Shown: positions 1 to 64,000 of the stretch, piece by piece
Layout of the letters: every line of letters begins with the position of its first letter
How positions within the stretch are numbered: position 1 is the first letter of the stretch
DNA from: a bacterium
Lineage (GTDB): Bacteria; Patescibacteriota; Gracilibacteria; UBA1369; GCA-2718715
Assembly: GCA_018662325.1 (NCBI GenBank)
Contig: JABJGM010000007.1
Coordinates: 69,305-133,304, forward strand
DNA length: 64,000 nucleotides
Direction of reading: 5' to 3'
Position numbers and translations under genes: made by a program
Notes under the pieces: model-generated
The model's input: the letters and a program-made list of their open reading frames with translations, nothing else
What the model was told of the DNA's origin: nothing
Databases searched by the model: none

Positions 1-76
1 ACTTAATTTCTAAATCAATGCCTTTTAAAATATCTTTCTCTCCAGCACTTACTTTCAAGCCTTTAACTTTTAACAT
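1..76 (-). CDS. N-terminus of an ABC ATPase, probably SufC-like (truncated by window edge)
   Basis: Manual translation from ATG at 76 gives MLKVKGLKVSAGEKDILKGIDLEIK, a typical ABC ATPase/SufC N-terminus. Confidence 0.6.
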   Translation of the reverse strand, partial: MLKVKGLKVSAGEKDILKGIDLEIK

Positions 77-157
77 TTTATTTATTATATCAAGCTGAAT
101 TCTATGCAAAAACACAACAAAAATCAAGTTTTGAAAGCACTTAAAAATTTCAGACAA

Positions 158-185
158 TTGACCCAAAACAAAGCTGATGTATAAT
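158..185 (+). promoter_or_regulatory. sigma70-type promoter for the leader/ATP-grasp operon
   Basis: TTGACC (158-163), 16-nt spacer, TATAAT (180-185); the expected +1 falls at about 192, the A of the leader ATG. Confidence 0.7.
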
Positions 186-191
186 CATCAT

Positions 192-251
192 ATGAAAGAC
201 AAAAAAATTATTATTATTTCAATTATTAATTTTAGCACCCCGAAAGTGTAA
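192..251 (+). CDS. Ile-rich attenuator leader peptide MKDKKIIIISIINFSTPKV, probably leaderless
   Basis: ATG192 to TAA251; six ATT codons within 207-227; overlaps the antiterminator strand. Confidence 0.7.
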   Translation: MKDKKIIIISIINFSTPKV

Positions 252-306
252 TGTCTTTTATAAACTGATTATAAACCTAAACACTTTCAAAAGAAGTGTT
301 TTTTTT
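242..306 (+). terminator. Attenuator: antiterminator strand plus intrinsic terminator
   Basis: AAACACTT(279-286)/AAGTGTTT(294-301) stem with T-run to 306; GAAAGTGT(242-249) is the exact complement of ACACTTTC(281-288). Confidence 0.75.
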
Positions 307-320
307 AAAACCAAATTAAA

Positions 321-1658
321 ATGAAATTCACAAACACACAATTTCAAACAGGATATCAAAGATTTACTCCAGAAAGCTTTTTAGAGTACGGAAAGCCACT
401 TTATATTCAAGATGTAGCCGAAGAGACTATGGAAGGAACAAACGAAAATTCAACAATTACTGGACTCGAAAAATATGGATACCGACTTTTACCCCTTGTA
501 GCAAACAAGCCTGGTCTTTGGATTCACAATAAAAATGATAATGAGTACATAAATCAATACCTCGATTATTTAGCAACAGTAAGCGGAGAACAAAATCAAA
601 TTCAAACACTTGGTATTGAACTAGCTAATCAAAGCTTAACTCAGGCTACACTAAACAACCTTGAGCAAATTGACCAATACAATTGCGAATCAATAATTCC
701 ATTTATAATGTCTGAATCTAGTGAATTAATTGCAGACACACTAAACCTTGCATGCTTTGAAAGAAACTCAAACAGTGAAAAACTAAACAACAAAGGAATT
801 TTCCTAGAAATGTGTAGTCTTAAAGGGGTAAAAACACCCTACGGATCAACATACAGAAACCCCGAGCAAGCTTGGGAGCTATATACGGAGCTTGAAAACA
901 AAGGAGCTATTGCTTTTTATTCCAAATTATCAAGAAGTGCATCTGGACAAGGAATTAGACAATTTCATTATTCAGATCCGAACACAAAAGAAAATTTTAA
1001 AAGTTATTTAACCAATCAAGATACTATTTCAAACATGGAGCAGTATGGTATTAGGATGGATGAAGCCATTAAGTTTGATCAATCGCCAGCAATTGTTTTC
1101 TGGATGTGTCCAAGAACAGGAATTCAAGTTGTAAACTCTAACTATCAAATCCTATCAAAAAAAATGGAAAGCGATTTAAACCCAACTGTTCACAAGGGTG
1201 CAATGGGAAGCCTAACTGATAATGAACTTCAAGAGCTTAACCTAACGATTCAAAGAACAGAAGAAATCCTAAAAGAAAATCACTGTTATGGTCCTGGAAG
1301 CATAGATTTTATATCAAGAAAAAACCCCTTAACAAGATCCAATGAACACTTTGTAGTAGAAATGAATAAAAGAATTACAGGAGGGTATCATAATTACTTA
1401 GCTAAAAAATTTGGATTTGAGCATTTTAGATCAGATTGCAACATGCCATGTTCTTCTAAGATTGCATTTAGTACGTTAATTACAAAGTTAAACGAGAATG
1501 ATTTACTTTGGACTCAAAGTAAAAACTCTGGTACATTTGTGATAAACTACCAAACTGCTCCAATTCACGAAAAAATAGCAATTATATCCCTAGGAAAAAG
1601 CAAAAAGGAAGCTCAAAATGTATATTCACAAACTCAAGAACTAATCTCTAATTTATGA
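321..1658 (+). CDS. ATP-grasp ligase, possibly related to peptide/amino-acid ligases, with an N-terminal pre-ATP-grasp region
   Basis: LNNKGIF..GVKTP, KLSRSASGQG loop, GPGSIDF..VVEMNKR (E-x-N-x-R) ATP-grasp motifs. Confidence 0.8.
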   Translation: MKFTNTQFQTGYQRFTPESFLEYGKPLYIQDVAEETMEGTNENSTITGLEKYGYRLLPLVANKPGLWIHNKNDNEYINQYLDYLATVSGEQNQIQTLGIELANQSLTQATLNNLEQIDQYNCESIIPFIMSESSELIADTLNLACFERNSNSEKLNNKGIFLEMCSLKGVKTPYGSTYRNPEQAWELYTELENKGAIAFYSKLSRSASGQGIRQFHYSDPNTKENFKSYLTNQDTISNMEQYGIRMDEAIKFDQSPAIVFWMCPRTGIQVVNSNYQILSKKMESDLNPTVHKGAMGSLTDNELQELNLTIQRTEEILKENHCYGPGSIDFISRKNPLTRSNEHFVVEMNKRITGGYHNYLAKKFGFEHFRSDCNMPCSSKIAFSTLITKLNENDLLWTQSKNSGTFVINYQTAPIHEKIAIISLGKSKKEAQNVYSQTQELISNL

Positions 1659-2764
1659 AAAGATTAAAAACTCAAGAATTACTAGTTGAATTAATAAAAA
1701 TTCCAAGTGAATCGGCCAATCCAAAACAAGTAAAAAGAGCTATCAACTTTATAATTGACTACCTAAAAGAGAATATTCAAGATCACTCGAGTTTAGAATT
1801 TCTAGAGTTTGACTGTAAAGAATGCCATAACTTAGTCGTAAGGCCAAAAGGAATATCAAAATCCAAACTAACACTTTATAGCCACATAGATGTAGTAAAA
1901 GCAGATAACATAGAGCAATACACACCAATTATTAAAGATGATAAAATTTATGGAAGAGGATCAGGTGACATGAAATCCGGAACAGCAATTGAAATTCAAA
2001 CTTTCATTGACCAATTAAATATCAACCCAAATTCATCACTAGCACTAATGATTGTAGGGGATGAAGAAATAGGGGGAATGAACGGCATTAGATACTTATT
2101 AGCTGAAAAAGAATATCGTACAGATTGTGTTTACATGCCAGATTCAGGATCTGGACTGGATACAATCATTACAGAACAAAAAGGAATTTTATTTATAAAA
2201 GTTACTGCAAAGGGAGTTGCATCTCATGGATCAAGACCCCATGAAGGAAAAAATGCAATACTTAAAGCTTTCGAAGTTATCAACAAGTTATACACATTTT
2301 TTGAAGAAAGTGATCCTACTAAATACAGATCTACAATTAATATCTCACAAATAATTTCTGGAAAATCATTTAATTCAGTTCCAGATAGTTGTGAATTCAC
2401 AATTGATATTAGATTTACTGAGATTTCAAAAGTAAATCAAATTCTCAAGTTCCTAGAAAGCTCTAATGATTTAAAATTTGAAACTCTACTTTTTGATAAA
2501 AACTTTCATATAGAAAAAGAAAACACCTATCTTCAACAGTATCAAAAAATTGCTAAAAGCACTTTAGAGTCAGATGTTAAATTTAAATTTGAACACGGTG
2601 GATCAGACGGGAGATTTTTTCAAAACTACCAAATACCTTGTGTTATAACAGGAATAAAAAAAGGTAATACCCACGGAGAAAACGAATGGGTAGACACAGA
2701 AGAATTAGCTTTAGCAGAAAGCATTCTTAAAGATTTTATAACTCAAACTCTTGAAAAGTCCTAA
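1655..2764 (+). CDS. M20 family metallopeptidase/amidohydrolase (ArgE/DapE-like)
   Basis: SHIDVV, YGRGSGDMKSG, GDEEIGG, GGSDGRFF, HGENEW; ATGA overlap with the upstream gene. Confidence 0.92.
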   Translation: MKRLKTQELLVELIKIPSESANPKQVKRAINFIIDYLKENIQDHSSLEFLEFDCKECHNLVVRPKGISKSKLTLYSHIDVVKADNIEQYTPIIKDDKIYGRGSGDMKSGTAIEIQTFIDQLNINPNSSLALMIVGDEEIGGMNGIRYLLAEKEYRTDCVYMPDSGSGLDTIITEQKGILFIKVTAKGVASHGSRPHEGKNAILKAFEVINKLYTFFEESDPTKYRSTINISQIISGKSFNSVPDSCEFTIDIRFTEISKVNQILKFLESSNDLKFETLLFDKNFHIEKENTYLQQYQKIAKSTLESDVKFKFEHGGSDGRFFQNYQIPCVITGIKKGNTHGENEWVDTEELALAESILKDFITQTLEKS

Positions 2765-2776
2765 ACGGACTTTTTT
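2753..2776 (+). terminator. Intrinsic terminator closing the ATP-grasp/M20 operon
   Basis: AAAAGTCC-TAAAC-GGACTTTT followed by more T residues, spanning the stop codon. Confidence 0.7.
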
Positions 2777-2873
2777 AAATTAGAATGAAAAAAACATAAA
2801 ATGAATATCCAAAATTCAAATTTTGAATTTCAAAGCTATGCAAAATAATTTAATATATTAAAAACAAACCTTT

Positions 2874-3701
2874 ATGAAATTATTTACATACGGACCAAAA
2901 TATTCACTAAGCTATATTCAAGCCAAAAAACTTTTCCCAGATGTAGAAATTACACCTGAAAACAATATTCAAAATTTACTAAAAAAAATTGTACGTAACA
3001 AAAACAGTTTAGCTATAATTAACATTGGTAATAATATAAACGGATTAAACACTCAATTTATTGAGAAGATAAACCAAAACAATCTAAAGATCTGGGATAT
3101 ATACCAAACAAAACCAGATTTAAATCTTTATGCTCACTCAAATTTAATTAAGGATATTTACATTCCTCAAGATTATAGTTCAGTAGTTCAAGAAAGTTTA
3201 AACCAAAAATACTCTCAAATAAATCATGAAATCACACACGATTTAAAATCCGCCGTAGAGGCTTGTATGTATCAACCCAATGCTGCACTCGTGTGCAACC
3301 CAAAACTAGCCTCATTCCTTAAATTAAAAGCTGTAGATAAATATATTTTAGATCAAGGTAATCCTATTGTAGACTTTGCAATAATTAGTCAAAATCAAAA
3401 CGCTCAAGTTCACACTCGCACTCACATAAAACTAACTCCGAAAAAAAATTTAGATAATGGATTGATAAATTTACTTTATCCCTTTAAAGAACATCAAGTT
3501 GCAATTTCGCAGATTCATACAATTCCTAATAAAGAAATTGCAAACCAAAACCACTTCCTACTTGAAATAAAAGGTGATCCACGTCAAGCAAAGCTTCGAC
3601 AAACAATCACAATGCTCGAAAGAGATCTAAAAATATGTAATGTTCAGATTCTAGGAGGTCAAACTGACACACTAAAAAACAATTTAGAAGCTAAAGACTA
3701 A
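2874..3701 (+). CDS. Degenerate prephenate dehydratase-like protein with C-terminal ACT domain
   Basis: YGPKYSLS resembles LGPxGTFS; NIGNNING resembles PIENSxEG; GLINLLYPFKEHQVAISQIHTIP resembles the ACT domain; TRF and ESRP motifs are lost. Confidence 0.7.
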   Translation: MKLFTYGPKYSLSYIQAKKLFPDVEITPENNIQNLLKKIVRNKNSLAIINIGNNINGLNTQFIEKINQNNLKIWDIYQTKPDLNLYAHSNLIKDIYIPQDYSSVVQESLNQKYSQINHEITHDLKSAVEACMYQPNAALVCNPKLASFLKLKAVDKYILDQGNPIVDFAIISQNQNAQVHTRTHIKLTPKKNLDNGLINLLYPFKEHQVAISQIHTIPNKEIANQNHFLLEIKGDPRQAKLRQTITMLERDLKICNVQILGGQTDTLKNNLEAKD

Positions 3702-4227
3702 GTAGTTCAAAATTACTACCAGCAGACTCAAATGCCTCCAAAAAATCTAAGTGGGTATAAATAGAGCCCCCTTTAAAAGTCATTCCCCCTTTTGTAGTTT
3801 CTACATAGTCTTTATGGATCTTTAAAACTTCAGTTAAAACTTGATCCTTTTCATCGTATAAAAAACTGCCTAGACTAGAGTTATCCAACAAGACCAAGAC
3901 CTTGTTTTCTTTCATTAAAGATTTCAAATCTTCAATTGAATTTATTTCTACCTTAACAACTTCAGTAACTTCTTTTTTATCATCCACAGATAGATCACTA
4001 GCTTCAAGTTCTATTTTAGAATCCATTTGGTACAAAGAAGCAGTTAAATCTGAGGCCAGAGTATGTTCAACCTGAACTTTTTTTTCAACTTTTGGTATCT
4101 CAATATTTTTGAAATTTTTATTGCCTAAAGAAATACCTAAAAACTCGCTTAAAACACCAAAAACCATTGCAATCATAAAAACACCAGCAGTCATAACACT
4201 AAAAACTCTAACCAAAAATTCTAACAT
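3691..4227 (-). CDS. Hypothetical membrane-anchored protein
   Basis: ORF with N-terminal TM segment; ATG at 4227 preferred over the upstream TTG. Confidence 0.65.
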   Translation of the reverse strand: MLEFLVRVFSVMTAGVFMIAMVFGVLSEFLGISLGNKNFKNIEIPKVEKKVQVEHTLASDLTASLYQMDSKIELEASDLSVDDKKEVTEVVKVEINSIEDLKSLMKENKVLVLLDNSSLGSFLYDEKDQVLTEVLKIHKDYVETTKGGMTFKGGSIYTHLDFLEAFESAGSNFELLSL

Positions 4228-5746
4228 AAATCTTTTTAAAATCAATTCCAGTATACTGAATCATATTCAAATAATGCAAACCAACAAAATAAACAAAAGC
4301 ACCTATCAAAGAGCCTATAAACAACTTTAAAAGAGGATTCATTTCAATTGAATTAATAGGGTAAACAGCCAAAACCATTATAAAACAAGCAAAAATCAAC
4401 CTGAAAATCTTTTTTACAATTGAAACAAAAGGTATTTGAACATACTTTTTTAAAAAGCTTAACAAAAGTATATTTTGTATAATAACTCCAAGTGAAAAAA
4501 AGAATCCAAAAGCATAAACTCCGAAGCTTTCTGCAAAATAATATACTCCAAAAGTTGATGTAAACAAGAAAAACTGACTAAAAATAACCGGTAAAATAGT
4601 ATTAGAAAAGGCATAATAAATACGAGAATATAAGTGATTCAATCCTTCAAAAGGAATTGCAATCAATAAAAAAATCAAAATCAAAATAGTATTTTCAGCA
4701 GCCACAGAACCAAATGAACCGTATTCAAATAAACCAGAAATCATTGGCCTTAAAAGTACATACATCCCACTAGTTGCAGCTAAACAAAAAGTTAAAATTC
4801 GTAAAATAGAATCTTCAATTTCGACTTTTAATTGAGATTGTTTTTTTTCGTGTACTAAATCCAAAATAAATGGATAAACAGCAGTAGCAAAAGAAATTGC
4901 AAATAAACTTACTGCAAAACTTTGAATATTACGGGCTAAATTAAAAGCTGTATTTATCCCCTCTTGATAAGAAAGAGCCATCTTTGCAAAGAAAAGCAAT
5001 GTTAACTGCATGCTTAAAAGACCAAAAATTTTAGGCAAAGATAATTTAATAATTTCAAAAAGTCTTTCATGATAAAAGCTAAAAACTAATTTTATTTTAG
5101 AATGCTTAAAATCCCAAAATCTAAATAAAAAATGAAAACAAAGACCAAGTACAACTCCTAAAATAGCAGCTTTAATTCCCATTACAGGGCCCAAAAACAA
5201 AGTCATGCCTATAATACCAAGATTATAAAAAAAAGGGCTTAAAGCGTAACTTAAATAATGCTTAGAATTCATCAAGATCGATCCAAAAAAATTAGATATA
5301 CTAAAAATCAAAGGGGAAAACAATAATATTCTACTAAACTCAATAATGTTACTTTGAAGCGAAGAAGATGATTCATTAAATACAAAAGAAACAATAAAAG
5401 GCATAAACAAGTAAGACAGAGCACAAATCAAAATCACAAAAGAAAGCATCCAGAATAAAAAAGATCCACATAATCTTTCAGAAGATTCTTTATTTAAAGA
5501 TTTTTCTTTCGAATAAACTTTTAGAAAAATCCCAGATAAAAATCCGCCAGCTGAAAATGCAAATATTACATCCGGTATTAAAAAAGCTGCAAAATAAGCA
5601 TCAGTAGATCCAGTAGCACCAAAAGTGTAAGCAATAATCAAATCACGAAAAAAGCCTGCTAGATAACTCAAAAAAGTTGCAACAACTAAAAGAATTGTTG
5701 CATAGTTTTTTGAAGTAGGGGAAAAAAATCTAGTAATTATTTTCAC
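4208..5746 (-). CDS. murJ: Lipid II flippase MurJ/MviN
   Basis: GFFRDLIIAYTFGATGSTDAYFAAFLIPD signature; multi-TM, 512 aa. Confidence 0.92.
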   Translation of the reverse strand: MKIITRFFSPTSKNYATILLVVATFLSYLAGFFRDLIIAYTFGATGSTDAYFAAFLIPDVIFAFSAGGFLSGIFLKVYSKEKSLNKESSERLCGSFLFWMLSFVILICALSYLFMPFIVSFVFNESSSSLQSNIIEFSRILLFSPLIFSISNFFGSILMNSKHYLSYALSPFFYNLGIIGMTLFLGPVMGIKAAILGVVLGLCFHFLFRFWDFKHSKIKLVFSFYHERLFEIIKLSLPKIFGLLSMQLTLLFFAKMALSYQEGINTAFNLARNIQSFAVSLFAISFATAVYPFILDLVHEKKQSQLKVEIEDSILRILTFCLAATSGMYVLLRPMISGLFEYGSFGSVAAENTILILIFLLIAIPFEGLNHLYSRIYYAFSNTILPVIFSQFFLFTSTFGVYYFAESFGVYAFGFFFSLGVIIQNILLLSFLKKYVQIPFVSIVKKIFRLIFACFIMVLAVYPINSIEMNPLLKLFIGSLIGAFVYFVGLHYLNMIQYTGIDFKKIYVRIFG

Positions 5747-8211
5747 TATTTTTGTTTATCTTTTATTAGAGCTTCACATTCTTTTAAAGTTACTTTATCA
5801 ACTTCTTTGTCCTTGGGAAACTTCACATTAACCTTACCATCAGTGATATACATTCCATACCTTCCTTTTTTAACTTGAACTTTAGATCCTTCAAAATCTT
5901 TAATTAATCCTTTGGCTCCAGTAGCTGATTTCAAAGCTTCATCAGCTTCATCTATACTAAAACTAAAAATATCAAATTTTGCAATTGAAGCATTTTTACC
6001 TCCAGATTTTATATACGGACCAAACCTACCAAGATCTAAGACTACTTCTTCATTAGTAGTTTTTGAAACTCCAATTGATTTAGGTAAAGACAGTAAAAAT
6101 ACAGCTTTTTCTAAATCACAATCTTCCATAGCTAAATTATTTGGCAGTCCTTTCATTTTGGGTTTGTCAGCTTGATCTTTATCACCAAGTTGAACATATG
6201 GACCAAACCTACCATTCTTAATAAATATAGGCATTTTAGTTTCAGGATCAACTCCAATCGAGTCCATTTTATCACCTTTTTCTATAAGCTCTGAAGCTTT
6301 TTCATAACTCAACTCATCCGGTTTCAAATCAATTGCTAAATTAGCTTTTTGCTCACCTTTCATCAAATAAGCTCCATATCTACCAACCATAACTTTAATA
6401 TCTTCAAATTTAAAAACATCAATTTCAGCTACATCAAGTGCAGAAATATCTTTCTCCAACAATTTAAACAACCCTACATGTGACTTGTCTCCAAAGTAAA
6501 AAGAATTTAAATAACTTAACTTTTCAATTTCACCTCTTGAAATACTATCCAAATCATTCTCCATTCCAGCTGTAAACTCATAATCTAAAAACTCCGTGAA
6601 ATGATTATCCAATAATTTAACAACAGAAAACACAATAAAAGTTGGTACTAAAGCTCTTTTATCTTTAATTACATATCCTCTCTTTATAACCGTTTCAATA
6701 ATTGATGCATAAGTAGAAGGACGTCCAATTCCTTTTTCTTCTAAAGCTTTTACAATCGAAGCTTCATTATACCTAGCTTTTGGTTTTGTTTCATGTTCTT
6801 TAAAATTGTCTTTTAGAAACTTAACAGTATCATTTTCACTCAAAGGAGGTAAAATCTTACTTTCTTCAGATTTTTTATCCGAACTTTCCTGATAAAGCTT
6901 AGTAAAACCTGCAAAGGTTTCAACTCTTCCGCTTGCATTCAAACCCAAGCTTTCAGACTTTATTGAGACTGATGTTTGCATATATTCAGCATTTGCCATT
7001 TGACTAGCTAAGGTTCTATTGAAAATCAATTGATATAACTTTAACTGTTCCGATGTAAGTTTGGATTTCACACTATCTGGTGTTTTGAAAGCTTTTCCAG
7101 CAGGTCTAATAGCCTCATGAGCCTCCTGCGCATTCTTAACTTTTGAAGAGTAATTTCTAACAGATTTATACAAATATTCTGCTCCAAACTTTTGTTCTAC
7201 TAAATTTCTAGCACCAAAAATTGCTTCTTTTGAAAGAGTCACAGAATCGGTTCTCATATAAGTAATAAAACCATTTTCATAGAGCTTTTGTGCAACCATC
7301 ATGGTTTGTTTAGAAGAAAAACCAAACTTTCTATTGGCATCCATTTGCAGAGTAGAAGTTGTAAAAGGAGGTTTAGGAGATAATTTAACCGGTTTAGATT
7401 GAACTTTATCTATGATTAAAGTTTCATCTTTTAAAGCAGCTTGAATATCAGGTAAATTTTCACCATTTACAATCAATCTATCTTTTAATAATTTACCAGT
7501 TGATGGATCAAAATCCTTAGAAACAGCTAATTGTTTTCCTTTATAAGCTTTTAAATTAGCTTGAAACTTATCTTTATCTTTACTTTCTAAATCACAAACA
7601 ATCGACCCAAAAATTGCCTTTTTAAAATTAATTCTTTCTATTTCTCTCTCTACTATCAATTTACAAGTTACACTCTGTACACGTCCAGCAGAAAGCTTAG
7701 GAGCAACCTTTTTCCATAAAACAGGTGAAACTTCATAACCAAAAAGTCTGTCTAGAATTCTTCGAGACTCTTGAGCATTTACTAATTTATAATCAATGTC
7801 TCTTGGATTTTCTAATGACTCTAAAATTGCATCTTTAGTAATCTCATGAAAAGCAAGTCTTTTCACTGGAACTTTAGGTTTTAGAACATCTAATAAATGC
7901 CAAGAAATTGACTCACCTTCTCGATCCTCATCCGTTGCAAGATAGAGTTCTTTACAATCCTTAACTAATTTTTTTAACTTAGTAACATGCTTTTTCTTAT
8001 CACTTGGAACAACATAGATTGGCTCAAAATCCTTCTCAACGTTTATTCCTAATCGAGACCATTTTTGATCCTTATATTTTGCTGGAATTTCAGCTGCACT
8101 TTTTGGAAGATCACGAATATGACCAATGGAAGACTCAACTATAAAGTCTTTACCTAAAATTTTACTAATGGTTTTTGCCTTTGATGGCGATTCGACAATT
8201 ACTAATTTCAC
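5746..8211 (-). CDS. topA: DNA topoisomerase I
   Basis: LVIVESPSKAK, ATDEDREGE, SAGRVQ, ITYMRTDS, GIGRPSTY; C-terminal GRFGPY repeats. Confidence 0.98.
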   Translation of the reverse strand: MKLVIVESPSKAKTISKILGKDFIVESSIGHIRDLPKSAAEIPAKYKDQKWSRLGINVEKDFEPIYVVPSDKKKHVTKLKKLVKDCKELYLATDEDREGESISWHLLDVLKPKVPVKRLAFHEITKDAILESLENPRDIDYKLVNAQESRRILDRLFGYEVSPVLWKKVAPKLSAGRVQSVTCKLIVEREIERINFKKAIFGSIVCDLESKDKDKFQANLKAYKGKQLAVSKDFDPSTGKLLKDRLIVNGENLPDIQAALKDETLIIDKVQSKPVKLSPKPPFTTSTLQMDANRKFGFSSKQTMMVAQKLYENGFITYMRTDSVTLSKEAIFGARNLVEQKFGAEYLYKSVRNYSSKVKNAQEAHEAIRPAGKAFKTPDSVKSKLTSEQLKLYQLIFNRTLASQMANAEYMQTSVSIKSESLGLNASGRVETFAGFTKLYQESSDKKSEESKILPPLSENDTVKFLKDNFKEHETKPKARYNEASIVKALEEKGIGRPSTYASIIETVIKRGYVIKDKRALVPTFIVFSVVKLLDNHFTEFLDYEFTAGMENDLDSISRGEIEKLSYLNSFYFGDKSHVGLFKLLEKDISALDVAEIDVFKFEDIKVMVGRYGAYLMKGEQKANLAIDLKPDELSYEKASELIEKGDKMDSIGVDPETKMPIFIKNGRFGPYVQLGDKDQADKPKMKGLPNNLAMEDCDLEKAVFLLSLPKSIGVSKTTNEEVVLDLGRFGPYIKSGGKNASIAKFDIFSFSIDEADEALKSATGAKGLIKDFEGSKVQVKKGRYGMYITDGKVNVKFPKDKEVDKVTLKECEALIKDKQK

Positions 8212-8271
8212 AGATATTTATTATTAATTGCTTACGACTATATCAGACAAAAATCAAACTTTCAAAAATTT

Positions 8272-8892
8272 TTAACTATTTATTAATTTTTCTTGGTATT
8301 TATCATGGTATGACTCTATTAAAGTTAAAGCAGAATCAAAGTCAGGAACTGGAATTAAAATATCTAAATCTTCTTTGTTGGCAAAATTCAAATCTATTAT
8401 ATTTTTTGAAGCCCATTTATAAAAACTATTCCACTGCTCCCCAACAAGAACAATTGGAATTTTCTTTAAATGTCCAACCTGAATCAACTGCCAAGTATAA
8501 GCCATCTCTAATAAAGTTCCCACTCCTCCAGGAGTCACAATAATCATATCTGAAATTTCCATAAAAGCATCTAATCTTTTTGCAAAAGTCTTAAAATCTA
8601 CTTTTAAATCTAAATTACCACTATCTTCTTCTTCAAATGGAAGTTGAATTCTAATTCCTATAGATTTAGAAGTATTTTCTGGATTAGGAGTAGCTTCTTT
8701 ATGGCCTTTATTTGCAGCATCCATCAATCCAGGACCACCACCAGTAACAAGATCAGATCCAAGCTCTCCTACTTTGTATCCAATTTTATAAACTTCTTTA
8801 TATAGGATGTCTTCTGGTTTAATTCTTGCCGAGCCAAAAACTACAACACGGAATTGTTCAGAACTAAGGTTCATTTCTTTAAGTACACTCAT
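8272..8892 (-). CDS. LOG family protein (nucleotide phosphoribohydrolase)
   Basis: FGSAR, TGGGPGLM, PGGVGTLLE motifs. Confidence 0.9.
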   Translation of the reverse strand: MSVLKEMNLSSEQFRVVVFGSARIKPEDILYKEVYKIGYKVGELGSDLVTGGGPGLMDAANKGHKEATPNPENTSKSIGIRIQLPFEEEDSGNLDLKVDFKTFAKRLDAFMEISDMIIVTPGGVGTLLEMAYTWQLIQVGHLKKIPIVLVGEQWNSFYKWASKNIIDLNFANKEDLDILIPVPDFDSALTLIESYHDKYQEKLINS

Positions 8893-9583
8893 TAATATCT
8901 TTGTTAAATTTAAAAGAGGAAATTATAAGGCTAGAATACGCAACAATAGCCTCATCTACAAGGTTAACAAAAATTCCAGTTTCAATCACGCCAGATATCT
9001 TCATCAGTTTTTCATGCACTTGCTTTAAATTATCTGTTGTTATAACAACATCCACAACAGCATTATTAGAATCAGATATTTGATTTCTATCAAAAAATTC
9101 AAAACCAGGAGTAGCTAAAACTTCTTGTAATTTTTCAGGTTCAACTTCGATTGCAACCTTTTTACCAATAAAGGAATCACACAATTTAGAATCATCTACC
9201 ACGATAATCTGATAATCTGTTTTTCTAGAAACTAACTTCTCTAAATAAGCAGCGCCACCAGCTCCTTTTAAACAATCCCCTGTTTTTAAATTAATCCAAT
9301 CAGCACCATCAGCTGTAATATCAACCTTCTGTAAATTTTCAAGCGGCAAAACCGGTAAATTATATTTCTTAGCTTTTTTGTAGCTATCTTTAGATGTTAC
9401 AAAAACCTTTATATGGAAATCTGGATCTTTAGTAAATCTCACTCCCAAAGCTTCAATAAAAAACTTAACAGTAGAACCAGTTCCAAGTCCAACCACGCAA
9501 GACGAAGGTATCTTGGCATATGCTTGGTAAGCAGCCAACATCTTCAAATCATCTCTCTGTACGTTTTGTTGTTTTTCGAACAT
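8879..9583 (-). CDS. rpiA: Ribose-5-phosphate isomerase A
   Basis: GLGTGSTV, DGAD, KGAGGA..EK, GVIETGIF. Confidence 0.95.
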   Translation of the reverse strand: MFEKQQNVQRDDLKMLAAYQAYAKIPSSCVVGLGTGSTVKFFIEALGVRFTKDPDFHIKVFVTSKDSYKKAKKYNLPVLPLENLQKVDITADGADWINLKTGDCLKGAGGAAYLEKLVSRKTDYQIIVVDDSKLCDSFIGKKVAIEVEPEKLQEVLATPGFEFFDRNQISDSNNAVVDVVITTDNLKQVHEKLMKISGVIETGIFVNLVDEAIVAYSSLIISSFKFNKDINECT

Positions 9584-9689
9584 AAATATAGCTATTCTAT
9601 CAATTATAGCATACTTTAGTACTTATCAAAAACAAAGATAGCTTTAAATAGAGAAAAGAACCCAATCTTTTGAATTTAATATTGACAAA

Positions 9690-10409
9690 CTATTTGATTT
9701 GAATCCAGACTTCATTTCTTCTTAAAAAAGGAAGGGTATAAGGACCATTATAAGCTGCATAGATAGCACCGTCTTCGTAAGAAAGATTATTAGAATCTAA
9801 AATTTCAACCAGCTGGGAATACTTCTCCTTCATCTTCCTAGAACCCATAAACCCTGAATAACGAATCACAGCCAACTTTTGACCTTCAACTTTTTGAATA
9901 TCAACCTTAGAATCATTAGGAATGATACTTGGATCAAAATCACTCGGCAAAACAAAAGCCATACCATTAAAATCATAATCCTTCACAGGAGCCGTCATAT
10001 CTAACTTCACAGGAGCTGTCATGTCTAATTTCACGGGAGCTGTCATGTCTAACTTCACAGGAGCTGTCATATCTAACTTCACAGGAGCTGCCATATCTAA
10101 CTTCACAGGAGCCGTCATGTCTAATTTCACGGGAGCTGTCATGTCTAAAGACTCAGAATCGCTGGAACCTGAAACACTATTTTCTCCAGAGATAAAATTA
10201 AACAATTTTCTAAAAGCTTGATTTTCATATCTACTATCTTCATAGCTAACATAGGCTTGATAATAACCTTCATACTGTCGTACTTCAACATTACTACCTA
10301 AATCTTGAACAACCTCATAATTAGGTGATTCTATTGAGTAATCAAAAAAGAACAAAAAGCCAAAGTAAACAATAGCAACCAGTAATAAAAATGATAAAAA
10401 ATATCGCAT
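9690..10409 (-). CDS. SOUL heme-binding family protein with signal/anchor and expanded MTAPV repeat
   Basis: E.PNYEV, EVRQY, AFRKLFNFISGEN, MTAPV, YNGPYTLPFLRRNEV. Confidence 0.9.
   Translation of the reverse strand: MRYFLSFLLLVAIVYFGFLFFFDYSIESPNYEVVQDLGSNVEVRQYEGYYQAYVSYEDSRYENQAFRKLFNFISGENSVSGSSDSESLDMTAPVKLDMTAPVKLDMAAPVKLDMTAPVKLDMTAPVKLDMTAPVKLDMTAPVKDYDFNGMAFVLPSDFDPSIIPNDSKVDIQKVEGQKLAVIRYSGFMGSRKMKEKYSQLVEILDSNNLSYEDGAIYAAYNGPYTLPFLRRNEVWIQIK
9981..10148 (-). repeat. 7 x 24-bp in-frame tandem repeat encoding LDMTAPVK
   Basis: Units such as cttcacaggagctgtcatgtctaa on the + strand, seven copies. Confidence 0.97.
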
Positions 10410-10578
10410 AGTAAAAACTTAAATTACGTAAATAATAACAAAAAAAATAGTATTCACAAACTCTAAGAAAAAAAATTTTTGTCCAGAGTATTCAGATTGG
10501 TTAATATAAAAACGCAACTAAGTTGCACTCTTTGAAACAAATGATAAATTAGCCATGTGAATTAATTTAAAAACAAAA

Positions 10579-10883
10579 ATGCAAATTAAAAAGAAGGAAA
10601 AAGAAAAAGCTATCATACGCCCAGAAAACACAAAAAGACATCTGAAATATACAAAGCTTCAGTTGTTGTCAGGAGTGCAATTATTGCAAATATTGTCCCC
10701 TACGGACACATGGCACTTGAACCATTAGGCGTTTCGCACAGAGTAGCCGAAGAGATAAGCTTAGTTACGGCAGGATTACTTTTTACTCTAGAAATGATAG
10801 CTATGGATATTCGAATTACAATCGAGAATATCAAAGAAAAAACAAAAAAAATTCGCAACACAATCTCAAAACAAAAAGACTAA
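10579..10883 (+). pseudogene. Possible frameshifted small membrane protein, or a 57-aa ORF from ATG 10710
   Basis: The ATG10579 frame stops after 49 codons; the -1 frame is open from about 10590 to TAA 10883 and has a hydrophobic segment. Confidence 0.35.
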
Positions 10884-10911
10884 AAAAAGCCTTTTATAAA
10901 AGCTTTTGAAG

Positions 10912-10988
10912 TGGCGGGATCGACGGGATTTGAACCCGCGACCTCCTGCGTGACAGGCAGGCGTTCTAACCAGCTGAACTACGACCCC
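10912..10988 (-). tRNA. tRNA-Asp(GTC), CCA encoded
   Basis: GGGGTCGTAGTTCAGCTGGTTAGAACGCCTGCCTGTCACGCAGGAGGTCGCGGGTTCAAATCCCGTCGATCCCGCCA. Confidence 0.98.
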
Positions 10989-11086
10989 TATTGAGATTTG
11001 TATAGCTATATTATTCTACCAGAGAAAAAAGTCAACCCTTTTTTTAAAACTTTAAAAATGATAAATTGAAATAAATAATCACTAAA

Positions 11087-12187
11087 ATGAAAATAGGAAT
11101 TGACTGTCGTATGCTCGGAGATAAATTTACCGGAATCGGTGTTTATTTAGAAAATCTCGTAAAAAAATTAAACGAAATAGACTCCAAGAATCAGTATGTT
11201 CTTTTTGAGAATAATCAAAATCCAATCAAGTTAGAACTCAAAAAAAACTTTAAAATCAAAACAGTTAATTGTCCTATATACAGTTTAAAAGAACAATTTT
11301 TATTTCCTTTTTATCTATATAAAGAAAATTGTAATTTAGTTCATTTTCCACACTTTAATGCACCTTTGCTTTATCTAAAAAAGAACATATTAACTATACA
11401 CGATTTGACTCTACATATGTTTCCAGGAAAAAAATATTCAAAATTATACCACAAAGCTGCTTACTTAATAAGCTTTATAGGAAATTGCATGAAAGCCAAA
11501 AAAATAATTTGTGTAAGCCAAAACACACTTCAAGACCTAACAAGTAAATATTCATTTCTTAAAAAGAAATCGGAAAAAATTCTATTAGGATCTAACTTTC
11601 CAGAAATTCAAGAAAGTAAGCAGAAAAAAAACTACATACTATATTATGGAAATTGGAAGTCTCACAAAAATATAGAAACACTAGTCAAAGGATTTGATAT
11701 TCTTAAAGAAGATTATAATTTTAGCGGAAAATTATTATTAACCGGAAAACCCAGCCGTGAATACACTGCACCTTTGAATCAAATCAGAAAGTCGAAATTT
11801 AAAAAAGACATTATAAAACTCGGTCACGTTTCAAAAATGGATTTAGTAAAGTACATTCAAGAAGCAAAATTAGTAGTGATTCCATCGTATTATGAAGGAT
11901 TTGGACTTCAGATTTTAGAGTCTTTAGCCAACAAAACAAATGTAATTGCCTCCAATACTTCTTCCCTACCTGAAGTTGGAAAAGACGCTTGTTTATACTT
12001 TGACCCAAATGACCCTCAAGAGCTAAGCTTAAGAGCAAATCAAATTTTAACAGATCCAAAAAAAGCAGATAAACTAGTTAAGAAGTATCATAAATTTAAA
12101 TTAGATTTTTCTTATTTAAAGATGACAAAAAAAACACTTGAAATTTACTTAAGCACAATCAAACAAAGCAATGGTCTGTCAAAATAG
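11087..12187 (+). CDS. Glycosyltransferase family 4
   Basis: MKIGIDCR..TGIGVY, TIHDL, HKN, PSYYEGFGLQILES, SSLPEV. Confidence 0.93.
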   Translation: MKIGIDCRMLGDKFTGIGVYLENLVKKLNEIDSKNQYVLFENNQNPIKLELKKNFKIKTVNCPIYSLKEQFLFPFYLYKENCNLVHFPHFNAPLLYLKKNILTIHDLTLHMFPGKKYSKLYHKAAYLISFIGNCMKAKKIICVSQNTLQDLTSKYSFLKKKSEKILLGSNFPEIQESKQKKNYILYYGNWKSHKNIETLVKGFDILKEDYNFSGKLLLTGKPSREYTAPLNQIRKSKFKKDIIKLGHVSKMDLVKYIQEAKLVVIPSYYEGFGLQILESLANKTNVIASNTSSLPEVGKDACLYFDPNDPQELSLRANQILTDPKKADKLVKKYHKFKLDFSYLKMTKKTLEIYLSTIKQSNGLSK

Positions 12188-12250
12188 AATGCTTTAAGAA
12201 AAATTAAAAATGGTTTATAAATTTAGTAGGCGAAAGTTTAATTTACAGAT

Positions 12251-12529
12251 ATGTTTGTGAGCCTTAATTCAGTCTTCGAAAAAGTTTCAAATAGAAGAAA
12301 TATGAAGCAAACTTTGGATAAAACCTATCTTTGTTTCAAATTTCAAAACTTTTTAAAAGAACAAGGCTTTGACTGTAAGGTAAGCAAAGTTCACTTGAAT
12401 AGCGTATATATTCAAGAAGAAAATCCATGCATTAAACAGGCATTAATTTTTAAAAGGGATAAAATTTTAGCGGAATTCAATCAATCTCAAAATTTACAAA
12501 AAATCAATAAAATTGCCTTTTTAAAATAA
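12251..12529 (+). CDS. DUF721/DciA-like protein
   Basis: 92 aa; VYIQ..NPCIKQALIFKRDKILAEFN..INKIAF pattern resembles DUF721. Confidence 0.55.
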   Translation: MFVSLNSVFEKVSNRRNMKQTLDKTYLCFKFQNFLKEQGFDCKVSKVHLNSVYIQEENPCIKQALIFKRDKILAEFNQSQNLQKINKIAFLK

Positions 12530-12596
12530 TTCAGCTTGACTATTTCAATAGTGCTTGGTATTTTACTTTCACTTTATATACATAACTCTAAGACAA

Positions 12597-12908
12597 TTGT
12601 TAGTAATAAGATTACAACGTACAGGTCGGCGAAATTTAGCAACATATAGAATTGTTGTGGCCGAAAAAAGTGCTGCGGTAAAGAAAAAAATCGTAGAGGC
12701 GGTTGGACACTACCTACCAACTCAAACTCCAAAAGTTTTGGAAGCTAATCAAGAAAGAATCACTTACTGGATTTCACAAGGTGCACAACCTTCTCCAACA
12801 GCTGCTTCTTTACTTAAAAGCTTAGGAATGAAAGACATGGATAAATACATGACTAAACCTAACAAAAAAGGTAAAAAGAAAAAAGCAACTGAAGAAGCTG
12901 CAGCTTAA
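12597..12908 (+). CDS. rpsP: 30S ribosomal protein S16
   Basis: TTG start at 12597 gives MLVIRLQRTGRRN..YRIVVA..YWISQGAQPS. Confidence 0.96.
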   Translation: MLVIRLQRTGRRNLATYRIVVAEKSAAVKKKIVEAVGHYLPTQTPKVLEANQERITYWISQGAQPSPTAASLLKSLGMKDMDKYMTKPNKKGKKKKATEEAAA

Positions 12909-12954
12909 TAAGCATATAAGTAAAAAACTAGCTTAATATCCCTAACTTTTTAAA

Positions 12955-13260
12955 ATGACAGAAGCACACAAAGATAGAGATTTCATTGAATTTGTTGTCA
13001 AAAACATTGTAGACAATCCAGACGAAGTAGAAATCGAAAGAAATATTGACGACCTAGGAGTTTTAGTTACTCTAAAAGTTGCAAAAGAAGACATGGGTAA
13101 AATTATCGGTAAAGGCGGACAAACTGCTAAAGCTATGAGAATTTTACTAAGATTAATCGGATCAAGAACTGAAAATAGAGTGAACTTGAAAATCTTAGAA
13201 CCAGACGGGGCTGAAGTAGAACTTCCAAACGCTGGACTAGACGAAGATCTTGGAGTTTAG
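12955..13260 (+). CDS. khpA: KH-domain RNA-binding protein KhpA
   Basis: IVDNPDEV, DMGKIIGKGGQTAKAMR; conserved position downstream of rpsP. Confidence 0.9.
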   Translation: MTEAHKDRDFIEFVVKNIVDNPDEVEIERNIDDLGVLVTLKVAKEDMGKIIGKGGQTAKAMRILLRLIGSRTENRVNLKILEPDGAEVELPNAGLDEDLGV

Positions 13261-13303
13261 TTTGATTCCAAAATTGAATTCTGATAAACTCATTACATAA
13301 GTA

Positions 13304-13720
13304 ATGAGTTTTTTTATGTTAAATTTTTTATACTCTCCAATCTTTTTACAAATAACCAAAGGGTCACTGTTAGACACCTCTCAAAACCTTGGAATGATGG
13401 AAGTTCTAAATAGAGCTATAGCCTTTGGGATGATAGGAGCTGGTACACTTTGTATTGCATTTATATTCTGGGGAGGAATCAGTTTTATACTATCTGGAGG
13501 TGATGAAGAGAAAATTAAATCAGCTGTATCAACAATAAGATATTCTATCTTTGGTTTAATAATTACGATCCTTTCAGTAATAGTAGTTAATGCAGTCGGA
13601 AGAGTAGTTGGTATAAACACAACTGAATATATAAAATTCGAAAACATAGTACAGACAATTCAAAATATCACTCAAGACATTTCATCAGATTCAACTAGCA
13701 ACCAAAGATCTTTAGATTAA
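13304..13720 (+). CDS. Pilin-like (TrbC/VirB2-type) two-TM protein
   Basis: FIFWGGISFILSGGDEEKIKSAVSTIRYSIFGLII motif of CPR pilin-like proteins. Confidence 0.75.
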   Translation: MSFFMLNFLYSPIFLQITKGSLLDTSQNLGMMEVLNRAIAFGMIGAGTLCIAFIFWGGISFILSGGDEEKIKSAVSTIRYSIFGLIITILSVIVVNAVGRVVGINTTEYIKFENIVQTIQNITQDISSDSTSNQRSLD

Positions 13721-13732
13721 GGCAATCATAAA

Positions 13733-14119
13733 TTAGACTCTCTTTAAAACCTCTTGAACTTCTTTTAAGAGGTTTTTCCAATCAAATGGAAATTTATAAG
13801 TTTCAACAGCTCGAATCACGGCAGCAAATTGGGAAAACATTGAATTGTCAACATATAAAAAAGCAAAACCAACTTCACGGTTAGCATCAAATTCAACAAA
13901 CATTTGATTTTCTTTATAAACAATAGGCACCATAGGTTTTAATTTCAAAGCTTGCATAGCTTGATCTTCCATGTTTTTTTCAATTAACAATATATCCCCT
14001 TCTAATTCAGAAATATTTTCAAAATCCTGGAAAAAACACACATTAATACCTTCTTTATTAAAAGCATTTATCAGCTCCGTATCAAAATTACCCAATAAAA
14101 CGACTTTTGGTTTAACCAT
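13733..14119 (-). CDS. Hypothetical protein resembling the C-terminal part of glycogen synthase
   Basis: VPIV..EFDANREVGFAF..AAVIRAVETYKFPFDWKNL. Confidence 0.55.
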   Translation of the reverse strand: MVKPKVVLLGNFDTELINAFNKEGINVCFFQDFENISELEGDILLIEKNMEDQAMQALKLKPMVPIVYKENQMFVEFDANREVGFAFLYVDNSMFSQFAAVIRAVETYKFPFDWKNLLKEVQEVLKRV

Positions 14120-14174
14120 TTAAATTTATTTTTATATCAAACTATTATATCATAGATTTAAATTAATTAAAACA

Positions 14175-15083
14175 ATGAAAACTGCACTCTATATTGACGG
14201 AACTGGCGTTTTTTTTCGTGGCTACTACGGTCTACCACCACTAAAAAATTCAAAAGGACAATACCTACAAGGAATAATTGGCTTTTTTAACATTCTATTC
14301 AGAACCCTAGAAACCTACAAACCTGACTATTTTGCAATCTGCTTTGATAGATCCGAAGAAACAGTCCGAAAGCAAGAATACCCAGAATACAAGGCCAACC
14401 GAAGCAAAGCTCCCGACGATTTGTACGCACAGATGGTTACCCTCAAAGAAATTCTAGAAAACAGCAATTTAAATTATTTAGATCAAGCTGGATACGAAGC
14501 CGATGATATAATAGCTAGTTTAGTTAAACAAAATGTAAAAAATGTAGATCATCAATATGTTTATTCTTCAGATTTAGACCTTTTACAATTAAGCGATGAA
14601 AAAACCAGCATAATTAAACCTCAAAACGGTTCAAAACCAGATTTAATTTTCACACCCAAAGAGATTCATGAAAAATATGAATTACACCCAAACCAAATTG
14701 TAGACTACAAGGGACTAAATGGAGATTCATCAGATAATTTAAAGGGAGTTCCAAAAGTAGGTAAAAAAACAGCAACTAAATTGTTAAATGAATTTCAAAA
14801 TTTAGAAACAATCTACGAAAATCTAAATACATTGACTCCAAAGATGCAGGAAAATTTTATTAACAATAAAGAACAGGCATTTTTATGTAAAAAACTTGCA
14901 ACATTAATAGTTGATTTAAAGACTCCTCAAGTTCAAGAATTGAGTTATAGACAAATAAAAACTCAAAACCTGAGAAATTATTTTAATATGTTAGAGCTTA
15001 ACAAAGCTAAAGTTCTACTTGACAGGTTAATCGATTCACAACCTGAATTGCAAAGCCAACGCAGTCAAGATTCACTATTCTAA
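14175..15083 (+). CDS. Stand-alone 5'-3' exonuclease (Pol I N-terminal domain)
   Basis: IDG..FRGYY, YKANR, GYEADDII, DLDLLQL, GDSSDNLKGVPKVGKKTA; no polymerase domain. Confidence 0.92.
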   Translation: MKTALYIDGTGVFFRGYYGLPPLKNSKGQYLQGIIGFFNILFRTLETYKPDYFAICFDRSEETVRKQEYPEYKANRSKAPDDLYAQMVTLKEILENSNLNYLDQAGYEADDIIASLVKQNVKNVDHQYVYSSDLDLLQLSDEKTSIIKPQNGSKPDLIFTPKEIHEKYELHPNQIVDYKGLNGDSSDNLKGVPKVGKKTATKLLNEFQNLETIYENLNTLTPKMQENFINNKEQAFLCKKLATLIVDLKTPQVQELSYRQIKTQNLRNYFNMLELNKAKVLLDRLIDSQPELQSQRSQDSLF

Positions 15084-15296
15084 ACTAAAAACAAGCTAAA
15101 ACACATAAAGCTTTTTAAATCAAGTTAAATCTGATTAAGCAAATTTCAAAGCCATAAAATAGATTCTTGGCTTTACAAAAACTAATAAACTGAACACATT
15201 TAAGGTACAAAGAGGTTTTGTGCTTAAATACAAGCAAAATTCAGATTGCATAATCAAAAATTTTCCATTAATTTGATTATACATTTAAATTAAACT

Positions 15297-16538
15297 ATGG
15301 CAGGAAATCGAAATTTTGTAAGTATTGATATTGGAAGCCACACTATTCGTACAGTTGTCGGTATTTTAGACGATAATTCAAGTACTCCTCAAATTCTTGG
15401 AGTGGGAATAGCTCCCTCTGAAGGGATTAGAAAGAGTATGGTTGTTGATATTGAAGAAGCAATCAGAAGTATCTCTTTAAGTCTAGAAGATGCTGAAAGG
15501 TTAAGTGGTGAGCCAATCAATCACGTTTTTGTTGGAATGGGTGGACACCATCTAGAAAGCTACAACTCAAAAGGAGTTATTGCAATTTCAAACCCAAACG
15601 GAGAAATTATGGAAGACGACATAGATCGTTCTCTAGAAGCAGCACAAGCTGTGGCGATTCCGAATAACCGAAAAATTTTAAGAATTATCCCAAGAACATT
15701 TACAGTAGACGATCAAGAAGGAATTAAATACCCAGTAGGAATGACAGGAATTAGACTAGAGGTTGATGCTCATATAGTTACAGGAATGACTCCTGGCGTT
15801 AAAAACCTAGAAAAATGTATATTCGAATCGGGAGTAGACATCGATGATGTTGTTCCAAACGGATTAGCTGCTGCCGAAGCTGTACTTCAAAGAAGACAAA
15901 AAGAACTTGGAGTAGTAGTACTTGATATAGGTTGTGGTTCTACAAATATGACTGTTTACGAAGAAGGAACAATTTTACACTCTAAAGTTCTTCCAATTGG
16001 AGGAGAATCAGTAACAAACGATGTAGCAATTGGACTAAAAAGTTCAATCGAAAGTGCTGAAAAAATTAAAATTGAATACGGAACTTGTAAACCAGAAGAT
16101 ATTGATTCAAAAGAACAAATTGATTTATCTTTGATTTCAAAAGTAGATCTACATCAAGTTTCACGAAAAACTTTATCTCAAATCATTCAAGCCAGATATC
16201 AAGAAATTTTAGAACTTGCTAAAAACGAATTAATTGCAATCAACAGAGATGGAACACTTCCAGCTGGAGTTGTAATTACAGGGGGTGGATCAAAAATGCA
16301 AGGTTTAATTGACCTTTCAAGAGACACTCTTAAATTACCTGCTCAAATCGGTTTCCCTCAAAACTTCCAAGGAGTTTTAGAACAAGTTGATGACCCAAGT
16401 TATTCAACTGCAATTGGACTACTAATTTGGGGTAGCCGGTTCTCGGATACTCAAGGTTCAAGCTTAGGCTTTAGTAACGTTGACTTTTCCAAGGTAGCTG
16501 ATACACTAAAATCCTGGCTTAAAAATTTGATGCCTTAA
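15297..16538 (+). CDS. ftsA: Cell division protein FtsA
   Basis: SIDIGS, GIRLEV, LDIGCGST, GVVITGGGS; C-terminal amphipathic helix. Confidence 0.98.
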   Translation: MAGNRNFVSIDIGSHTIRTVVGILDDNSSTPQILGVGIAPSEGIRKSMVVDIEEAIRSISLSLEDAERLSGEPINHVFVGMGGHHLESYNSKGVIAISNPNGEIMEDDIDRSLEAAQAVAIPNNRKILRIIPRTFTVDDQEGIKYPVGMTGIRLEVDAHIVTGMTPGVKNLEKCIFESGVDIDDVVPNGLAAAEAVLQRRQKELGVVVLDIGCGSTNMTVYEEGTILHSKVLPIGGESVTNDVAIGLKSSIESAEKIKIEYGTCKPEDIDSKEQIDLSLISKVDLHQVSRKTLSQIIQARYQEILELAKNELIAINRDGTLPAGVVITGGGSKMQGLIDLSRDTLKLPAQIGFPQNFQGVLEQVDDPSYSTAIGLLIWGSRFSDTQGSSLGFSNVDFSKVADTLKSWLKNLMP

Positions 16539-16604
16539 TTAGTCAAAAAAAATTAAGAATCAATAGAAAGTTTCGGACTTAAACCATTTATAAACCCTAT
16601 TTGC

Positions 16605-17855
16605 ATGACACAAAACAATAGATCGCACAACACTGAAGATACACTAAGACAATTGTTTTCTGGTTCAAAAAACAAAGCTAAAGCAATGGAAGTTGCACCA
16701 GAAATCACGCCAGTTGCTAGAATTAAAGTAATTGGTGTAGGAGGAGGAGGATCCAATGCGGTTAACCGAATGATCAAGTCTCAACTTCAAGGAGTTGAGT
16801 TTATTGCCATCAATACAGATGCGCAAGCTTTATATTATTCGGATGCAGATACCAAAATCAATATTGGTAAATCTACTACTCGTGGTCTTGGAGCAGGATC
16901 AGCTCCATCAGTTGGTAAACAATCAGCTGAAGAATCTTCTGAAGAAATCAAACAAGCTTTAGATCAAACAGACATGGTATTTATTACCTGTGGTCTAGGT
17001 GGTGGTACTGGTACAGGTGCCGCTCCAGTAGTAGCAGAAATTGCTAAAGAACTTGGAATCCTAACAGTTGGAGTAGTTACAGAACCATTTGGCTTTGAAG
17101 GACCAAGAAGAAGAAATCAAGCCGAAGACGGACTTTTGGCTCTTAAAGAAAAAGTTGATACATTAATTACTATTCCAAACGATAGAATTAAAAACATTAT
17201 CGACAAAAAAACTCCATTAATGGAAGCCTTTACAGTTGTAGATGACGTGTTAAGACAAGGTGTACAAGGAATCTCGGATCTTATTACAGTTCACGGTATG
17301 ATCAATGTCGATTTCGCCGATGTTAAAACTGTAATGGAAAATGCTGGATCTGCCCTTATGGGAATTGGATTTGGAACGGGTGAAGAAAGAGCAGTTGAAG
17401 CTGCTAAAGCTGCAATTGCAAGTCCCCTACTTGAAATGGATATTGATGGTGCTAGAGGAATTCTATTCAATGTTACAGGTGGATCTGACCTTTCTATGTT
17501 TGAAGTTGATGAAGCTGCGAAAATTATTACAGAAGCTGCAGACCCAGAAGCAACAATTATCTTTGGTGCTGTAATCAATGAAAATTATACTGGTGAAGTT
17601 AAAATTACTGTAGTTGCAACTGGTGTTGACGAAGCTGCCAAGAAAAGAAAACTTCAACAAAAAGGTTTTCATGCTCAAAGCTTAAACAATCAAAACCACT
17701 CGCAAAATTTAAGCTCTAACTCACAAAATAGTTCAAGCGGACACCAAGATCAGCTTTTGAATTTTGGACCATCTAAAGGATCATCAGTTGCTCCAAAACC
17801 AGAAGATGAACTAGACATCCCTGCTTTCATTAGAAACAACATGAAAAAGAACTAA
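16605..17855 (+). CDS. ftsZ: Cell division protein FtsZ
   Basis: [27 protein letters not shown]-terminal LDIPAFIR. Confidence 0.99.
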
Positions 17856-17879
17856 GAACTCTTCATTCAAACTAAACTC

Positions 17880-17913
17880 AAAAACCCCGAGCCTTAACTC
17901 TCAGGGTTTTTTT
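17880..17913 (+). terminator. Intrinsic terminator after ftsZ
   Basis: AAAACCCCGAG...CTCAGGGTTTT plus T-run. Confidence 0.65.
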
Positions 17914-17942
17914 ATTTATTCTTAACAGCAATATTTATTTAC

Positions 17943-17965
17943 AAAAAAAAGGAGCAAATTGCTCC
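17943..17965 (-). terminator. Intrinsic terminator after the 1720-aa gene
   Basis: GGAGCAA-A-TTGCTCC inverted repeat with A8 on the + strand (U-tract on -). Confidence 0.7.
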
Positions 17966-17970
17966 CTTGA

Positions 17971-20900
17971 TTATAAGTCATCCCCTCGTTTTCTTTTACT
18001 CCTACCAGTTTTCGTTTTTCTTCTACTTTTCTTCTTTCTAGAATTTGAATTACTTTGGATCTGTTTTATTCCTCGTTTATCATTAGACCGTGTTGACGCT
18101 GAAGTCTGATAATCCTTTATTACAAATTGATAAACATTGTCATTCGAAGCAAGAACTGAACCGCTGGCATAACGTCTTACAATCCCCACAAATTCCTTAA
18201 TTTTATCTTTCAACATTGCACTTTTCTGAGGATTAGATCCTAAATCTTTTAATATAATCGCAGCTCTAATTAAAATCAATTCATATACATCTATAGTTTC
18301 TGGCATTGATTGTTTAAAGTTATTAATTATACTAGGGTTTGAAACAAAAAGAATTTGCCTTGCTTGAGTTCTAAACCTGTTAAAGTCACTTACATTATCA
18401 CCAGCAAGCTCATCCAGAACAGATTTTCCATTAAATTTAAATAATCTATCTTTATTAGCATTAAAATATGTAGAAAGATTATCGTTACCAGATTCAAGAC
18501 TATAAAAATGCTTTTGCGTTTGTTTTAATACCTCTAATTCAGAAACCAACAAATTATTAATTTCCGAAATAGTCTTCCCTTGAGCCACAGCATTGCTAAT
18601 TAAATCTCCAATTCTTCTCCTAGAATCTTCATTCGCAAGCTGTAATTCAAGAGTCCCAAGTAAACTAGGTGGCAATTGCGAAATTGAATTTTTAAACAAA
18701 GAATAAACTACTTCATCAGCAAGATTATATGTGTTTTTTAAAATCACAAGTGAGAAACAAATAGTAGTATTCAACCCTAACATTGAAAGACTCTTAATTG
18801 GCTCAATCAACTTACCACCAATATCTCCTAAAGACCTTGCTACAGCTTTCAAACTACTTTGAGCAGCCGCTGGACTAACTTCAGTACTGCCTAAAAATGC
18901 TGTCGCTTGAGTTAACGATTCACTAGCTTCAGCTAATGGCTGTAATTTAAGTTCATCAAAAAGCTCATCAATTCTTAACACTTCCTCAGCACTCATAATT
19001 GGTACTGGAGGTGGAGTATCATCAAGTACAGTAGCAGCAACCGTTGTCTCATCAGCAACACGTGTAGTAGCACTTAATTCATCAGCAACAGTATCAAAAT
19101 TTTCTACCAAGATTGTTCCTTGAGCAGAAGACCTTGCAGAAGATGTTGTAGAAGACACTTTAGAAGTTTCTGCTCGTATTATTGGATTGTGCTCTGCAGT
19201 TACAACCGGACTCAATGCTTCAGGATTTAATCTTTGAGGATTTAACATTTCCTCTAAATTAGATCTTAAATTTCTCAATCTAGGACCTACAACAACTGGT
19301 TGGTTTGATCCATCTCTTAAAAGCTCGAAACCGATCACTGTTCCTTCTTGTAAAGTAGCTTTATAAACATATAATTCTGAATCTAATTTAAAAATTATAG
19401 AAGGATTTGCATTTGATTGATAAACTGTACCATTATTATAATTAATAACTGTAAATGCATCATCAGCTGTCCCAACTTTTACCCCTACCGATTCCAAAAT
19501 TAAACTATTATTTGCACGAATATTAGCTCTAAGATTATTTAAATGTCTTGAAACATTCGAATTTACCATTCTTCCCATATATTCAGCCGAAGTATTTAAG
19601 AAATGATACTCGATACTCTCCAGCATACTCTCTAATCGAACATACATTGTATTTCTAGTTGATAGGGTAGGAATTTCTCTAATGGATCTAATTACATTTT
19701 CAACTCCTGCCTCAACAAGCAAATTATATTGAATAACATCATCGGCAATCTGTAAAGTCTCATCAAAACTCTTGAAAATTTTCCATAAATCAGCTTCTTC
19801 TATCAGCCTTATAGTTAAACGAGATTCATTTGCAAGGTTAGAAATATTTAATCTTGGATCTGAAAGATCATCAAATGACATCAAAACCTCATCTATATCA
19901 TCAACAAACGATATAGCATCATCACTTAAACCTACAGCACTAGCTCCTTCATCAACTTGACCAGCAACTGCTGGTGCAGAAGATTCAACTGCTACAGATT
20001 GCGAAGCTCTCGCTGTGCTAATAGAATCTCTATTTTTTGTAAAACTTCTAGTGGTTTCTTCAAATGCTCTATCTAAACTTCGTATAGATCTATTAACCTC
20101 TGCTGAATATTCTAATAATTCTTGGAACCTTAATTCATCTGAACCGTGCAAATACTCTGTACCTCTTCGATCTCCTCTTTGATATAAATCATCCATGGTG
20201 GCATCTATCCTTCTATCAAGAGCCTGTAATTTATTTTTTTCACGCAACAATTTTTGTTGAATCCTTATATAACGCTGATTAAAAACTTCAGCAAGTTCAT
20301 ACCGACCAGCAGCAATCTCATCTTCAATTTTACCTTGCAGTTTATTCATTGATTTTTGCATTCTATTTATAAAATTCAAATTTTTTGTAAATCTATTTCT
20401 AAAAATCAAGTTTCTTGACCATCTAAATACTCTCCCAGTGTATCCAGTACTTGTGTTTAAAAATGTATTTGTATCTAACGCAAAATTACGTGCACCATTG
20501 TATGCATTACCTACTTTTCTAGCTCCCCAAGCAACAGCTTCAGCGGGTTTTCTTATAAATGCAGTTCTACCTTCTTGAATAGCCCATCCGCCAAAACGAC
20601 TTGCAACACCTGGCACTTTTAAAGCACCCCTACCAGCGGCAAGAGTTGGCATATTTACAACCTCGTTAACAGCTTTCATTCCTTTTCCAAATCGTCCAAA
20701 TCCTCGAGCAACACCAAGTGCAAATCGAGCACCACTTGCCCTCAAACCTGCACCACGCGCAGCGGAAGACATTCTAGCACCAATTGCAGCCAAACGACCA
20801 CCATTACCTGCGGTACCAGCACCAGTAAAGTTCAATGCTAAATATCCAAGACCAGCTCCAATTGAACCAGTTGCTTCACCCCAAGAGTCAGTATTATCAG

Positions 20901-23133
20901 CTACTTCACTTGTATAACCAACAGCATCTCCAAGAGTTTGCGCACTACCTCTTGTAAATAGAGTTTGAAGATTAACAATATCCCCTAAGGCATGGGCTAA
21001 GGAATTACCATCTTGCACAGCAGTTAATAATCCACCTACAATTGTTGGCGCAATAGCACCCCATCTTGTAATGGCTACTAAAGTATTTGCAAGCGTTTCA
21101 TTTCGAAGCCAACTTGGCCAACTAGGCAACATTTCCATCATATCATGCACACTCATTTTAGCCATACTCAAACCTAAATTCATCAATTCCATGGAATAAT
21201 TTGTTTGAAACATTGCTTTGTAAGGATCACACATTGTCCATTCATAAGGAAGTATCAAACTTCCAACTTTTAAAACTAATTCACCAAGTAGTCTAGTTGC
21301 ACCCGCAATAGTGTTTACTGCAACTTTTATTGTCTGCCCTGCAGCAGTAATAATATTTCCAAGTGTAAGACCTGGAATAAAAGCTATTCTTGTTGAACAA
21401 ATAGCAGACAACCAGTTTGGATGCTGTAATTTTAATTCAATATCATCATGATCCGAATCATTTCTAGTGATTCCTTCAATCGACCTTGAAAGAGAAGTAA
21501 TACCTTCTGCAATTTGACCAATTCTACTTTCTTCTTCACTACTTCCAAATATATCATCTTTCATATCAAACATTTGCTCATACTCATTTTCCATAATCTT
21601 AAGCTTCTTATTCCCGCTTCGAATCTCATCATTCAATAATTCATGTGACAACGCAAACTTCCTTTGATCATTATCTAGTTGCCCTTTTCTAGAATCTAAC
21701 TCTTGTTTCTCAGTTGCAAACTTATTCTCTATCCTTGTTTTTAAAAATGTCTTAATAGCTTCAGGAGTACTTGCTTGTGTAGGTATTGTTATTCCAAGCT
21801 CTGTACCAATTGCCTTCAACGCAGGCACAGAATTCTGATCGTCAACCCTTTTAAGAGTATCTGTTTTTCTTGTATCTAAATCAGTTAATGCTTGAGTAGC
21901 TTCTCTTTTTTTTTGTGATAAAACATCGTTAAATTGTCCTTGTTGAGCTTCATAGCTAGATACCTGTGTAGCAAACTCTTGATTTTTTGTTTTTATCCTT
22001 GCTTTATAAGCTTCTAACATTGCATTATAATACTCTTTAAGTTTTTTAGCTTTTTCTTGAATTTGCGCTTTTCTTGCTCTCAAAAAACTACTATCAGCAC
22101 TGAACTCATTTTCACCATATGGTATACTTGCAAGTCTATTGCTATAAAAAAACATTCTAACTTTTGCTTCAAGTTTTTCTTTAACACCTCTATAAACCGG
22201 ACAAGACTCTTCTAAACTTTTAAAATAAGATGTTAAATAATTCCATGCACCAGACTGATGTTTAGTAATAAAAGCATTTAGCCCCTGCATCATAAAATTA
22301 ACTTCACTAAAAACATTCGACATATTGGACTGATATTCTTGAGCTTGACTAGTAAAAAAATTATAGTTTTGCACTGCTCCAGAAAATTGTTTAGAAACTT
22401 CAGCATTAGTCATTTCATCTGAAAATTCAACTGATTTAGGAATCTCAGAATTTAAAACAGTATCTAAATTAGTTTCATATAAATTTTTATGAGGTTGATT
22501 TAAATCTTTAAATTTTTCATTAAATTTTGTAAGTAATGTTTGGGCATCGTCTTCCATCTCACCTGTCAATTCTTCAAATTCAGCAGGTGCATCACCAGTT
22601 GTTGAGCTTTCTAGAGGAGTTAAAACACTTGGCGGCTCCCACCAATTACAATCTTCATTTTTAGAATAACCTCTAGCCTCTAACTTAGTTACTGCAACAG
22701 TTAATGAATTGTCAGTGAGTAAAGAAACATCAATTAATTTTTTAGAAGCAATCAAAGCATCAATTTTATCATCAAGATTTTCAGTAGCACTTGCTCTTGA
22801 AGTTTGAACTCTTCTTTTCACAAATGATCTAAACTGTCTAATTACACCAATTTGCTGAACAGTTGCCGCTTTAAGAGTTTCGCTCATAACAGCTTGTGAA
22901 TTATTTTGCGCCTTTAGTGCTAAATACGAAATAAATTCTGACATTAAACTTCTATCCTTATCATTATCTAGGCGACTTTCAAATAAAGAGACATATGCCT
23001 CAAGTCTTGCATTATATCTGCTTTGGTTATCTGGTTCACCTGCAACTACATCTTGACTCAACTCTACAGAATCAGCAACCATACCGATTTCCAGTCTTGA
23101 ATCTATTGATGGAGTATTATTATTTTCACTCAT
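17971..23133 (-). CDS. Giant hypothetical protein (coiled-coil region, Gly/Ala-rich hydrophobic helices, basic tail)
   Basis: 1720-aa uninterrupted ORF with its own terminator; no recognisable catalytic motif. Confidence 0.85.
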   Translation of the reverse strand: MSENNNTPSIDSRLEIGMVADSVELSQDVVAGEPDNQSRYNARLEAYVSLFESRLDNDKDRSLMSEFISYLALKAQNNSQAVMSETLKAATVQQIGVIRQFRSFVKRRVQTSRASATENLDDKIDALIASKKLIDVSLLTDNSLTVAVTKLEARGYSKNEDCNWWEPPSVLTPLESSTTGDAPAEFEELTGEMEDDAQTLLTKFNEKFKDLNQPHKNLYETNLDTVLNSEIPKSVEFSDEMTNAEVSKQFSGAVQNYNFFTSQAQEYQSNMSNVFSEVNFMMQGLNAFITKHQSGAWNYLTSYFKSLEESCPVYRGVKEKLEAKVRMFFYSNRLASIPYGENEFSADSSFLRARKAQIQEKAKKLKEYYNAMLEAYKARIKTKNQEFATQVSSYEAQQGQFNDVLSQKKREATQALTDLDTRKTDTLKRVDDQNSVPALKAIGTELGITIPTQASTPEAIKTFLKTRIENKFATEKQELDSRKGQLDNDQRKFALSHELLNDEIRSGNKKLKIMENEYEQMFDMKDDIFGSSEEESRIGQIAEGITSLSRSIEGITRNDSDHDDIELKLQHPNWLSAICSTRIAFIPGLTLGNIITAAGQTIKVAVNTIAGATRLLGELVLKVGSLILPYEWTMCDPYKAMFQTNYSMELMNLGLSMAKMSVHDMMEMLPSWPSWLRNETLANTLVAITRWGAIAPTIVGGLLTAVQDGNSLAHALGDIVNLQTLFTRGSAQTLGDAVGYTSEVADNTDSWGEATGSIGAGLGYLALNFTGAGTAGNGGRLAAIGARMSSAARGAGLRASGARFALGVARGFGRFGKGMKAVNEVVNMPTLAAGRGALKVPGVASRFGGWAIQEGRTAFIRKPAEAVAWGARKVGNAYNGARNFALDTNTFLNTSTGYTGRVFRWSRNLIFRNRFTKNLNFINRMQKSMNKLQGKIEDEIAAGRYELAEVFNQRYIRIQQKLLREKNKLQALDRRIDATMDDLYQRGDRRGTEYLHGSDELRFQELLEYSAEVNRSIRSLDRAFEETTRSFTKNRDSISTARASQSVAVESSAPAVAGQVDEGASAVGLSDDAISFVDDIDEVLMSFDDLSDPRLNISNLANESRLTIRLIEEADLWKIFKSFDETLQIADDVIQYNLLVEAGVENVIRSIREIPTLSTRNTMYVRLESMLESIEYHFLNTSAEYMGRMVNSNVSRHLNNLRANIRANNSLILESVGVKVGTADDAFTVINYNNGTVYQSNANPSIIFKLDSELYVYKATLQEGTVIGFELLRDGSNQPVVVGPRLRNLRSNLEEMLNPQRLNPEALSPVVTAEHNPIIRAETSKVSSTTSSARSSAQGTILVENFDTVADELSATTRVADETTVAATVLDDTPPPVPIMSAEEVLRIDELFDELKLQPLAEASESLTQATAFLGSTEVSPAAAQSSLKAVARSLGDIGGKLIEPIKSLSMLGLNTTICFSLVILKNTYNLADEVVYSLFKNSISQLPPSLLGTLELQLANEDSRRRIGDLISNAVAQGKTISEINNLLVSELEVLKQTQKHFYSLESGNDNLSTYFNANKDRLFKFNGKSVLDELAGDNVSDFNRFRTQARQILFVSNPSIINNFKQSMPETIDVYELILIRAAIILKDLGSNPQKSAMLKDKIKEFVGIVRRYASGSVLASNDNVYQFVIKDYQTSASTRSNDKRGIKQIQSNSNSRKKKSRRKTKTGRSKRKRGDDL

Positions 23134-23174
23134 ATTAAAAATTTAAATTATATTTTATTTTTTGACCTTACAGT

Positions 23175-23636
23175 CTATTTTTTTGATTTTTTAGGTTTTT
23201 GATTTTCTTTCTTTTTCGGACTTTTTTTCTTTGCAGTCTTATTTACAGTTTTAGATTTACTTTTTGAATCTTTCTTGGAATCTAGTTTTGAATTTGTTTT
23301 TGAAAGAGCTTCAATCATCTCGTGAGTTTTTGAAACTACTTTTTTCTGACCTCGGTCTTTCATAAAGTTTTCAAATTCCTTAAAAGGATCAATTGGCAAT
23401 TGAGCTAAGCTTTCAAGTGTACCTTTACACTCAACTTTTAAATCTAAAAGCATATCAAAAAGCTTAATTAATTCGTCACTATTTGCATTTGCACACAAAT
23501 AATCCACATCATCGGTAATTTGATCAGCTACAAAAATATAACCTTCACCCATTAACCTTTTAATGTGTTTTATAACTATCTGCCTTCTGTTTTCCTCAAA
23601 TCGAGCTTCGTGAGCCTCCCAAATTTGTTCAAACAT
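23175..23636 (-). CDS. Hypothetical protein with Lys-rich C-terminal tail
   Basis: 153-aa ORF with ATG start. Confidence 0.7.
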   Translation of the reverse strand: MFEQIWEAHEARFEENRRQIVIKHIKRLMGEGYIFVADQITDDVDYLCANANSDELIKLFDMLLDLKVECKGTLESLAQLPIDPFKEFENFMKDRGQKKVVSKTHEMIEALSKTNSKLDSKKDSKSKSKTVNKTAKKKSPKKKENQKPKKSKK

Positions 23637-23745
23637 AAACTTACGTATTAATTATTCCACTAATTATATCATACTATCAATTATCCGGCAAACAAAATTG
23701 CAATTTGATTTAAAACAGCTACACTTAAATAAATAATACACAAAA

Positions 23746-24651
23746 TTGATCCAAACCTTTCATCCCTTTTCCGATCCAGACATAATCGATATTTTGCTCA
23801 AGAATAAGCGGATTTTAAAAGCCTATAAATTTCCAGAATCAAAAATTTTAGTCTTCCAACTCAAACTCCCTTTTTTTAAAAAAGGTTACAGCTTTTTAAT
23901 CACTACAAATCTTACTCAAAAAGTTAAAAATCAACTGCCGATTTTGGCCAAAAAACACCAAGCAATTTTTGCAATTCTTGAGCCTAATCAATTTGAAATT
24001 CTAAAGGACCAAAAGCAAAATCCACCCAAAGAACCTTTTAAGTCATTAGTCCCAATTCAAACCACTGTCTTAGATCTAAATTTAAGCCAAGACGAGCTTT
24101 TAAAAAACATGCACAGCAAAACTCGCTATAACATTAAAGTCGCTAAAAAACACAATATAAAAGTCCAAAAATCCGAAAACATCAAAGATTTTTATAAAAT
24201 TCTGAAACTCACCTCCACTCGTGATAATTTTGCAATCAATTCCGAAAAATACATTCAAAGCTTTTACGAAAATTTAAAAAAGAAAAACAAAGCCCAACTT
24301 TTTATGGCTTTCAAAGACCAAACTCCCGTAGCCGGCCTAATTTGCACTTATCACAAACAAACCGCTATTTACTATTACGGAGCAAGCGATCACCAATACC
24401 GAAAATTTATGGCCCCCTATTTACTGCAATGGGAAGCTATTTGCGACGCTAAAGCTCAAGACTTTCACACCTACGATTTTCTAGGAGTCACTACTTCCAA
24501 AGACCCAAAACATCAACTTTCAGGGGTTAGCCAATTTAAACTAAAATTTAACGGTCCTGTACTAAATTTCCAAGACCGCCAAACTTTGGTTTACAAACCA
24601 TTTTTATTTCTACTTCTTAAACTAAAAAAATCTCTTAAGAGATTCTTTTAG
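23746..24651 (+). CDS. FemAB/FemX-family aminoacyl-tRNA-dependent peptidoglycan bridge ligase
   Basis: VLDL..DELLKNMHSKTRYNIKVA, YYYGAS, APYLLQWEAI, YDFLG, GVSQFKLKFNG. Confidence 0.9.
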   Translation: MIQTFHPFSDPDIIDILLKNKRILKAYKFPESKILVFQLKLPFFKKGYSFLITTNLTQKVKNQLPILAKKHQAIFAILEPNQFEILKDQKQNPPKEPFKSLVPIQTTVLDLNLSQDELLKNMHSKTRYNIKVAKKHNIKVQKSENIKDFYKILKLTSTRDNFAINSEKYIQSFYENLKKKNKAQLFMAFKDQTPVAGLICTYHKQTAIYYYGASDHQYRKFMAPYLLQWEAICDAKAQDFHTYDFLGVTTSKDPKHQLSGVSQFKLKFNGPVLNFQDRQTLVYKPFLFLLLKLKKSLKRFF

Positions 24652-24659
24652 CCAACATA

Positions 24660-25136
24660 CTATTTATGTGGAGTTTCAATAAATTCAGTTTCATCTAAAT
24701 CCTGATCACCTGTATTTTCAACATCTTCGAAATATTCCTCCTCTGCATCAACTTGATCTTGTGGATCGACAGGATCTTCAATCGATGAGTCATCTTGAAC
24801 ATCTTTATTAATGTTAACAGATTCAATATTTACATTACAGCTTTCCATCTCTAAATCTTCTTCATTCTCAAGTTCTCTATCAATTTGAATATTTAATTCT
24901 CTTACCATTTCTCGAATTTCCAAAACTTGAATCTCAATACCATCTAATCGTAGATTAATTCTATCAAATAATTCCTCATTTTGAGATTTTAAAACACGGA
25001 TATCATCTGCATTTTTTTCTGTTCTAGAATTCAATACATTGTCTTTAGTATGCAATTGACGCTTATTCATACAGTCTGTTGTAAGGAACAAACCAGCTGC
25101 TAACCCCAATGGAACAAAAGCGCTTAATCTTTTCAT
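24660..25136 (-). CDS. Hypothetical exported protein, coiled-coil with acidic tail
   Basis: N-terminal hydrophobic signal; acidic C-terminus. Confidence 0.7.
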   Translation of the reverse strand: MKRLSAFVPLGLAAGLFLTTDCMNKRQLHTKDNVLNSRTEKNADDIRVLKSQNEELFDRINLRLDGIEIQVLEIREMVRELNIQIDRELENEEDLEMESCNVNIESVNINKDVQDDSSIEDPVDPQDQVDAEEEYFEDVENTGDQDLDETEFIETPHK

Positions 25137-25166
25137 ATCTTTTATAAATTAAATAATCTACACTAA

Positions 25167-25487
25167 CTAAATAGCATCATCATCAGAGCCATTATTTGAA
25201 CTCTCTCTGATTTCTTCTCTCCATTCTGTTATTATTTCAGAAACTCTATTTACATCCTCTCTAACCATATCCATATATGCTCGAACTTGCCCTAAAATAT
25301 AATATTTGTAGGCTTCTTCACTCATTTGAGAACGAAGTTCTTGATCCCTAGACTCCTCGGGACTTAAAACTACAACTTTTTCGCTTTGTCTTTCAAGCAA
25401 TTGTTCTTTTTCCCTCATATCTCTTGGGGTTAAATCTAATTTCATTCTAGCACCCAAAATTTCAAAAAACAATTTCATAAAGTTCAA
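25167..25487 (-). CDS. Hypothetical protein
   Basis: ORF co-oriented with and tightly packed downstream of def. Confidence 0.6.
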   Translation of the reverse strand: MNFMKLFFEILGARMKLDLTPRDMREKEQLLERQSEKVVVLSPEESRDQELRSQMSEEAYKYYILGQVRAYMDMVREDVNRVSEIITEWREEIRESSNNGSDDDAI

Positions 25488-25496
25488 AAATATGAG

Positions 25497-25973
25497 CTAC
25501 ATTGCTATTTGATCTTCTAATTTATCAATAAAAAGTACCCCGTTTAAGTGATCCAATTCGTGCAAAAAAACTCGAGCATCGAAGCCTCTTAGGTTTTCAG
25601 TAATTTTTTCACCTTTAGCATTAAAATAACTTACCATACACTCAAGTGGCCTTCTCACATTTCCATAAACCCCAGGTAAACTTAAGCAGCCTTCTTCACC
25701 CAAAATAGTGTCAGTAGATGCACTTAAAACTACAGGATTTATAGCCTCAACAATTTGATTTCCAACATCTTCACGGTCTACATTTTTAGTGAAAATAAAA
25801 ATTCTAGCATTAATATCCACCTGCGGAGCTGCAATTCCAACCCCTCTTGATTTCACCATTATTTTTTTCATGCTTTCTACCAATTTCTCTAAATCTGAAT
25901 CAAAATCTAAAACCTCAGCACATCTAGTCCTTAAAATTTCTTCGTTGGCACCTTTCACTAACTTTAACTTCAT
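25497..25973 (-). CDS. def: Peptide deformylase
   Basis: GVGIAAPQ, EGCLS, HELDH. Confidence 0.97.
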   Translation of the reverse strand: MKLKLVKGANEEILRTRCAEVLDFDSDLEKLVESMKKIMVKSRGVGIAAPQVDINARIFIFTKNVDREDVGNQIVEAINPVVLSASTDTILGEEGCLSLPGVYGNVRRPLECMVSYFNAKGEKITENLRGFDARVFLHELDHLNGVLFIDKLEDQIAM

Positions 25974-26017
25974 AATTTTTCTATATTAATTTACCTTAAA
26001 TTAACAGTTTAAATGGC

Positions 26018-27388
26018 TTATAACAAGCTTTGTTTTTTAGAATTCCAAGTTTCAATATATTTTTTTACATCAAACTTTCTCTTACAACCATTGAAATTCA
26101 TAAACCTTACTTTTCCAAAAACATCTCTTTCTCCCCAAGCTCTATCATGAACTCCACAAATTGACCAAGCCACTCCCGTGTATCCACTTGGATCTCGACC
26201 ATCTAATTCATATTTATTATTCAAAAAATTAGCAATTTTTAAAGCCTGAGAAGGATCTTTTGACCACTCTAAAATTTTCTTTGCCCAATACATCCTCATA
26301 TATCCATGCATCTTTCCAGTTTTCACCATTTGCATTTGCGCTGCATTCCAAAGCTCATCATGAGTATTAGCCTCTTCAAATTCTTTTAGACTATACACAA
26401 ATTCTCTTTCATCATCCCAATGCTCAAGCAAAGTTTTTTTAGCCCAATTCGGCATCCCATCAAACTCATCGTATTTTGGATTATAAAAACAAAAATTTTC
26501 AGCCAACTGTCTTCTCACCACAATCTCTTCCACAAAAGTTTCCACCATTTCTTCTGGCAAACCTTGTTTAAATAAATCCAAAATAACTCTTTGAACACAA
26601 ATAAATCCAAAGTGTAAGTACATTGATAAATTACTCAAAACAACTTCATTCGGATCATTTCTCAATTCTGAATAGTCATTAATTTTATCTTCAAAAAACT
26701 CCTTTAAAACTTTTTTAGCAGCCCTACTTCCTGGCAAATACAAGCTTTGTGGTTCAATTGACTTATCACAAGGAATTTTCTGCAAAATTTCTTGAACATC
26801 AAAAATCTTTTGCATTTCCACCTCTACTGGATTTTTAACCTTTTTACATTCATCTAGATCATCTAAATATCCATGAAATAATCTTTTCACCTTAGGTCGA
26901 ATTGTATAAGCCGCAAATTCCTGCTTTTCAGACAAAATATAGGTTGGAATAATTGAATTATTTTCAATTTCAAAAAAAGCACAATCTAATTTTTCAACCA
27001 ACTGACTTCTCCATTTTCTTGGCAGTTTTAATGCCACAAAATCTGTATACACAGCCGCAACCTGATTCTGTTTACAAAAATTCAGCACTTCATCCACAAC
27101 ATCACCAACTACAACTTTCAAATTAATACCTCGGCTATAAGCCATCTCAGCAGCTTCTTGCAAACCCTTTAACATAAAATCATATGTTCTTAGATTTGCA
27201 TTCATAAATTCATCTGGAATCACATATAAAATCTCTAAACTCACATTTAACTCCTCAGCTTTATTAAAAGCTGCATATAAAGCCCAATTATCTTCAAATC
27301 TCCTCTGCCTATCCATCCAATATAAAACAGACTTACCAACAGCTTTTACTTCTAAATCGTTTAAGGCTCGAATTCTTTCAACTTTCAT
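26018..27388 (-). CDS. phr: Class II CPD photolyase
   Basis: VLYWM..DNWAL, LSNLSMYLHFG, MHGYMRMYWAKKILEW, DGRDPSGY, GVHDRAW. Confidence 0.95.
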   Translation of the reverse strand: MKVERIRALNDLEVKAVGKSVLYWMDRQRRFEDNWALYAAFNKAEELNVSLEILYVIPDEFMNANLRTYDFMLKGLQEAAEMAYSRGINLKVVVGDVVDEVLNFCKQNQVAAVYTDFVALKLPRKWRSQLVEKLDCAFFEIENNSIIPTYILSEKQEFAAYTIRPKVKRLFHGYLDDLDECKKVKNPVEVEMQKIFDVQEILQKIPCDKSIEPQSLYLPGSRAAKKVLKEFFEDKINDYSELRNDPNEVVLSNLSMYLHFGFICVQRVILDLFKQGLPEEMVETFVEEIVVRRQLAENFCFYNPKYDEFDGMPNWAKKTLLEHWDDEREFVYSLKEFEEANTHDELWNAAQMQMVKTGKMHGYMRMYWAKKILEWSKDPSQALKIANFLNNKYELDGRDPSGYTGVAWSICGVHDRAWGERDVFGKVRFMNFNGCKRKFDVKKYIETWNSKKQSLL

Positions 27389-27411
27389 AAATTAATTTTA
27401 AAAACTTACTT

Positions 27412-28794
27412 TTATATTTTAACCTTTAAAAGGTTATCCCAACAAGTCGTAAATGAATTAGACTTCAACCCCCTTTGCGTTTGCCATTTTTTATTAAATC
27501 CCATTGCCAAACTTAGAATCTTATCTTTACCATGTTTTTTATTAATCAAATCCCAAACTCCCATTAACTTAGAATCAAAGTCCTGCTTTTCAATCAAACC
27601 TTCACCCTCAAATAAATCCATCTGTTTACACTCAGAATCTACATCCGAAATCCCCATCAAAAAACATCCTACTTTTTTATAAGCCAAACCTGGTCTAAAA
27701 ATTTTATCTAAAGCTTTTTTTGCTAATTTCAAGATCTTCAAAGTTGAATTACTCGCTACATCTAAATTCAAAACCAAGCTATTACTATAATACTCACCTC
27801 CATTTTTAAAAGGATTAGTTCTTACAAAAACACCCACACTCAAACACACGGATTTTTGATCTCTTAATTTTTCACAAGCTCTCGCAACATAATTACTCAA
27901 AGCCTCTTGCAAAACTTTTAAATCCACTTCATCTTTCGCAAAAGATTTCGAACTAATTATCGACTTCTTATTCCGAATACTCAACTCCAAATCAATGCAT
28001 GATAAAGCCTTTAACTCATTTTGAGTACGCACACCACACACCTTCATTTTCTTCCGAACAAATTCCATATCTAAATTAATAAAATCATAAGCGGTCATTA
28101 CACCTTTGCTCTTTAAAAAAGATGCATATTTTTTTCCAATTCCCCATATCTCACCTATGTCTATAAGCTTTAAAATTTCATCTCTATACGCCTCTTTGAT
28201 TCCAAATACATTCATACTCATCCCAGGGACGTTTAAAACCTTAGGCTTGATATTGTGTCCTTTAAGACCCTTTTTAAAGTTAAAAGACTGCTCCTTTTTT
28301 AAAACTTCTTTTTGCAAATAACTATTAAGCTTACAAAGCGTCTTAGTTTCAGCTATCGAAACCGTAATTGGAATCCCTAACTCTCTTAAAACAACGCTCC
28401 TGATTTCCATCGCATAATCTTCCAAAAAATCTTTTTCAACATGTGATAAATCTAAAAAAGCTTCATCTATAGAATAAACTTCTAAATTAGATGTAAAGCG
28501 CTCCAAAACAGACATTACACGCTTAGACAAATCAGCGTAAAGTGCATAGTTAGAGGAAAAAACAGCTACACCATGATCTTGTACAATTTTTTTACACTTA
28601 AAATAAGGCTCCCCCATTTTAATACCTAAAAATTTTGCTTCATTAGATCTTGCAATCACACAACCATCATTATTAGACAAAACAACCACAGGTTTAAATC
28701 TTAAAGCCGGATTAAACAACCTCTCGCAAGATACATAAAAATTATTACAATCCACCAAAGCTATTGGTCTTTGTTTTTTATACTTGAAATCCAT
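27412..28794 (-). CDS. umuC: Y-family DNA polymerase V catalytic subunit
   Basis: [34 protein letters not shown] clamp motif. Confidence 0.95.
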
Positions 28795-28799
28795 AAATA

Positions 28800-29195
28800 T
28801 TAACTTTTAAATTTATTTAAAACCGTAGTCACAACTCCCCAAACTTCAAAGTCCATACCCTCAACAATCTCAATAACTTTATATTTCTTATTACCTGGAA
28901 CTAAAAAAACTCTGCCCTGTTTCTTCACAAAAGTCCTAACCGTAAACTCCCCATTCAAAACCACTACCACAACCTTATGTTCGAAAACTTTAATAGAGCG
29001 ATCTATAATTAAAATATTATCTGAAAAAATCCCTAAATCTTTCATGGAATCTCCCTCAACTTTCATAAAAAAAGTTGAATCTTTTTGTTTAATTAAGAAT
29101 TTATTTAAATCTAAATTATCTTCAATATAGTCATCAGCAGGAGAAGGAAAACCAGCAGAAACACAAGATGTCAGAAGTGGCAATTTAATATTCAT
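28800..29195 (-). CDS. umuD: Pol V subunit UmuD (S24 family), catalytic Lys replaced by Arg
   Basis: [29 protein letters not shown]; directly upstream of umuC. Confidence 0.92.
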
Positions 29196-29208
29196 TTTTA
29201 CATATTAG

Positions 29209-29251
29209 GTGTGTACACACTCACCATATCACACCCCTCAAAAACCCACAA
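29209..29251 (-). promoter_or_regulatory. umuDC promoter with palindromic operator candidate GTGTGTACACAC
   Basis: Minus strand TTGTGG, 17 nt, TGn-extended TATGGT, then a perfect 12-bp palindrome (29209-29220) over the expected start site. Confidence 0.5.
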
Positions 29252-29349
29252 GTCTTTTCCTAAGAAAATTTAATTCAAAGAAAGACAAACTTCAAGCAAC
29301 TTGACAAAAAACCATAACCTATCTATGTTTTGGAAAATTAATATATAAC

Positions 29350-29925
29350 ATGAACTATAAAAACAACCTAAAAAAGCTAAATCCAAAACACACAGAGGTA
29401 TCTTACTTTGAATCATCAAATTGCACATCTGTAAGACTAGAAAGACCACACCCATTTATAAAAGAACCTTTAACAAACATAACACCAGAAGGAGAAGAAG
29501 AAAAATTTACAATTAAACAATATGTTAGATTCAATATTCAAAATGAATCACAAGAAATTAAAAGCATAATAACCCAGGAACAAAAAGAGATAATCCAAGC
29601 AATTTTACATAAGCCAAACTCTCATGCTCTTGAACTATTAATTGATAGACTTTTTGAGATACAACAAGACTACGAAACTAAATCTCACATTCCAGAAGTT
29701 AATTATTTAAGCGGCCTAACTTCAATATTACTATCATACGGATTACAAGAAGATTATATCAACCAAGCCTTTGAAAACAATCACAGCTTAGAACAAGCAG
29801 TAATCATAACGTTTCACTTTTACTTATTTCAAATACTTTTAAAGACAACAAAACACCTTTCTCAATGCATATATAAAGTAAGTAAAAATTACCAATATGC
29901 AAAATCTAAAGACTCCAATCAATAG
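29350..29925 (+). CDS. Hypothetical protein
   Basis: 191-aa ORF with TTGACA upstream. Confidence 0.65.
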   Translation: MNYKNNLKKLNPKHTEVSYFESSNCTSVRLERPHPFIKEPLTNITPEGEEEKFTIKQYVRFNIQNESQEIKSIITQEQKEIIQAILHKPNSHALELLIDRLFEIQQDYETKSHIPEVNYLSGLTSILLSYGLQEDYINQAFENNHSLEQAVIITFHFYLFQILLKTTKHLSQCIYKVSKNYQYAKSKDSNQ

Positions 29926-30550
29926 AATTATTTAAAAATTGATTAGCTTTCAAAAAGTGACCACATCCTTTAAAACTATGTCTTACAGATAAAGGTGAAG
30001 GATGTGAAGCTTCTAAAACCAAATGCTTTGATTCACAAATTAAAGCTTTTTTTGACCTAGCAAAATTACCCCAAAGCATAAAAACCAGATTTTTCTTATG
30101 TTCAGAAATATACTTAATCACAAAATCCGTCCACAAATCCCATTTTAAATTTTTATGACTCATCGGCTCGCCCTCAAGTACACTCAAAGCTGAATTTAAA
30201 AGCAAAACTCCCTGCTGAGCCCAATTAGTCAAATCACCTGAATCCCAAGAAACATCAACCCCTTCACTCTCTAATTCCTTGTAAATATTTCTTAAACTCG
30301 GTGGAACCTTAACTCCTTTAGAAACAGAAAATGCAAGACCATTGGCTTGTCCTTCTCCGTGATAAGGATCCTGTCCCAAAATCACAACTTTTAAATCCTC
30401 AAAAGAACATAGCTCAAAAGCTTTCAGCAAATTTTCCTGCAAAGGAAAAACCGTTTTTAACTTAGCCACTTTTTGATAAGCATCAAATGCATTTTCAAAA
30501 TCCTGATTAAATATCTCCGCAGGCCATTTTATTTTATTTTTTTGAATCAT
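29906..30550 (-). CDS. ung: Uracil-DNA glycosylase family 1
   Basis: GQDPYH, PPSLRNI, GVLLLN, HPSPLS. Confidence 0.97.
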   Translation of the reverse strand: MIQKNKIKWPAEIFNQDFENAFDAYQKVAKLKTVFPLQENLLKAFELCSFEDLKVVILGQDPYHGEGQANGLAFSVSKGVKVPPSLRNIYKELESEGVDVSWDSGDLTNWAQQGVLLLNSALSVLEGEPMSHKNLKWDLWTDFVIKYISEHKKNLVFMLWGNFARSKKALICESKHLVLEASHPSPLSVRHSFKGCGHFLKANQFLNNSIDWSL

Positions 30551-30677
30551 TAGATTTACCTGCTAAAAAATTATTTAGTTTATGCGTAAGCTCTTTAACT
30601 TTTGGATTTTCATCATGCATCTTTCTTAACTTTAGCAACTTTTGTTTAACAACTTGTAAAATTTTATCCTTATTCAT
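30534..30677 (-). CDS. Small basic helical protein (47 aa), not in ORF track
   Basis: Manual translation MNKDKILQVVKQKLLKLRKMHDENPKVKELTHKLNNFLAGKSNDSKK; fills the gap and overlaps the ung start. Confidence 0.5.
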   Translation of the reverse strand: MNKDKILQVVKQKLLKLRKMHDENPKVKELTHKLNNFLAGKSNDSKK

Positions 30678-30750
30678 TTAATAATGATTTATATTAAAGT
30701 AAATCTATTTTAACAAACCACATTCCAAAAATACATTTCAAAATAATTTT

Positions 30751-31515
30751 TTAAGATGAAAAAAAACTTACTGCTCTTTTCATAGATTCTTTTAATTTAG
30801 CAAGAGAAAATCCATTTAATTTTTCAAAAGTATTTCTGATTTCTGGATCCTCTTCTTGAAAACCACCCTCTAAAGCAACTCCAAATAAAAAATTGAAATT
30901 TGAAGTAATCATAATTACAGACCTTTGTTTATTTTCATAATAATCGAAATACCGATAATAAAAAACTGGAGGCTTTTTTCTTCCTGTTATAAGTTCACTA
31001 GCCGAAGGATAATCACCTTCAACATCTTCAAGATTATAAGTATTATTTTGTAAATCTGAAGACCTTCCATTACCTAAATCCAAATCAACCGAAACTTGAT
31101 TACCGATTCTAGAAACAATCAATTTAGAATCATTAGAAAAACCACAATCAACTACAATTTCTTGCCCTTGCTGTAAATCAGAAACATCAATTAAATCTTC
31201 TTGAAAAATACTTGCATCATAAATATAAGTTCTTCCTTCTTTATAAATTACATTCATTCTATGATCAGTCTTTAAAGACTTTACGACCTTAATATTAAAT
31301 CCAAAATTAGCTAAGATTTCATCAACTTGAGCAGCCTTATCAACACAATTTGCACCTTCCTCAAAGCCCTCAACAAAACCAAAGTTATGCTGAGACTGTT
31401 CACAAACAGTCCTTAACAAAAGTCTTCTTGAAGATTTACTACAAACTGAGCTACCGTAATTAGCATTTTTGAGGTTTTCACAAACTTTTAAAGCAATACT
31501 ATTTGATGGTGACAT
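30751..31515 (-). CDS. Hypothetical protein with NAT/transglutaminase-like Cys-His-Asp triad
   Basis: GANC..LANFGF..DHRMNVI..YIYD spacing. Confidence 0.55.
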   Translation of the reverse strand: MSPSNSIALKVCENLKNANYGSSVCSKSSRRLLLRTVCEQSQHNFGFVEGFEEGANCVDKAAQVDEILANFGFNIKVVKSLKTDHRMNVIYKEGRTYIYDASIFQEDLIDVSDLQQGQEIVVDCGFSNDSKLIVSRIGNQVSVDLDLGNGRSSDLQNNTYNLEDVEGDYPSASELITGRKKPPVFYYRYFDYYENKQRSVIMITSNFNFLFGVALEGGFQEEDPEIRNTFEKLNGFSLAKLKESMKRAVSFFSS

Positions 31516-32641
31516 CTTTTACAAAGACTAAATTATAATCGTTAGATTTTTCTAAATCTAAGTTATAATTATCTAACACTATTTTTCTTAATTTGTCAAC
31601 TGTATCAATCTTATTTTTAATAATATAATCTGCAAAAAGTCCTCTAGCTAACTTGGCATAAATTGCAATAGTGGAAATTTTATCTCCTTTAATATGCTTA
31701 AAATCAATATCTACAACTTTTGCCTTTAACTTTTTTCTATCAATAGCCTTAGAATATTCATTAGAAGCTAAATTTATCACAAAATCATACTCAGAAAGGT
31801 TTTGATTCAAATAATTAGTAATTTTTTGCCCCCAAAACTTATAAAGATCCTTCCCATAGGCATTTTCCAGCTTAGTTTTCATTTCAAGACGATAAGGCTG
31901 AATCAAATCACAAGGTTTTAATAAACCATAAAAACCACTAATAATCCCCAGTCTCACATTTGCAAAGTCTAAATCCTCCTGATTATAGTTGATAGCATCA
32001 ATATGCTTGTAAACATCACCTTTGAATGCCAAAATTGCAGGCAAACTTCTTTGATTGTAATCCAAGGAAAAATCCTGAAATCTTTGAAAGTTTAAAATTG
32101 CAATTTTATCAGAAACCGACATTAAATTTGCAATCTCCGGAACATCTTTATCTTTTAAAATACTCAATAATTGCGTAGTTTCCTCAAAAAAAGAGGGTTT
32201 TGCACATAAATTGTGGAAAACTTGTGGACAACTTTGTTCAAAGTTTTGAGTTTTACTTGGCGATAAAATCATAAATAATTTTGAATTTTGCATATTTTCT
32301 AACTTATTTTTAGTTTTAGATTCTCTTCTTTTCTTATTTTTTCTAATTTTTTCAAATTTTAACTGTTTTTCAGACTTTTTACCAAGTTTTTTTTCTTCAA
32401 TTTTATCAACCAAAAGCCGCATAGCCGTTTTTAAATTGGCTTCTTTAATCCTATAACGCTGACATTTCACAAATAAACCCGTTGGCAAATGTTTAACAAA
32501 AGCACAGCTCGAAGTCTTATTTTGCTTTTGCCCACCTTTTCCGGTTCCTCTAACAAAGTTAACCTCAAAATCCGATTCCAAAATCTCCAACTTCTGAATT
32601 TTCCCAAGCGTCTTCGGCTTTAAATCTCTAAATATATCCAT
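31499..32641 (-). CDS. Fusion of GGQ release-factor-like domain (ArfB-type) and YaaA/DUF328
   Basis: FVRGTGKGGQKQNKTSSC..HLPTG..CQ plus basic tail, then ILSPSKT, AFKGDVY, SGFYGLL, PYRLEM, NLASNEY, AKLARG; no stop codon between the halves. Confidence 0.88.
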   Translation of the reverse strand: MDIFRDLKPKTLGKIQKLEILESDFEVNFVRGTGKGGQKQNKTSSCAFVKHLPTGLFVKCQRYRIKEANLKTAMRLLVDKIEEKKLGKKSEKQLKFEKIRKNKKRRESKTKNKLENMQNSKLFMILSPSKTQNFEQSCPQVFHNLCAKPSFFEETTQLLSILKDKDVPEIANLMSVSDKIAILNFQRFQDFSLDYNQRSLPAILAFKGDVYKHIDAINYNQEDLDFANVRLGIISGFYGLLKPCDLIQPYRLEMKTKLENAYGKDLYKFWGQKITNYLNQNLSEYDFVINLASNEYSKAIDRKKLKAKVVDIDFKHIKGDKISTIAIYAKLARGLFADYIIKNKIDTVDKLRKIVLDNYNLDLEKSNDYNLVFVKDVTIK

Positions 32642-32707
32642 TAATCAATCTTAAGTAAGTATTTTAACTGCAACTACATTACAAACATTTAAACCAATTT
32701 TCAAATA

Positions 32708-33688
32708 TTACTCAGCCAATCTCTCCTTTAAAAATTCAATAATATCGTATTCTGCAGCATCTACCCCTTTTTCATCAGCAACAAAAACTGATAACCAATC
32801 TCCAAAGTTCACCAAATACATTGTGTTTTCAATTAAGGAATCTCCTAAACTCCAAACATTAAATATATCATCTGTATATTTCCCATAGATTTCTTGAGAA
32901 ATTTCAGAACGCTTTGAATTTTGTAAAAACTCACTTGGAGTTCTAAAATTAATGACCAGCAAATTATCAGTATTGGTTCTCCATCCAAGAATTTCATTGT
33001 GATTCATTTCTGGAATCACATTTGACCAACCTAATGTTTTAGAATTTTCATTTAATTGCTGTTTTATTCGATTCCCTACTCCCTCATAGCCTTTCATTAC
33101 ATATAAAACAGGAGTTTTATTACCTAATTGCTTTGCAATTTCTAAAGCTTGCTTTTGAATTTTCTCTTGATTGTCAATTAAAACCTGAATCGATTTTTCA
33201 AACTCAGTATAAAATTTATCAGAAATCAGTCCATATTTTTCTAAAATAGACATCACACAAATCATAGAAAAATTAAACATCGCTCTTGGAGCATTTCCAG
33301 AAGGTAAAATTAAATGATTTAAATTTTTATCTTTCGCAAATTCCAACAAACTTCCTCCACTACTTATTACAGCAATTTCTGCTTTTTTCTCAAACGCTTG
33401 TTTGAAAGCCGATAAAGTTTCTTCTGTGTTACCAGAATAAGATGAAACAATCACCAAAGTTTTATGATTCACAAAAGCCGGAATATGATAATCCTTACAC
33501 AAAACCAATGGAATTTTAAGCTCATCATGCACCAAATCCTTAACTACAGATCCTGCAATACCAGATCCCCCAAGCCCACAAATTAAAACATTATCAAATT
33601 TTTTATGAGTATCATGGAACTTACTTTCGTCTACAATTTTCAAAGCTTCTAAAATTTGTGCTTCAAAGCCAGCCACTATTTTTTTCAT
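32708..33688 (-). CDS. Bifunctional phosphoglucose/phosphomannose isomerase (SIS)
   Basis: GLGGSGIAG, SYSGNTEET, QLNENSK, PEMNHNEI. Confidence 0.93.
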   Translation of the reverse strand: MKKIVAGFEAQILEALKIVDESKFHDTHKKFDNVLICGLGGSGIAGSVVKDLVHDELKIPLVLCKDYHIPAFVNHKTLVIVSSYSGNTEETLSAFKQAFEKKAEIAVISSGGSLLEFAKDKNLNHLILPSGNAPRAMFNFSMICVMSILEKYGLISDKFYTEFEKSIQVLIDNQEKIQKQALEIAKQLGNKTPVLYVMKGYEGVGNRIKQQLNENSKTLGWSNVIPEMNHNEILGWRTNTDNLLVINFRTPSEFLQNSKRSEISQEIYGKYTDDIFNVWSLGDSLIENTMYLVNFGDWLSVFVADEKGVDAAEYDIIEFLKERLAE

Positions 33689-33766
33689 AAATAATATTTA
33701 GTTAAAATAATTATTTAACTTTAAAAAAAAAGAGTCAAATTTCATAACTTGACTTAAAGATTAATT

Positions 33767-34375
33767 TTAATGCACTAGCATTTTTTTGAAGTCCAACAAA
33801 TTATTAATCAAATTTTCCTTTGGATAAATACAAATTTTATCAACATAACTTTCAACTTCAAAAAATTCATCTAAATTTTCAGAATAATTTAATATAGACA
33901 TTAAATTATCCAAGAATTCATGGGCTTCTAAAGAATCAAAACCAAAATTACTTCGCAATTCATCATTGGAAATTTCATAATTAGTAAACAAAATACTTAA
34001 TGCTTTTGCCTCCATGTTTTCAACAAAGAGCCAATTATCAATACCAAATACAACCTCATTTAAAAAAGATGAATAAACAAAAATTCTACCACATTCATAA
34101 AAACATGTTCTATTTAAATCGGAAACTTGCTCCCTAATATTCTGTGTATCAATTTCAGAAATCACCTTGAAAACCTTGTTTGGTTTTTCAATTAATCTAC
34201 TTGCAATATTATCAAAATTCAACTTCAAAAGACTCCTAATATCATCAAAAACACTGTTCAAAGGTTCGGGAACTGACTCATTAAAAATCTCATCAACTTT
34301 CATATCTTTATTTTCAGGCTCTATTTTTTCAAAATCAATAACTAAAGGCTTCCCCGGAAATTTAGGTTTTGTCAT
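33767..34375 (-). CDS. Hypothetical protein
   Basis: 202-aa ORF. Confidence 0.65.
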   Translation of the reverse strand: MTKPKFPGKPLVIDFEKIEPENKDMKVDEIFNESVPEPLNSVFDDIRSLLKLNFDNIASRLIEKPNKVFKVISEIDTQNIREQVSDLNRTCFYECGRIFVYSSFLNEVVFGIDNWLFVENMEAKALSILFTNYEISNDELRSNFGFDSLEAHEFLDNLMSILNYSENLDEFFEVESYVDKICIYPKENLINNLLDFKKMLVH

Positions 34376-34506
34376 TATAAATGTTTTAATAAATTAACTT
34401 GTGAAAATTATAACCATAAATCATTACCCGTCAAAAAAAATCACCCAAAACCCTAAAGATTATTGTATTATAAAAAAGCCCCTGCTGTTGAGGCTTATAA
34501 ATCAAT

Positions 34507-35286
34507 CTACTTAAGACCAAGTGTTAAAAAGAAATAGTTCTCACCATCAACTTTTCTATAATCAACCTCAAAAGAGTAACCAAATTCAACTTGTCTTCTG
34601 ACTCCATTTACTTGCTTTAAATTGTATCCTACAGAAAAATTAAAATTCTCATCATCAAAAATTCTTGTCCTCATTAAAAAGTCTGAAACATTAACTCTTA
34701 AATCAGCATGCATTCTAGATAAACCAATATACAAACTCTCATTATTATAAACTACAGAAGGAAGAAAAGAAGATTCTACTCCATCAGAATTTAAATGAGT
34801 CTGAAATTCAAATAAAAACTTAATATCTGCGAAACAATTCAAAAGTAAATAAGCTTGATTGAAAGACTCCATTTGACCATTTTCATAATAAGCACCTATC
34901 CCCAAACGAGACATTTCTAATTGAAAAGGTTTTTTCGAATCAGAAAAATAAGTAGAAGCCATATAAAGACCTGCATTTGTATAATCAACAGGAATCAAGT
35001 AATTAAACTTTCCTCTTACAAAAGGCATAACCTCATACATATGTTCTCTATTCTTATCCAAATTAAGCCTTAATTGCAAACTTGTATAATCAGTAAATTC
35101 TTCTGCAGAGTTATCAGCTGATTGCTGAACTAAAGCTGGAGCTGTGTCTTGAGCATTAACAGTATCTAAATTTCCAAGCATAGCTGAAAAACTTAAAGCT
35201 AAGCTTGAAACTAAAGTAGTAAATTTTGATGATTTATTTGTTTTCAAAGCGGGTGTATTGATTGAACTTTCAATTTTAAATGACAT
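34507..35286 (-). CDS. Exported beta-strand-rich hypothetical protein
   Basis: Signal-like segment ending VNA-Q; alternating aromatic/hydrophobic strands. Confidence 0.7.
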   Translation of the reverse strand: MSFKIESSINTPALKTNKSSKFTTLVSSLALSFSAMLGNLDTVNAQDTAPALVQQSADNSAEEFTDYTSLQLRLNLDKNREHMYEVMPFVRGKFNYLIPVDYTNAGLYMASTYFSDSKKPFQLEMSRLGIGAYYENGQMESFNQAYLLLNCFADIKFLFEFQTHLNSDGVESSFLPSVVYNNESLYIGLSRMHADLRVNVSDFLMRTRIFDDENFNFSVGYNLKQVNGVRRQVEFGYSFEVDYRKVDGENYFFLTLGLK

Positions 35287-35355
35287 AAAAAAAATTTAAA
35301 TTACTATTGTTTGTTTTACGTATATTTAAAGATTTGTCAAGTAATAAGAATTAAA

Positions 35356-37230
35356 TCATTGCACCAAAGATTTAAACTCAAACATTAACTCCAAATCAGA
35401 GTAACGCTCAAAATCAAAAGATGGATTCTTTTCTGAAATCTTAAAATGTACATACTTTTTAATTTTTTCAAAAAGGCTCAAACCAATGAAATCTAAATTT
35501 AAACCTCTACAGATTCCTATAAAATGTATTTTATTCTTAAAACCTAATTTATCTAATAAAAGATCTAATTCCTCTTTACTTAATTCTATATATTCAACAA
35601 TTCCGACAGCTTTGGCTATTAATTTAAAAGTAGCATACTTTTCACAAAAATCTTCAAAAGCAGATGGATCAACCATTTGAAACTTTAACATTACATCTTC
35701 TAAAAAAAAGAAGTTAACGATTCGAAATAAAGATCTATCTATAACCTTTTGATTTATTTGTTGTTGAATATATTGAGTTAATAACTGCTCTTTTCCAGCA
35801 ACATGCATGATAGATAAATATTTTTCTAAATCCTTAGCATTTAAATCTAATTTTAACTTCGAAAGTCTTATCCCCAAAAAAGTAATTTCATCTTTTAGAT
35901 CTTTTTTAAAAGTTAACTCCTGAAAATTAATATGTTTACAAGCTAAGAAAAACTCATCCACAAAATATTTTTGAGCACTTAATTCACCTTCATATTTTTT
36001 CATATTTATAATAAATTGATCAAAAAATAATTTAAACTGACTTTCAAAATTTTCATTATCTAAATTAACATCTCTCATTAAAGTAGCTAAAACCGGAAAA
36101 TTTCTCTCTATTGTATAATCAAGCTTCTCCAAACCTGTATTTTCTTGATTAAAATCTGCCCATGTAACATCTAAAATCGTATAATCAACTTCATTCTTTT
36201 TAATTGTATAAAAAACATTCCAAACATGTTTTATATAAGCTTCTCCAAAATCATCCTTTAAACCTTCATCTGAACTTTCAGGTCTATATGAATGATTATG
36301 CTCAAACTCACAATAAGTATCATTCAAAAAGTTAAACTTTAATTGATTTTCTTTAAGGGAATCAAAAACAAACTTTGTTAATCCTGCAATATGACGACAC
36401 ACCCCATTTCCACTCCAATTGGAATTAGTATGATTTTCTTCAAAATCCTGAATCATATCCAAAGCTGAAAAATTATCAATTTTAGATGAATCCCCCTTTT
36501 CGCCAATACTATCAAAATTATACTTAGTATGATGATTTACAAAATGCACAGTTAGAAAAATTGCTTGCCTTGGAGACAAACTTCTTAAATTCTTTACTTT
36601 TAAATCAACTAAAACACTAGACTCCCTTTTAAAGAAATCATCAAAACATTTAAAGATTTTATCTTTTGAATCTAAATCTTCCATACTCTTTTCATAAACA
36701 CTCGATCTAAAACGGCCAGACTTTAAAGACTTTAAAAGTCTTTCTGATTCCACATTTATAGCAGTAGGGCTTTCATTGAGTTCTGACTTGGGATTAAAAT
36801 TATCAAAAGAAGTAAAATTAAATCCTAAATTTTCTGTTTCAAACTTTAACAAAGGCTTTCCAGATAACTTTGCAAATTTATAAATTGATTCTAAATAAAA
36901 ATCTTTGGCTTCTTTAAAATTCTCAAAAGTTTTAAAGCCCAGTACTAAAGTCTCCTCTTGAGTATTTAACATTTCTAAGCTTGGATACAAAATTTCAAAC
37001 CTACCATCTCTTAAAAAATTAAAAGACACCGGACAATTTTCAAAATCCACAAACCCTTCCACACCTAAAGCTTCAAATACATCTTGCTTTAAGGTTCTAG
37101 CTATTTTTTTAGCTTCATGCAAAGAATCACAATAATGCTCTTGAGAACCTTTCAGTTTTCCATTTTCTAAATGTTCTGGTCCAGAAAAAGAATATCCATC
37201 TTGAGATTTTTTAACATTAAAATAACTCAT
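35356..37230 (-). CDS. Transglutaminase-like (Cys-His-Asp) domain protein
   Basis: GNGVCRHIA..HVWNVF..ILDVTW. Confidence 0.75.
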   Translation of the reverse strand: MSYFNVKKSQDGYSFSGPEHLENGKLKGSQEHYCDSLHEAKKIARTLKQDVFEALGVEGFVDFENCPVSFNFLRDGRFEILYPSLEMLNTQEETLVLGFKTFENFKEAKDFYLESIYKFAKLSGKPLLKFETENLGFNFTSFDNFNPKSELNESPTAINVESERLLKSLKSGRFRSSVYEKSMEDLDSKDKIFKCFDDFFKRESSVLVDLKVKNLRSLSPRQAIFLTVHFVNHHTKYNFDSIGEKGDSSKIDNFSALDMIQDFEENHTNSNWSGNGVCRHIAGLTKFVFDSLKENQLKFNFLNDTYCEFEHNHSYRPESSDEGLKDDFGEAYIKHVWNVFYTIKKNEVDYTILDVTWADFNQENTGLEKLDYTIERNFPVLATLMRDVNLDNENFESQFKLFFDQFIINMKKYEGELSAQKYFVDEFFLACKHINFQELTFKKDLKDEITFLGIRLSKLKLDLNAKDLEKYLSIMHVAGKEQLLTQYIQQQINQKVIDRSLFRIVNFFFLEDVMLKFQMVDPSAFEDFCEKYATFKLIAKAVGIVEYIELSKEELDLLLDKLGFKNKIHFIGICRGLNLDFIGLSLFEKIKKYVHFKISEKNPSFDFERYSDLELMFEFKSLVQ

Positions 37231-37284
37231 AAATAATAACTATATCATTTAATTATACCATAATTAAAAGCAAACAACAAAAAC

Positions 37285-39051
37285 CTACAACATCCCCTTA
37301 TTCTGATGACTCCAAAGTTCAAAATATTTCCCTTTTAATTTCAAAAGTTCTTTATGAGTTCCCTCTTCCACAACTTTTCCTTTTTCTAAAACAATTATTC
37401 TATCCATAAAACTCAAAGTTGAAAGCCTATGGGCAATACACATCATGGTGTGGTTGCTCGAAAGCTTTTGAATTGAATCTTGAATAAAGTTTTCAGATTT
37501 AGAATCCAGCGCCGAGGTAGCTTCGTCTAATAAAATAATTGGAGAAGCTTTCAATAAAGCTCTTGCAATTCCAATTCTTTGTCTTTGACCACCCGACAAC
37601 TTTACTCCACGCTCACCAACCTGAGTATCCAACCCATTTGGAAGGTTTTTAATAAATTCAGCACAGTGAGAATCCTTTAAAGCCTTTTTAAGAACTTTAT
37701 CTGAATATTTCACACCTAAGGTAATATTTTCCTTTAAAGACCGATTAAACACCAATGTGTCTTGCGACACAACCGCAATTTGTTTTCGAACCGAATCCTT
37801 TGTACAATCAGCAATTTCTTGTCCATTAATCAAAATTTCACCTTTTTGGTAACTATACTGCTTAAGCAAAACTTTAAATACCGTAGACTTACCAGCTCCA
37901 GATTCTCCAACTACTCCAATTTTTTCACCTGGCTTAACAATTAAATTAAATTTATTTAACTGTTTTTTAGAAACATTTTCATAGGCAAACTCAACATTTT
38001 TAAATTCAATCCCAGGTAAGCCCTTAACCTTTAACTTTTTAGCATCCACTTTATCCGCTTCTTCAATTGGAGTAATTAATTTAGATAAAGCTAGACGTAC
38101 TTCAGCTTCTTTTTCACTAAATTCTTCAAAAACTTTTTGCAAATTATCCACAACTCCATCCATTCGACCAATCAAATAAAATACCATTGTAAATTCCCCA
38201 AGCGTAATCACATTGTTAAAATAAAAATAACCCAGACCAATCGCCGCAAATAATCTTAGAAAAAAATCTGAAAAATCAATAGTAATCCACATGCTATCAG
38301 CAGCATTCCATTTTTTAAAACCTGAATCTCTTATAATCTGTAAATTTTTATAAATTCTTTTAGATTGTACCCTTAGAACATTAAAAATCTTTGGAACCTT
38401 AATATTCCCAACAAAATCACTCAAAACTCCATAATATTTATGTTTCTTCTTAGCATGAATTTTAGATAGATTTGAAAACTTTGCTAACAAACGTTTAATA
38501 AATACAAATAAAGACCCATAAAACATTAGAGCAAAAAGCCCAATGTATAGGTTAACTTTAAAAAATAGCACGAAGGAAACAATTAGAGTAATAGCATTTG
38601 GTAATGTCGTTTCTATATGTCCAAAAACTAAAGTTGAAACACCTCCACTGTCTAGAATCTCAGAACTAATCTCACCAGAAGGTCTTCTAGCAAAAAAATC
38701 ATCACCATGTTGATTTATATAGTTTAAAATATCTACTCTAGATTGATAAACTATTCTTCCATATAAATACGTCGCATAAATTCCATAAAAATAATCAAAA
38801 AAGTGATCTAAGAATAAAAATAAAATCGAAATCCCCGCATAAAAATAAATATCATCAAAATTCATAAGCTCTAAACTATCAAAGAGTCTTTCCACTACAA
38901 ATGGTGACAAATTCATAAATAGTAAAGATAGAAACATTGTTACAAAAGCCAGCCAAAAATATTTTTTTGAAAATCTACTAGATTCAAAAGCTAATTTATA
39001 AGGGTTCAAACTTGGTGTTCCTTCAACCTGAGAAAATAATTTTTTAAACAT
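37285..39051 (-). CDS. ABC exporter, fused permease/ATPase
   Basis: TM domain plus GESGAGKS, LSGGQRQR, LLDEATS, IAHRLST; ATG39051 chosen because it follows the upstream stop. Confidence 0.93.
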   Translation of the reverse strand: MFKKLFSQVEGTPSLNPYKLAFESSRFSKKYFWLAFVTMFLSLLFMNLSPFVVERLFDSLELMNFDDIYFYAGISILFLFLDHFFDYFYGIYATYLYGRIVYQSRVDILNYINQHGDDFFARRPSGEISSEILDSGGVSTLVFGHIETTLPNAITLIVSFVLFFKVNLYIGLFALMFYGSLFVFIKRLLAKFSNLSKIHAKKKHKYYGVLSDFVGNIKVPKIFNVLRVQSKRIYKNLQIIRDSGFKKWNAADSMWITIDFSDFFLRLFAAIGLGYFYFNNVITLGEFTMVFYLIGRMDGVVDNLQKVFEEFSEKEAEVRLALSKLITPIEEADKVDAKKLKVKGLPGIEFKNVEFAYENVSKKQLNKFNLIVKPGEKIGVVGESGAGKSTVFKVLLKQYSYQKGEILINGQEIADCTKDSVRKQIAVVSQDTLVFNRSLKENITLGVKYSDKVLKKALKDSHCAEFIKNLPNGLDTQVGERGVKLSGGQRQRIGIARALLKASPIILLDEATSALDSKSENFIQDSIQKLSSNHTMMCIAHRLSTLSFMDRIIVLEKGKVVEEGTHKELLKLKGKYFELWSHQNKGML

Positions 39052-39052
39052 A

Positions 39053-40780
39053 TTAATAGAATTTATCATTTTGATTTGTATAAAGCTCATAATAAGCTCC
39101 TTTTTGTTTTAAAAGTTCTTTTTGCGATCCATCTTCAATTATTCGCCCATTTTTCATTACCAAAATCCGATCCATAATATCTAAAGTCGAAAGCCTATGT
39201 GCAATCGCGATTACTGTTTTATTTTTAATCAAATTTGCAATTGATTTTTGAATTACCTCTTCAGACTTAGAATCTAAACTCGCAGTTGCTTCATCTAAAA
39301 TTAAAATCGGAGCATCAAATAAAATCGCTCTTGCAATCCCCAGCCTTTGTTTTTGACCACCTGAAAGCTTCACGCCTCTTTCTCCCACCACAGTTTTCAA
39401 ACCTTGCTCTTGGCCTTTAATAAAATCACTTAAATATGCTTTTTTAAGTGCATCTTTAATTAGATTATCCGAAAACTTTTGACCTAAAGTTAAGTTATAT
39501 TCAATAGTATCATTATATAAAAGAGTATTTTGATCGACTATCCCAAACATATCCAACAAGTCAGCCAGTTTAAGTTTTGTAATGTCTTTTCCTCCTACAT
39601 AAACCATATTTGAGTCAGGACAATGTAGACGCATTAAAGTTTCAACCAAAGTTGTCTTCCCAGCCCCGGACAAACCAACTAAACCTATCTTTTCACCTTC
39701 CTGAATTTCTAAATTTAAATTTTTCAAAACTTTCTTACCTGAAAAACTTAAACATAAATTGATCAATGAAATATCTGAACGTATAGGCTTAGAAATCAGA
39801 TTTATCGAATCATTGCTTTTAAGATCTACAAATAATCTTTTACATGCAGATTCAACTCCACCTTGCCACTCACGCAAACGAGCTTCCATTCTTACAAAAC
39901 TTAAAAACCTTCCATTAAACATATTTAAATAAATCAAAGTTGCTGTAAAATCCCCAACCGTCACAACTCCTAACTTCAATAAATAAATTAAATAAAAAGT
40001 AACTAAAACCTCTAAAAAAATTAAAATAAACGACCCATATAAATTAAATTTATGCTTTTGAACATACAAATTAATCGATGAATCCATATAAGAACTTAAA
40101 TCTTTCTGTGTTTTTCTACTTTCAATATTAAAGATATTAAAAAGCCTAACTAATGAGATATTTCCAATATAATCAAAGAGCCTACCTTTAAAAATACTAC
40201 CTTTTGAAGTACAAACAATTGAAAGATTTTTAATTTTCAAAGTTTGAACTTTGTAAAGCAACAAAAGTAAAAAACTAAATCCAACAAAAGCAAGTCCTAA
40301 ATAAAAATTTGTATAAAAGGCTACCCCTAAAATCACAAGCATTTCCAAGATAGAAATCTTTTGACCTTGATACTTATTATACCAATGTTCAATCATTTCA
40401 AAATTTCTCATATCAGCTACAACCTTTCCAGACAAGTTGGAAGCAAAAAAACTATAAGGATACTTTGCTAACCTATCAAATAAATACTTACGAGTCATAT
40501 AAGCAAACTCCATTTTTAATTTTCTTCTTTTTTTAATTTCAATAGTCCTAAGAAAACTACCGAATCCAAAAACAAAAATTATAAAACCCAATGCAAAATA
40601 GAATTCATTAATATCTTTATTAACTAAAGAATCTAGCAAAAACTTAGTAGTATAAGCCCTAAAAGCTAAAATCCCATAAGCAAAAGCAGCAAGCCAAATA
40701 ACTAAATGATACTTAAATAAAATTTTCTTTGAGAAAATCATTTTAAAAGCATCAATCGCAGTCCTTGGATTATTATTCAT
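39053..40780 (-). CDS. ABC exporter, fused permease/ATPase (likely heterodimer partner)
   Basis: GLSGAGKT, LSGGQKQR, ILDEATA, IAHRLST. Confidence 0.93.
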   Translation of the reverse strand: MNNNPRTAIDAFKMIFSKKILFKYHLVIWLAAFAYGILAFRAYTTKFLLDSLVNKDINEFYFALGFIIFVFGFGSFLRTIEIKKRRKLKMEFAYMTRKYLFDRLAKYPYSFFASNLSGKVVADMRNFEMIEHWYNKYQGQKISILEMLVILGVAFYTNFYLGLAFVGFSFLLLLLYKVQTLKIKNLSIVCTSKGSIFKGRLFDYIGNISLVRLFNIFNIESRKTQKDLSSYMDSSINLYVQKHKFNLYGSFILIFLEVLVTFYLIYLLKLGVVTVGDFTATLIYLNMFNGRFLSFVRMEARLREWQGGVESACKRLFVDLKSNDSINLISKPIRSDISLINLCLSFSGKKVLKNLNLEIQEGEKIGLVGLSGAGKTTLVETLMRLHCPDSNMVYVGGKDITKLKLADLLDMFGIVDQNTLLYNDTIEYNLTLGQKFSDNLIKDALKKAYLSDFIKGQEQGLKTVVGERGVKLSGGQKQRLGIARAILFDAPILILDEATASLDSKSEEVIQKSIANLIKNKTVIAIAHRLSTLDIMDRILVMKNGRIIEDGSQKELLKQKGAYYELYTNQNDKFY

Positions 40781-41072
40781 AATAAACTTATTTTTTTCGT
40801 TTAATTATAACACGTATTACACCATAAAACAACCACTTTAAAGAACTACATAACATAGATATTTACATTAAATGTCTTAAATATAAAAAATTATTACACT
40901 GAAAAATAATTTCCTAACCCTCCTTGCTTAGGACCCTCTAAAACAGACATTTTAAACAACCTTAAACTATTCTGTGAAAAATTTGATAGTCTATCTAAAA
41001 ACTTAAATTCTCGCTCTAGCAAAATAAAAACTATTAATAAATTTATAGAAATAGCACAATCAAAATAAACCC

Positions 41073-41627
41073 CTAAGCAAAATCTAATTTATAAACCTTA
41101 GCGTTCGGCAAACATTCATCTCTTTTTGTTAACTTTTTATTTTGTGACCAATCCAACAACAATTCCAAAGGCGTACCATGTGTAACTATAAGAATTTTTT
41201 TATTATGATATTTTTTTTCAACATCTAAAATAAAAGTTTGCATTCTATCTAAAACAGCTTGCAAACTTTCTCCATTTTCAAACTCATAATTTGGATCACT
41301 ATGGATTTTAAAAAAAAGCTTATAATCACTCACAGATTTTCCATCAAAATCACCAACATCAAATTCTTGTAAACGAGAATCATCAATTACATCCAAACCT
41401 GAAGTTCTACAAAAAATTTCAGCGGTTTCCAAGGTTCTTCTTGCAGGAGATGAAAATATAACATCAAAATCGCAATATTTTTCAGCTTCATCTTGAACTT
41501 GTTTTTGGCCTAAATCAGTTAATCCATGGTGTTTTTGAGTATCAATTTTACAAGAAATAACCTTATCAACATTATTTTTAGCTTCACCATGTCTTACAAT
41601 AAAAAATTGATTTTTAAATTTTTCCAT
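41073..41627 (-). CDS. Histidine phosphatase family protein
   Basis: VRHGEA, SSPARRTLETA, LIVTHG. Confidence 0.92.
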   Translation of the reverse strand: MEKFKNQFFIVRHGEAKNNVDKVISCKIDTQKHHGLTDLGQKQVQDEAEKYCDFDVIFSSPARRTLETAEIFCRTSGLDVIDDSRLQEFDVGDFDGKSVSDYKLFFKIHSDPNYEFENGESLQAVLDRMQTFILDVEKKYHNKKILIVTHGTPLELLLDWSQNKKLTKRDECLPNAKVYKLDFA

Positions 41628-41679
41628 AGTTCTATATTAAACTGTTACAATTTTAACTTAAAATTATAAAAATAAAAAA

Positions 41680-42438
41680 CTATCTTTTTTGAGCCTTAAT
41701 TATAATCTCAGGACTTGAATTTTCATCAAATTTAGATTTATCCCAATTTCCATAAACCTCCAAAACTTTAAAACCATTCTTATTTAATGAGTCTTTTAGT
41801 TCATCTAGAGTTCTAAACTTTAAAACATCATCATAAGTATAAGTTTTATTTGAAGAATCTAAAAATTTACATTTTCCTTTATATTCTACTAGAACTTTTT
41901 CTTGATCAAAATTTGTAGTTTCAACACTAAATTCAAACTCACCATGTTTAGGATCTTTTCTTGCTGTTACATCTCCCTTCCAATTTTCCCAAGGTTTAAC
42001 AAAAGCATTCCTCATTTCAAAAACAAAAAAACCATCTTTTTCAAGAAATCGATTAACATCATTTAAAACGCCAAACCAAGTATCATTATCAATAAAAACT
42101 TGCGAAACATGTCCTGTCATAATTACAAGGTCCATCTTACCAGAATAATCATCTACGTAATCAGAACTAAATCCTTCTAACCAATTTATGTTTAAGTTTT
42201 TATAGTTTTCACGAGCTTTATCAATCATTAATTTAGCTGGTTCAAGGCCAAAAACCTGCCTTTCAGTATCAATTAAATGACTCGTTAAAAAACCAGTTCC
42301 ACAACCAATATCTAATATTTTATTAGGTTTTAATTCATTTACTAAATCTATATAAAACTGTGTATCATCAGCAAACTGATTCAAAGTATCGTAAACATCT
42401 ACAAATTCTGTAATTTGATAATGGTCTAATTTATTCAT
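41680..42438 (-). CDS. Class I SAM-dependent methyltransferase
   Basis: ILDIGCGTG; true start MNKLDH at 42438 (the longer ORF overlaps tmRNA). Confidence 0.9.
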   Translation of the reverse strand: MNKLDHYQITEFVDVYDTLNQFADDTQFYIDLVNELKPNKILDIGCGTGFLTSHLIDTERQVFGLEPAKLMIDKARENYKNLNINWLEGFSSDYVDDYSGKMDLVIMTGHVSQVFIDNDTWFGVLNDVNRFLEKDGFFVFEMRNAFVKPWENWKGDVTARKDPKHGEFEFSVETTNFDQEKVLVEYKGKCKFLDSSNKTYTYDDVLKFRTLDELKDSLNKNGFKVLEVYGNWDKSKFDENSSPEIIIKAQKR

Positions 42439-42462
42439 AAATTTATTATTATTCAATTTTTC

Positions 42463-42871
42463 TGGTGGAGATGCCGGGAGTCGAACCCGGGTTCTTAAAT
42501 GGAGCTCATAAACGTCTACAATGATAGTCAATTTTAAATTGAAAGAAAATAGGCTATAAAATTAACAAAAAAACTTAAATTCTCTGTTTCTATTATTTAA
42601 AATTTACTCCGAAACAAAAGTAAATTCTAGTCTCTAATTGCCATTTTAAACTCCGAGACAAAATCTAAAATGGTCGCAGGCACTATTGGCCCACTAAAGC
42701 TAATTTGGAGTTAATTAAGCAGCAACTGCTTGAAAATTTCTTACGAAATCTAATTCTCCTTCATTGTTAGCACTTATAGTTGCACTAGACGGATCTACCC
42801 GGAGTAGTGCAATCCGGACATCGCAATTTATGACACCCTAGTCATCTAAGTCGAAAACCAGTTTCATCCCC
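42463..42871 (-). ncRNA. ssrA: tmRNA; tag ANNEGELDFVRNFQAVAA* at 42771-42715
   Basis: 5' GGGGATG pairs with 3' CATCTCC-ACCA including G3-U; T-arm GTTCGACTCCC; ATAAGT-GCT resume context; tag ends in AA. Confidence 0.96.
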
Positions 42872-42968
42872 ATATGTAAAAGAACAGTATTATTTTATAA
42901 TATTAATTTAAATTTGTCAAATTCAAACGACTCACAAGCCAACAAAAATGAAATTGACTAATTTAAAA

Positions 42969-45900
42969 CTATTTTTTGGCCTTAACTTCAAACTTTACAG
43001 CTAAAGCCTTAACACTTTCTATCAAGGTTGGTAAGAAATTCACACCCAGATCACTCATGAAAATCTTTAATTTATCAGAGCTAATCTGCCATTTAGGATT
43101 TTTTGAAAGCATATTCATTATGTTTTCTGGCTTCACATTCTTACTAATACTCAATACAACTTGTTTGCCAAGCCTGGCATTCGACATATTTTGAGTCTTG
43201 ATATTTATTAAATTAGCCTTTTTAGCATAAATTTTCAACTCAATAATCGAAAATAAATTTAAAACTTCAGCTGGAAGTGCTCCAAATTCTTCAATCACAT
43301 CTGTTTGAATTTCCTGTAAATAATCTAAACTATCTGCCGAAGACAGCTTTTGATAAATCGAAACCTTCTCTTTCGAAGAAGAAATATAGGTCGATGGAAT
43401 AAAAGCATTAATGGGAAGCTCAATTGAAACATCTTTAATTTCTTGAGTTTCTTGAGTAACTCCAGATTCAAGTTCTTCCACAGCTTTATTTAACATTCTT
43501 AAAAAATGAGCAACTCCCACAACATTCATAGCTCCAGACTGTGAAGATCCTAAAATTTCACCAGCACCTCGAATCTCTAAATCTTTCATAGCTATCTGAA
43601 ACCCAGAACCTAGCTCTGAAGCTTCCACGATTGCCTTCAAACGTTTTTTAGCATCCAACTTAAGTCTTTGACCATGATACAACAAATACGCGTAAGCTTG
43701 CGTTTTTGAACGTCCTACACGTCCTCTTAACTGATACAATTGAGAAAGCCCAAATTGCTCAGCTTTATTTACAATCAAAGTATTAGCATTCGCTAAATCA
43801 ATACCATTTTCAATAATAGTTGAAGAGATCAAAACATCCGCTTCTCCTTTCTTAAAAGACATAATTCTATCCTCTAACTCCAGTGGACTTAATTTACCAT
43901 GAGCCACAATAAATCTGATCCCTGGCATAATAGACTTTAACCTCTCAGCGAAAGTATCAATAGTCTGTACACGATTATGCAAAATATAAGCTTGACCATT
44001 TCTAGCAATTTCTTTTTCCACAGCTTCCTTAATAATTTTCTCAGAATACTTTCTAACTTCTGTAACAACCGGCAACCTGCCTGGAGGTGGAGTTGTAATT
44101 GTCGTAATATCCCTAAGCTTATTTAAACAAATATTTAAAGTCCGTGGAATCGGTGTCGCGGTCAATGTCAGGACATCAACTTCTGCTCTAAACTCCTTAA
44201 GTTTCTCTTTTTGCTTAACCCCAAATCTTTGTTCTTCATCGATCATCACAAGACCTAAATTTTTAAATTTAACATCTGGCGAAATCAACCTATGAGTACC
44301 AATTAAAATATCTACCTCTCCTTTAGCAGTTCTTTCCAAAATTTTTCTTTGTTCGGAAGGAGTTTTAAATCTCGAGAGCATTTCAACTCTTACATCAAAA
44401 TCATCCATTCTCTTTTTAAAAGACTTATAATGCTGATCTGCCAAAATCGTAATCGGCGAAATAAAAGCTACTTGTTTTTGATTAGTCACAGCCTTAAAAG
44501 CTGCTCTCATAGCCACTTCTGTCTTCCCAAACCCTACGTCCCCACACACAAGTCTGTCCATTGGCTGATCATTTTCCATATCCTTCTTAACATCCAAAAT
44601 AGCCTTAATTTGTCCTGGTGTCTCTTCATAGGGAAATGTCTCTTCAAATCTTGATTGAGCGTCCTTATCATCCGAATACTTAAATCCCTTAGCAGCTTTT
44701 CTTTGAGCATATAAAGCCAATAATTCTTTGGCGATTTTCTCTGTTTCCTTTTTAAGTTTACTAGAAACAGTTTGCCATTCACTCCCACCTAGCCTTGTTA
44801 ACTTTGGTGCTAAATCAGGATTTCCAATATATTTCGATACTCTTTCCGCCTGATCAATAGGCACAAATAATTTATCATTTTGAGCATATGAAACTTCCAT
44901 AAACTCCTTTGTGATATCCGCAATAACTTTCGAAACCAACCCTTCAAATCTACCAACTCCATGATCTGCATGTACAACCAAATCATTTGGTTTTAGTTGT
45001 GTCATTAAATCCAAATAAACTTGATGATTGTTCTTATTTTTTTTCTTATTCTTTACAACTCCAGGTATATCTTTATCACTTAAAATCAAAAACTTTTGAT
45101 CTGTAGACATAAAACTTTCAAAATATTTACTATCTTCCATCATATCCACAACCAAAACTCCATGTTTTTGTTTTTGCAAAGCTTCTACATCTCTATAAAA
45201 AACAATATTTTTACTATCTAAAATACCTTTAATTTCTTTAAATTTCTTAGTAAAAAGAAGTATAGACCAACTTGATTGCTTTTTTAAAATAATATCCGAA
45301 GTAAAATCTTCTAAGCTTTGATACTGTAAAATGCTACTTTTTCGAACATGCAAATGATTATCTTCATCTTCATTAAAAGCTTGTAAAAATAAACTTGAAG
45401 CTGGCTCCAAATTTTCTTCAAACTTCTTCACTAATTTAAACTGATCCTCAAAAACATCTAATTCATCTTGTATCAACAAAGAATGTTTCGTCATAAAATC
45501 AGAAAAAAAACATTCATCATCTTCTTTCTCAAAAGACCAAATCTCAACTTCTTCAAAACTTCCTATTTCTTTTTCATAACTTAAATCCATAACCTTAATT
45601 TCGGTAATTTCATCAAAGGCCACATTTATACAAACAGGAAAATCACTATTAAAAGGAAATACCATAATTTGTTCTCCCTTTGCATAATATTCACCCTGAA
45701 AAACATGAAAAGTCTGACCATTATCATATCCAGATTTAATCAAACTCTCAAAAACTTCAATCATAGAAATTTTTTGTCCAACTTTAAAATTCAACTTATT
45801 TCTTTCAACCTGCTTTTTATTTGGAAAATAAGATAAAAGCTCTTGAATAGTAATTAAAACAATTTCTTTCTTTGAACTTTGCAAATTAGCCGCAAAATTC

Positions 45901-46211
45901 AATTTAGAAATTAAATTCTTTCTAACAATACCGGCATCATTATGCGGATTATCTAAAATCCGAAAGTTTTGCACATGTTTTACACCGAAATTGTGCAAAA
46001 GTTCTTGAAAAGTATCCAATTGGCTTCTTTCATTTACTGCAAAGATAAGTTTATCAAAATTACATTCGTAGAAACTATTAGCAATAAAAAAAGCTTTTGC
46101 AGTTTTATTCGGAAATCCAGATAATTTAGATATCTTATTTTTACATACCAAATCTAAAAATTGATGATTGAATCTCTTAAAAGTGTTTTTCGAGAATAAA
46201 AATTTAGTCAT
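42969..46211 (-). CDS. mfd: Transcription-repair coupling factor
   Basis: VVHADHGVGRF, GDVGFGKTEVA, DEEQRFG, TATPIPRT, QLRGRVGRS, TRCF domain. Confidence 0.97.
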   Translation of the reverse strand: MTKFLFSKNTFKRFNHQFLDLVCKNKISKLSGFPNKTAKAFFIANSFYECNFDKLIFAVNERSQLDTFQELLHNFGVKHVQNFRILDNPHNDAGIVRKNLISKLNFAANLQSSKKEIVLITIQELLSYFPNKKQVERNKLNFKVGQKISMIEVFESLIKSGYDNGQTFHVFQGEYYAKGEQIMVFPFNSDFPVCINVAFDEITEIKVMDLSYEKEIGSFEEVEIWSFEKEDDECFFSDFMTKHSLLIQDELDVFEDQFKLVKKFEENLEPASSLFLQAFNEDEDNHLHVRKSSILQYQSLEDFTSDIILKKQSSWSILLFTKKFKEIKGILDSKNIVFYRDVEALQKQKHGVLVVDMMEDSKYFESFMSTDQKFLILSDKDIPGVVKNKKKNKNNHQVYLDLMTQLKPNDLVVHADHGVGRFEGLVSKVIADITKEFMEVSYAQNDKLFVPIDQAERVSKYIGNPDLAPKLTRLGGSEWQTVSSKLKKETEKIAKELLALYAQRKAAKGFKYSDDKDAQSRFEETFPYEETPGQIKAILDVKKDMENDQPMDRLVCGDVGFGKTEVAMRAAFKAVTNQKQVAFISPITILADQHYKSFKKRMDDFDVRVEMLSRFKTPSEQRKILERTAKGEVDILIGTHRLISPDVKFKNLGLVMIDEEQRFGVKQKEKLKEFRAEVDVLTLTATPIPRTLNICLNKLRDITTITTPPPGRLPVVTEVRKYSEKIIKEAVEKEIARNGQAYILHNRVQTIDTFAERLKSIMPGIRFIVAHGKLSPLELEDRIMSFKKGEADVLISSTIIENGIDLANANTLIVNKAEQFGLSQLYQLRGRVGRSKTQAYAYLLYHGQRLKLDAKKRLKAIVEASELGSGFQIAMKDLEIRGAGEILGSSQSGAMNVVGVAHFLRMLNKAVEELESGVTQETQEIKDVSIELPINAFIPSTYISSSKEKVSIYQKLSSADSLDYLQEIQTDVIEEFGALPAEVLNLFSIIELKIYAKKANLINIKTQNMSNARLGKQVVLSISKNVKPENIMNMLSKNPKWQISSDKLKIFMSDLGVNFLPTLIESVKALAVKFEVKAKK

Positions 46212-46215
46212 TAAA

Positions 46216-47322
46216 CTAGACTTTTAAAGGCATTATTATATATTGAAAGTTTGGTTCCTTCTTGTCTAAAACCTTAATAGGTAAAATACGATCAGTAACA
46301 TGCAAACTAACAACACTATCCCCAATTACATTCAGTACATCCATTAAATATTGAGAATTTACAGATATCTTAGTACTTTCACCAGAAATTGCAATAGAAA
46401 TTTCATTTTTATCAGTACCAATCAAAGTTTCTTGAGTGGATAAAAAAACCTTTTCTTTATCACTATCAAACTCCAAACTCACAGCGTCCTCAACTTCTTT
46501 CGCAAATAAACTCACCCTTTTCAAAGCTTGTTGAAGATCAGAAAGGCCTAAACTAACAGAAGTTTTATGCTCAGCTGGAATAATTTTCTTATAATCAGGA
46601 AACTGTCCATCAATCAATCTAGACAAAACCAAAGTTTCACCACATCTAAAAGCAATTTGACTTTGACCTAAAATAACTTCTACATTTTGTTTTGGATTCA
46701 TTTCCATAATCTTCTCTAACTCTCCCATAGTCTTACTTGGAATAATACAACTAATCCCATCAACATTCTTATCCAGATCAATACTACATTCACTTAAACG
46801 ATAACTATCTGTAGCAACTAAATAAAATTTATTTTTCTCCGTAAACATATAAACTCCAGCCAAAAAAGGTCTGTCAGCTTTACTTGAGCAACTAAACACA
46901 ACTTTCTTAAGAGCGCTTGAGAAAACCTTTGAATTAACATCAAAACTAACTTCATTCGAAACCTCTGGCATAGTTGGATAATCCTCAGCTTTCAAACCCT
47001 TAATCTTAGTCTCACTACTACTCCCAGAAACACTCAAACTTAAATCATCCAATTCTTCCAAAACTAAATCCTCTTTCGAAAGTAAATTTACATAACTAAA
47101 AAATAATTTCGCCGGAACTGTAATACTTCCTTCAAATTCAACATTACAAATAATCTTAGTCTTAATCGCTACTTCCAAATTAGTTGCAGACAACCATAAA
47201 GCATTTCCTTTGGCTTCCAACAAAATATTATTCAAAATCGGTAAAGTACTATTACTTCCAATTGCTCTGGAAACTACATTCAAAGCTTCAGCTAACTCAA
47301 CTTGTTTACAAACTACTTTCAT
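46216..47322 (-). CDS. dnaN: DNA polymerase III beta clamp
   Basis: LPILNNILL, ATNLE, VATDSYRL, RLIDGQFPDY, IMPL. Confidence 0.98.
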   Translation of the reverse strand: MKVVCKQVELAEALNVVSRAIGSNSTLPILNNILLEAKGNALWLSATNLEVAIKTKIICNVEFEGSITVPAKLFFSYVNLLSKEDLVLEELDDLSLSVSGSSSETKIKGLKAEDYPTMPEVSNEVSFDVNSKVFSSALKKVVFSCSSKADRPFLAGVYMFTEKNKFYLVATDSYRLSECSIDLDKNVDGISCIIPSKTMGELEKIMEMNPKQNVEVILGQSQIAFRCGETLVLSRLIDGQFPDYKKIIPAEHKTSVSLGLSDLQQALKRVSLFAKEVEDAVSLEFDSDKEKVFLSTQETLIGTDKNEISIAISGESTKISVNSQYLMDVLNVIGDSVVSLHVTDRILPIKVLDKKEPNFQYIIMPLKV

Positions 47323-47401
47323 ATTTCTGTGTTATCAGAAATCATTCTTACAAACTCCCTCTCAAATTTCAACCAAAAAAACTTTTAAACAATTTCCCTT
47401 A

Positions 47402-47950
47402 ATTATATATATATATATTTAAAATAAATAATAGTAGTAATAGTAGAAGGCAATTGTGCAAAACGGATTTTCCATAGGTACAACCGTAATTCCAACTCTT
47501 GAGTAAGCAAGAGCTTTTTGGCTTTTTTAAAACAAATCATTAAACCTTGCACGACTTTTCCACAATCTATGTGCAAAACATTTTATTTTCTAATGTTTTT
47601 AACCACTTTTTCCTCTTCTTATAAACAAAATATTCAAAATAAAGTTTTCAACATTAAATGTGTAAAACTTGTTTATAACTTACTGTCTAATCAAAATTTT
47701 ATTGTATTTAACACTAAAGTTTTCAACAGCACTCAAACCTAGTTTTTCAGCTTATTTCAAACCTCTTACGGTACTGACTACCTAAAACCCATGTGCATAT
47801 CTTTTCTTATCAAAACCCATTATTTATCAACAACTTATTAACAATTTCCAGGCTTTTCAACAACTTTATAACTTTTCCACAATCTTTTACACAATCCAAA
47901 TAAAAGCTTTCTATAAACAAAAAAAAAGAATATCTGCAACTTATGCACAT
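47402..47950. other. Chromosomal replication origin oriC
   Basis: AT-repeat DUE at about 47402-47430; TAG-TAG-TAA-TAG-TAG trios at 47432-47446; TTWTNCACA boxes at 47455, 47556, 47570, 47659, 47873, 47885 and 47941, plus near-matches; lies upstream of dnaN. Confidence 0.9.
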
Positions 47951-47958
47951 ATTCTTTT
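47919..47958 (-). terminator. rnj terminator facing oriC
   Basis: AAAAGAATAT-C-TGCA-ACTTA-TGCA-C-ATATTCTTTT with A-run on the + strand. Confidence 0.6.
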
Positions 47959-48005
47959 CCATTTAACCCACTCGACTTATAAGCTATTTTGATTTCTTTG
48001 TCAAG

Positions 48006-49787
48006 TTAATTAACAAACATAATATTAGGAACAACCAAAGGTCTTCTCTGTAGATTCCTAGTAACTACTCTATCTAAAGCAGATTTCAAGAAACCTTCTA
48101 GCTCTGGCTTGTTAACTCTTTTCCTGTTTTTAAGATGCATGTTAATAAGCTTTTTACTTTCCGTTTCTAAATCCCTTAGAACTGTTTGAGTTTGTCTCAT
48201 ATATATAAAGCCATTAGAGCATATGCTTAGAGCTTTTAAAACGGGCCTCTTAGCATCCATTACAACATTTATTAATATCATACCATTTAAGCTCATCGCT
48301 TGCCTTTCAGACACAATATCCATTGCCACTCCACATAATTTAGGAGCTTGATTATCCACCATTATATAATTTGTAGGAACAGGCTTTTTAGCTATTTCAG
48401 CTTTACCTTTTGAAACCTCTAAAACCTTACCATTTTCAAGTAAGAAAATATTTTCATTAGGTATCCCTTCCTCTAAGGCTAATTTTTTGTGGTAGAACCT
48501 GTGGTAATACTCGCCATGAACTGGAACAAAAAACTTAGGTTTAATAAAATTAATCATCATTTTAAGATCCTCAATATTACCATGCCCACTTGTATGGATA
48601 TCCATATGTTTATTAGTAATTACATTAGCAACCTTTCTAATTAAAACATTGATTACCGCATTAATAGCTCTTTCATTTCCAATGATTGGAGATGATGAGT
48701 AAACTATAGTATCTTTTTTAGTAAGTTTAATTTGACGATGTTCACCCATAGCCATTCTTGTAAGTCCACTTAAAGACTCCCCTTGACTACCGGTTGTCAA
48801 AATCAAGGCATTTTTAGATTGCGCAGCTTTTGAATTACTTCTTAGTTCCACTATCATTCCTTGCGGATATTTTAAATATCCAAGTTTAGTAGCAATTTTT
48901 ACATTGTTAACCAAACTTCTACCAGATATAAAAATTTTCTTCTTAGTATCTTTTGCAGACTCTATTATTTGCTGCATCCTTCCAATAACACTAGAGAAAC
49001 AACTAATAATCAACCTATCCGGAGCAGATCTAATAATTTTATCAAGCTCATCTCCAACAACCTTCTCACTCATAGTATGACCTTCCTTAATAGAATTTGT
49101 ACTATCACTCATAAGCAGTAATACTTTTTTATCACCAAGCTGTTTCATATAATCCACATCAGCCATAACACCATCAGAAGGCGTAAAATCAAATTTAAAG
49201 TCACCAGTGTGAACAATTAACCCCTCTGGAGTTTCAATTGCAATCCCACATGAATCTGGAATTGAGTGGTTCACTCTAAAATAAGTAATTTTAAATACAC
49301 CTAATTTAAAGGTTTCTTTTGGCTTAACATTTACAAGCTTCGCCAATTTTTCCATCTTATGCTCCTTTAAGTGTTTTCCAATTAAACCATTGGTAAGCTT
49401 AAGGCTATAATAAGTTGGATTTTTTAACTTTGGAGTTAAATACGTAATTGCTCCAATATGATCTAAGTGACCATGAGTAATTAGTATTCCTTTAAGTTTA
49501 TTTAAATTTCTCTCTAAATAACTAGTGTCAGGAACTATATAGTCCACTCCTAGCATATCTTCTTCTGGGAATTTAAGACCCATATCAAGAGCTATTATAT
49601 CGTTACCATATTCCAGTAACATCATATTTTTACCGATTTCATCTAAACCACCAAGAAAAACTAATTTAAGTTTTTTTTCGTTGTTTGAATGAAAGGGATT
49701 TTTAAACTTCTTTTTGAAGTTTGTTTTTTCCGTAGAATGAACGGTATTCTTTTGAAACCATGCATCCAATTTTGTTTTCTTTTCCAT
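48006..49787 (-). CDS. rnj: Ribonuclease J
   Basis: LGGLDEIGKNM, THGHLDHIG, HSIPD, HTGDFK, TGSQGE, HTSGH, PVHGE. Confidence 0.97.
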   Translation of the reverse strand: MEKKTKLDAWFQKNTVHSTEKTNFKKKFKNPFHSNNEKKLKLVFLGGLDEIGKNMMLLEYGNDIIALDMGLKFPEEDMLGVDYIVPDTSYLERNLNKLKGILITHGHLDHIGAITYLTPKLKNPTYYSLKLTNGLIGKHLKEHKMEKLAKLVNVKPKETFKLGVFKITYFRVNHSIPDSCGIAIETPEGLIVHTGDFKFDFTPSDGVMADVDYMKQLGDKKVLLLMSDSTNSIKEGHTMSEKVVGDELDKIIRSAPDRLIISCFSSVIGRMQQIIESAKDTKKKIFISGRSLVNNVKIATKLGYLKYPQGMIVELRSNSKAAQSKNALILTTGSQGESLSGLTRMAMGEHRQIKLTKKDTIVYSSSPIIGNERAINAVINVLIRKVANVITNKHMDIHTSGHGNIEDLKMMINFIKPKFFVPVHGEYYHRFYHKKLALEEGIPNENIFLLENGKVLEVSKGKAEIAKKPVPTNYIMVDNQAPKLCGVAMDIVSERQAMSLNGMILINVVMDAKRPVLKALSICSNGFIYMRQTQTVLRDLETESKKLINMHLKNRKRVNKPELEGFLKSALDRVVTRNLQRRPLVVPNIMFVN

Positions 49788-50104
49788 AATTACTTTTAAT
49801 AATAATAAATTATTTTGGAATAACTAGTCTAAGCTATTCCTGGAAATCATCGCTGATTACCATAAATCATATAATTGTATCATCTTTGTTGATGACTTAA
49901 TAAAAATATCTAGTGTATTTCTATTATAATATTTGTGATATTTGATTTAACCCCTTTTTAATAGGTTAAATTCAATTTTAATTAATGTAGACAAATAACG
50001 TATAAAGTTTTTTTATTTAATTTTGGCGCTGACCAAAGTAGTTTCTTCTCTAAAATAATAATCTTAACTTTGCATAATTTACTCTTTTATTCATTAAATG
50101 TCAA

Positions 50105-51700
50105 TTAAGATGTCTTAAAATAATCTTTAAGTTCTTTTAGTTTTGTAATATTAAACCTGTAAATTAATCCAAAATACACAGCTATAATAACAGGAATTAT
50201 TAACAGTAAGTTAAAATTTTTCAGATAAACAAAAGAAAATTCATATAAATACTTACATAAAAAACCTAATAATAAACTTAGAGAAGTTATTTTTATGTAA
50301 AAATTCCAAGCAATATTTAATTTATGATTTTTTAGATAGTAATTTAAACCTAAAAATAAAATCAAAGCCTCACAAAACACAGTAACCAAGCTTGCAGCCA
50401 TAAATCCGTATTTTGGAATAAATAAATAATTTAAAACTACATTTAATCCAAGAGCCGTAAAATTAAATTTTAATAAAGTTTTTTGATTATCAGAAGCTAA
50501 TAAATAATAATTAAATACCACGTTTAAAAAGGCAAAAAACAAAGCAAAAAGTATAATTCTAAAAGCAAAGTCAGATCCTTCATAATAAACATAAGAATTT
50601 TGATTCTCTGCAAGTGCAAAATCACTTTTTTCTAGATTTTCACACTCTTTTAACGCTAATTCCTCCTGTTGAAAAATTTGTCTAGCATCATTTACACAAT
50701 GATAACCGCTTAAAAACTGAGTATTACTCAAGCTTGCAGTTAAAGGATAAGCTAAAAAATATCCACACATTAAAATTGGACACACAACTATAAATAAAGA
50801 TTTAAAGCTACCCTTAATAATATTCTGAAACTTTTCTTTGGAATTTTTAAAAGTTTTCCCTAAAAATGGAAGACAAGAATTCATAAAAAACACAGGAATC
50901 AAATTCAAAATTTCCATAATTTTAATTGGAATCGAATACGTAGCAGCTTCAAAATTACCTTTCATAGCCTGAATCATTAAAACATCAATTTTAAAATAAA
51001 ATTTATTTAACATAATAGCTATCCCATAAGGCAAAGCCTTTTTTATTAGGTTTAAACTATATTTTTTTGATACCTTAAAACTAAAAGAAATATACTTTCT
51101 TACATAAATAAAAGTAAAAAATAGTAAAATTAAACTACTTAAAAGATTCAAATCAAGTAAGAAATCAAATTTATTGATTTCATTCCCAGCTATTGAAATT
51201 TTCCATAAATAAATCACACCAAATATATAAACCACTTTAGAAAAAAGCTGAGCTAAAGCTGCTTTATGCATCTTTAATTCAAATTGCAAAACAGAGCTTA
51301 AAGTTCCGCTTAAAAGAGTTATTCCGGTCATTAAAGAAACAATATAAATACCTTTAGCAATCAATGTGTTTTCATAAATACCAATTTTAGGAGTAATAAA
51401 ACTTGCAAATCCTAAAATAAAAACTGTTAAAACAACTCTTAAAAACAACAAGTTGGCAAAAATCTCCTCTTTATCATCTGTGTTTTTAGACATCTCAGAA
51501 ATACAGACTGTATACAATCCAAAGTCAGCTGCAATTGCAAAAAAACCAATATATTCAAATAATGTAACATATTGCCCATAAACATCAGCCGGAAAAATCT
51601 CGGTAAGTAATTTTAAACTAACAACCCCAATCAAAGCCTGAATAAATCGACTTAAAACCTGCCAAAAAGTGTTTGAAAAAACTTTCTTAAAATTACTCAT
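50105..51700 (-). CDS. Wzx-type polysaccharide flippase
   Basis: KVFSNTFWQ, ADFGL, YFKIDVLM, LNYLFIPKYGFMAAS; multi-TM. Confidence 0.88.
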   Translation of the reverse strand: MSNFKKVFSNTFWQVLSRFIQALIGVVSLKLLTEIFPADVYGQYVTLFEYIGFFAIAADFGLYTVCISEMSKNTDDKEEIFANLLFLRVVLTVFILGFASFITPKIGIYENTLIAKGIYIVSLMTGITLLSGTLSSVLQFELKMHKAALAQLFSKVVYIFGVIYLWKISIAGNEINKFDFLLDLNLLSSLILLFFTFIYVRKYISFSFKVSKKYSLNLIKKALPYGIAIMLNKFYFKIDVLMIQAMKGNFEAATYSIPIKIMEILNLIPVFFMNSCLPFLGKTFKNSKEKFQNIIKGSFKSLFIVVCPILMCGYFLAYPLTASLSNTQFLSGYHCVNDARQIFQQEELALKECENLEKSDFALAENQNSYVYYEGSDFAFRIILFALFFAFLNVVFNYYLLASDNQKTLLKFNFTALGLNVVLNYLFIPKYGFMAASLVTVFCEALILFLGLNYYLKNHKLNIAWNFYIKITSLSLLLGFLCKYLYEFSFVYLKNFNLLLIIPVIIAVYFGLIYRFNITKLKELKDYFKTS

Positions 51701-51808
51701 ATCTTTTTTATAAATTTACTATACCAAAAAACAATATTTTCTCAATCTATTTGCCTAAAAACGCCTCTTATGATATAATTAAATATAAATAATTTTAACC
51801 CACCCAAA

Positions 51809-52915
51809 ATGACTTCTAATTCAAAAGGTTCAAAAGAAAAACAAGCATCTAATCAAGAATGTGATACGACTTCAACGAGTCCACAACAATCAACAAGTCC
51901 ACAACAATCAGCAACTCAAACTACAACTGAAAATGCAAGGCAACAAGTTGATCAAATTCTTGAGCAAAGAAAAGAAGGCTTTTCATTTGAAAGTATTGCT
52001 GATTCAATTTTAGGTTCTATTGGAAACCTATGGAAATCACTAGGGATTACTAATTTAATTAAATATATAGCAGGAATTTTTGGCTTTTCCGCTGGATCTG
52101 AAAACCAAGAGCAAGCACCCGAGCCAGCTCCTTCAAGAGAGCATCCTTTACAAACTTGTGACACAGTTCCCCAGGGTGGAAAAATTTTATATGCCCAGCA
52201 ACAAATTAGTGTTTACAAGGAATCAAAATCTTCATATGAATCAGGCGAAATTTATAATTATTTATTCAAAGGACAAACTGCAATTTTAATGCCAAATCAG
52301 CCTGATGCTAAAGGTAATTACAAAATTAAAGCCCTTGGAAGAGGGACAGATACTCAAGCTGTAAAATATTTATATATAAAAAGTGCAGATTTTAATAACT
52401 TAGGAGAAGCAAATCCAGGAGCAAGACAATCTATTGGAACGAATGCCTATTTATCAGGAGATTCAATTTCACAAATTTTCTGTAGGCATACAGCTCATGG
52501 AGAAGGAATGCCAGCTCATAATATGCAATACATTTGTAGAAGTATTTCTGGTCAAGTTGCCGCAGGAAGAATTACCCAGAAACGAATTGCATTTATAATG
52601 GGATACAACAATTTAAGTTCACGAAATCTTGAAACAATTAAGCAGTATTACGTTGAAGCTTTTGGATACTTAAGGAGCCTTAAAGAAAACTACGGAAAAG
52701 AAATCTCGCTTAATCTACTTTACAACTGGACTGGATCTGATGGCAACCTTTATATGACTGAAGAATTAAGAACACAGATTAACGCATTTATAAAAGAAAA
52801 ATGTACTCAATTTGGGTTTAAATGTGTAAGTATGGACAATGCCCACGATCAATCAAAAGGATTGCATGGGGGGTTTAAAAGCCAGCAAGCATTTTTAAAA
52901 CAACTGACTTCATAA
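51809..52915 (+). CDS. Hypothetical protein with C-terminal SGNH/GDSL-like domain
   Basis: LSGDSIS, FIMGYNN, KGLH blocks; low-complexity N-terminus with 2 x STSPQQ. Confidence 0.6.
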   Translation: MTSNSKGSKEKQASNQECDTTSTSPQQSTSPQQSATQTTTENARQQVDQILEQRKEGFSFESIADSILGSIGNLWKSLGITNLIKYIAGIFGFSAGSENQEQAPEPAPSREHPLQTCDTVPQGGKILYAQQQISVYKESKSSYESGEIYNYLFKGQTAILMPNQPDAKGNYKIKALGRGTDTQAVKYLYIKSADFNNLGEANPGARQSIGTNAYLSGDSISQIFCRHTAHGEGMPAHNMQYICRSISGQVAAGRITQKRIAFIMGYNNLSSRNLETIKQYYVEAFGYLRSLKENYGKEISLNLLYNWTGSDGNLYMTEELRTQINAFIKEKCTQFGFKCVSMDNAHDQSKGLHGGFKSQQAFLKQLTS

Positions 52916-52923
52916 ACTTGTTT

Positions 52924-52952
52924 AAAAGCCTAAAAATTGTTAGGCTTTTTTT
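52924..52952 (+). terminator. Intrinsic terminator
   Basis: AAAAGCCTAA-AAATTG-TTAGGCTTTT plus T-run. Confidence 0.75.
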
Positions 52953-52967
52953 AGTATAAAAATAAAA

Positions 52968-54020
52968 ATGAATCTTCAAGAATTACAAAATAAATTTCAA
53001 GATATTTCCAACGCTTTAAACATTGAGTCTATCAAAGAAAAAGAAATAGAAATTGCAAATCAGCTCAAAGACCCCAACAACTGGGAAGATCAAAGCCTTT
53101 TAAATAAGCTAAATATAAGTCTTAAAGCTTATCAAAAGCAACTTTTGAATCTTCAGGGAATTCAAGATGGATTAGATTATATTCAGGCTTTTCATGAAGA
53201 AATATCGGAAAAGGAAATTCAAGATTCACTAGAAGCACTCAATAAAAAAATTAATGATTTAGAAGTAAAAACTTTATTAAATCAAAAGCATGACTCGTTT
53301 TCAGCTATTTTGTCTGTTTATTCAGGAGCAGGAGGAGACGATGCTGAAGATTTCACTCAAATGATTTACAATATGTATCAAAAATATTCTGAAAATCAAG
53401 AATATCAAACTTCGATTCTTGAATGCTCACTCACTGAATCTGGGATTAAACATATTTCAATTAAAATAGAAGGACCATATGCCTATGGAAACCTGAAATC
53501 CGAACACGGAGTTCATAGACTAGTAAGACTGTCGCCTTTTAACTCAGGAAACACTCGTGAAACATCTTTTTGTTTAGTAGATGTAATTCCAATCATTGAA
53601 ACCGATAATTCTATAAAACTAGAGCCTCAAGACCTCAGAATTGATACTTTTAAATCACAAGGACCAGGAGGCCAATCCGTAAACACCACTGATTCAGCAG
53701 TTAGAGTTACACATATTCCAACTAAAATTTCAGCTAGTTGTCAGTCAGAAAGATCACAGCATCAAAATAAAGAAAATGCCCTGAACCTTTTAAAGTCAAA
53801 GCTGACGCATTTACTTGAAATACAAAATAAAAAAGAAATTCAGGATATTCGTGGTGAAAACCTTCAAAACAGCTTTGGTAGTCAAATTAGATCATACACT
53901 CTTCACCCTTATAAACTTGTAAAAGACCACAGAACAAGCCACGAAGATAATAACCCTGAAAATGTCTTAAATGGAAAAATTGATGGATTTATTTACAGTT
54001 ATCTAAAAGAAAACGTATAA
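52968..54020 (+). CDS. prfB: Peptide chain release factor 2
   Basis: HRLVRLSPF (SPF motif), GPGGQSVN, GSQIRSY. Confidence 0.96.
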   Translation: MNLQELQNKFQDISNALNIESIKEKEIEIANQLKDPNNWEDQSLLNKLNISLKAYQKQLLNLQGIQDGLDYIQAFHEEISEKEIQDSLEALNKKINDLEVKTLLNQKHDSFSAILSVYSGAGGDDAEDFTQMIYNMYQKYSENQEYQTSILECSLTESGIKHISIKIEGPYAYGNLKSEHGVHRLVRLSPFNSGNTRETSFCLVDVIPIIETDNSIKLEPQDLRIDTFKSQGPGGQSVNTTDSAVRVTHIPTKISASCQSERSQHQNKENALNLLKSKLTHLLEIQNKKEIQDIRGENLQNSFGSQIRSYTLHPYKLVKDHRTSHEDNNPENVLNGKIDGFIYSYLKENV

Positions 54021-54049
54021 AAAAAAGCCCCAAATTAAAAGGGCTTTTA
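54021..54049. terminator. Bidirectional terminator between convergent genes
   Basis: AAAAGCCC-CAAATTAAAA-GGGCTTTT. Confidence 0.65.
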
Positions 54050-54065
54050 AAAATTTTTTAAATTT

Positions 54066-54287
54066 TTACTCTTCAGTTGATTCAGCAGTATCTTCACCTT
54101 CAGCTTCCATAACTTCTTCAGCTTCCATTTCAGTAGTTTCTTCTACTTCAGTAGTAGCTGCTGGTTCTTGAATTTCAATAGATTCAACTGCATCAGCAGT
54201 ATTTTCTTCCGTTTCAGTAGTAGCTTGTCCACATCCAGCTAAAGCTAGAGACATTAAAGCAACCACAGCAATTAATTTTTTAGTCAT
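54066..54287 (-). CDS. Small acidic lipoprotein
   Basis: Lipobox LAGC after signal peptide; Glu/Thr-rich disordered mature part. Confidence 0.8.
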   Translation of the reverse strand: MTKKLIAVVALMSLALAGCGQATTETEENTADAVESIEIQEPAATTEVEETTEMEAEEVMEAEGEDTAESTEE

Positions 54288-54368
54288 TTTTTATAGTTGT
54301 TATATATTGTTGACTTTTAAAAGAGTCTTATATTAATTAATGACAAAAATTGAAAAAATTTCAACTCT

Positions 54369-54932
54369 TTATTTCGAAACTCTCTCGACATATTCTCCAC
54401 TTTCTGTGTTAACTCTTATCAATTCTCCTTCTTTTAAAAACAATGGAACTTGTAAAACATAACCAGTTTCAAGCGTTGCAGGTTTTGACCCTCCTGATGC
54501 TGTATCTCCTTTTACGCCAGGATCGGTTTGTGTGATTTCTAAATTTACTTTTGGAGGTAATTTTACAGCTATAGGATTATCGTTATAAGTCAAAAGATCT
54601 ACATCCATACCATCTTTAAGAAAGTTTTTTTGAGAGTCGATAGTCTCTAAATTCAGCTCGAATTGCTCATATGTATCCTCTCTCATAAAATAAAAGCCAT
54701 TTGGATCTGAGTAAAGAAATTGACCTCTTGTATGCTTTACATCAGCTTTTTTTAGCTTGTCGTTTCCTTGAAAAGTTTTAGGGATTACAGATCCATTTAA
54801 AAGGTTTTTAATTTTAGTTCGACAAACTCCACCAGCTCTAGCTTGCTTAGAATGAACAGCAGATAAAATTATATAAGGAGTTCCATCTAGTTCAACCGCC
54901 ATGCCAGGTCTTAATTCACCAATTGATAACAT
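54369..54932 (-). CDS. efp: Elongation factor P
   Basis: PGVKGDTASGGSKPATLETG..VPLF..GEYVER. Confidence 0.96.
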   Translation of the reverse strand: MLSIGELRPGMAVELDGTPYIILSAVHSKQARAGGVCRTKIKNLLNGSVIPKTFQGNDKLKKADVKHTRGQFLYSDPNGFYFMREDTYEQFELNLETIDSQKNFLKDGMDVDLLTYNDNPIAVKLPPKVNLEITQTDPGVKGDTASGGSKPATLETGYVLQVPLFLKEGELIRVNTESGEYVERVSK

Positions 54933-54988
54933 ATTTGTGATTTTAATATTACAAAGATATACTTACAAAAAAAATAAAAGAAATCAAT

Positions 54989-56548
54989 ATGCCCATTTTT
55001 AATTCGATTTTTGATTTTCTTACTTTTAGTTTTAAATTTTTAGGGAATTCTAATTGGGCTTTTTTAATACTTTCAATTTTAAGTATTTTTTTAGTTTTAT
55101 ATAATCGAAATAAGGTAAGCTACAAGTTTAATCTTTTTGATACATTGTTTTTTGTCTTTAGTCTTACTTTTTTAACTGCGCTTTATTTTAGACAAGCACC
55201 CTTCGGCTTTGTGGAATATAGCAGTTTATTTGCTGGGTATTTTTTATATAAGTTTTTCCAAACTATTAAATTTAATATTCCTAAGTTTTTTTATTATATA
55301 TTTTATTTAATAAATATTTTTACAGTTTTTCATTTTTGCTCTTCGAGTTTTGATAGACTATATGGTCTTACAAATTTTAACCAAACTTTAACTACCTACC
55401 CTAATCTTTGGGCTTTATTAATGGGAATAATTCTTATTTTAAATTTTCAATCGAAAAGATATTTCTTGATCTTTTCAACCGCAATTGCTTTCTTTCTTAC
55501 CTTATCTAAAACTTCCATTCTTTCGCTTTTTTTGATAGTAATTTTATTATTATTTTATTCTTTTAGAGTTCTTGAGAAGAACAATGTTTGTAAAAATGTT
55601 TTAGCCTTATTTCTTGCCCTGATTATAAGCCTTGGAGTCATTGAGTTAAAAAACACTGAAAACTACACCCTGGATAGAATAACGAATCAATCTCTATCAG
55701 CCCAAAGTTCTTTTAATCAAAGATTTGTTTTTTTTGATCAAAGCCTCCAGATGTTTAAGTCTTTTCCTTTGTTTGGAGTAGGTCCAGGAAATTTTAAGGC
55801 TCTTCAGCCCAAGTACGCTAATGAGTTTTACGTTTTATCTGAACATCCTCATAATCTAGAATTAAAAATTTTAGCTGAAAATGGCATTATTTCTTTTATT
55901 GTAATACTCGCAATTGGAATCATTTATTTATTAATTAATTTTAAAAGTCTAGGTAATCCACATTTTTTAGCGTTTATGTTTGTTATTGGTCAGTCTCAAT
56001 TTGATTTCAACCTTAATTTCACAATATCAGTTCTTATATGCTCTTATCTTTTAGCCAATTCAACAAAGCTTAAATTAAAAAACTTCAAATATTCTAAAAA
56101 AATTTTTAACATTTTGTTACTTCAGTTCATTATAGTTGTTTTAATTTCATCAAACGACCTGGTATCTTCTAAAATTAAAAATAGTGATTTTCTATTTTTA
56201 GAGCCTAAGGATAATCAATTATTAGCAAAAGCCTATCCAAACTATTGGAAGTTTAGTCCGTCAAAATTTTCTGAGTTAAGTCCATATGATAACTTGAATT
56301 TGCACTTTGACTTTGCTCCAAGCCAATCAACTGATTATGATAAGCTGTTGAATCAAGTACTAGATAAAACAAAAGTTAATTTCAATTTTTTAATTCTAGA
56401 TGATGAAATTCCCTACGCTCTAAAGTTAGCCTGCTATTACAATCTTGATCAAATACATGATGATTTAAAGCTTGCATATACCAACGAATTAGGTAAATTA
56501 AACTTAAATCAAGCAAAACAAAATTATGAAAATTCTAATTGCAACTAA
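54989..56548 (+). CDS. O-antigen ligase/polymerase-like membrane protein
   Basis: YPN, LTLSK, PLFGVGPGNF, HPHNLELKILAENG. Confidence 0.85.
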   Translation: MPIFNSIFDFLTFSFKFLGNSNWAFLILSILSIFLVLYNRNKVSYKFNLFDTLFFVFSLTFLTALYFRQAPFGFVEYSSLFAGYFLYKFFQTIKFNIPKFFYYIFYLINIFTVFHFCSSSFDRLYGLTNFNQTLTTYPNLWALLMGIILILNFQSKRYFLIFSTAIAFFLTLSKTSILSLFLIVILLLFYSFRVLEKNNVCKNVLALFLALIISLGVIELKNTENYTLDRITNQSLSAQSSFNQRFVFFDQSLQMFKSFPLFGVGPGNFKALQPKYANEFYVLSEHPHNLELKILAENGIISFIVILAIGIIYLLINFKSLGNPHFLAFMFVIGQSQFDFNLNFTISVLICSYLLANSTKLKLKNFKYSKKIFNILLLQFIIVVLISSNDLVSSKIKNSDFLFLEPKDNQLLAKAYPNYWKFSPSKFSELSPYDNLNLHFDFAPSQSTDYDKLLNQVLDKTKVNFNFLILDDEIPYALKLACYYNLDQIHDDLKLAYTNELGKLNLNQAKQNYENSNCN

Positions 56549-57125
56549 AAACCAAGGTAAATTAAATGAAATTCAAGACTTTCTTAAGTCTTTGGATTCT
56601 ATGGAGTTTCATAATTTATTTGATGTAAAACTAGATTTCGATGTGGAAGAAACAGGTAGAACTTATAAAGACAATGCATTGATTAAAGCAAAATCTTATC
56701 ATACTAATTCTTATAATTTCACTTTAGCTGATGACTCAGGAATTGAAATTCCCATAATTAGCAATCTTTTAGGTGTAAAAACACGGCGCTTTGGAGCTGG
56801 AGAAAATGCATCAGACCAAGAGTGGTTAGATTATTTTTTAGATTTTTTTAAAGACTATAAAGGTTCTGATCGAATAGCTTATTTCAAAACTATAATTTGT
56901 TTATATACAAAAGATAAACCAATCTTTTTTGAGGGTATAGTAAAAGGTAGAATTGCAGATAAACAGCTTTGTGTTATAAAAAAAGGAATACCTCTGAGCT
57001 CTGTTTTTATACCGGAAGGTTTTGAAGTAGCAATGAGTCAGCTGTCTGTAACAGATAAAAACACTATCTCTCACAGATCAAAAGCTCTTAAAAAAGCACT
57101 TGAGTATTTAGAAACAATTATATGA
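56526..57125 (+). CDS. rdgB: Non-canonical purine NTP pyrophosphatase (RdgB/HAM1)
   Basis: ATKNQGKLNE, EETG..NALIKA, ADDSG, KNTISHR. Confidence 0.92.
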   Translation: MKILIATKNQGKLNEIQDFLKSLDSMEFHNLFDVKLDFDVEETGRTYKDNALIKAKSYHTNSYNFTLADDSGIEIPIISNLLGVKTRRFGAGENASDQEWLDYFLDFFKDYKGSDRIAYFKTIICLYTKDKPIFFEGIVKGRIADKQLCVIKKGIPLSSVFIPEGFEVAMSQLSVTDKNTISHRSKALKKALEYLETII

Positions 57126-57679
57126 AATCAGATTTAGTAAAATTTAGAGAGATTTTAGCGCAGCTTCCTTTTGATAAATATTGGCAGATCGGCGTGGATA
57201 CAGGATGTCTATTAAAGTCGACTATAATCAAAAATAAATATTGCAGGGCTTTAGAGGTGGGTACATCATGTGGATATTCTGCTTTGTGGTTAATTGAAGG
57301 CTTATCAGCTCAGGAAAAAGCTTCTTTGGACTGTATTGAGTCTCATAAAGAAAGAAATACTCTAGCAAAAAACAATATAGCACTTGTATGTCCTCCCAAC
57401 GTGGAGTGTAATGTACACCTAGCACATGCACCAGGATGCTTTGAAAGCTTTGATCGTCCTAATTACGACTTTGTATTCGTTGATGCAACCAAGAGTCAAT
57501 CTGTGGCAATTTTTGAAGCTCTTTACCCTTGTTTGAATAAAGGCGGAACTATTTTTATAGATAATGTTTTAAGTCACATAGAAAAAATGCAACCTTTTAT
57601 AGATTATCTAATGAAAAATAAGATTTCTTATAAACTTCATAAAATAGATGCAGGATTGATTGAAGTTAAAAAAGATTAG
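57122..57679 (+). CDS. O-methyltransferase
   Basis: LEVGTSCGYS, FVFVDA, IDNV. Confidence 0.88.
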   Translation: MKSDLVKFREILAQLPFDKYWQIGVDTGCLLKSTIIKNKYCRALEVGTSCGYSALWLIEGLSAQEKASLDCIESHKERNTLAKNNIALVCPPNVECNVHLAHAPGCFESFDRPNYDFVFVDATKSQSVAIFEALYPCLNKGGTIFIDNVLSHIEKMQPFIDYLMKNKISYKLHKIDAGLIEVKKD

Positions 57680-60561
57680 TTTTCTAATTTTTTAACATCA
57701 AATTCTAGCTCATTGGTTAAACCGTTAGGGTTTATTATAATCTGTTTGTTTTCAGTTTTTTGAATATTTTCTGAATTATCTTCTTCTTTATTTTCTTTTG
57801 GGTTTTTACTTGCATCCCCAACTATAAGATTATAATTTTTTTCTACCACAAAATCGTTTTTATCAAATACTTTCATTTTTAACTGAACGGGAGTTCTGTT
57901 TGGACTGGTAATTCTTACGATTCCACGGAAAGGCTCTGTAGTACTTGTAAATTTCAAAAAATCATTTACATAATATTCAACCTTTTCAACTCCAGCATCA
58001 GCTTTTATATCAGCAAATATTTCTGTGTTACCTCTGTTTATTTGGTATCCATTTTTAAAATCTTTTGCGTCAATTGATAATTCATTTTCCGCATATTCTT
58101 TCTTACAGAGAACACTTTCTTCTAAAATTGGAGATCCTATTGCAACCTTCGATCCAAGCCGAAGATCTAATATTTCTTCATCAGAAAGAGTATTGAACCA
58201 GTCTCTTATTTCATTTTGTCTGTCTTTTAGAAGGTTTGGTTTATAAAAGGAAAGAATTTCATCAGAGAAAATTTCCATTTTTAAATTATCAATAAATTTA
58301 AGTTCTTTTACATACTCTTTTGGACAATATTCATTTACAAGCATTCTATTTCTTGAGTCTACTGTGGCTTCAAAATAAACATCATCAGATTTACTAGGTT
58401 TAAACTCATCAATAAATAAATCCTCTGACACTAAGTAGCTTGGAGTGTTTTGGCTAGGTATCATTCCTGAGTATGTACTATATGAATAGTTATTTACATT
58501 TCGAGGTTTAATAAAATCTCTTACCTCTAAGTCTTTATGATATTCAAGCATAGTTTCTTTCCAGATAGGACCGGCTTGTGAGTACCCCGAAGCTTTTAAT
58601 CCTGTTTGAGAACCATCAGTGTTCCCGGCCCATGCGATTGTTACGAGGTCTTTAGTCCATCCAACAGTGTATAGGTTTGTTGGATAGAGTATTTTTTCAA
58701 TTCTTTTAGTTGATGTACCAGTTTTAGCTGCAACCTTTCTACCAGGAAGAGTTAGTCTTTCTCCTAAATTCACACTTTTGTCTGATAAAATGTCATTTAT
58801 TAAATAAGTGATTTCTGGCTCTACAACTTGTTCTAGTTGATTTGAATCAACTATAAATCTATTGTCTAGTAAAATCTCTCCATTTTCATCTTCTACCTTT
58901 AAAATTGGATTTATTTCTCTAAGTTTTCCTTCGTTTGCAAAAACAGAATAACCTTGAGCTAATTCAAAAAGAGACATTTCTCCAGTACCTAAACTTAAGG
59001 GCCATCCGTAATCAGATCCTCTATCTAGTGATTTTATACCTACTTTTTCTGTAAAACTAATAATTGAATCTTGCTCTCCAGCAACATAATAAGCTTTAAC
59101 TGCAGGAATATTTCTGGATTGTCCTAGAGCTTTTCTTACTGAAATAGGCCCCATGAAGCTACCATCATAATTTTGAGGAGTATCGTTTCCAATTTTAATC
59201 GGAATATCAAAAATTGTATGACCAGGTGCTAATCCTCTTTCAAACGCAGAAGCAAATACTATGGGTTTAAAACTAGAACCAGGCTGTCTTAAGGCTAAAA
59301 CCATATTGTTATAACCTTCTATTTCTGGATTAGTAAAGTCTTTTGATCCCACCATTGCCTTAACGTACCCAGTTTCAGGTTCAATACTTATAACAGCTGC
59401 ATTGTTTACGTTGTAATTTTCATTATTTTTAGCATTCTTCTTAACAATCTCTTCTGTTTTTAGCTGAAAATCAAGATCAATAGTTGTATAAACTTTTAAA
59501 CCTGCATTTTCTACCATATCTTTTCCAAATTCTTTTTCTAAAAGGGATTTCACATAAGTTACAAAGTGATAAGCTTTTTGCTTAATCTTACTTTGATTAA
59601 ATTCCACATCTTGAATATCAATTTTAGACTGCTCAAACTCTTCATCGTTTATCAAATCTAGTTCGTGCATTCTTCTTAATACATTATCGGCTCTACCTGG
59701 AATAAAAATTTTAACTCCATTTGCAAGCTCATTTTCCTTTCCAAGTAAACCGTACGACCACTCATTAGAAGATAGGTCGTCGAGTTCTTCAATAGACCTT
59801 TCTTGAATCTCTTCTAGTGTAAAGTCTTTGCTAATTGTTGAGTATTTATTATCTCCAAATGGTGAAAAATAAGTGGGAGCATTTGGTAGTGCGGATAAAA
59901 TTGCAGATTCTATTAAATTTAGATCGGCAGCGTTTTTATCAAAGAAAACCTCTGCGGCTTTTTCAATCCCATAGGCCTGTCCTCCATATGGTATTCTGTT
60001 TAAATACATTTCAAGAATATCTTTTTTAGAGGCTTTTCTTTCAAGTCTTGAAGCCAATATTAATTCTTTGAATTTTCTAATATAAGTTCTTTCTCTAGAA
60101 AGAAGTGAATTTTTTATAAACTGTTGTGTAATTGTTGACCCACCTCTTGGGGAGCCCAATCCAAACTCACTTAAAACGGCCTTTGCAAGACCTCCTAGGT
60201 CAAAACCCTTGTGAGAATAGAATTTATCATCCTCAATAGCAACAGTAGCATTTAGTGTGTGTTGATTAAGGCTGTCAATAGAAATGTTCTCTCTAAGCTC
60301 TTCGGAATTCACTGTGTAGATAACCTCTCCGTTAACATCAAAGAATACGGTTGATTCTTTTCCCATTAAGTTTTCAAGATCAGCTACAGATGGTAAAAAC
60401 AAAGAAAACCAAACGGTCGCTACTAGCCCAAGTATATTAAAGAACAACACAAACTTCAAAACAAAGCTTGCAAAACTAAAAGTTTCTTTTTTGCTTTTTT
60501 GGTTTCTTTTGTGTCTCTTTCTATATTCCGAGCTAAAACCATCCCTGGTTCCTTTTTTCAT
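57676..60561 (-). CDS. Class A penicillin-binding protein (transglycosylase/transpeptidase)
   Basis: EDDKFYSHKG, GGSTITQQ, RKFKE, PGSSFKP (SxxK), SRN, KTGT. Confidence 0.96.
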   Translation of the reverse strand: MKKGTRDGFSSEYRKRHKRNQKSKKETFSFASFVLKFVLFFNILGLVATVWFSLFLPSVADLENLMGKESTVFFDVNGEVIYTVNSEELRENISIDSLNQHTLNATVAIEDDKFYSHKGFDLGGLAKAVLSEFGLGSPRGGSTITQQFIKNSLLSRERTYIRKFKELILASRLERKASKKDILEMYLNRIPYGGQAYGIEKAAEVFFDKNAADLNLIESAILSALPNAPTYFSPFGDNKYSTISKDFTLEEIQERSIEELDDLSSNEWSYGLLGKENELANGVKIFIPGRADNVLRRMHELDLINDEEFEQSKIDIQDVEFNQSKIKQKAYHFVTYVKSLLEKEFGKDMVENAGLKVYTTIDLDFQLKTEEIVKKNAKNNENYNVNNAAVISIEPETGYVKAMVGSKDFTNPEIEGYNNMVLALRQPGSSFKPIVFASAFERGLAPGHTIFDIPIKIGNDTPQNYDGSFMGPISVRKALGQSRNIPAVKAYYVAGEQDSIISFTEKVGIKSLDRGSDYGWPLSLGTGEMSLFELAQGYSVFANEGKLREINPILKVEDENGEILLDNRFIVDSNQLEQVVEPEITYLINDILSDKSVNLGERLTLPGRKVAAKTGTSTKRIEKILYPTNLYTVGWTKDLVTIAWAGNTDGSQTGLKASGYSQAGPIWKETMLEYHKDLEVRDFIKPRNVNNYSYSTYSGMIPSQNTPSYLVSEDLFIDEFKPSKSDDVYFEATVDSRNRMLVNEYCPKEYVKELKFIDNLKMEIFSDEILSFYKPNLLKDRQNEIRDWFNTLSDEEILDLRLGSKVAIGSPILEESVLCKKEYAENELSIDAKDFKNGYQINRGNTEIFADIKADAGVEKVEYYVNDFLKFTSTTEPFRGIVRITSPNRTPVQLKMKVFDKNDFVVEKNYNLIVGDASKNPKENKEEDNSENIQKTENKQIIINPNGLTNELEFDVKKLEN

Positions 60562-60680
60562 ATTTAAGCTTAATCAAAGACAATTTTAAGCAAAATGAAG
60601 CTAAAAATCAAATCAAAATCATTTTTATTTGATTAAACTCCAAAATCTATTTATAATTTAATTAAATAAACAGTAAAGAT

Positions 60681-61349
60681 ATGAGCTTAATTATATTTTT
60701 GTTCTCGATTGCAATAACCGTTGTTGCTCAAATAATGGTACATTCTCAGTTTAAAAAAGCTGGGAAAATTCAAGGTAAATCCGGTTTAACAGGATTTCAA
60801 ACTGCTAAGAAGATACTTGACCAAAATGGATTGTCTGAAGTGAAAATCATTCAATCAAGTGGTAAATTATCGGATTATTATGATTCTCGTAATAAAGTAC
60901 TTGCACTTTCAAGTGATGTTTACAATAAATCATCAATAGCCGCTATAGCAGTTGCAGCCCATGAATGCGGACATGCTTTGCAAGACAAATATAATTACTC
61001 TTATCTAACTTTAAGACAAAGTTTATATCCGTTGGTTAGCGTTACTTCAAATATTGCTCCAATAATTATTATACTTAGTTTTTTATTTGCATCCACGGGT
61101 TTACTCAAAATCGGTATTGCAACATTTACTATTAGTTTATTTTTTACACTAATTACTCTCCCTGTTGAATTTGATGCTTCTAAAAGAGCTTTGAACGTTA
61201 TTCAGTCTCAGAATTTAGTTCTGGATGATTCAGAATTTAAAACAGCTAAAAAAGTTTTAGATGCAGCTGCCCTTACATATGTTGCAGCTTTTGTCACATC
61301 TCTCTTGGAGTTAGTTAGGTTAATCATAATTGCAAAGTCTAACGAATAA
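60681..61349 (+). CDS. Membrane zinc metallopeptidase (YugP-like)
   Basis: VAAHECGHALQ, TLPVEFDASKRA, AAALTYVA. Confidence 0.92.
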   Translation: MSLIIFLFSIAITVVAQIMVHSQFKKAGKIQGKSGLTGFQTAKKILDQNGLSEVKIIQSSGKLSDYYDSRNKVLALSSDVYNKSSIAAIAVAAHECGHALQDKYNYSYLTLRQSLYPLVSVTSNIAPIIIILSFLFASTGLLKIGIATFTISLFFTLITLPVEFDASKRALNVIQSQNLVLDDSEFKTAKKVLDAAALTYVAAFVTSLLELVRLIIIAKSNE

Positions 61350-61351
61350 AT

Positions 61352-62854
61352 ATGTTTGAATTATTAATATCTTTTATTGCCTCTACTGGTCTTTTTGTTG
61401 TTTTTGGAAAAGTTCTAGTATCCCAAACAAAAAAACTTGAAGGAATCCTTCATAAAGATTCTCAAAATCAGATAGTTGAATTTCAAGAAGAAAACAATCA
61501 AAAAATAGAAGCTTATAAAGATGGCTTTCAAAATATAAAAGAATCGATTCAAGAAACTATGAATATTTCACATGAATCGCTTGATCTTCTTACTCAAAAG
61601 ATTGAAAGTCGAAAAGAAAAGACTGAATCTGTTTTAAAAATAGTTAATGAACTAGAAAAAAAACACCAAGAAATTCTAAAAAAAGAAAAAGAATTAGTCT
61701 CAAGTTCCATTGAAGTTTTAGAAAAAAAAGTAAATAAATCGAAAGATGATTTAAAAAAAGAAATCATCAAGGATATGGATTTAAAAACAAGAGCTTCAAA
61801 CCAGACTGATTTAACTTATTACGTAGAGCGAACTAAGAAATTTCAAGAAAGAGTTTCAAATAATATATTAAAAAGCACAATTCAAAGAGTAACGGCAGAG
61901 AGTTCAGTAGATAAATCTTCTAGAATTTTAAAAATGCCATCTAAAAATAGCTTTCAAAGAATCTTAAAAGATCCAGCTATTTTGGAAGTAATTTCTAAAA
62001 CCCTTGGCGTTGAAATTGAACCTCTTGAAAGAGAATATTCTTTTAGAGTATCATCTTTTATTATGTGGAACTCAGAAATTGCCAAAAAAGTTTTATCTAA
62101 AATGGCTCTTTCTTTTAAATTTGATGCAAGTAAATTAGATTCCACAATCCAGTCTGCTAAGCAAGAATTTCAAAGACACTTGATTTCAGTTGGTAAAAAA
62201 GCTTTAGCTAAGCTTGGCTTAAAAGATCAAACTCCATATGTCTGTGAAATAGTTGGAAGATTAAACTACAGAACTTCATATGGTCAAAATATCTTAAAGC
62301 ACTCTTTTGAAACAGCCTATTTATGTTCTTTGATAGCGGCTCAATTAGGAGCAAATCAAAAAGTAGCTTTACTTGGTGGTTTCTTTCATGATGTAGGTAA
62401 GGCGCTTGATCAAGAAGTTGAAGGTTCACATGATGTACTAGGGATGGAATTCCTAAAAGAGAATGGATTTCCATTTGAAATTTATCATCCAGCTCATTCT
62501 CATCACCATGCCGTTGAAATCGAAACTATAGAAGCTCAAATTGTTATCATTGGAGATAAGCTTTCCGCATCAAGACAAGGTGCTAGAACGGAATCCATGG
62601 AAATGTATTTACAAAGAGTTAAAGGTTTAGAAAGAATTGCTAAGGAAGAAAAACTTGTCCAAAAATCATTTGCAGTAAGTGCAGGTAGAGAAATTAGAGC
62701 TTATCTAAACAATCATCAATCCAAAGATTCAGATATGTCTAAGGTAGCAAGTAATATGGTACATAAAATACAAGAAGAGTTAATATATCCAGGTAAGATC
62801 AAGGTTAATATTATCAGAGAGTTTGTCTCTACATCTATTGCTAATAAAAAATAA
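61352..62854 (+). CDS. RNase Y-like HD protein with divergent KH domain
   Basis: N-terminal TM, coiled coil, GRLNYRTSYGQNILKHS, HDVGKA, SASRQGAR, AGREIR, YPGKIKV. Confidence 0.85.
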   Translation: MFELLISFIASTGLFVVFGKVLVSQTKKLEGILHKDSQNQIVEFQEENNQKIEAYKDGFQNIKESIQETMNISHESLDLLTQKIESRKEKTESVLKIVNELEKKHQEILKKEKELVSSSIEVLEKKVNKSKDDLKKEIIKDMDLKTRASNQTDLTYYVERTKKFQERVSNNILKSTIQRVTAESSVDKSSRILKMPSKNSFQRILKDPAILEVISKTLGVEIEPLEREYSFRVSSFIMWNSEIAKKVLSKMALSFKFDASKLDSTIQSAKQEFQRHLISVGKKALAKLGLKDQTPYVCEIVGRLNYRTSYGQNILKHSFETAYLCSLIAAQLGANQKVALLGGFFHDVGKALDQEVEGSHDVLGMEFLKENGFPFEIYHPAHSHHHAVEIETIEAQIVIIGDKLSASRQGARTESMEMYLQRVKGLERIAKEEKLVQKSFAVSAGREIRAYLNNHQSKDSDMSKVASNMVHKIQEELIYPGKIKVNIIREFVSTSIANKK

Positions 62855-62855
62855 A

Positions 62856-63020
62856 ATGTCTAAAAACAAAGGATCATTAGAAAAGGTAATTATGACTGCA
62901 ATAGTAGGCGCAGCCATTGGATCTGTGATTGGCGTTTCAGTTGCTCCGAAAAAAGGAAAAGAAACGCGAAAAAACATCTTTACAAAACTTAAAAATATTG
63001 CAAGAATAATCAGGTCATAG
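62856..63020 (+). CDS. YtxH-like small membrane protein
   Basis: IVGAAIGSVIGVSVAPKKGKETR; ATG at 62856. Confidence 0.75.
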   Translation: MSKNKGSLEKVIMTAIVGAAIGSVIGVSVAPKKGKETRKNIFTKLKNIARIIRS

Positions 63021-63032
63021 TTAACAATCTAA

Positions 63033-64000
63033 ATGAACCTGATTAGAAACGTAAAAATAAAAATACTTTATTTGTTTATATTTATTCTTTTGTTTATAAG
63101 TTTAAATTATTTACAGGCAGATATATATTTAAAAATATTTAAAGAAAAAATTTCAAAGACAAGCATTGAGCTCTGTGTTTTAAATAGTTGTGAAACATAC
63201 AATTATTCATCTTTTTTAATTAGTGATGATGTAAAAGAAGTTTCAGCTTCAGGTGCCAGTAATTTAGCTTTAGATATGTATCTTTCTATAGATTTAAAAG
63301 ATGCTGAGTATTTTCAAGATGAAAAATGGTATAAAATCCAAGAGGACTATACCAAGGATGATTTGTTGCTTTTAATTCATAAGTCTCGTTACCCCAATAC
63401 TTACTTTTTAAATTATAGATCATCAATAGTAAGTAAGAAAATAGATATTTCAAAAGAAATCTCCCTTGAGCTAGAGGGGGAAATATTAAATATTTCTAAA
63501 CAAGAACTTAAAAAGCTAATTTTTATTAAGGATTCAGAACTTGTAATAAATCCCCTACTGTTTTTAAATTATCTAAAAGATAAAGAAGTTGACTTAACCA
63601 CTCCTGTCTTAGATCTTAATAATTTTAAAGCTTTTAAAAATAAAAAAATTCCAGATTTTGCTAAATTAGTTAACTCTCTTAATGTTAGTTTGAATGACAA
63701 TCAAGAACATTCAAAAATTAGAGTTGAATACTATATTCCAACCCCAAGTATTCTTTCAAATATAAATAATGAATATTCTATACAAAAAGTTGTCTTTACA
63801 AGCTTTTATGGATCTAATTTCAATCGTAATTTTAATATCCAAAATGCTATTAAAAAATTACAATTTATAGAATTAATGCCTAATCAAGAATTTTCTTTTT
63901 TAGATTCAATCGGAGATATTTCAAAAGAAACGGGTTACAAGGATTCATTAGTTATAACTAGTGAAGGTTTTGTGAGTCAAGCTGGAGGAGGAGTTTGTCA
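63033..64000 (+). CDS. VanW-family protein (truncated by window edge)
   Basis: Open frame from ATG63033 to the end; N-terminal TM; NRNFNI..PNQEFSF..GY..GGGVC. Confidence 0.85.
   Translation, partial: MNLIRNVKIKILYLFIFILLFISLNYLQADIYLKIFKEKISKTSIELCVLNSCETYNYSSFLISDDVKEVSASGASNLALDMYLSIDLKDAEYFQDEKWYKIQEDYTKDDLLLLIHKSRYPNTYFLNYRSSIVSKKIDISKEISLELEGEILNISKQELKKLIFIKDSELVINPLLFLNYLKDKEVDLTTPVLDLNNFKAFKNKKIPDFAKLVNSLNVSLNDNQEHSKIRVEYYIPTPSILSNINNEYSIQKVVFTSFYGSNFNRNFNIQNAIKKLQFIELMPNQEFSFLDSIGDISKETGYKDSLVITSEGFVSQAGGGVC

What the first reader, a model, noticed from the sequence alone, without database searches (positions are those of the whole stretch)
158..306. Leaderless Ile-rich leader peptide with full attenuator architecture
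Seen: TTGACC-16-TATAAT puts +1 at about 192, where an ATG opens MKDKKIIIISIINFSTPKV* with six ATT codons in seven positions. A terminator (279-301 plus T-run) lies just before the ATP-grasp start at 321. The end of the leader (GAAAGTGT, 242-249) is an 8/8 complement of the terminator's 5' arm (281-288). In addition, ATGAAAGACA (192-201) can pair with TGTCTTTTAT (252-261; 10 bp, one G-U), and TTA.CAC/GTG.TAA hides the antiterminator strand. Established: this is the geometry of trp/thr/ilv attenuators. A ribosome stalled on the Ile codons would leave 242-249 free to antiterminate, while one at the stop codon would mask it. Inference: an Ile-tRNA-sensing attenuator that initiates without a 5' leader, in a probable amino-acid-auxotrophic CPR organism. 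I know of no described example there.
Basis: partly seen in the sequence, partly recalled or inferred. Interest (0 to 1): 0.85.

Follow-up and report, generated by a model that had tools for sequence, protein, structure and literature searches.

The report
Isoleucine-sensing leader-peptide attenuator in CPR bacterium
A tiny isoleucine-rich reading frame followed by a switchable stop signal sits in front of an enzyme operon in a small-genome marine bacterium, and related genomes keep the same design, so it is most likely a classic amino-acid-sensing on/off switch in a group where none had been described.

Summary
Comparison shows it is not chance. Seven distinct related loci carry a 17-21 codon ORF at the same place, between divergent sufC and the ATP-grasp gene. 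The loci are from same-family genomes (one relative labelled Candidatus Peribacteria) and from metagenome contigs. Their ATP-grasp proteins are as little as 24-32% identical to the window's. All keep an invariant Ile-Ile followed by Ile/Val/Leu, a terminator, and an ORF end complementary to that locus's own terminator 5' arm. This RNA motif lies in different reading frames in different lineages, so the constraint is on RNA, not peptide. The same genome holds a second leader of the same design with six Asn codons in front of an aspartate--tRNA(Asn) ligase/AsnRS-like gene. It is conserved in four relatives. Masking by a modelled ribosome gives the expected switch. I read it as a ribosome-mediated transcription attenuator (confidence about 0.8). 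The leaderless start is a reasonable, genus-specific prediction and is unproven. The link between Ile and the regulated ATP-grasp ligase/M20/PDT operon is unknown. This is a new member of a known kind.

The parts
158..185 (+). Predicted sigma-70-type promoter (-35 at 158-163, 16-nt spacer, -10 at 180-185)
   Evidence: Scores 11/12. A -35-like TTGCAA/TTGACC with 16-17 nt spacing is present at the equivalent place in all 8 related leader regions. Not verified by transcript mapping.
192..251 (+). Leader ORF MKDKKIIIISIINFSTPKV plus stop; ATG at the predicted transcription start
   Evidence: Equivalent 17-21 codon ORFs are present in all 7 distinct related loci. G000 and G001 differ by 7 nt, all within codons 9-14. 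These give 6 amino-acid changes, while the first 24 nt and last 18 nt are identical.
207..227 (+). Regulatory codon run: ATT x4 (207-218), TCA, ATT x2 (222-227)
   Evidence: Ile-Ile is invariant and followed by Ile/Val/Leu in all lineages. Codon runs are listed.
192..201 (+). P1 5' arm, at the 5' end of the predicted transcript and including the start codon
   Evidence: Pairs with 252-261 in the MFE fold. Duplex is better than 500/500 shuffles in the window genus and in L003, 22/500 in L011, and not significant in L004/L013/L014.
252..261 (+). P1 3' arm, directly after the stop codon
   Evidence: In relatives the 3' arm also starts within a few nt of the stop codon, with different sequence (GTAAC-type arms).
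235..249 (+). P2: small hairpin 235-238:246-249 at the ORF end (region 1:2, anti-antiterminator)
   Evidence: It is weak (-2.3 kcal/mol). A hairpin is at the same place in 13 of 13 leaders, with different arm sequences.
242..249 (+). Antiterminator 5' strand (region 2), ending 1 nt inside the stop codon
   Evidence: 8/8 complement of 281-288. Duplex -10.7 kcal/mol, 0 of 500 shuffles as good. The cognate partner is the best of 7 lineage representatives.
279..307 (+). Intrinsic terminator: stem 279-287/293-301, 5-nt loop, T run to 307. Its 5' arm (281-288) is the antiterminator 3' strand
   Evidence: RNAalifold consensus of 9 pairs, 3 with compensatory changes. An A:T to G:C change between G000 and G001 has a G-T intermediate in strain variant L009.
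321..1658 (+). First regulated gene: PGM1/BesA-like ATP-grasp ligase (445 aa)
   Evidence: No direct Pfam hit. Among 44 relatives, ATP-grasp_3 is found in 27, PGM1_C in 12 and PreAtp-grasp in 9. PDB profile hits. AF2 model pLDDT 92. Foldseek 8yi6/8ynd/3wvq TM 0.72-0.74.
1655..2764 (+). Second gene, overlapping the first by 4 nt: M20 ArgE/DapE-family deacylase (369 aa)
   Evidence: Pfam Peptidase_M20 8.7e-24. NCBIfam DapE-ArgE subfamily 7.2e-55, below cut-off. Conserved next to the ligase in L006, L007, L011, L013, L014.
2874..3701 (+). Third gene after a 110-nt gap: prephenate-dehydratase-family protein (275 aa). Membership of the regulated unit is uncertain
   Evidence: Pfam PDT 8.3e-13. The same gene order occurs in L006 and L014.
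2..76 (-). Divergent upstream gene, N-terminus of SufC
   Evidence: ORF. The full-length upstream neighbours in L003 and L006 match TIGR01978 sufC at 1e-97 and 2e-98. The window fragment itself was not scanned.

Best explanation
Positions 158-320 are a ribosome-mediated (leader-peptide) transcription attenuator of the trp/ilv/leu type. It senses charged tRNA-Ile, and probably also tRNA-Val in relatives. It controls read-through into an operon for a PGM1/BesA-like ATP-grasp ligase and an M20 deacylase, possibly also a PDT-family protein.

Proposed mechanism. Transcription starts at about 192 and a ribosome translates the 19-codon leader.
- If Ile-tRNA is plentiful, the ribosome reaches the stop codon (249-251). 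There it covers region 2 (242-249), so the terminator (279-301 plus U run) forms and transcription ends before 321.
- If Ile-tRNA is scarce, the ribosome stalls on the ATT run (207-227). Region 2 stays free and pairs with the terminator 5' arm (281-288) as soon as that arm is made. The terminator is pre-empted and the operon is transcribed.
- Untranslated RNA folds into P1 (192-201:252-261) plus P2 (235-238:246-249). This hides the start codon and region 2 and favours termination.

Shown: the sequence elements, their conservation and covariation, the paralogous Asn leader, and the thermodynamic behaviour under modelled ribosome masks.
Inferred: the transcription start, actual translation of the ORF, actual termination and read-through, the response to Ile, and the role of P1.
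For: (1) All elements are present at the stated coordinates. The fold has z = -3.1.
(2) There are seven distinct orthologous loci: window; L002/G001; L003/G009; L011; L004/G007; L013; L014. A further strain variant is L009. All have sufC divergent, a promoter-like site, a 17-21 codon ORF with Ile-Ile-(Ile/Val)-(Ile/Val/Leu), a terminator 23-35 nt after the stop, and the ligase ATG 17-28 nt after the terminator.
(3) ORF-end to terminator 5'-arm complementarity beats all but 0-6 of 500 shuffles in 13 of 13 leaders, 8 Ile and 5 Asn. Mean duplex energy is -11.9 kcal/mol for cognate pairs and -6.1 for pairs from different lineages. The cognate partner is best or tied in 5 of 7 lineage representatives. 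Four antiterminator positions show two-sided compensatory changes, as do 3 of 9 terminator pairs.
(4) The conserved GAAAG-type motif is read in different frames: PKV*, SEGSF*, AKGTL*, CER*. The constraint is therefore on RNA, while the Ile run is kept in frame.
(5) Between G000 and G001, all 7 leader substitutions fall between the first Ile codons and P2, and 6 change the amino acid. This argues against a conserved peptide product.
(6) Ribosome-mask folding. With the ribosome at the stop codon, P(T) is 0.99 or more and P(AT) is 0 in 13 of 13. With a stall at the first run codon, AT is formed before the T 3' arm in 13 of 13 (0.5-1.0) and is still favoured at equilibrium in 10 of 13.
(7) A second leader of the same architecture in the same genome has six AAT codons. 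It lies before a 431-aa gene best matched by aspartate--tRNA(Asn) ligase (432 bits, cut-off 353). Runs of 5-7 Asn are conserved in G001, G009, G007 and G003.
(8) These two are the only ORFs with an amino-acid run, a terminator 20-26 nt before a gene start, and this complementarity. They were found among 56 upstream terminator-like hairpins and 771 small ORFs.
(9) Leader ORFs of relatives carry the genome's own initiation motif TAA(C/T) at -11 to -14.
Against: There is no experimental or transcript evidence. No RNA run holds the locus, and the contigs that were laid are uninformative.

The window's terminator is weak (2 G-C pairs, -6.8 kcal/mol) and is missed by the consensus scan.

Equilibrium folding is not uniformly switch-like. 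With a stall at the last run codon, AT is favoured in only 8 of 13. In L011 (first-codon stall), Asn_G009 and Asn_G007 the terminator wins thermodynamically, so kinetic pre-emption must be assumed. Free RNA gives P(T) above 0.8 in only 8 of 13.

P1 is statistically supported only in the window genus, in L003, and marginally in L011 and Asn G000/G001.

The Ile run lies 17-29 nt upstream of region 2, so a stalled ribosome does not cover region 1, unlike in trp.

The regulated genes have no known link to isoleucine. The genome has no IlvD hit, and ileS has its own T-box-like leader.

The sample is small: 7 Ile loci from about 4 deep lineages. They are kin, so the counts are not independent.

No Rfam family matches.
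Confidence: 0.8

Rival explanations
1. The structure is an attenuator, but it reads general translation capacity or coupling rather than isoleucine specifically. On this view the hydrophobic run is incidental or merely a slow stretch.
For: ATT is an ordinary codon in a 30% GC genome. The run degenerates to III-L-T-I-L in G001 and to II-VV or II-V-L in relatives. The regulated genes have no evident Ile function.
Against: Ile-Ile is invariant in 7 of 7 lineages despite 24-32% identity of the neighbouring protein. The paralogous leader carries 5-7 Asn codons precisely before a tRNA(Asn)-charging enzyme gene, which shows codon-specific logic in this design.
Confidence: 0.08
2. The small ORF encodes a functional peptide, for example a ribosomal precursor or substrate for the PGM1-like ATP-grasp peptide ligase and the M20 peptidase. 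The hairpin after it is a leaky terminator that sets precursor-to-enzyme stoichiometry.
For: The downstream enzyme's closest solved relatives are peptide or amino-acid ligases (8ynd, 8yi6, PGM1 3wvq). PGM1 is recalled to ligate ribosomal peptides. A small ORF followed by a hairpin is a usual RiPP-operon layout (recalled).
Against: The C-terminal residues differ because the same RNA motif is read in different frames. Six of 19 residues differ between two species of one genus, while the RNA arms are identical. The hydrophobic core is only 4-5 residues long in L004-type leaders. The same architecture with Asn codons precedes an aminoacyl-tRNA synthetase gene, where a precursor role makes no sense. 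Complementarity between the ORF end and the terminator covaries. A dual role is not excluded.
Confidence: 0.06
3. This is a structured leader RNA that binds a metabolite, protein or tRNA (riboswitch, T-box-like or protein-mediated antitermination), and the ORF is incidental.
For: P1/P2/terminator form a conserved fold. The same genome uses a T-box-like leader for ileS.
Against: No Rfam match in 1-3000 even at E up to 10. There is no conserved unpaired sequence block beyond the helices. The ORF, its start signal, its in-frame Ile run, and a stop codon placed 1-8 nt after region 2 are kept in every lineage.
Confidence: 0.04
4. This is a chance ATT microsatellite and chance complementarity in AT-rich intergenic DNA next to an ordinary terminator.
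For: (ATT)4 occurs 11 times in the genome. The number of promoter-like sites is not above shuffles. A Tyr-run ORF and a Phe-rich ORF in the window appear to be chance.
Against: Conservation with covariation across loci whose flanking protein is only 24-32% identical. Shuffle controls. A second, paralogous instance.
Confidence: 0.02

Closest known systems
Enterobacterial ilvGMEDA / ilvBN / thr / leu / trp leader-peptide attenuators (recalled from textbook knowledge; no paper read here)
   Same: A short leader ORF with a run of cognate codons. Alternative 1:2, 2:3 and 3:4 pairings in which region 2 resembles region 4 and region 1 resembles region 3. An intrinsic terminator just before the first gene. 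A ribosome at the stop codon masks region 2. The mixture of Ile/Val/Leu codons in relatives recalls the ilv leaders.
   Different: No sequence or Rfam relationship. The host has no Shine-Dalgarno use. The run lies upstream of region 1 rather than inside it. An extra closing helix, P1, joins the 5' end to the post-stop segment. The regulated genes are not Ile/Val biosynthesis genes, and the host lacks an IlvD hit.
Corynebacterium glutamicum ilvBNC three-hairpin attenuator (PMC11857589; passages found by term search and the abstract start in the listing)
   Same: A BCAA leader peptide on a leaderless transcript. A first hairpin (H1) blocks initiation at the 5'-terminal start codon and acts as an anti-antiterminator, which is the role I propose for P1 (192-201:252-261). 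A terminator hairpin follows.
   Different: A different phylum and no homology. The target there is a BCAA biosynthesis operon. In this family only the window's genus is predicted to be leaderless.
Mycobacterial polycysteine leaderless short-ORF attenuators (bioRxiv 10.1101/834739; abstract and outline read)
   Same: A leaderless sensory short ORF with a homo-codon tract. Several loci share one design and form a ribosome-directed regulon ('ribulon'). Here the parallel is the Ile and Asn leaders.
   Different: [quoted passage not shown] Here a terminator with a U run points to transcription termination.
E. coli pheST leader (pheM) attenuator (recalled; not read here)
   Same: A leader peptide with cognate codons controlling an aminoacyl-tRNA synthetase gene. 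This is the closest precedent for the Asn leader noticed in this genome.
   Different: Asn codons and an aspartate--tRNA(Asn) ligase/AsnRS-like target. My search for asparaginyl-tRNA synthetase + leader peptide + attenuation found 0 papers.
T-box leaders (RF00230)
   Same: They sense tRNA charging and control a terminator/antiterminator choice. One is probably present before ileS in the same genome (38.6 bits, E 3.5e-7, below the gathering score of 93).
   Different: No T-box match at 158-320. Here sensing is through translation of codons, not through tRNA binding.

Membership tests
Ribosome-mediated (leader-peptide) transcription attenuator | Short ORF in the 5' leader with a plausible initiation signal | tested here: met
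   ORF 192-251. Equivalent ORFs in 7 of 7 distinct loci. Relatives carry the genome-typical TAA(C/T) motif at -11 to -14. The window's ATG sits at the predicted +1 (leaderless; prediction only).
Ribosome-mediated (leader-peptide) transcription attenuator | Cluster of codons for one amino acid (or a related set), conserved in frame | tested here: met
   Six ATT in seven codons. Ile-Ile plus Ile/Val/Leu in all lineages. Only 3 of 771 small intergenic ORFs in the genome are this enriched.
Ribosome-mediated (leader-peptide) transcription attenuator | Intrinsic terminator between the leader ORF and the first structural gene | tested here: met
   Hairpin 279-301 plus T run. Present in 13 of 13 leaders, 17-28 nt before the gene ATG. 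Covariation in 3 of 9 pairs. Termination itself is not shown.
Ribosome-mediated (leader-peptide) transcription attenuator | Antiterminator mutually exclusive with the terminator, whose 5' strand is covered by a ribosome at the stop codon | tested here: met
   242-249:281-288. Significant in 13 of 13 leaders. The strand ends 1-8 nt from the end of the stop codon. Masking at the stop gives P(T) of 0.99 or more in 13 of 13. Cognate versus non-cognate pairing.
Ribosome-mediated (leader-peptide) transcription attenuator | Anti-antiterminator (1:2) that sequesters region 2 in untranslated RNA | tested here: inconclusive
   The P2 hairpin is present in 13 of 13 but weak in the Ile set (-2.3 to -4.9 kcal/mol). 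P1 is significant in only part of the set. Free RNA gives P(T) above 0.8 in 8 of 13.
Ribosome-mediated (leader-peptide) transcription attenuator | Regulated genes functionally tied to the sensed amino acid | tested here: inconclusive
   Asn leader: met, because the target is an aspartate--tRNA(Asn) ligase/AsnRS-like gene. Ile leader: the ATP-grasp ligase, M20 deacylase and PDT protein have no demonstrated Ile link.
Ribosome-mediated (leader-peptide) transcription attenuator | Read-through rises when the cognate charged tRNA is limiting | not testable with these tools
   No RNA run holds the locus. The organism is uncultured.
Leaderless mRNA | Transcript 5' end coincides with the start codon | not testable with these tools
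   Prediction only. The -10 box ends 6 nt before ATG 192. The distance from -35 to the leader ATG is 34 nt here against 48-49 nt in L003/L004/L014, so the 14-nt 5'UTR with its TAA motif is missing.
Known Rfam leader families (Thr, Leu, His, Trp, Phe leaders; T-box) | Match to a curated covariance model | tested here: not met
   cmscan of window 1-3000 at E up to 10 returned 5 weak hits, none within 150-320.
RiPP / ribosomal precursor peptide of a PGM1-like ligase | Peptide sequence (leader or core) conserved at the amino-acid level with the ligase | tested here: not met
   The C-termini differ through frame changes over a conserved RNA motif. G000 and G001 differ at 6 of 19 residues.

The most novel reading that the evidence does not exclude
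This small-genome Peregrinibacteria-like family may run a 'ribulon' of paralogous leader-peptide attenuators built on one scaffold and retargeted by swapping the codon run (Ile, Asn), in an organism that initiates translation without Shine-Dalgarno pairing. The Ile member would mark the ATP-grasp ligase/M20 deacylase (and PDT?) operon as a previously unknown isoleucine-acquisition or Ile-starvation pathway of an auxotrophic CPR bacterium. The leader peptide might also double as a substrate of the PGM1-like peptide ligase.
Probability: 0.15. Interest if true: 0.8.

Novelty: new member of a known kind. Interest (0 to 1): 0.58.

Why it matters
Regulation in CPR/Patescibacteria-type bacteria is almost unexplored, because they are uncultured and their leaders match no curated RNA family.

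This locus, with its Asn twin, gives a sequence-level and comparatively supported case that classic ribosome-mediated attenuation operates there. It does so in a genome that lacks Shine-Dalgarno use.

It also provides a functional handle on an operon of unknown role. If the switch senses Ile-tRNA, then the PGM1/BesA-like ligase and M20 deacylase are switched on by isoleucine shortage in an organism without an IlvD hit. That makes a testable hypothesis about how such auxotrophs cope with amino-acid supply.

The genus-specific loss of the 5'UTR offers a natural comparison of leadered and leaderless versions of one attenuator.

The mechanism itself is textbook, so the surprise is moderate.

Tried and rejected
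Rfam scan of window 1-3000 at E up to 10: nothing at the locus.

Expression evidence: the look-up of sequencing runs listed no RNA holder. Four runs of contigs were laid, including one guessed to be RNA. They covered only parts of the stretch, and the guessed-RNA contig covered only 1148-1700 of a 95%-like strain. This gives no information on starts, ends or read-through.

Wider distribution: a degenerate pattern for the antiterminator/terminator core was searched in 401 genomes of the class. It gave 36 matches in 33 genomes, no more than the reversed-pattern control columns, and the only recognisable true hit was the window itself. Nothing can be concluded about other families. The other same-family genomes were not in that sample.

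Protein-based searches: the orthologous ligase was found in 5 of 61 relatives and in 5 of 10 genomes of the family, counting G005's distant hit. There were 3 loci in genome contigs and 6 in metagenome contigs. L005 (G014) and L019 (G005) are distant paralogues in other contexts. L005 has no such leader on reading, and L019's upstream was not read. Both were left out of the leader set.

They might add lineages.

MAFFT alignments A2 and A4 misalign the window genus in the antiterminator region. I therefore did not run the count of structure pairs or build a covariance model. Instead I used anchor-based pair tables and duplex energies in scripts.

Folding that lets P1 close around a stalled ribosome was judged unphysical and was replaced by folding only the RNA 3' of the footprint. 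Both are reported.

Other amino-acid-run ORFs:
- The Tyr-run ORF (window 47419-47475, minus strand) lies before dnaN in an AT-rich, origin-like spacer without a terminator.
- The Phe-rich ORF (window 10567-10641, minus strand) lies 101 nt from a SOUL-family gene and shows no complementarity on reading.
Both were rejected as attenuators.

The extended pairing 180-187:266-273 includes the predicted -10 box. It would need a start upstream of 180. I treat it as probable AT-rich coincidence, but it keeps an upstream start with ATG 177 open.

Literature: 0 papers for 'leader peptide' + attenuation + 'Candidate Phyla Radiation'. 0 for Patescibacteria + 'transcription attenuation'. 0 for asparaginyl-tRNA synthetase + leader peptide + attenuation. 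Supplements were not seen.

Full report
OBSERVATION

The window is 30% GC. It lies in a 980,408-base, 14-contig genome that is 95.8% complete.
- TTGACC at 158-163, a 16-nt spacer, and TATAAT at 180-185. One search scores this 11 of 12, the best of 22 promoter-like sites in 1-6000. The total number of sites is not above the shuffle mean of 25.9.
- ATG at 192 opening MKDKKIIIISIINFSTPKV, with stop at 249-251.
- ATT codons at 207-218 and 222-227.
- 242-249 as an exact reverse complement of 281-288.
- 192-201 pairing with 252-261.
- A hairpin at 279-301 with a T run to 307, 13 nt before the ATG at 321.

The fold of 192-310 contains the closing helix, a small hairpin 235-238:246-249 and the terminator. 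Its energy is -18.6 kcal/mol, z = -3.1, and 1 of 200 shuffles folds as well.

The terminator is weak (2 G-C pairs, -6.8 kcal/mol), and the consensus scan does not list it. Other terminator-like hairpins in this genome look similar. An in-frame ATG at 177 lies inside the predicted spacer and -10 region.

CHANCE WITHIN THE GENOME

(ATT)4 occurs 11 times on both strands, 4 of them in my crude intergenic set. Of 771 small intergenic ATG-ORFs of 8-40 codons, only three distinct ones have 6 or more of 7 identical residues: this Ile ORF, a Tyr ORF and an Asn ORF.

I found 56 terminator-like hairpins within 120 nt upstream of crude gene calls. Nine have a small ORF ending 70 nt or less before them. 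Only the Ile and Asn ORFs combine an amino-acid run with a terminator 20-26 nt before the gene start.

The Tyr ORF lies before dnaN in an AT-rich spacer without a terminator. A Phe-rich ORF near a SOUL-family gene shows no complementarity. Both serve as negative examples.

COMPARATIVE TEST

The downstream protein has relatives in 5 of 61 related genomes and in 5 of 10 genomes of the family. There are 3 loci in the species-genome collection, with titles naming a Candidatus Peribacteria MAG and a Patescibacteria-group MAG. Candidatus Peribacteria is a class of Candidatus Peregrinibacteriota. There are 6 metagenome loci.

After removing duplicates there are seven distinct leader regions plus one strain variant. 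The neighbouring proteins are 83% to 24% identical to the window's.

Every one has sufC divergent upstream; sufC was verified for L003 and L006. Every one has a TTGCAA/TTGACC promoter-like site and a 17-21 codon ORF. The ORFs are:
- MKDKKIIIISIINFSTPKV
- MKDKKIIILTILKLSTPKV
- MFKQMLIIVVLTFNPLSEGSF
- MARKQMLIIVLPQYPLAKGTL
- MNNTLIIIVDNTTPCER
- MNNTLIIIVDNMTPCER
- MKNTLCIIIIQNNPCER

Ile-Ile is invariant and is followed by Ile, Val or Leu.

The geometry is constant. The terminator 5' arm starts 23-35 nt after the stop, and the ligase ATG follows the terminator by 17-28 nt.

RNA-LEVEL CONSTRAINT

The ORF end is complementary to that locus's own terminator 5' arm in all 8 Ile and 5 Asn leaders. Only 0-6 of 500 shuffles do as well. 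The strand ends 1-8 nt from the end of the stop codon.

Mean cognate duplex energy is -11.9 kcal/mol. For partners from other lineages it is -6.1. The cognate partner is best or tied in 5 of 7 lineage representatives.

Anchored pair tables show two-sided compensatory changes at four antiterminator positions in the Ile set and at three terminator positions. RNAalifold finds the terminator as the consensus structure, with 3 of 9 pairs compensated.

The conserved GAAAG-type core is read in different frames in different lineages, giving C-termini PKV, SEGSF, AKGTL and CER.

Between the two species of the window's genus, all 7 substitutions in the ORF fall in codons 9-14, and 6 of them change the residue. 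The first 24 nt and last 18 nt are identical. A terminator pair changes from A:T to G:C, with a G-T intermediate in the strain variant L009.

This pattern fits a regulatory RNA with a required codon run. It does not fit a conserved peptide.

SWITCH BEHAVIOUR IN SILICO

I folded only the RNA 3' of a modelled footprint, from the A-site codon -15 to +12.
- Ribosome at the stop codon: P(terminator) is 0.99 or more and P(antiterminator) is 0 in 13 of 13.
- Ribosome at the first codon of the run: the antiterminator forms (0.5-1.0) before the terminator 3' arm exists in 13 of 13. It remains favoured at equilibrium in 10 of 13.
- Ribosome at the last run codon: the antiterminator is favoured in 8 of 13.

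In L011, Asn_G009 and Asn_G007 the terminator is thermodynamically stronger, so kinetic pre-emption has to be assumed. From recall, the classic trp case needs the same assumption.

Free RNA favours the terminator (P above 0.8) in 8 of 13, including the window at 0.99.

The closing helix P1 beats 500 of 500 shuffles in the window genus and in L003, and is marginal in L011 (22 of 500). It is not significant in the L004 group, although there its arms change in a compensatory way (GTAACT/AGTTAC against GTAACA/TGTTAC).

A SECOND LEADER OF THE SAME DESIGN

On contig C8 of the same genome, MQKLLLNNNNNNLNSPLVS carries six AAT codons. It has a promoter-like site, a P1-type pairing, a hairpin at the ORF end, an 8-bp complement of the terminator 5' arm ending at the stop codon, and a terminator 26 nt before a 431-aa gene.

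That gene scores best as aspartate--tRNA(Asn) ligase (432 bits, cut-off 353). Its AsnRS models score lower. The genome also has a 587-aa AspRS-like frame.

The Asn leader is conserved in G001, G009, G007 and G003, with 5-7 consecutive Asn codons. Here the codon run matches the function of the target. This is the strongest argument that the design senses a specific charged tRNA.

TRANSLATION SIGNALS AND THE LEADERLESS CLAIM

The genome does not use Shine-Dalgarno sites. SD-like 4-mers occur before 30 of 816 genes (3.7%), against 14% of in-gene windows. A published survey lists Ca. Peribacter riflensis among SD-scarce organisms lacking CCUCC (PMC10783764; one passage seen).

Instead, TAA starts exactly at -12 before 225 of about 812 genes. 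TAAC at -12 is enriched 11.5-fold. The frequency is the same for operon-internal genes (60 of 211) as for other genes. It therefore behaves as an initiation signal rather than a promoter.

Leaders of relatives carry this motif at -11 to -14, often inside the P1 5' arm. The window's ATG 192 does not.

The distance from -35 to the leader ATG is 34 nt here, against 48-49 nt in L003, L004 and L014. The 5'UTR seems to have been lost in this genus, and the ATG sits where the transcript should start. I put the leaderless start at roughly 55%.

An upstream start using ATG 177 is kept open by a weaker promoter-like site at 131-158 and by an extended complementarity 180-187:266-273.

WHAT IS REGULATED

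The 445-aa protein has no direct Pfam or NCBIfam hit. A profile search finds 288 representatives. Among 44 aligned relatives, 27 match ATP-grasp_3, 12 match PGM1_C and 9 match PreAtp-grasp.

The profile hits PDB 8ynd (ATP-grasp peptide ligase, 1.9e-30), 8yi6 (L-propargylglycine--L-glutamate ligase, 2.7e-27) and PGM1 3wvq. An AF2 model with pLDDT 92 matches these at TM 0.72-0.74.

An ArgE/DapE-family M20 deacylase overlaps the ligase by 4 nt. A PDT-family protein follows after 110 nt. The gene order is conserved.

No IlvD-family gene was found in the genome. ileS has its own T-box-like leader, below the Rfam threshold. The connection between isoleucine and this operon is therefore open. Attenuator logic predicts that the operon is induced by Ile shortage.

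KNOWN RELATIVES AND NOVELTY

The mechanism is that of the enterobacterial amino-acid leaders (recalled). The nearest described cases are:
- The leaderless C. glutamicum ilvBNC attenuator, in which a first hairpin blocks initiation and acts as an anti-antiterminator (PMC11857589, passage seen).
- The mycobacterial polycysteine leaderless short ORFs (abstract read).

No Rfam model matches. My searches found no paper on attenuation in CPR or Patescibacteria, nor on an Asn leader before an AsnRS-type gene. Supplements and subscription journals were not covered.

I file it as a new member of a known kind. It is well supported by comparison, untested by experiment, and of moderate interest. That interest comes mainly from the lineage, the paired Ile and Asn leaders, and the clue it gives to an operon of unknown function.

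LIMITS

The sample is seven Ile loci from about four deep lineages, all kin. There are no transcript data. A pattern search of 401 class genomes did not rise above its control.

Noticed in passing
L020:1444-1627 (minus strand) = G000 contig C8 about 16843-17026, outside the window: A second leader-peptide attenuator of the same architecture, with six consecutive Asn codons (MQKLLLNNNNNNLNSPLVS). It lies before a 431-aa aspartate--tRNA(Asn) ligase/AsnRS-like gene and is conserved with 5-7 Asn codons in G001, G009, G007 and G003.
   Followed up: yes
L033:3442-3623 (minus strand) = upstream of the 1036-aa IleRS-like gene on G000 contig C7: A T-box-like leader with the conserved GGUGGUACCGCG box and a much shortened stem I. 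It scores 38.6 bits (E 3.5e-7), below Rfam's gathering score of 93. So ileS and the ATP-grasp operon would sense Ile by different devices.
   Followed up: partly
whole genome G000 (all crude gene starts): Almost no Shine-Dalgarno use (3.7% of genes). Instead there is a sharp TAA(C/T) motif starting at -12 from the start codon (225 of about 812 genes; TAAC enriched 11.5-fold). It is equally frequent before operon-internal genes, so it is RBS-like rather than a promoter.
   Followed up: partly
window 321-3701: A conserved three-gene set of unknown pathway: PGM1/BesA-like ATP-grasp ligase, ArgE/DapE-family M20 deacylase and a prephenate-dehydratase-family protein. The genome has no IlvD hit.
   Followed up: partly
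window 180-187 and 266-273: An extra 8-bp complementarity extends the P1 pairing and includes the predicted -10 box. It could only form in a transcript that starts upstream of 180.
   Followed up: no
window 47419-47475 (minus strand): A small ORF with six consecutive Tyr codons in the 680-nt AT-rich spacer between an RNase J gene and dnaN. There is no terminator. It looks like a chance ORF in an origin-like region.
   Followed up: partly
window 10503-10641 (minus strand): A Phe-rich small ORF followed by a hairpin with a T run, 101 nt before a SOUL heme-binding-family gene and downstream of tRNA-Asp. No antiterminator complementarity was seen on reading.
   Followed up: partly
window 42463-42871 (minus strand): A tmRNA gene with tag peptide ANNEGELDFVRNFQAVAA.
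   Followed up: no
L045 (G291:C3:144465-144522, minus strand): One hit of the class-wide pattern search has a GAAAGT motif upstream of a CACTTTC/GAAAGTG hairpin with a T run, resembling the window's core. The overall hit count equalled the control, and I did not inspect it.
   Followed up: no
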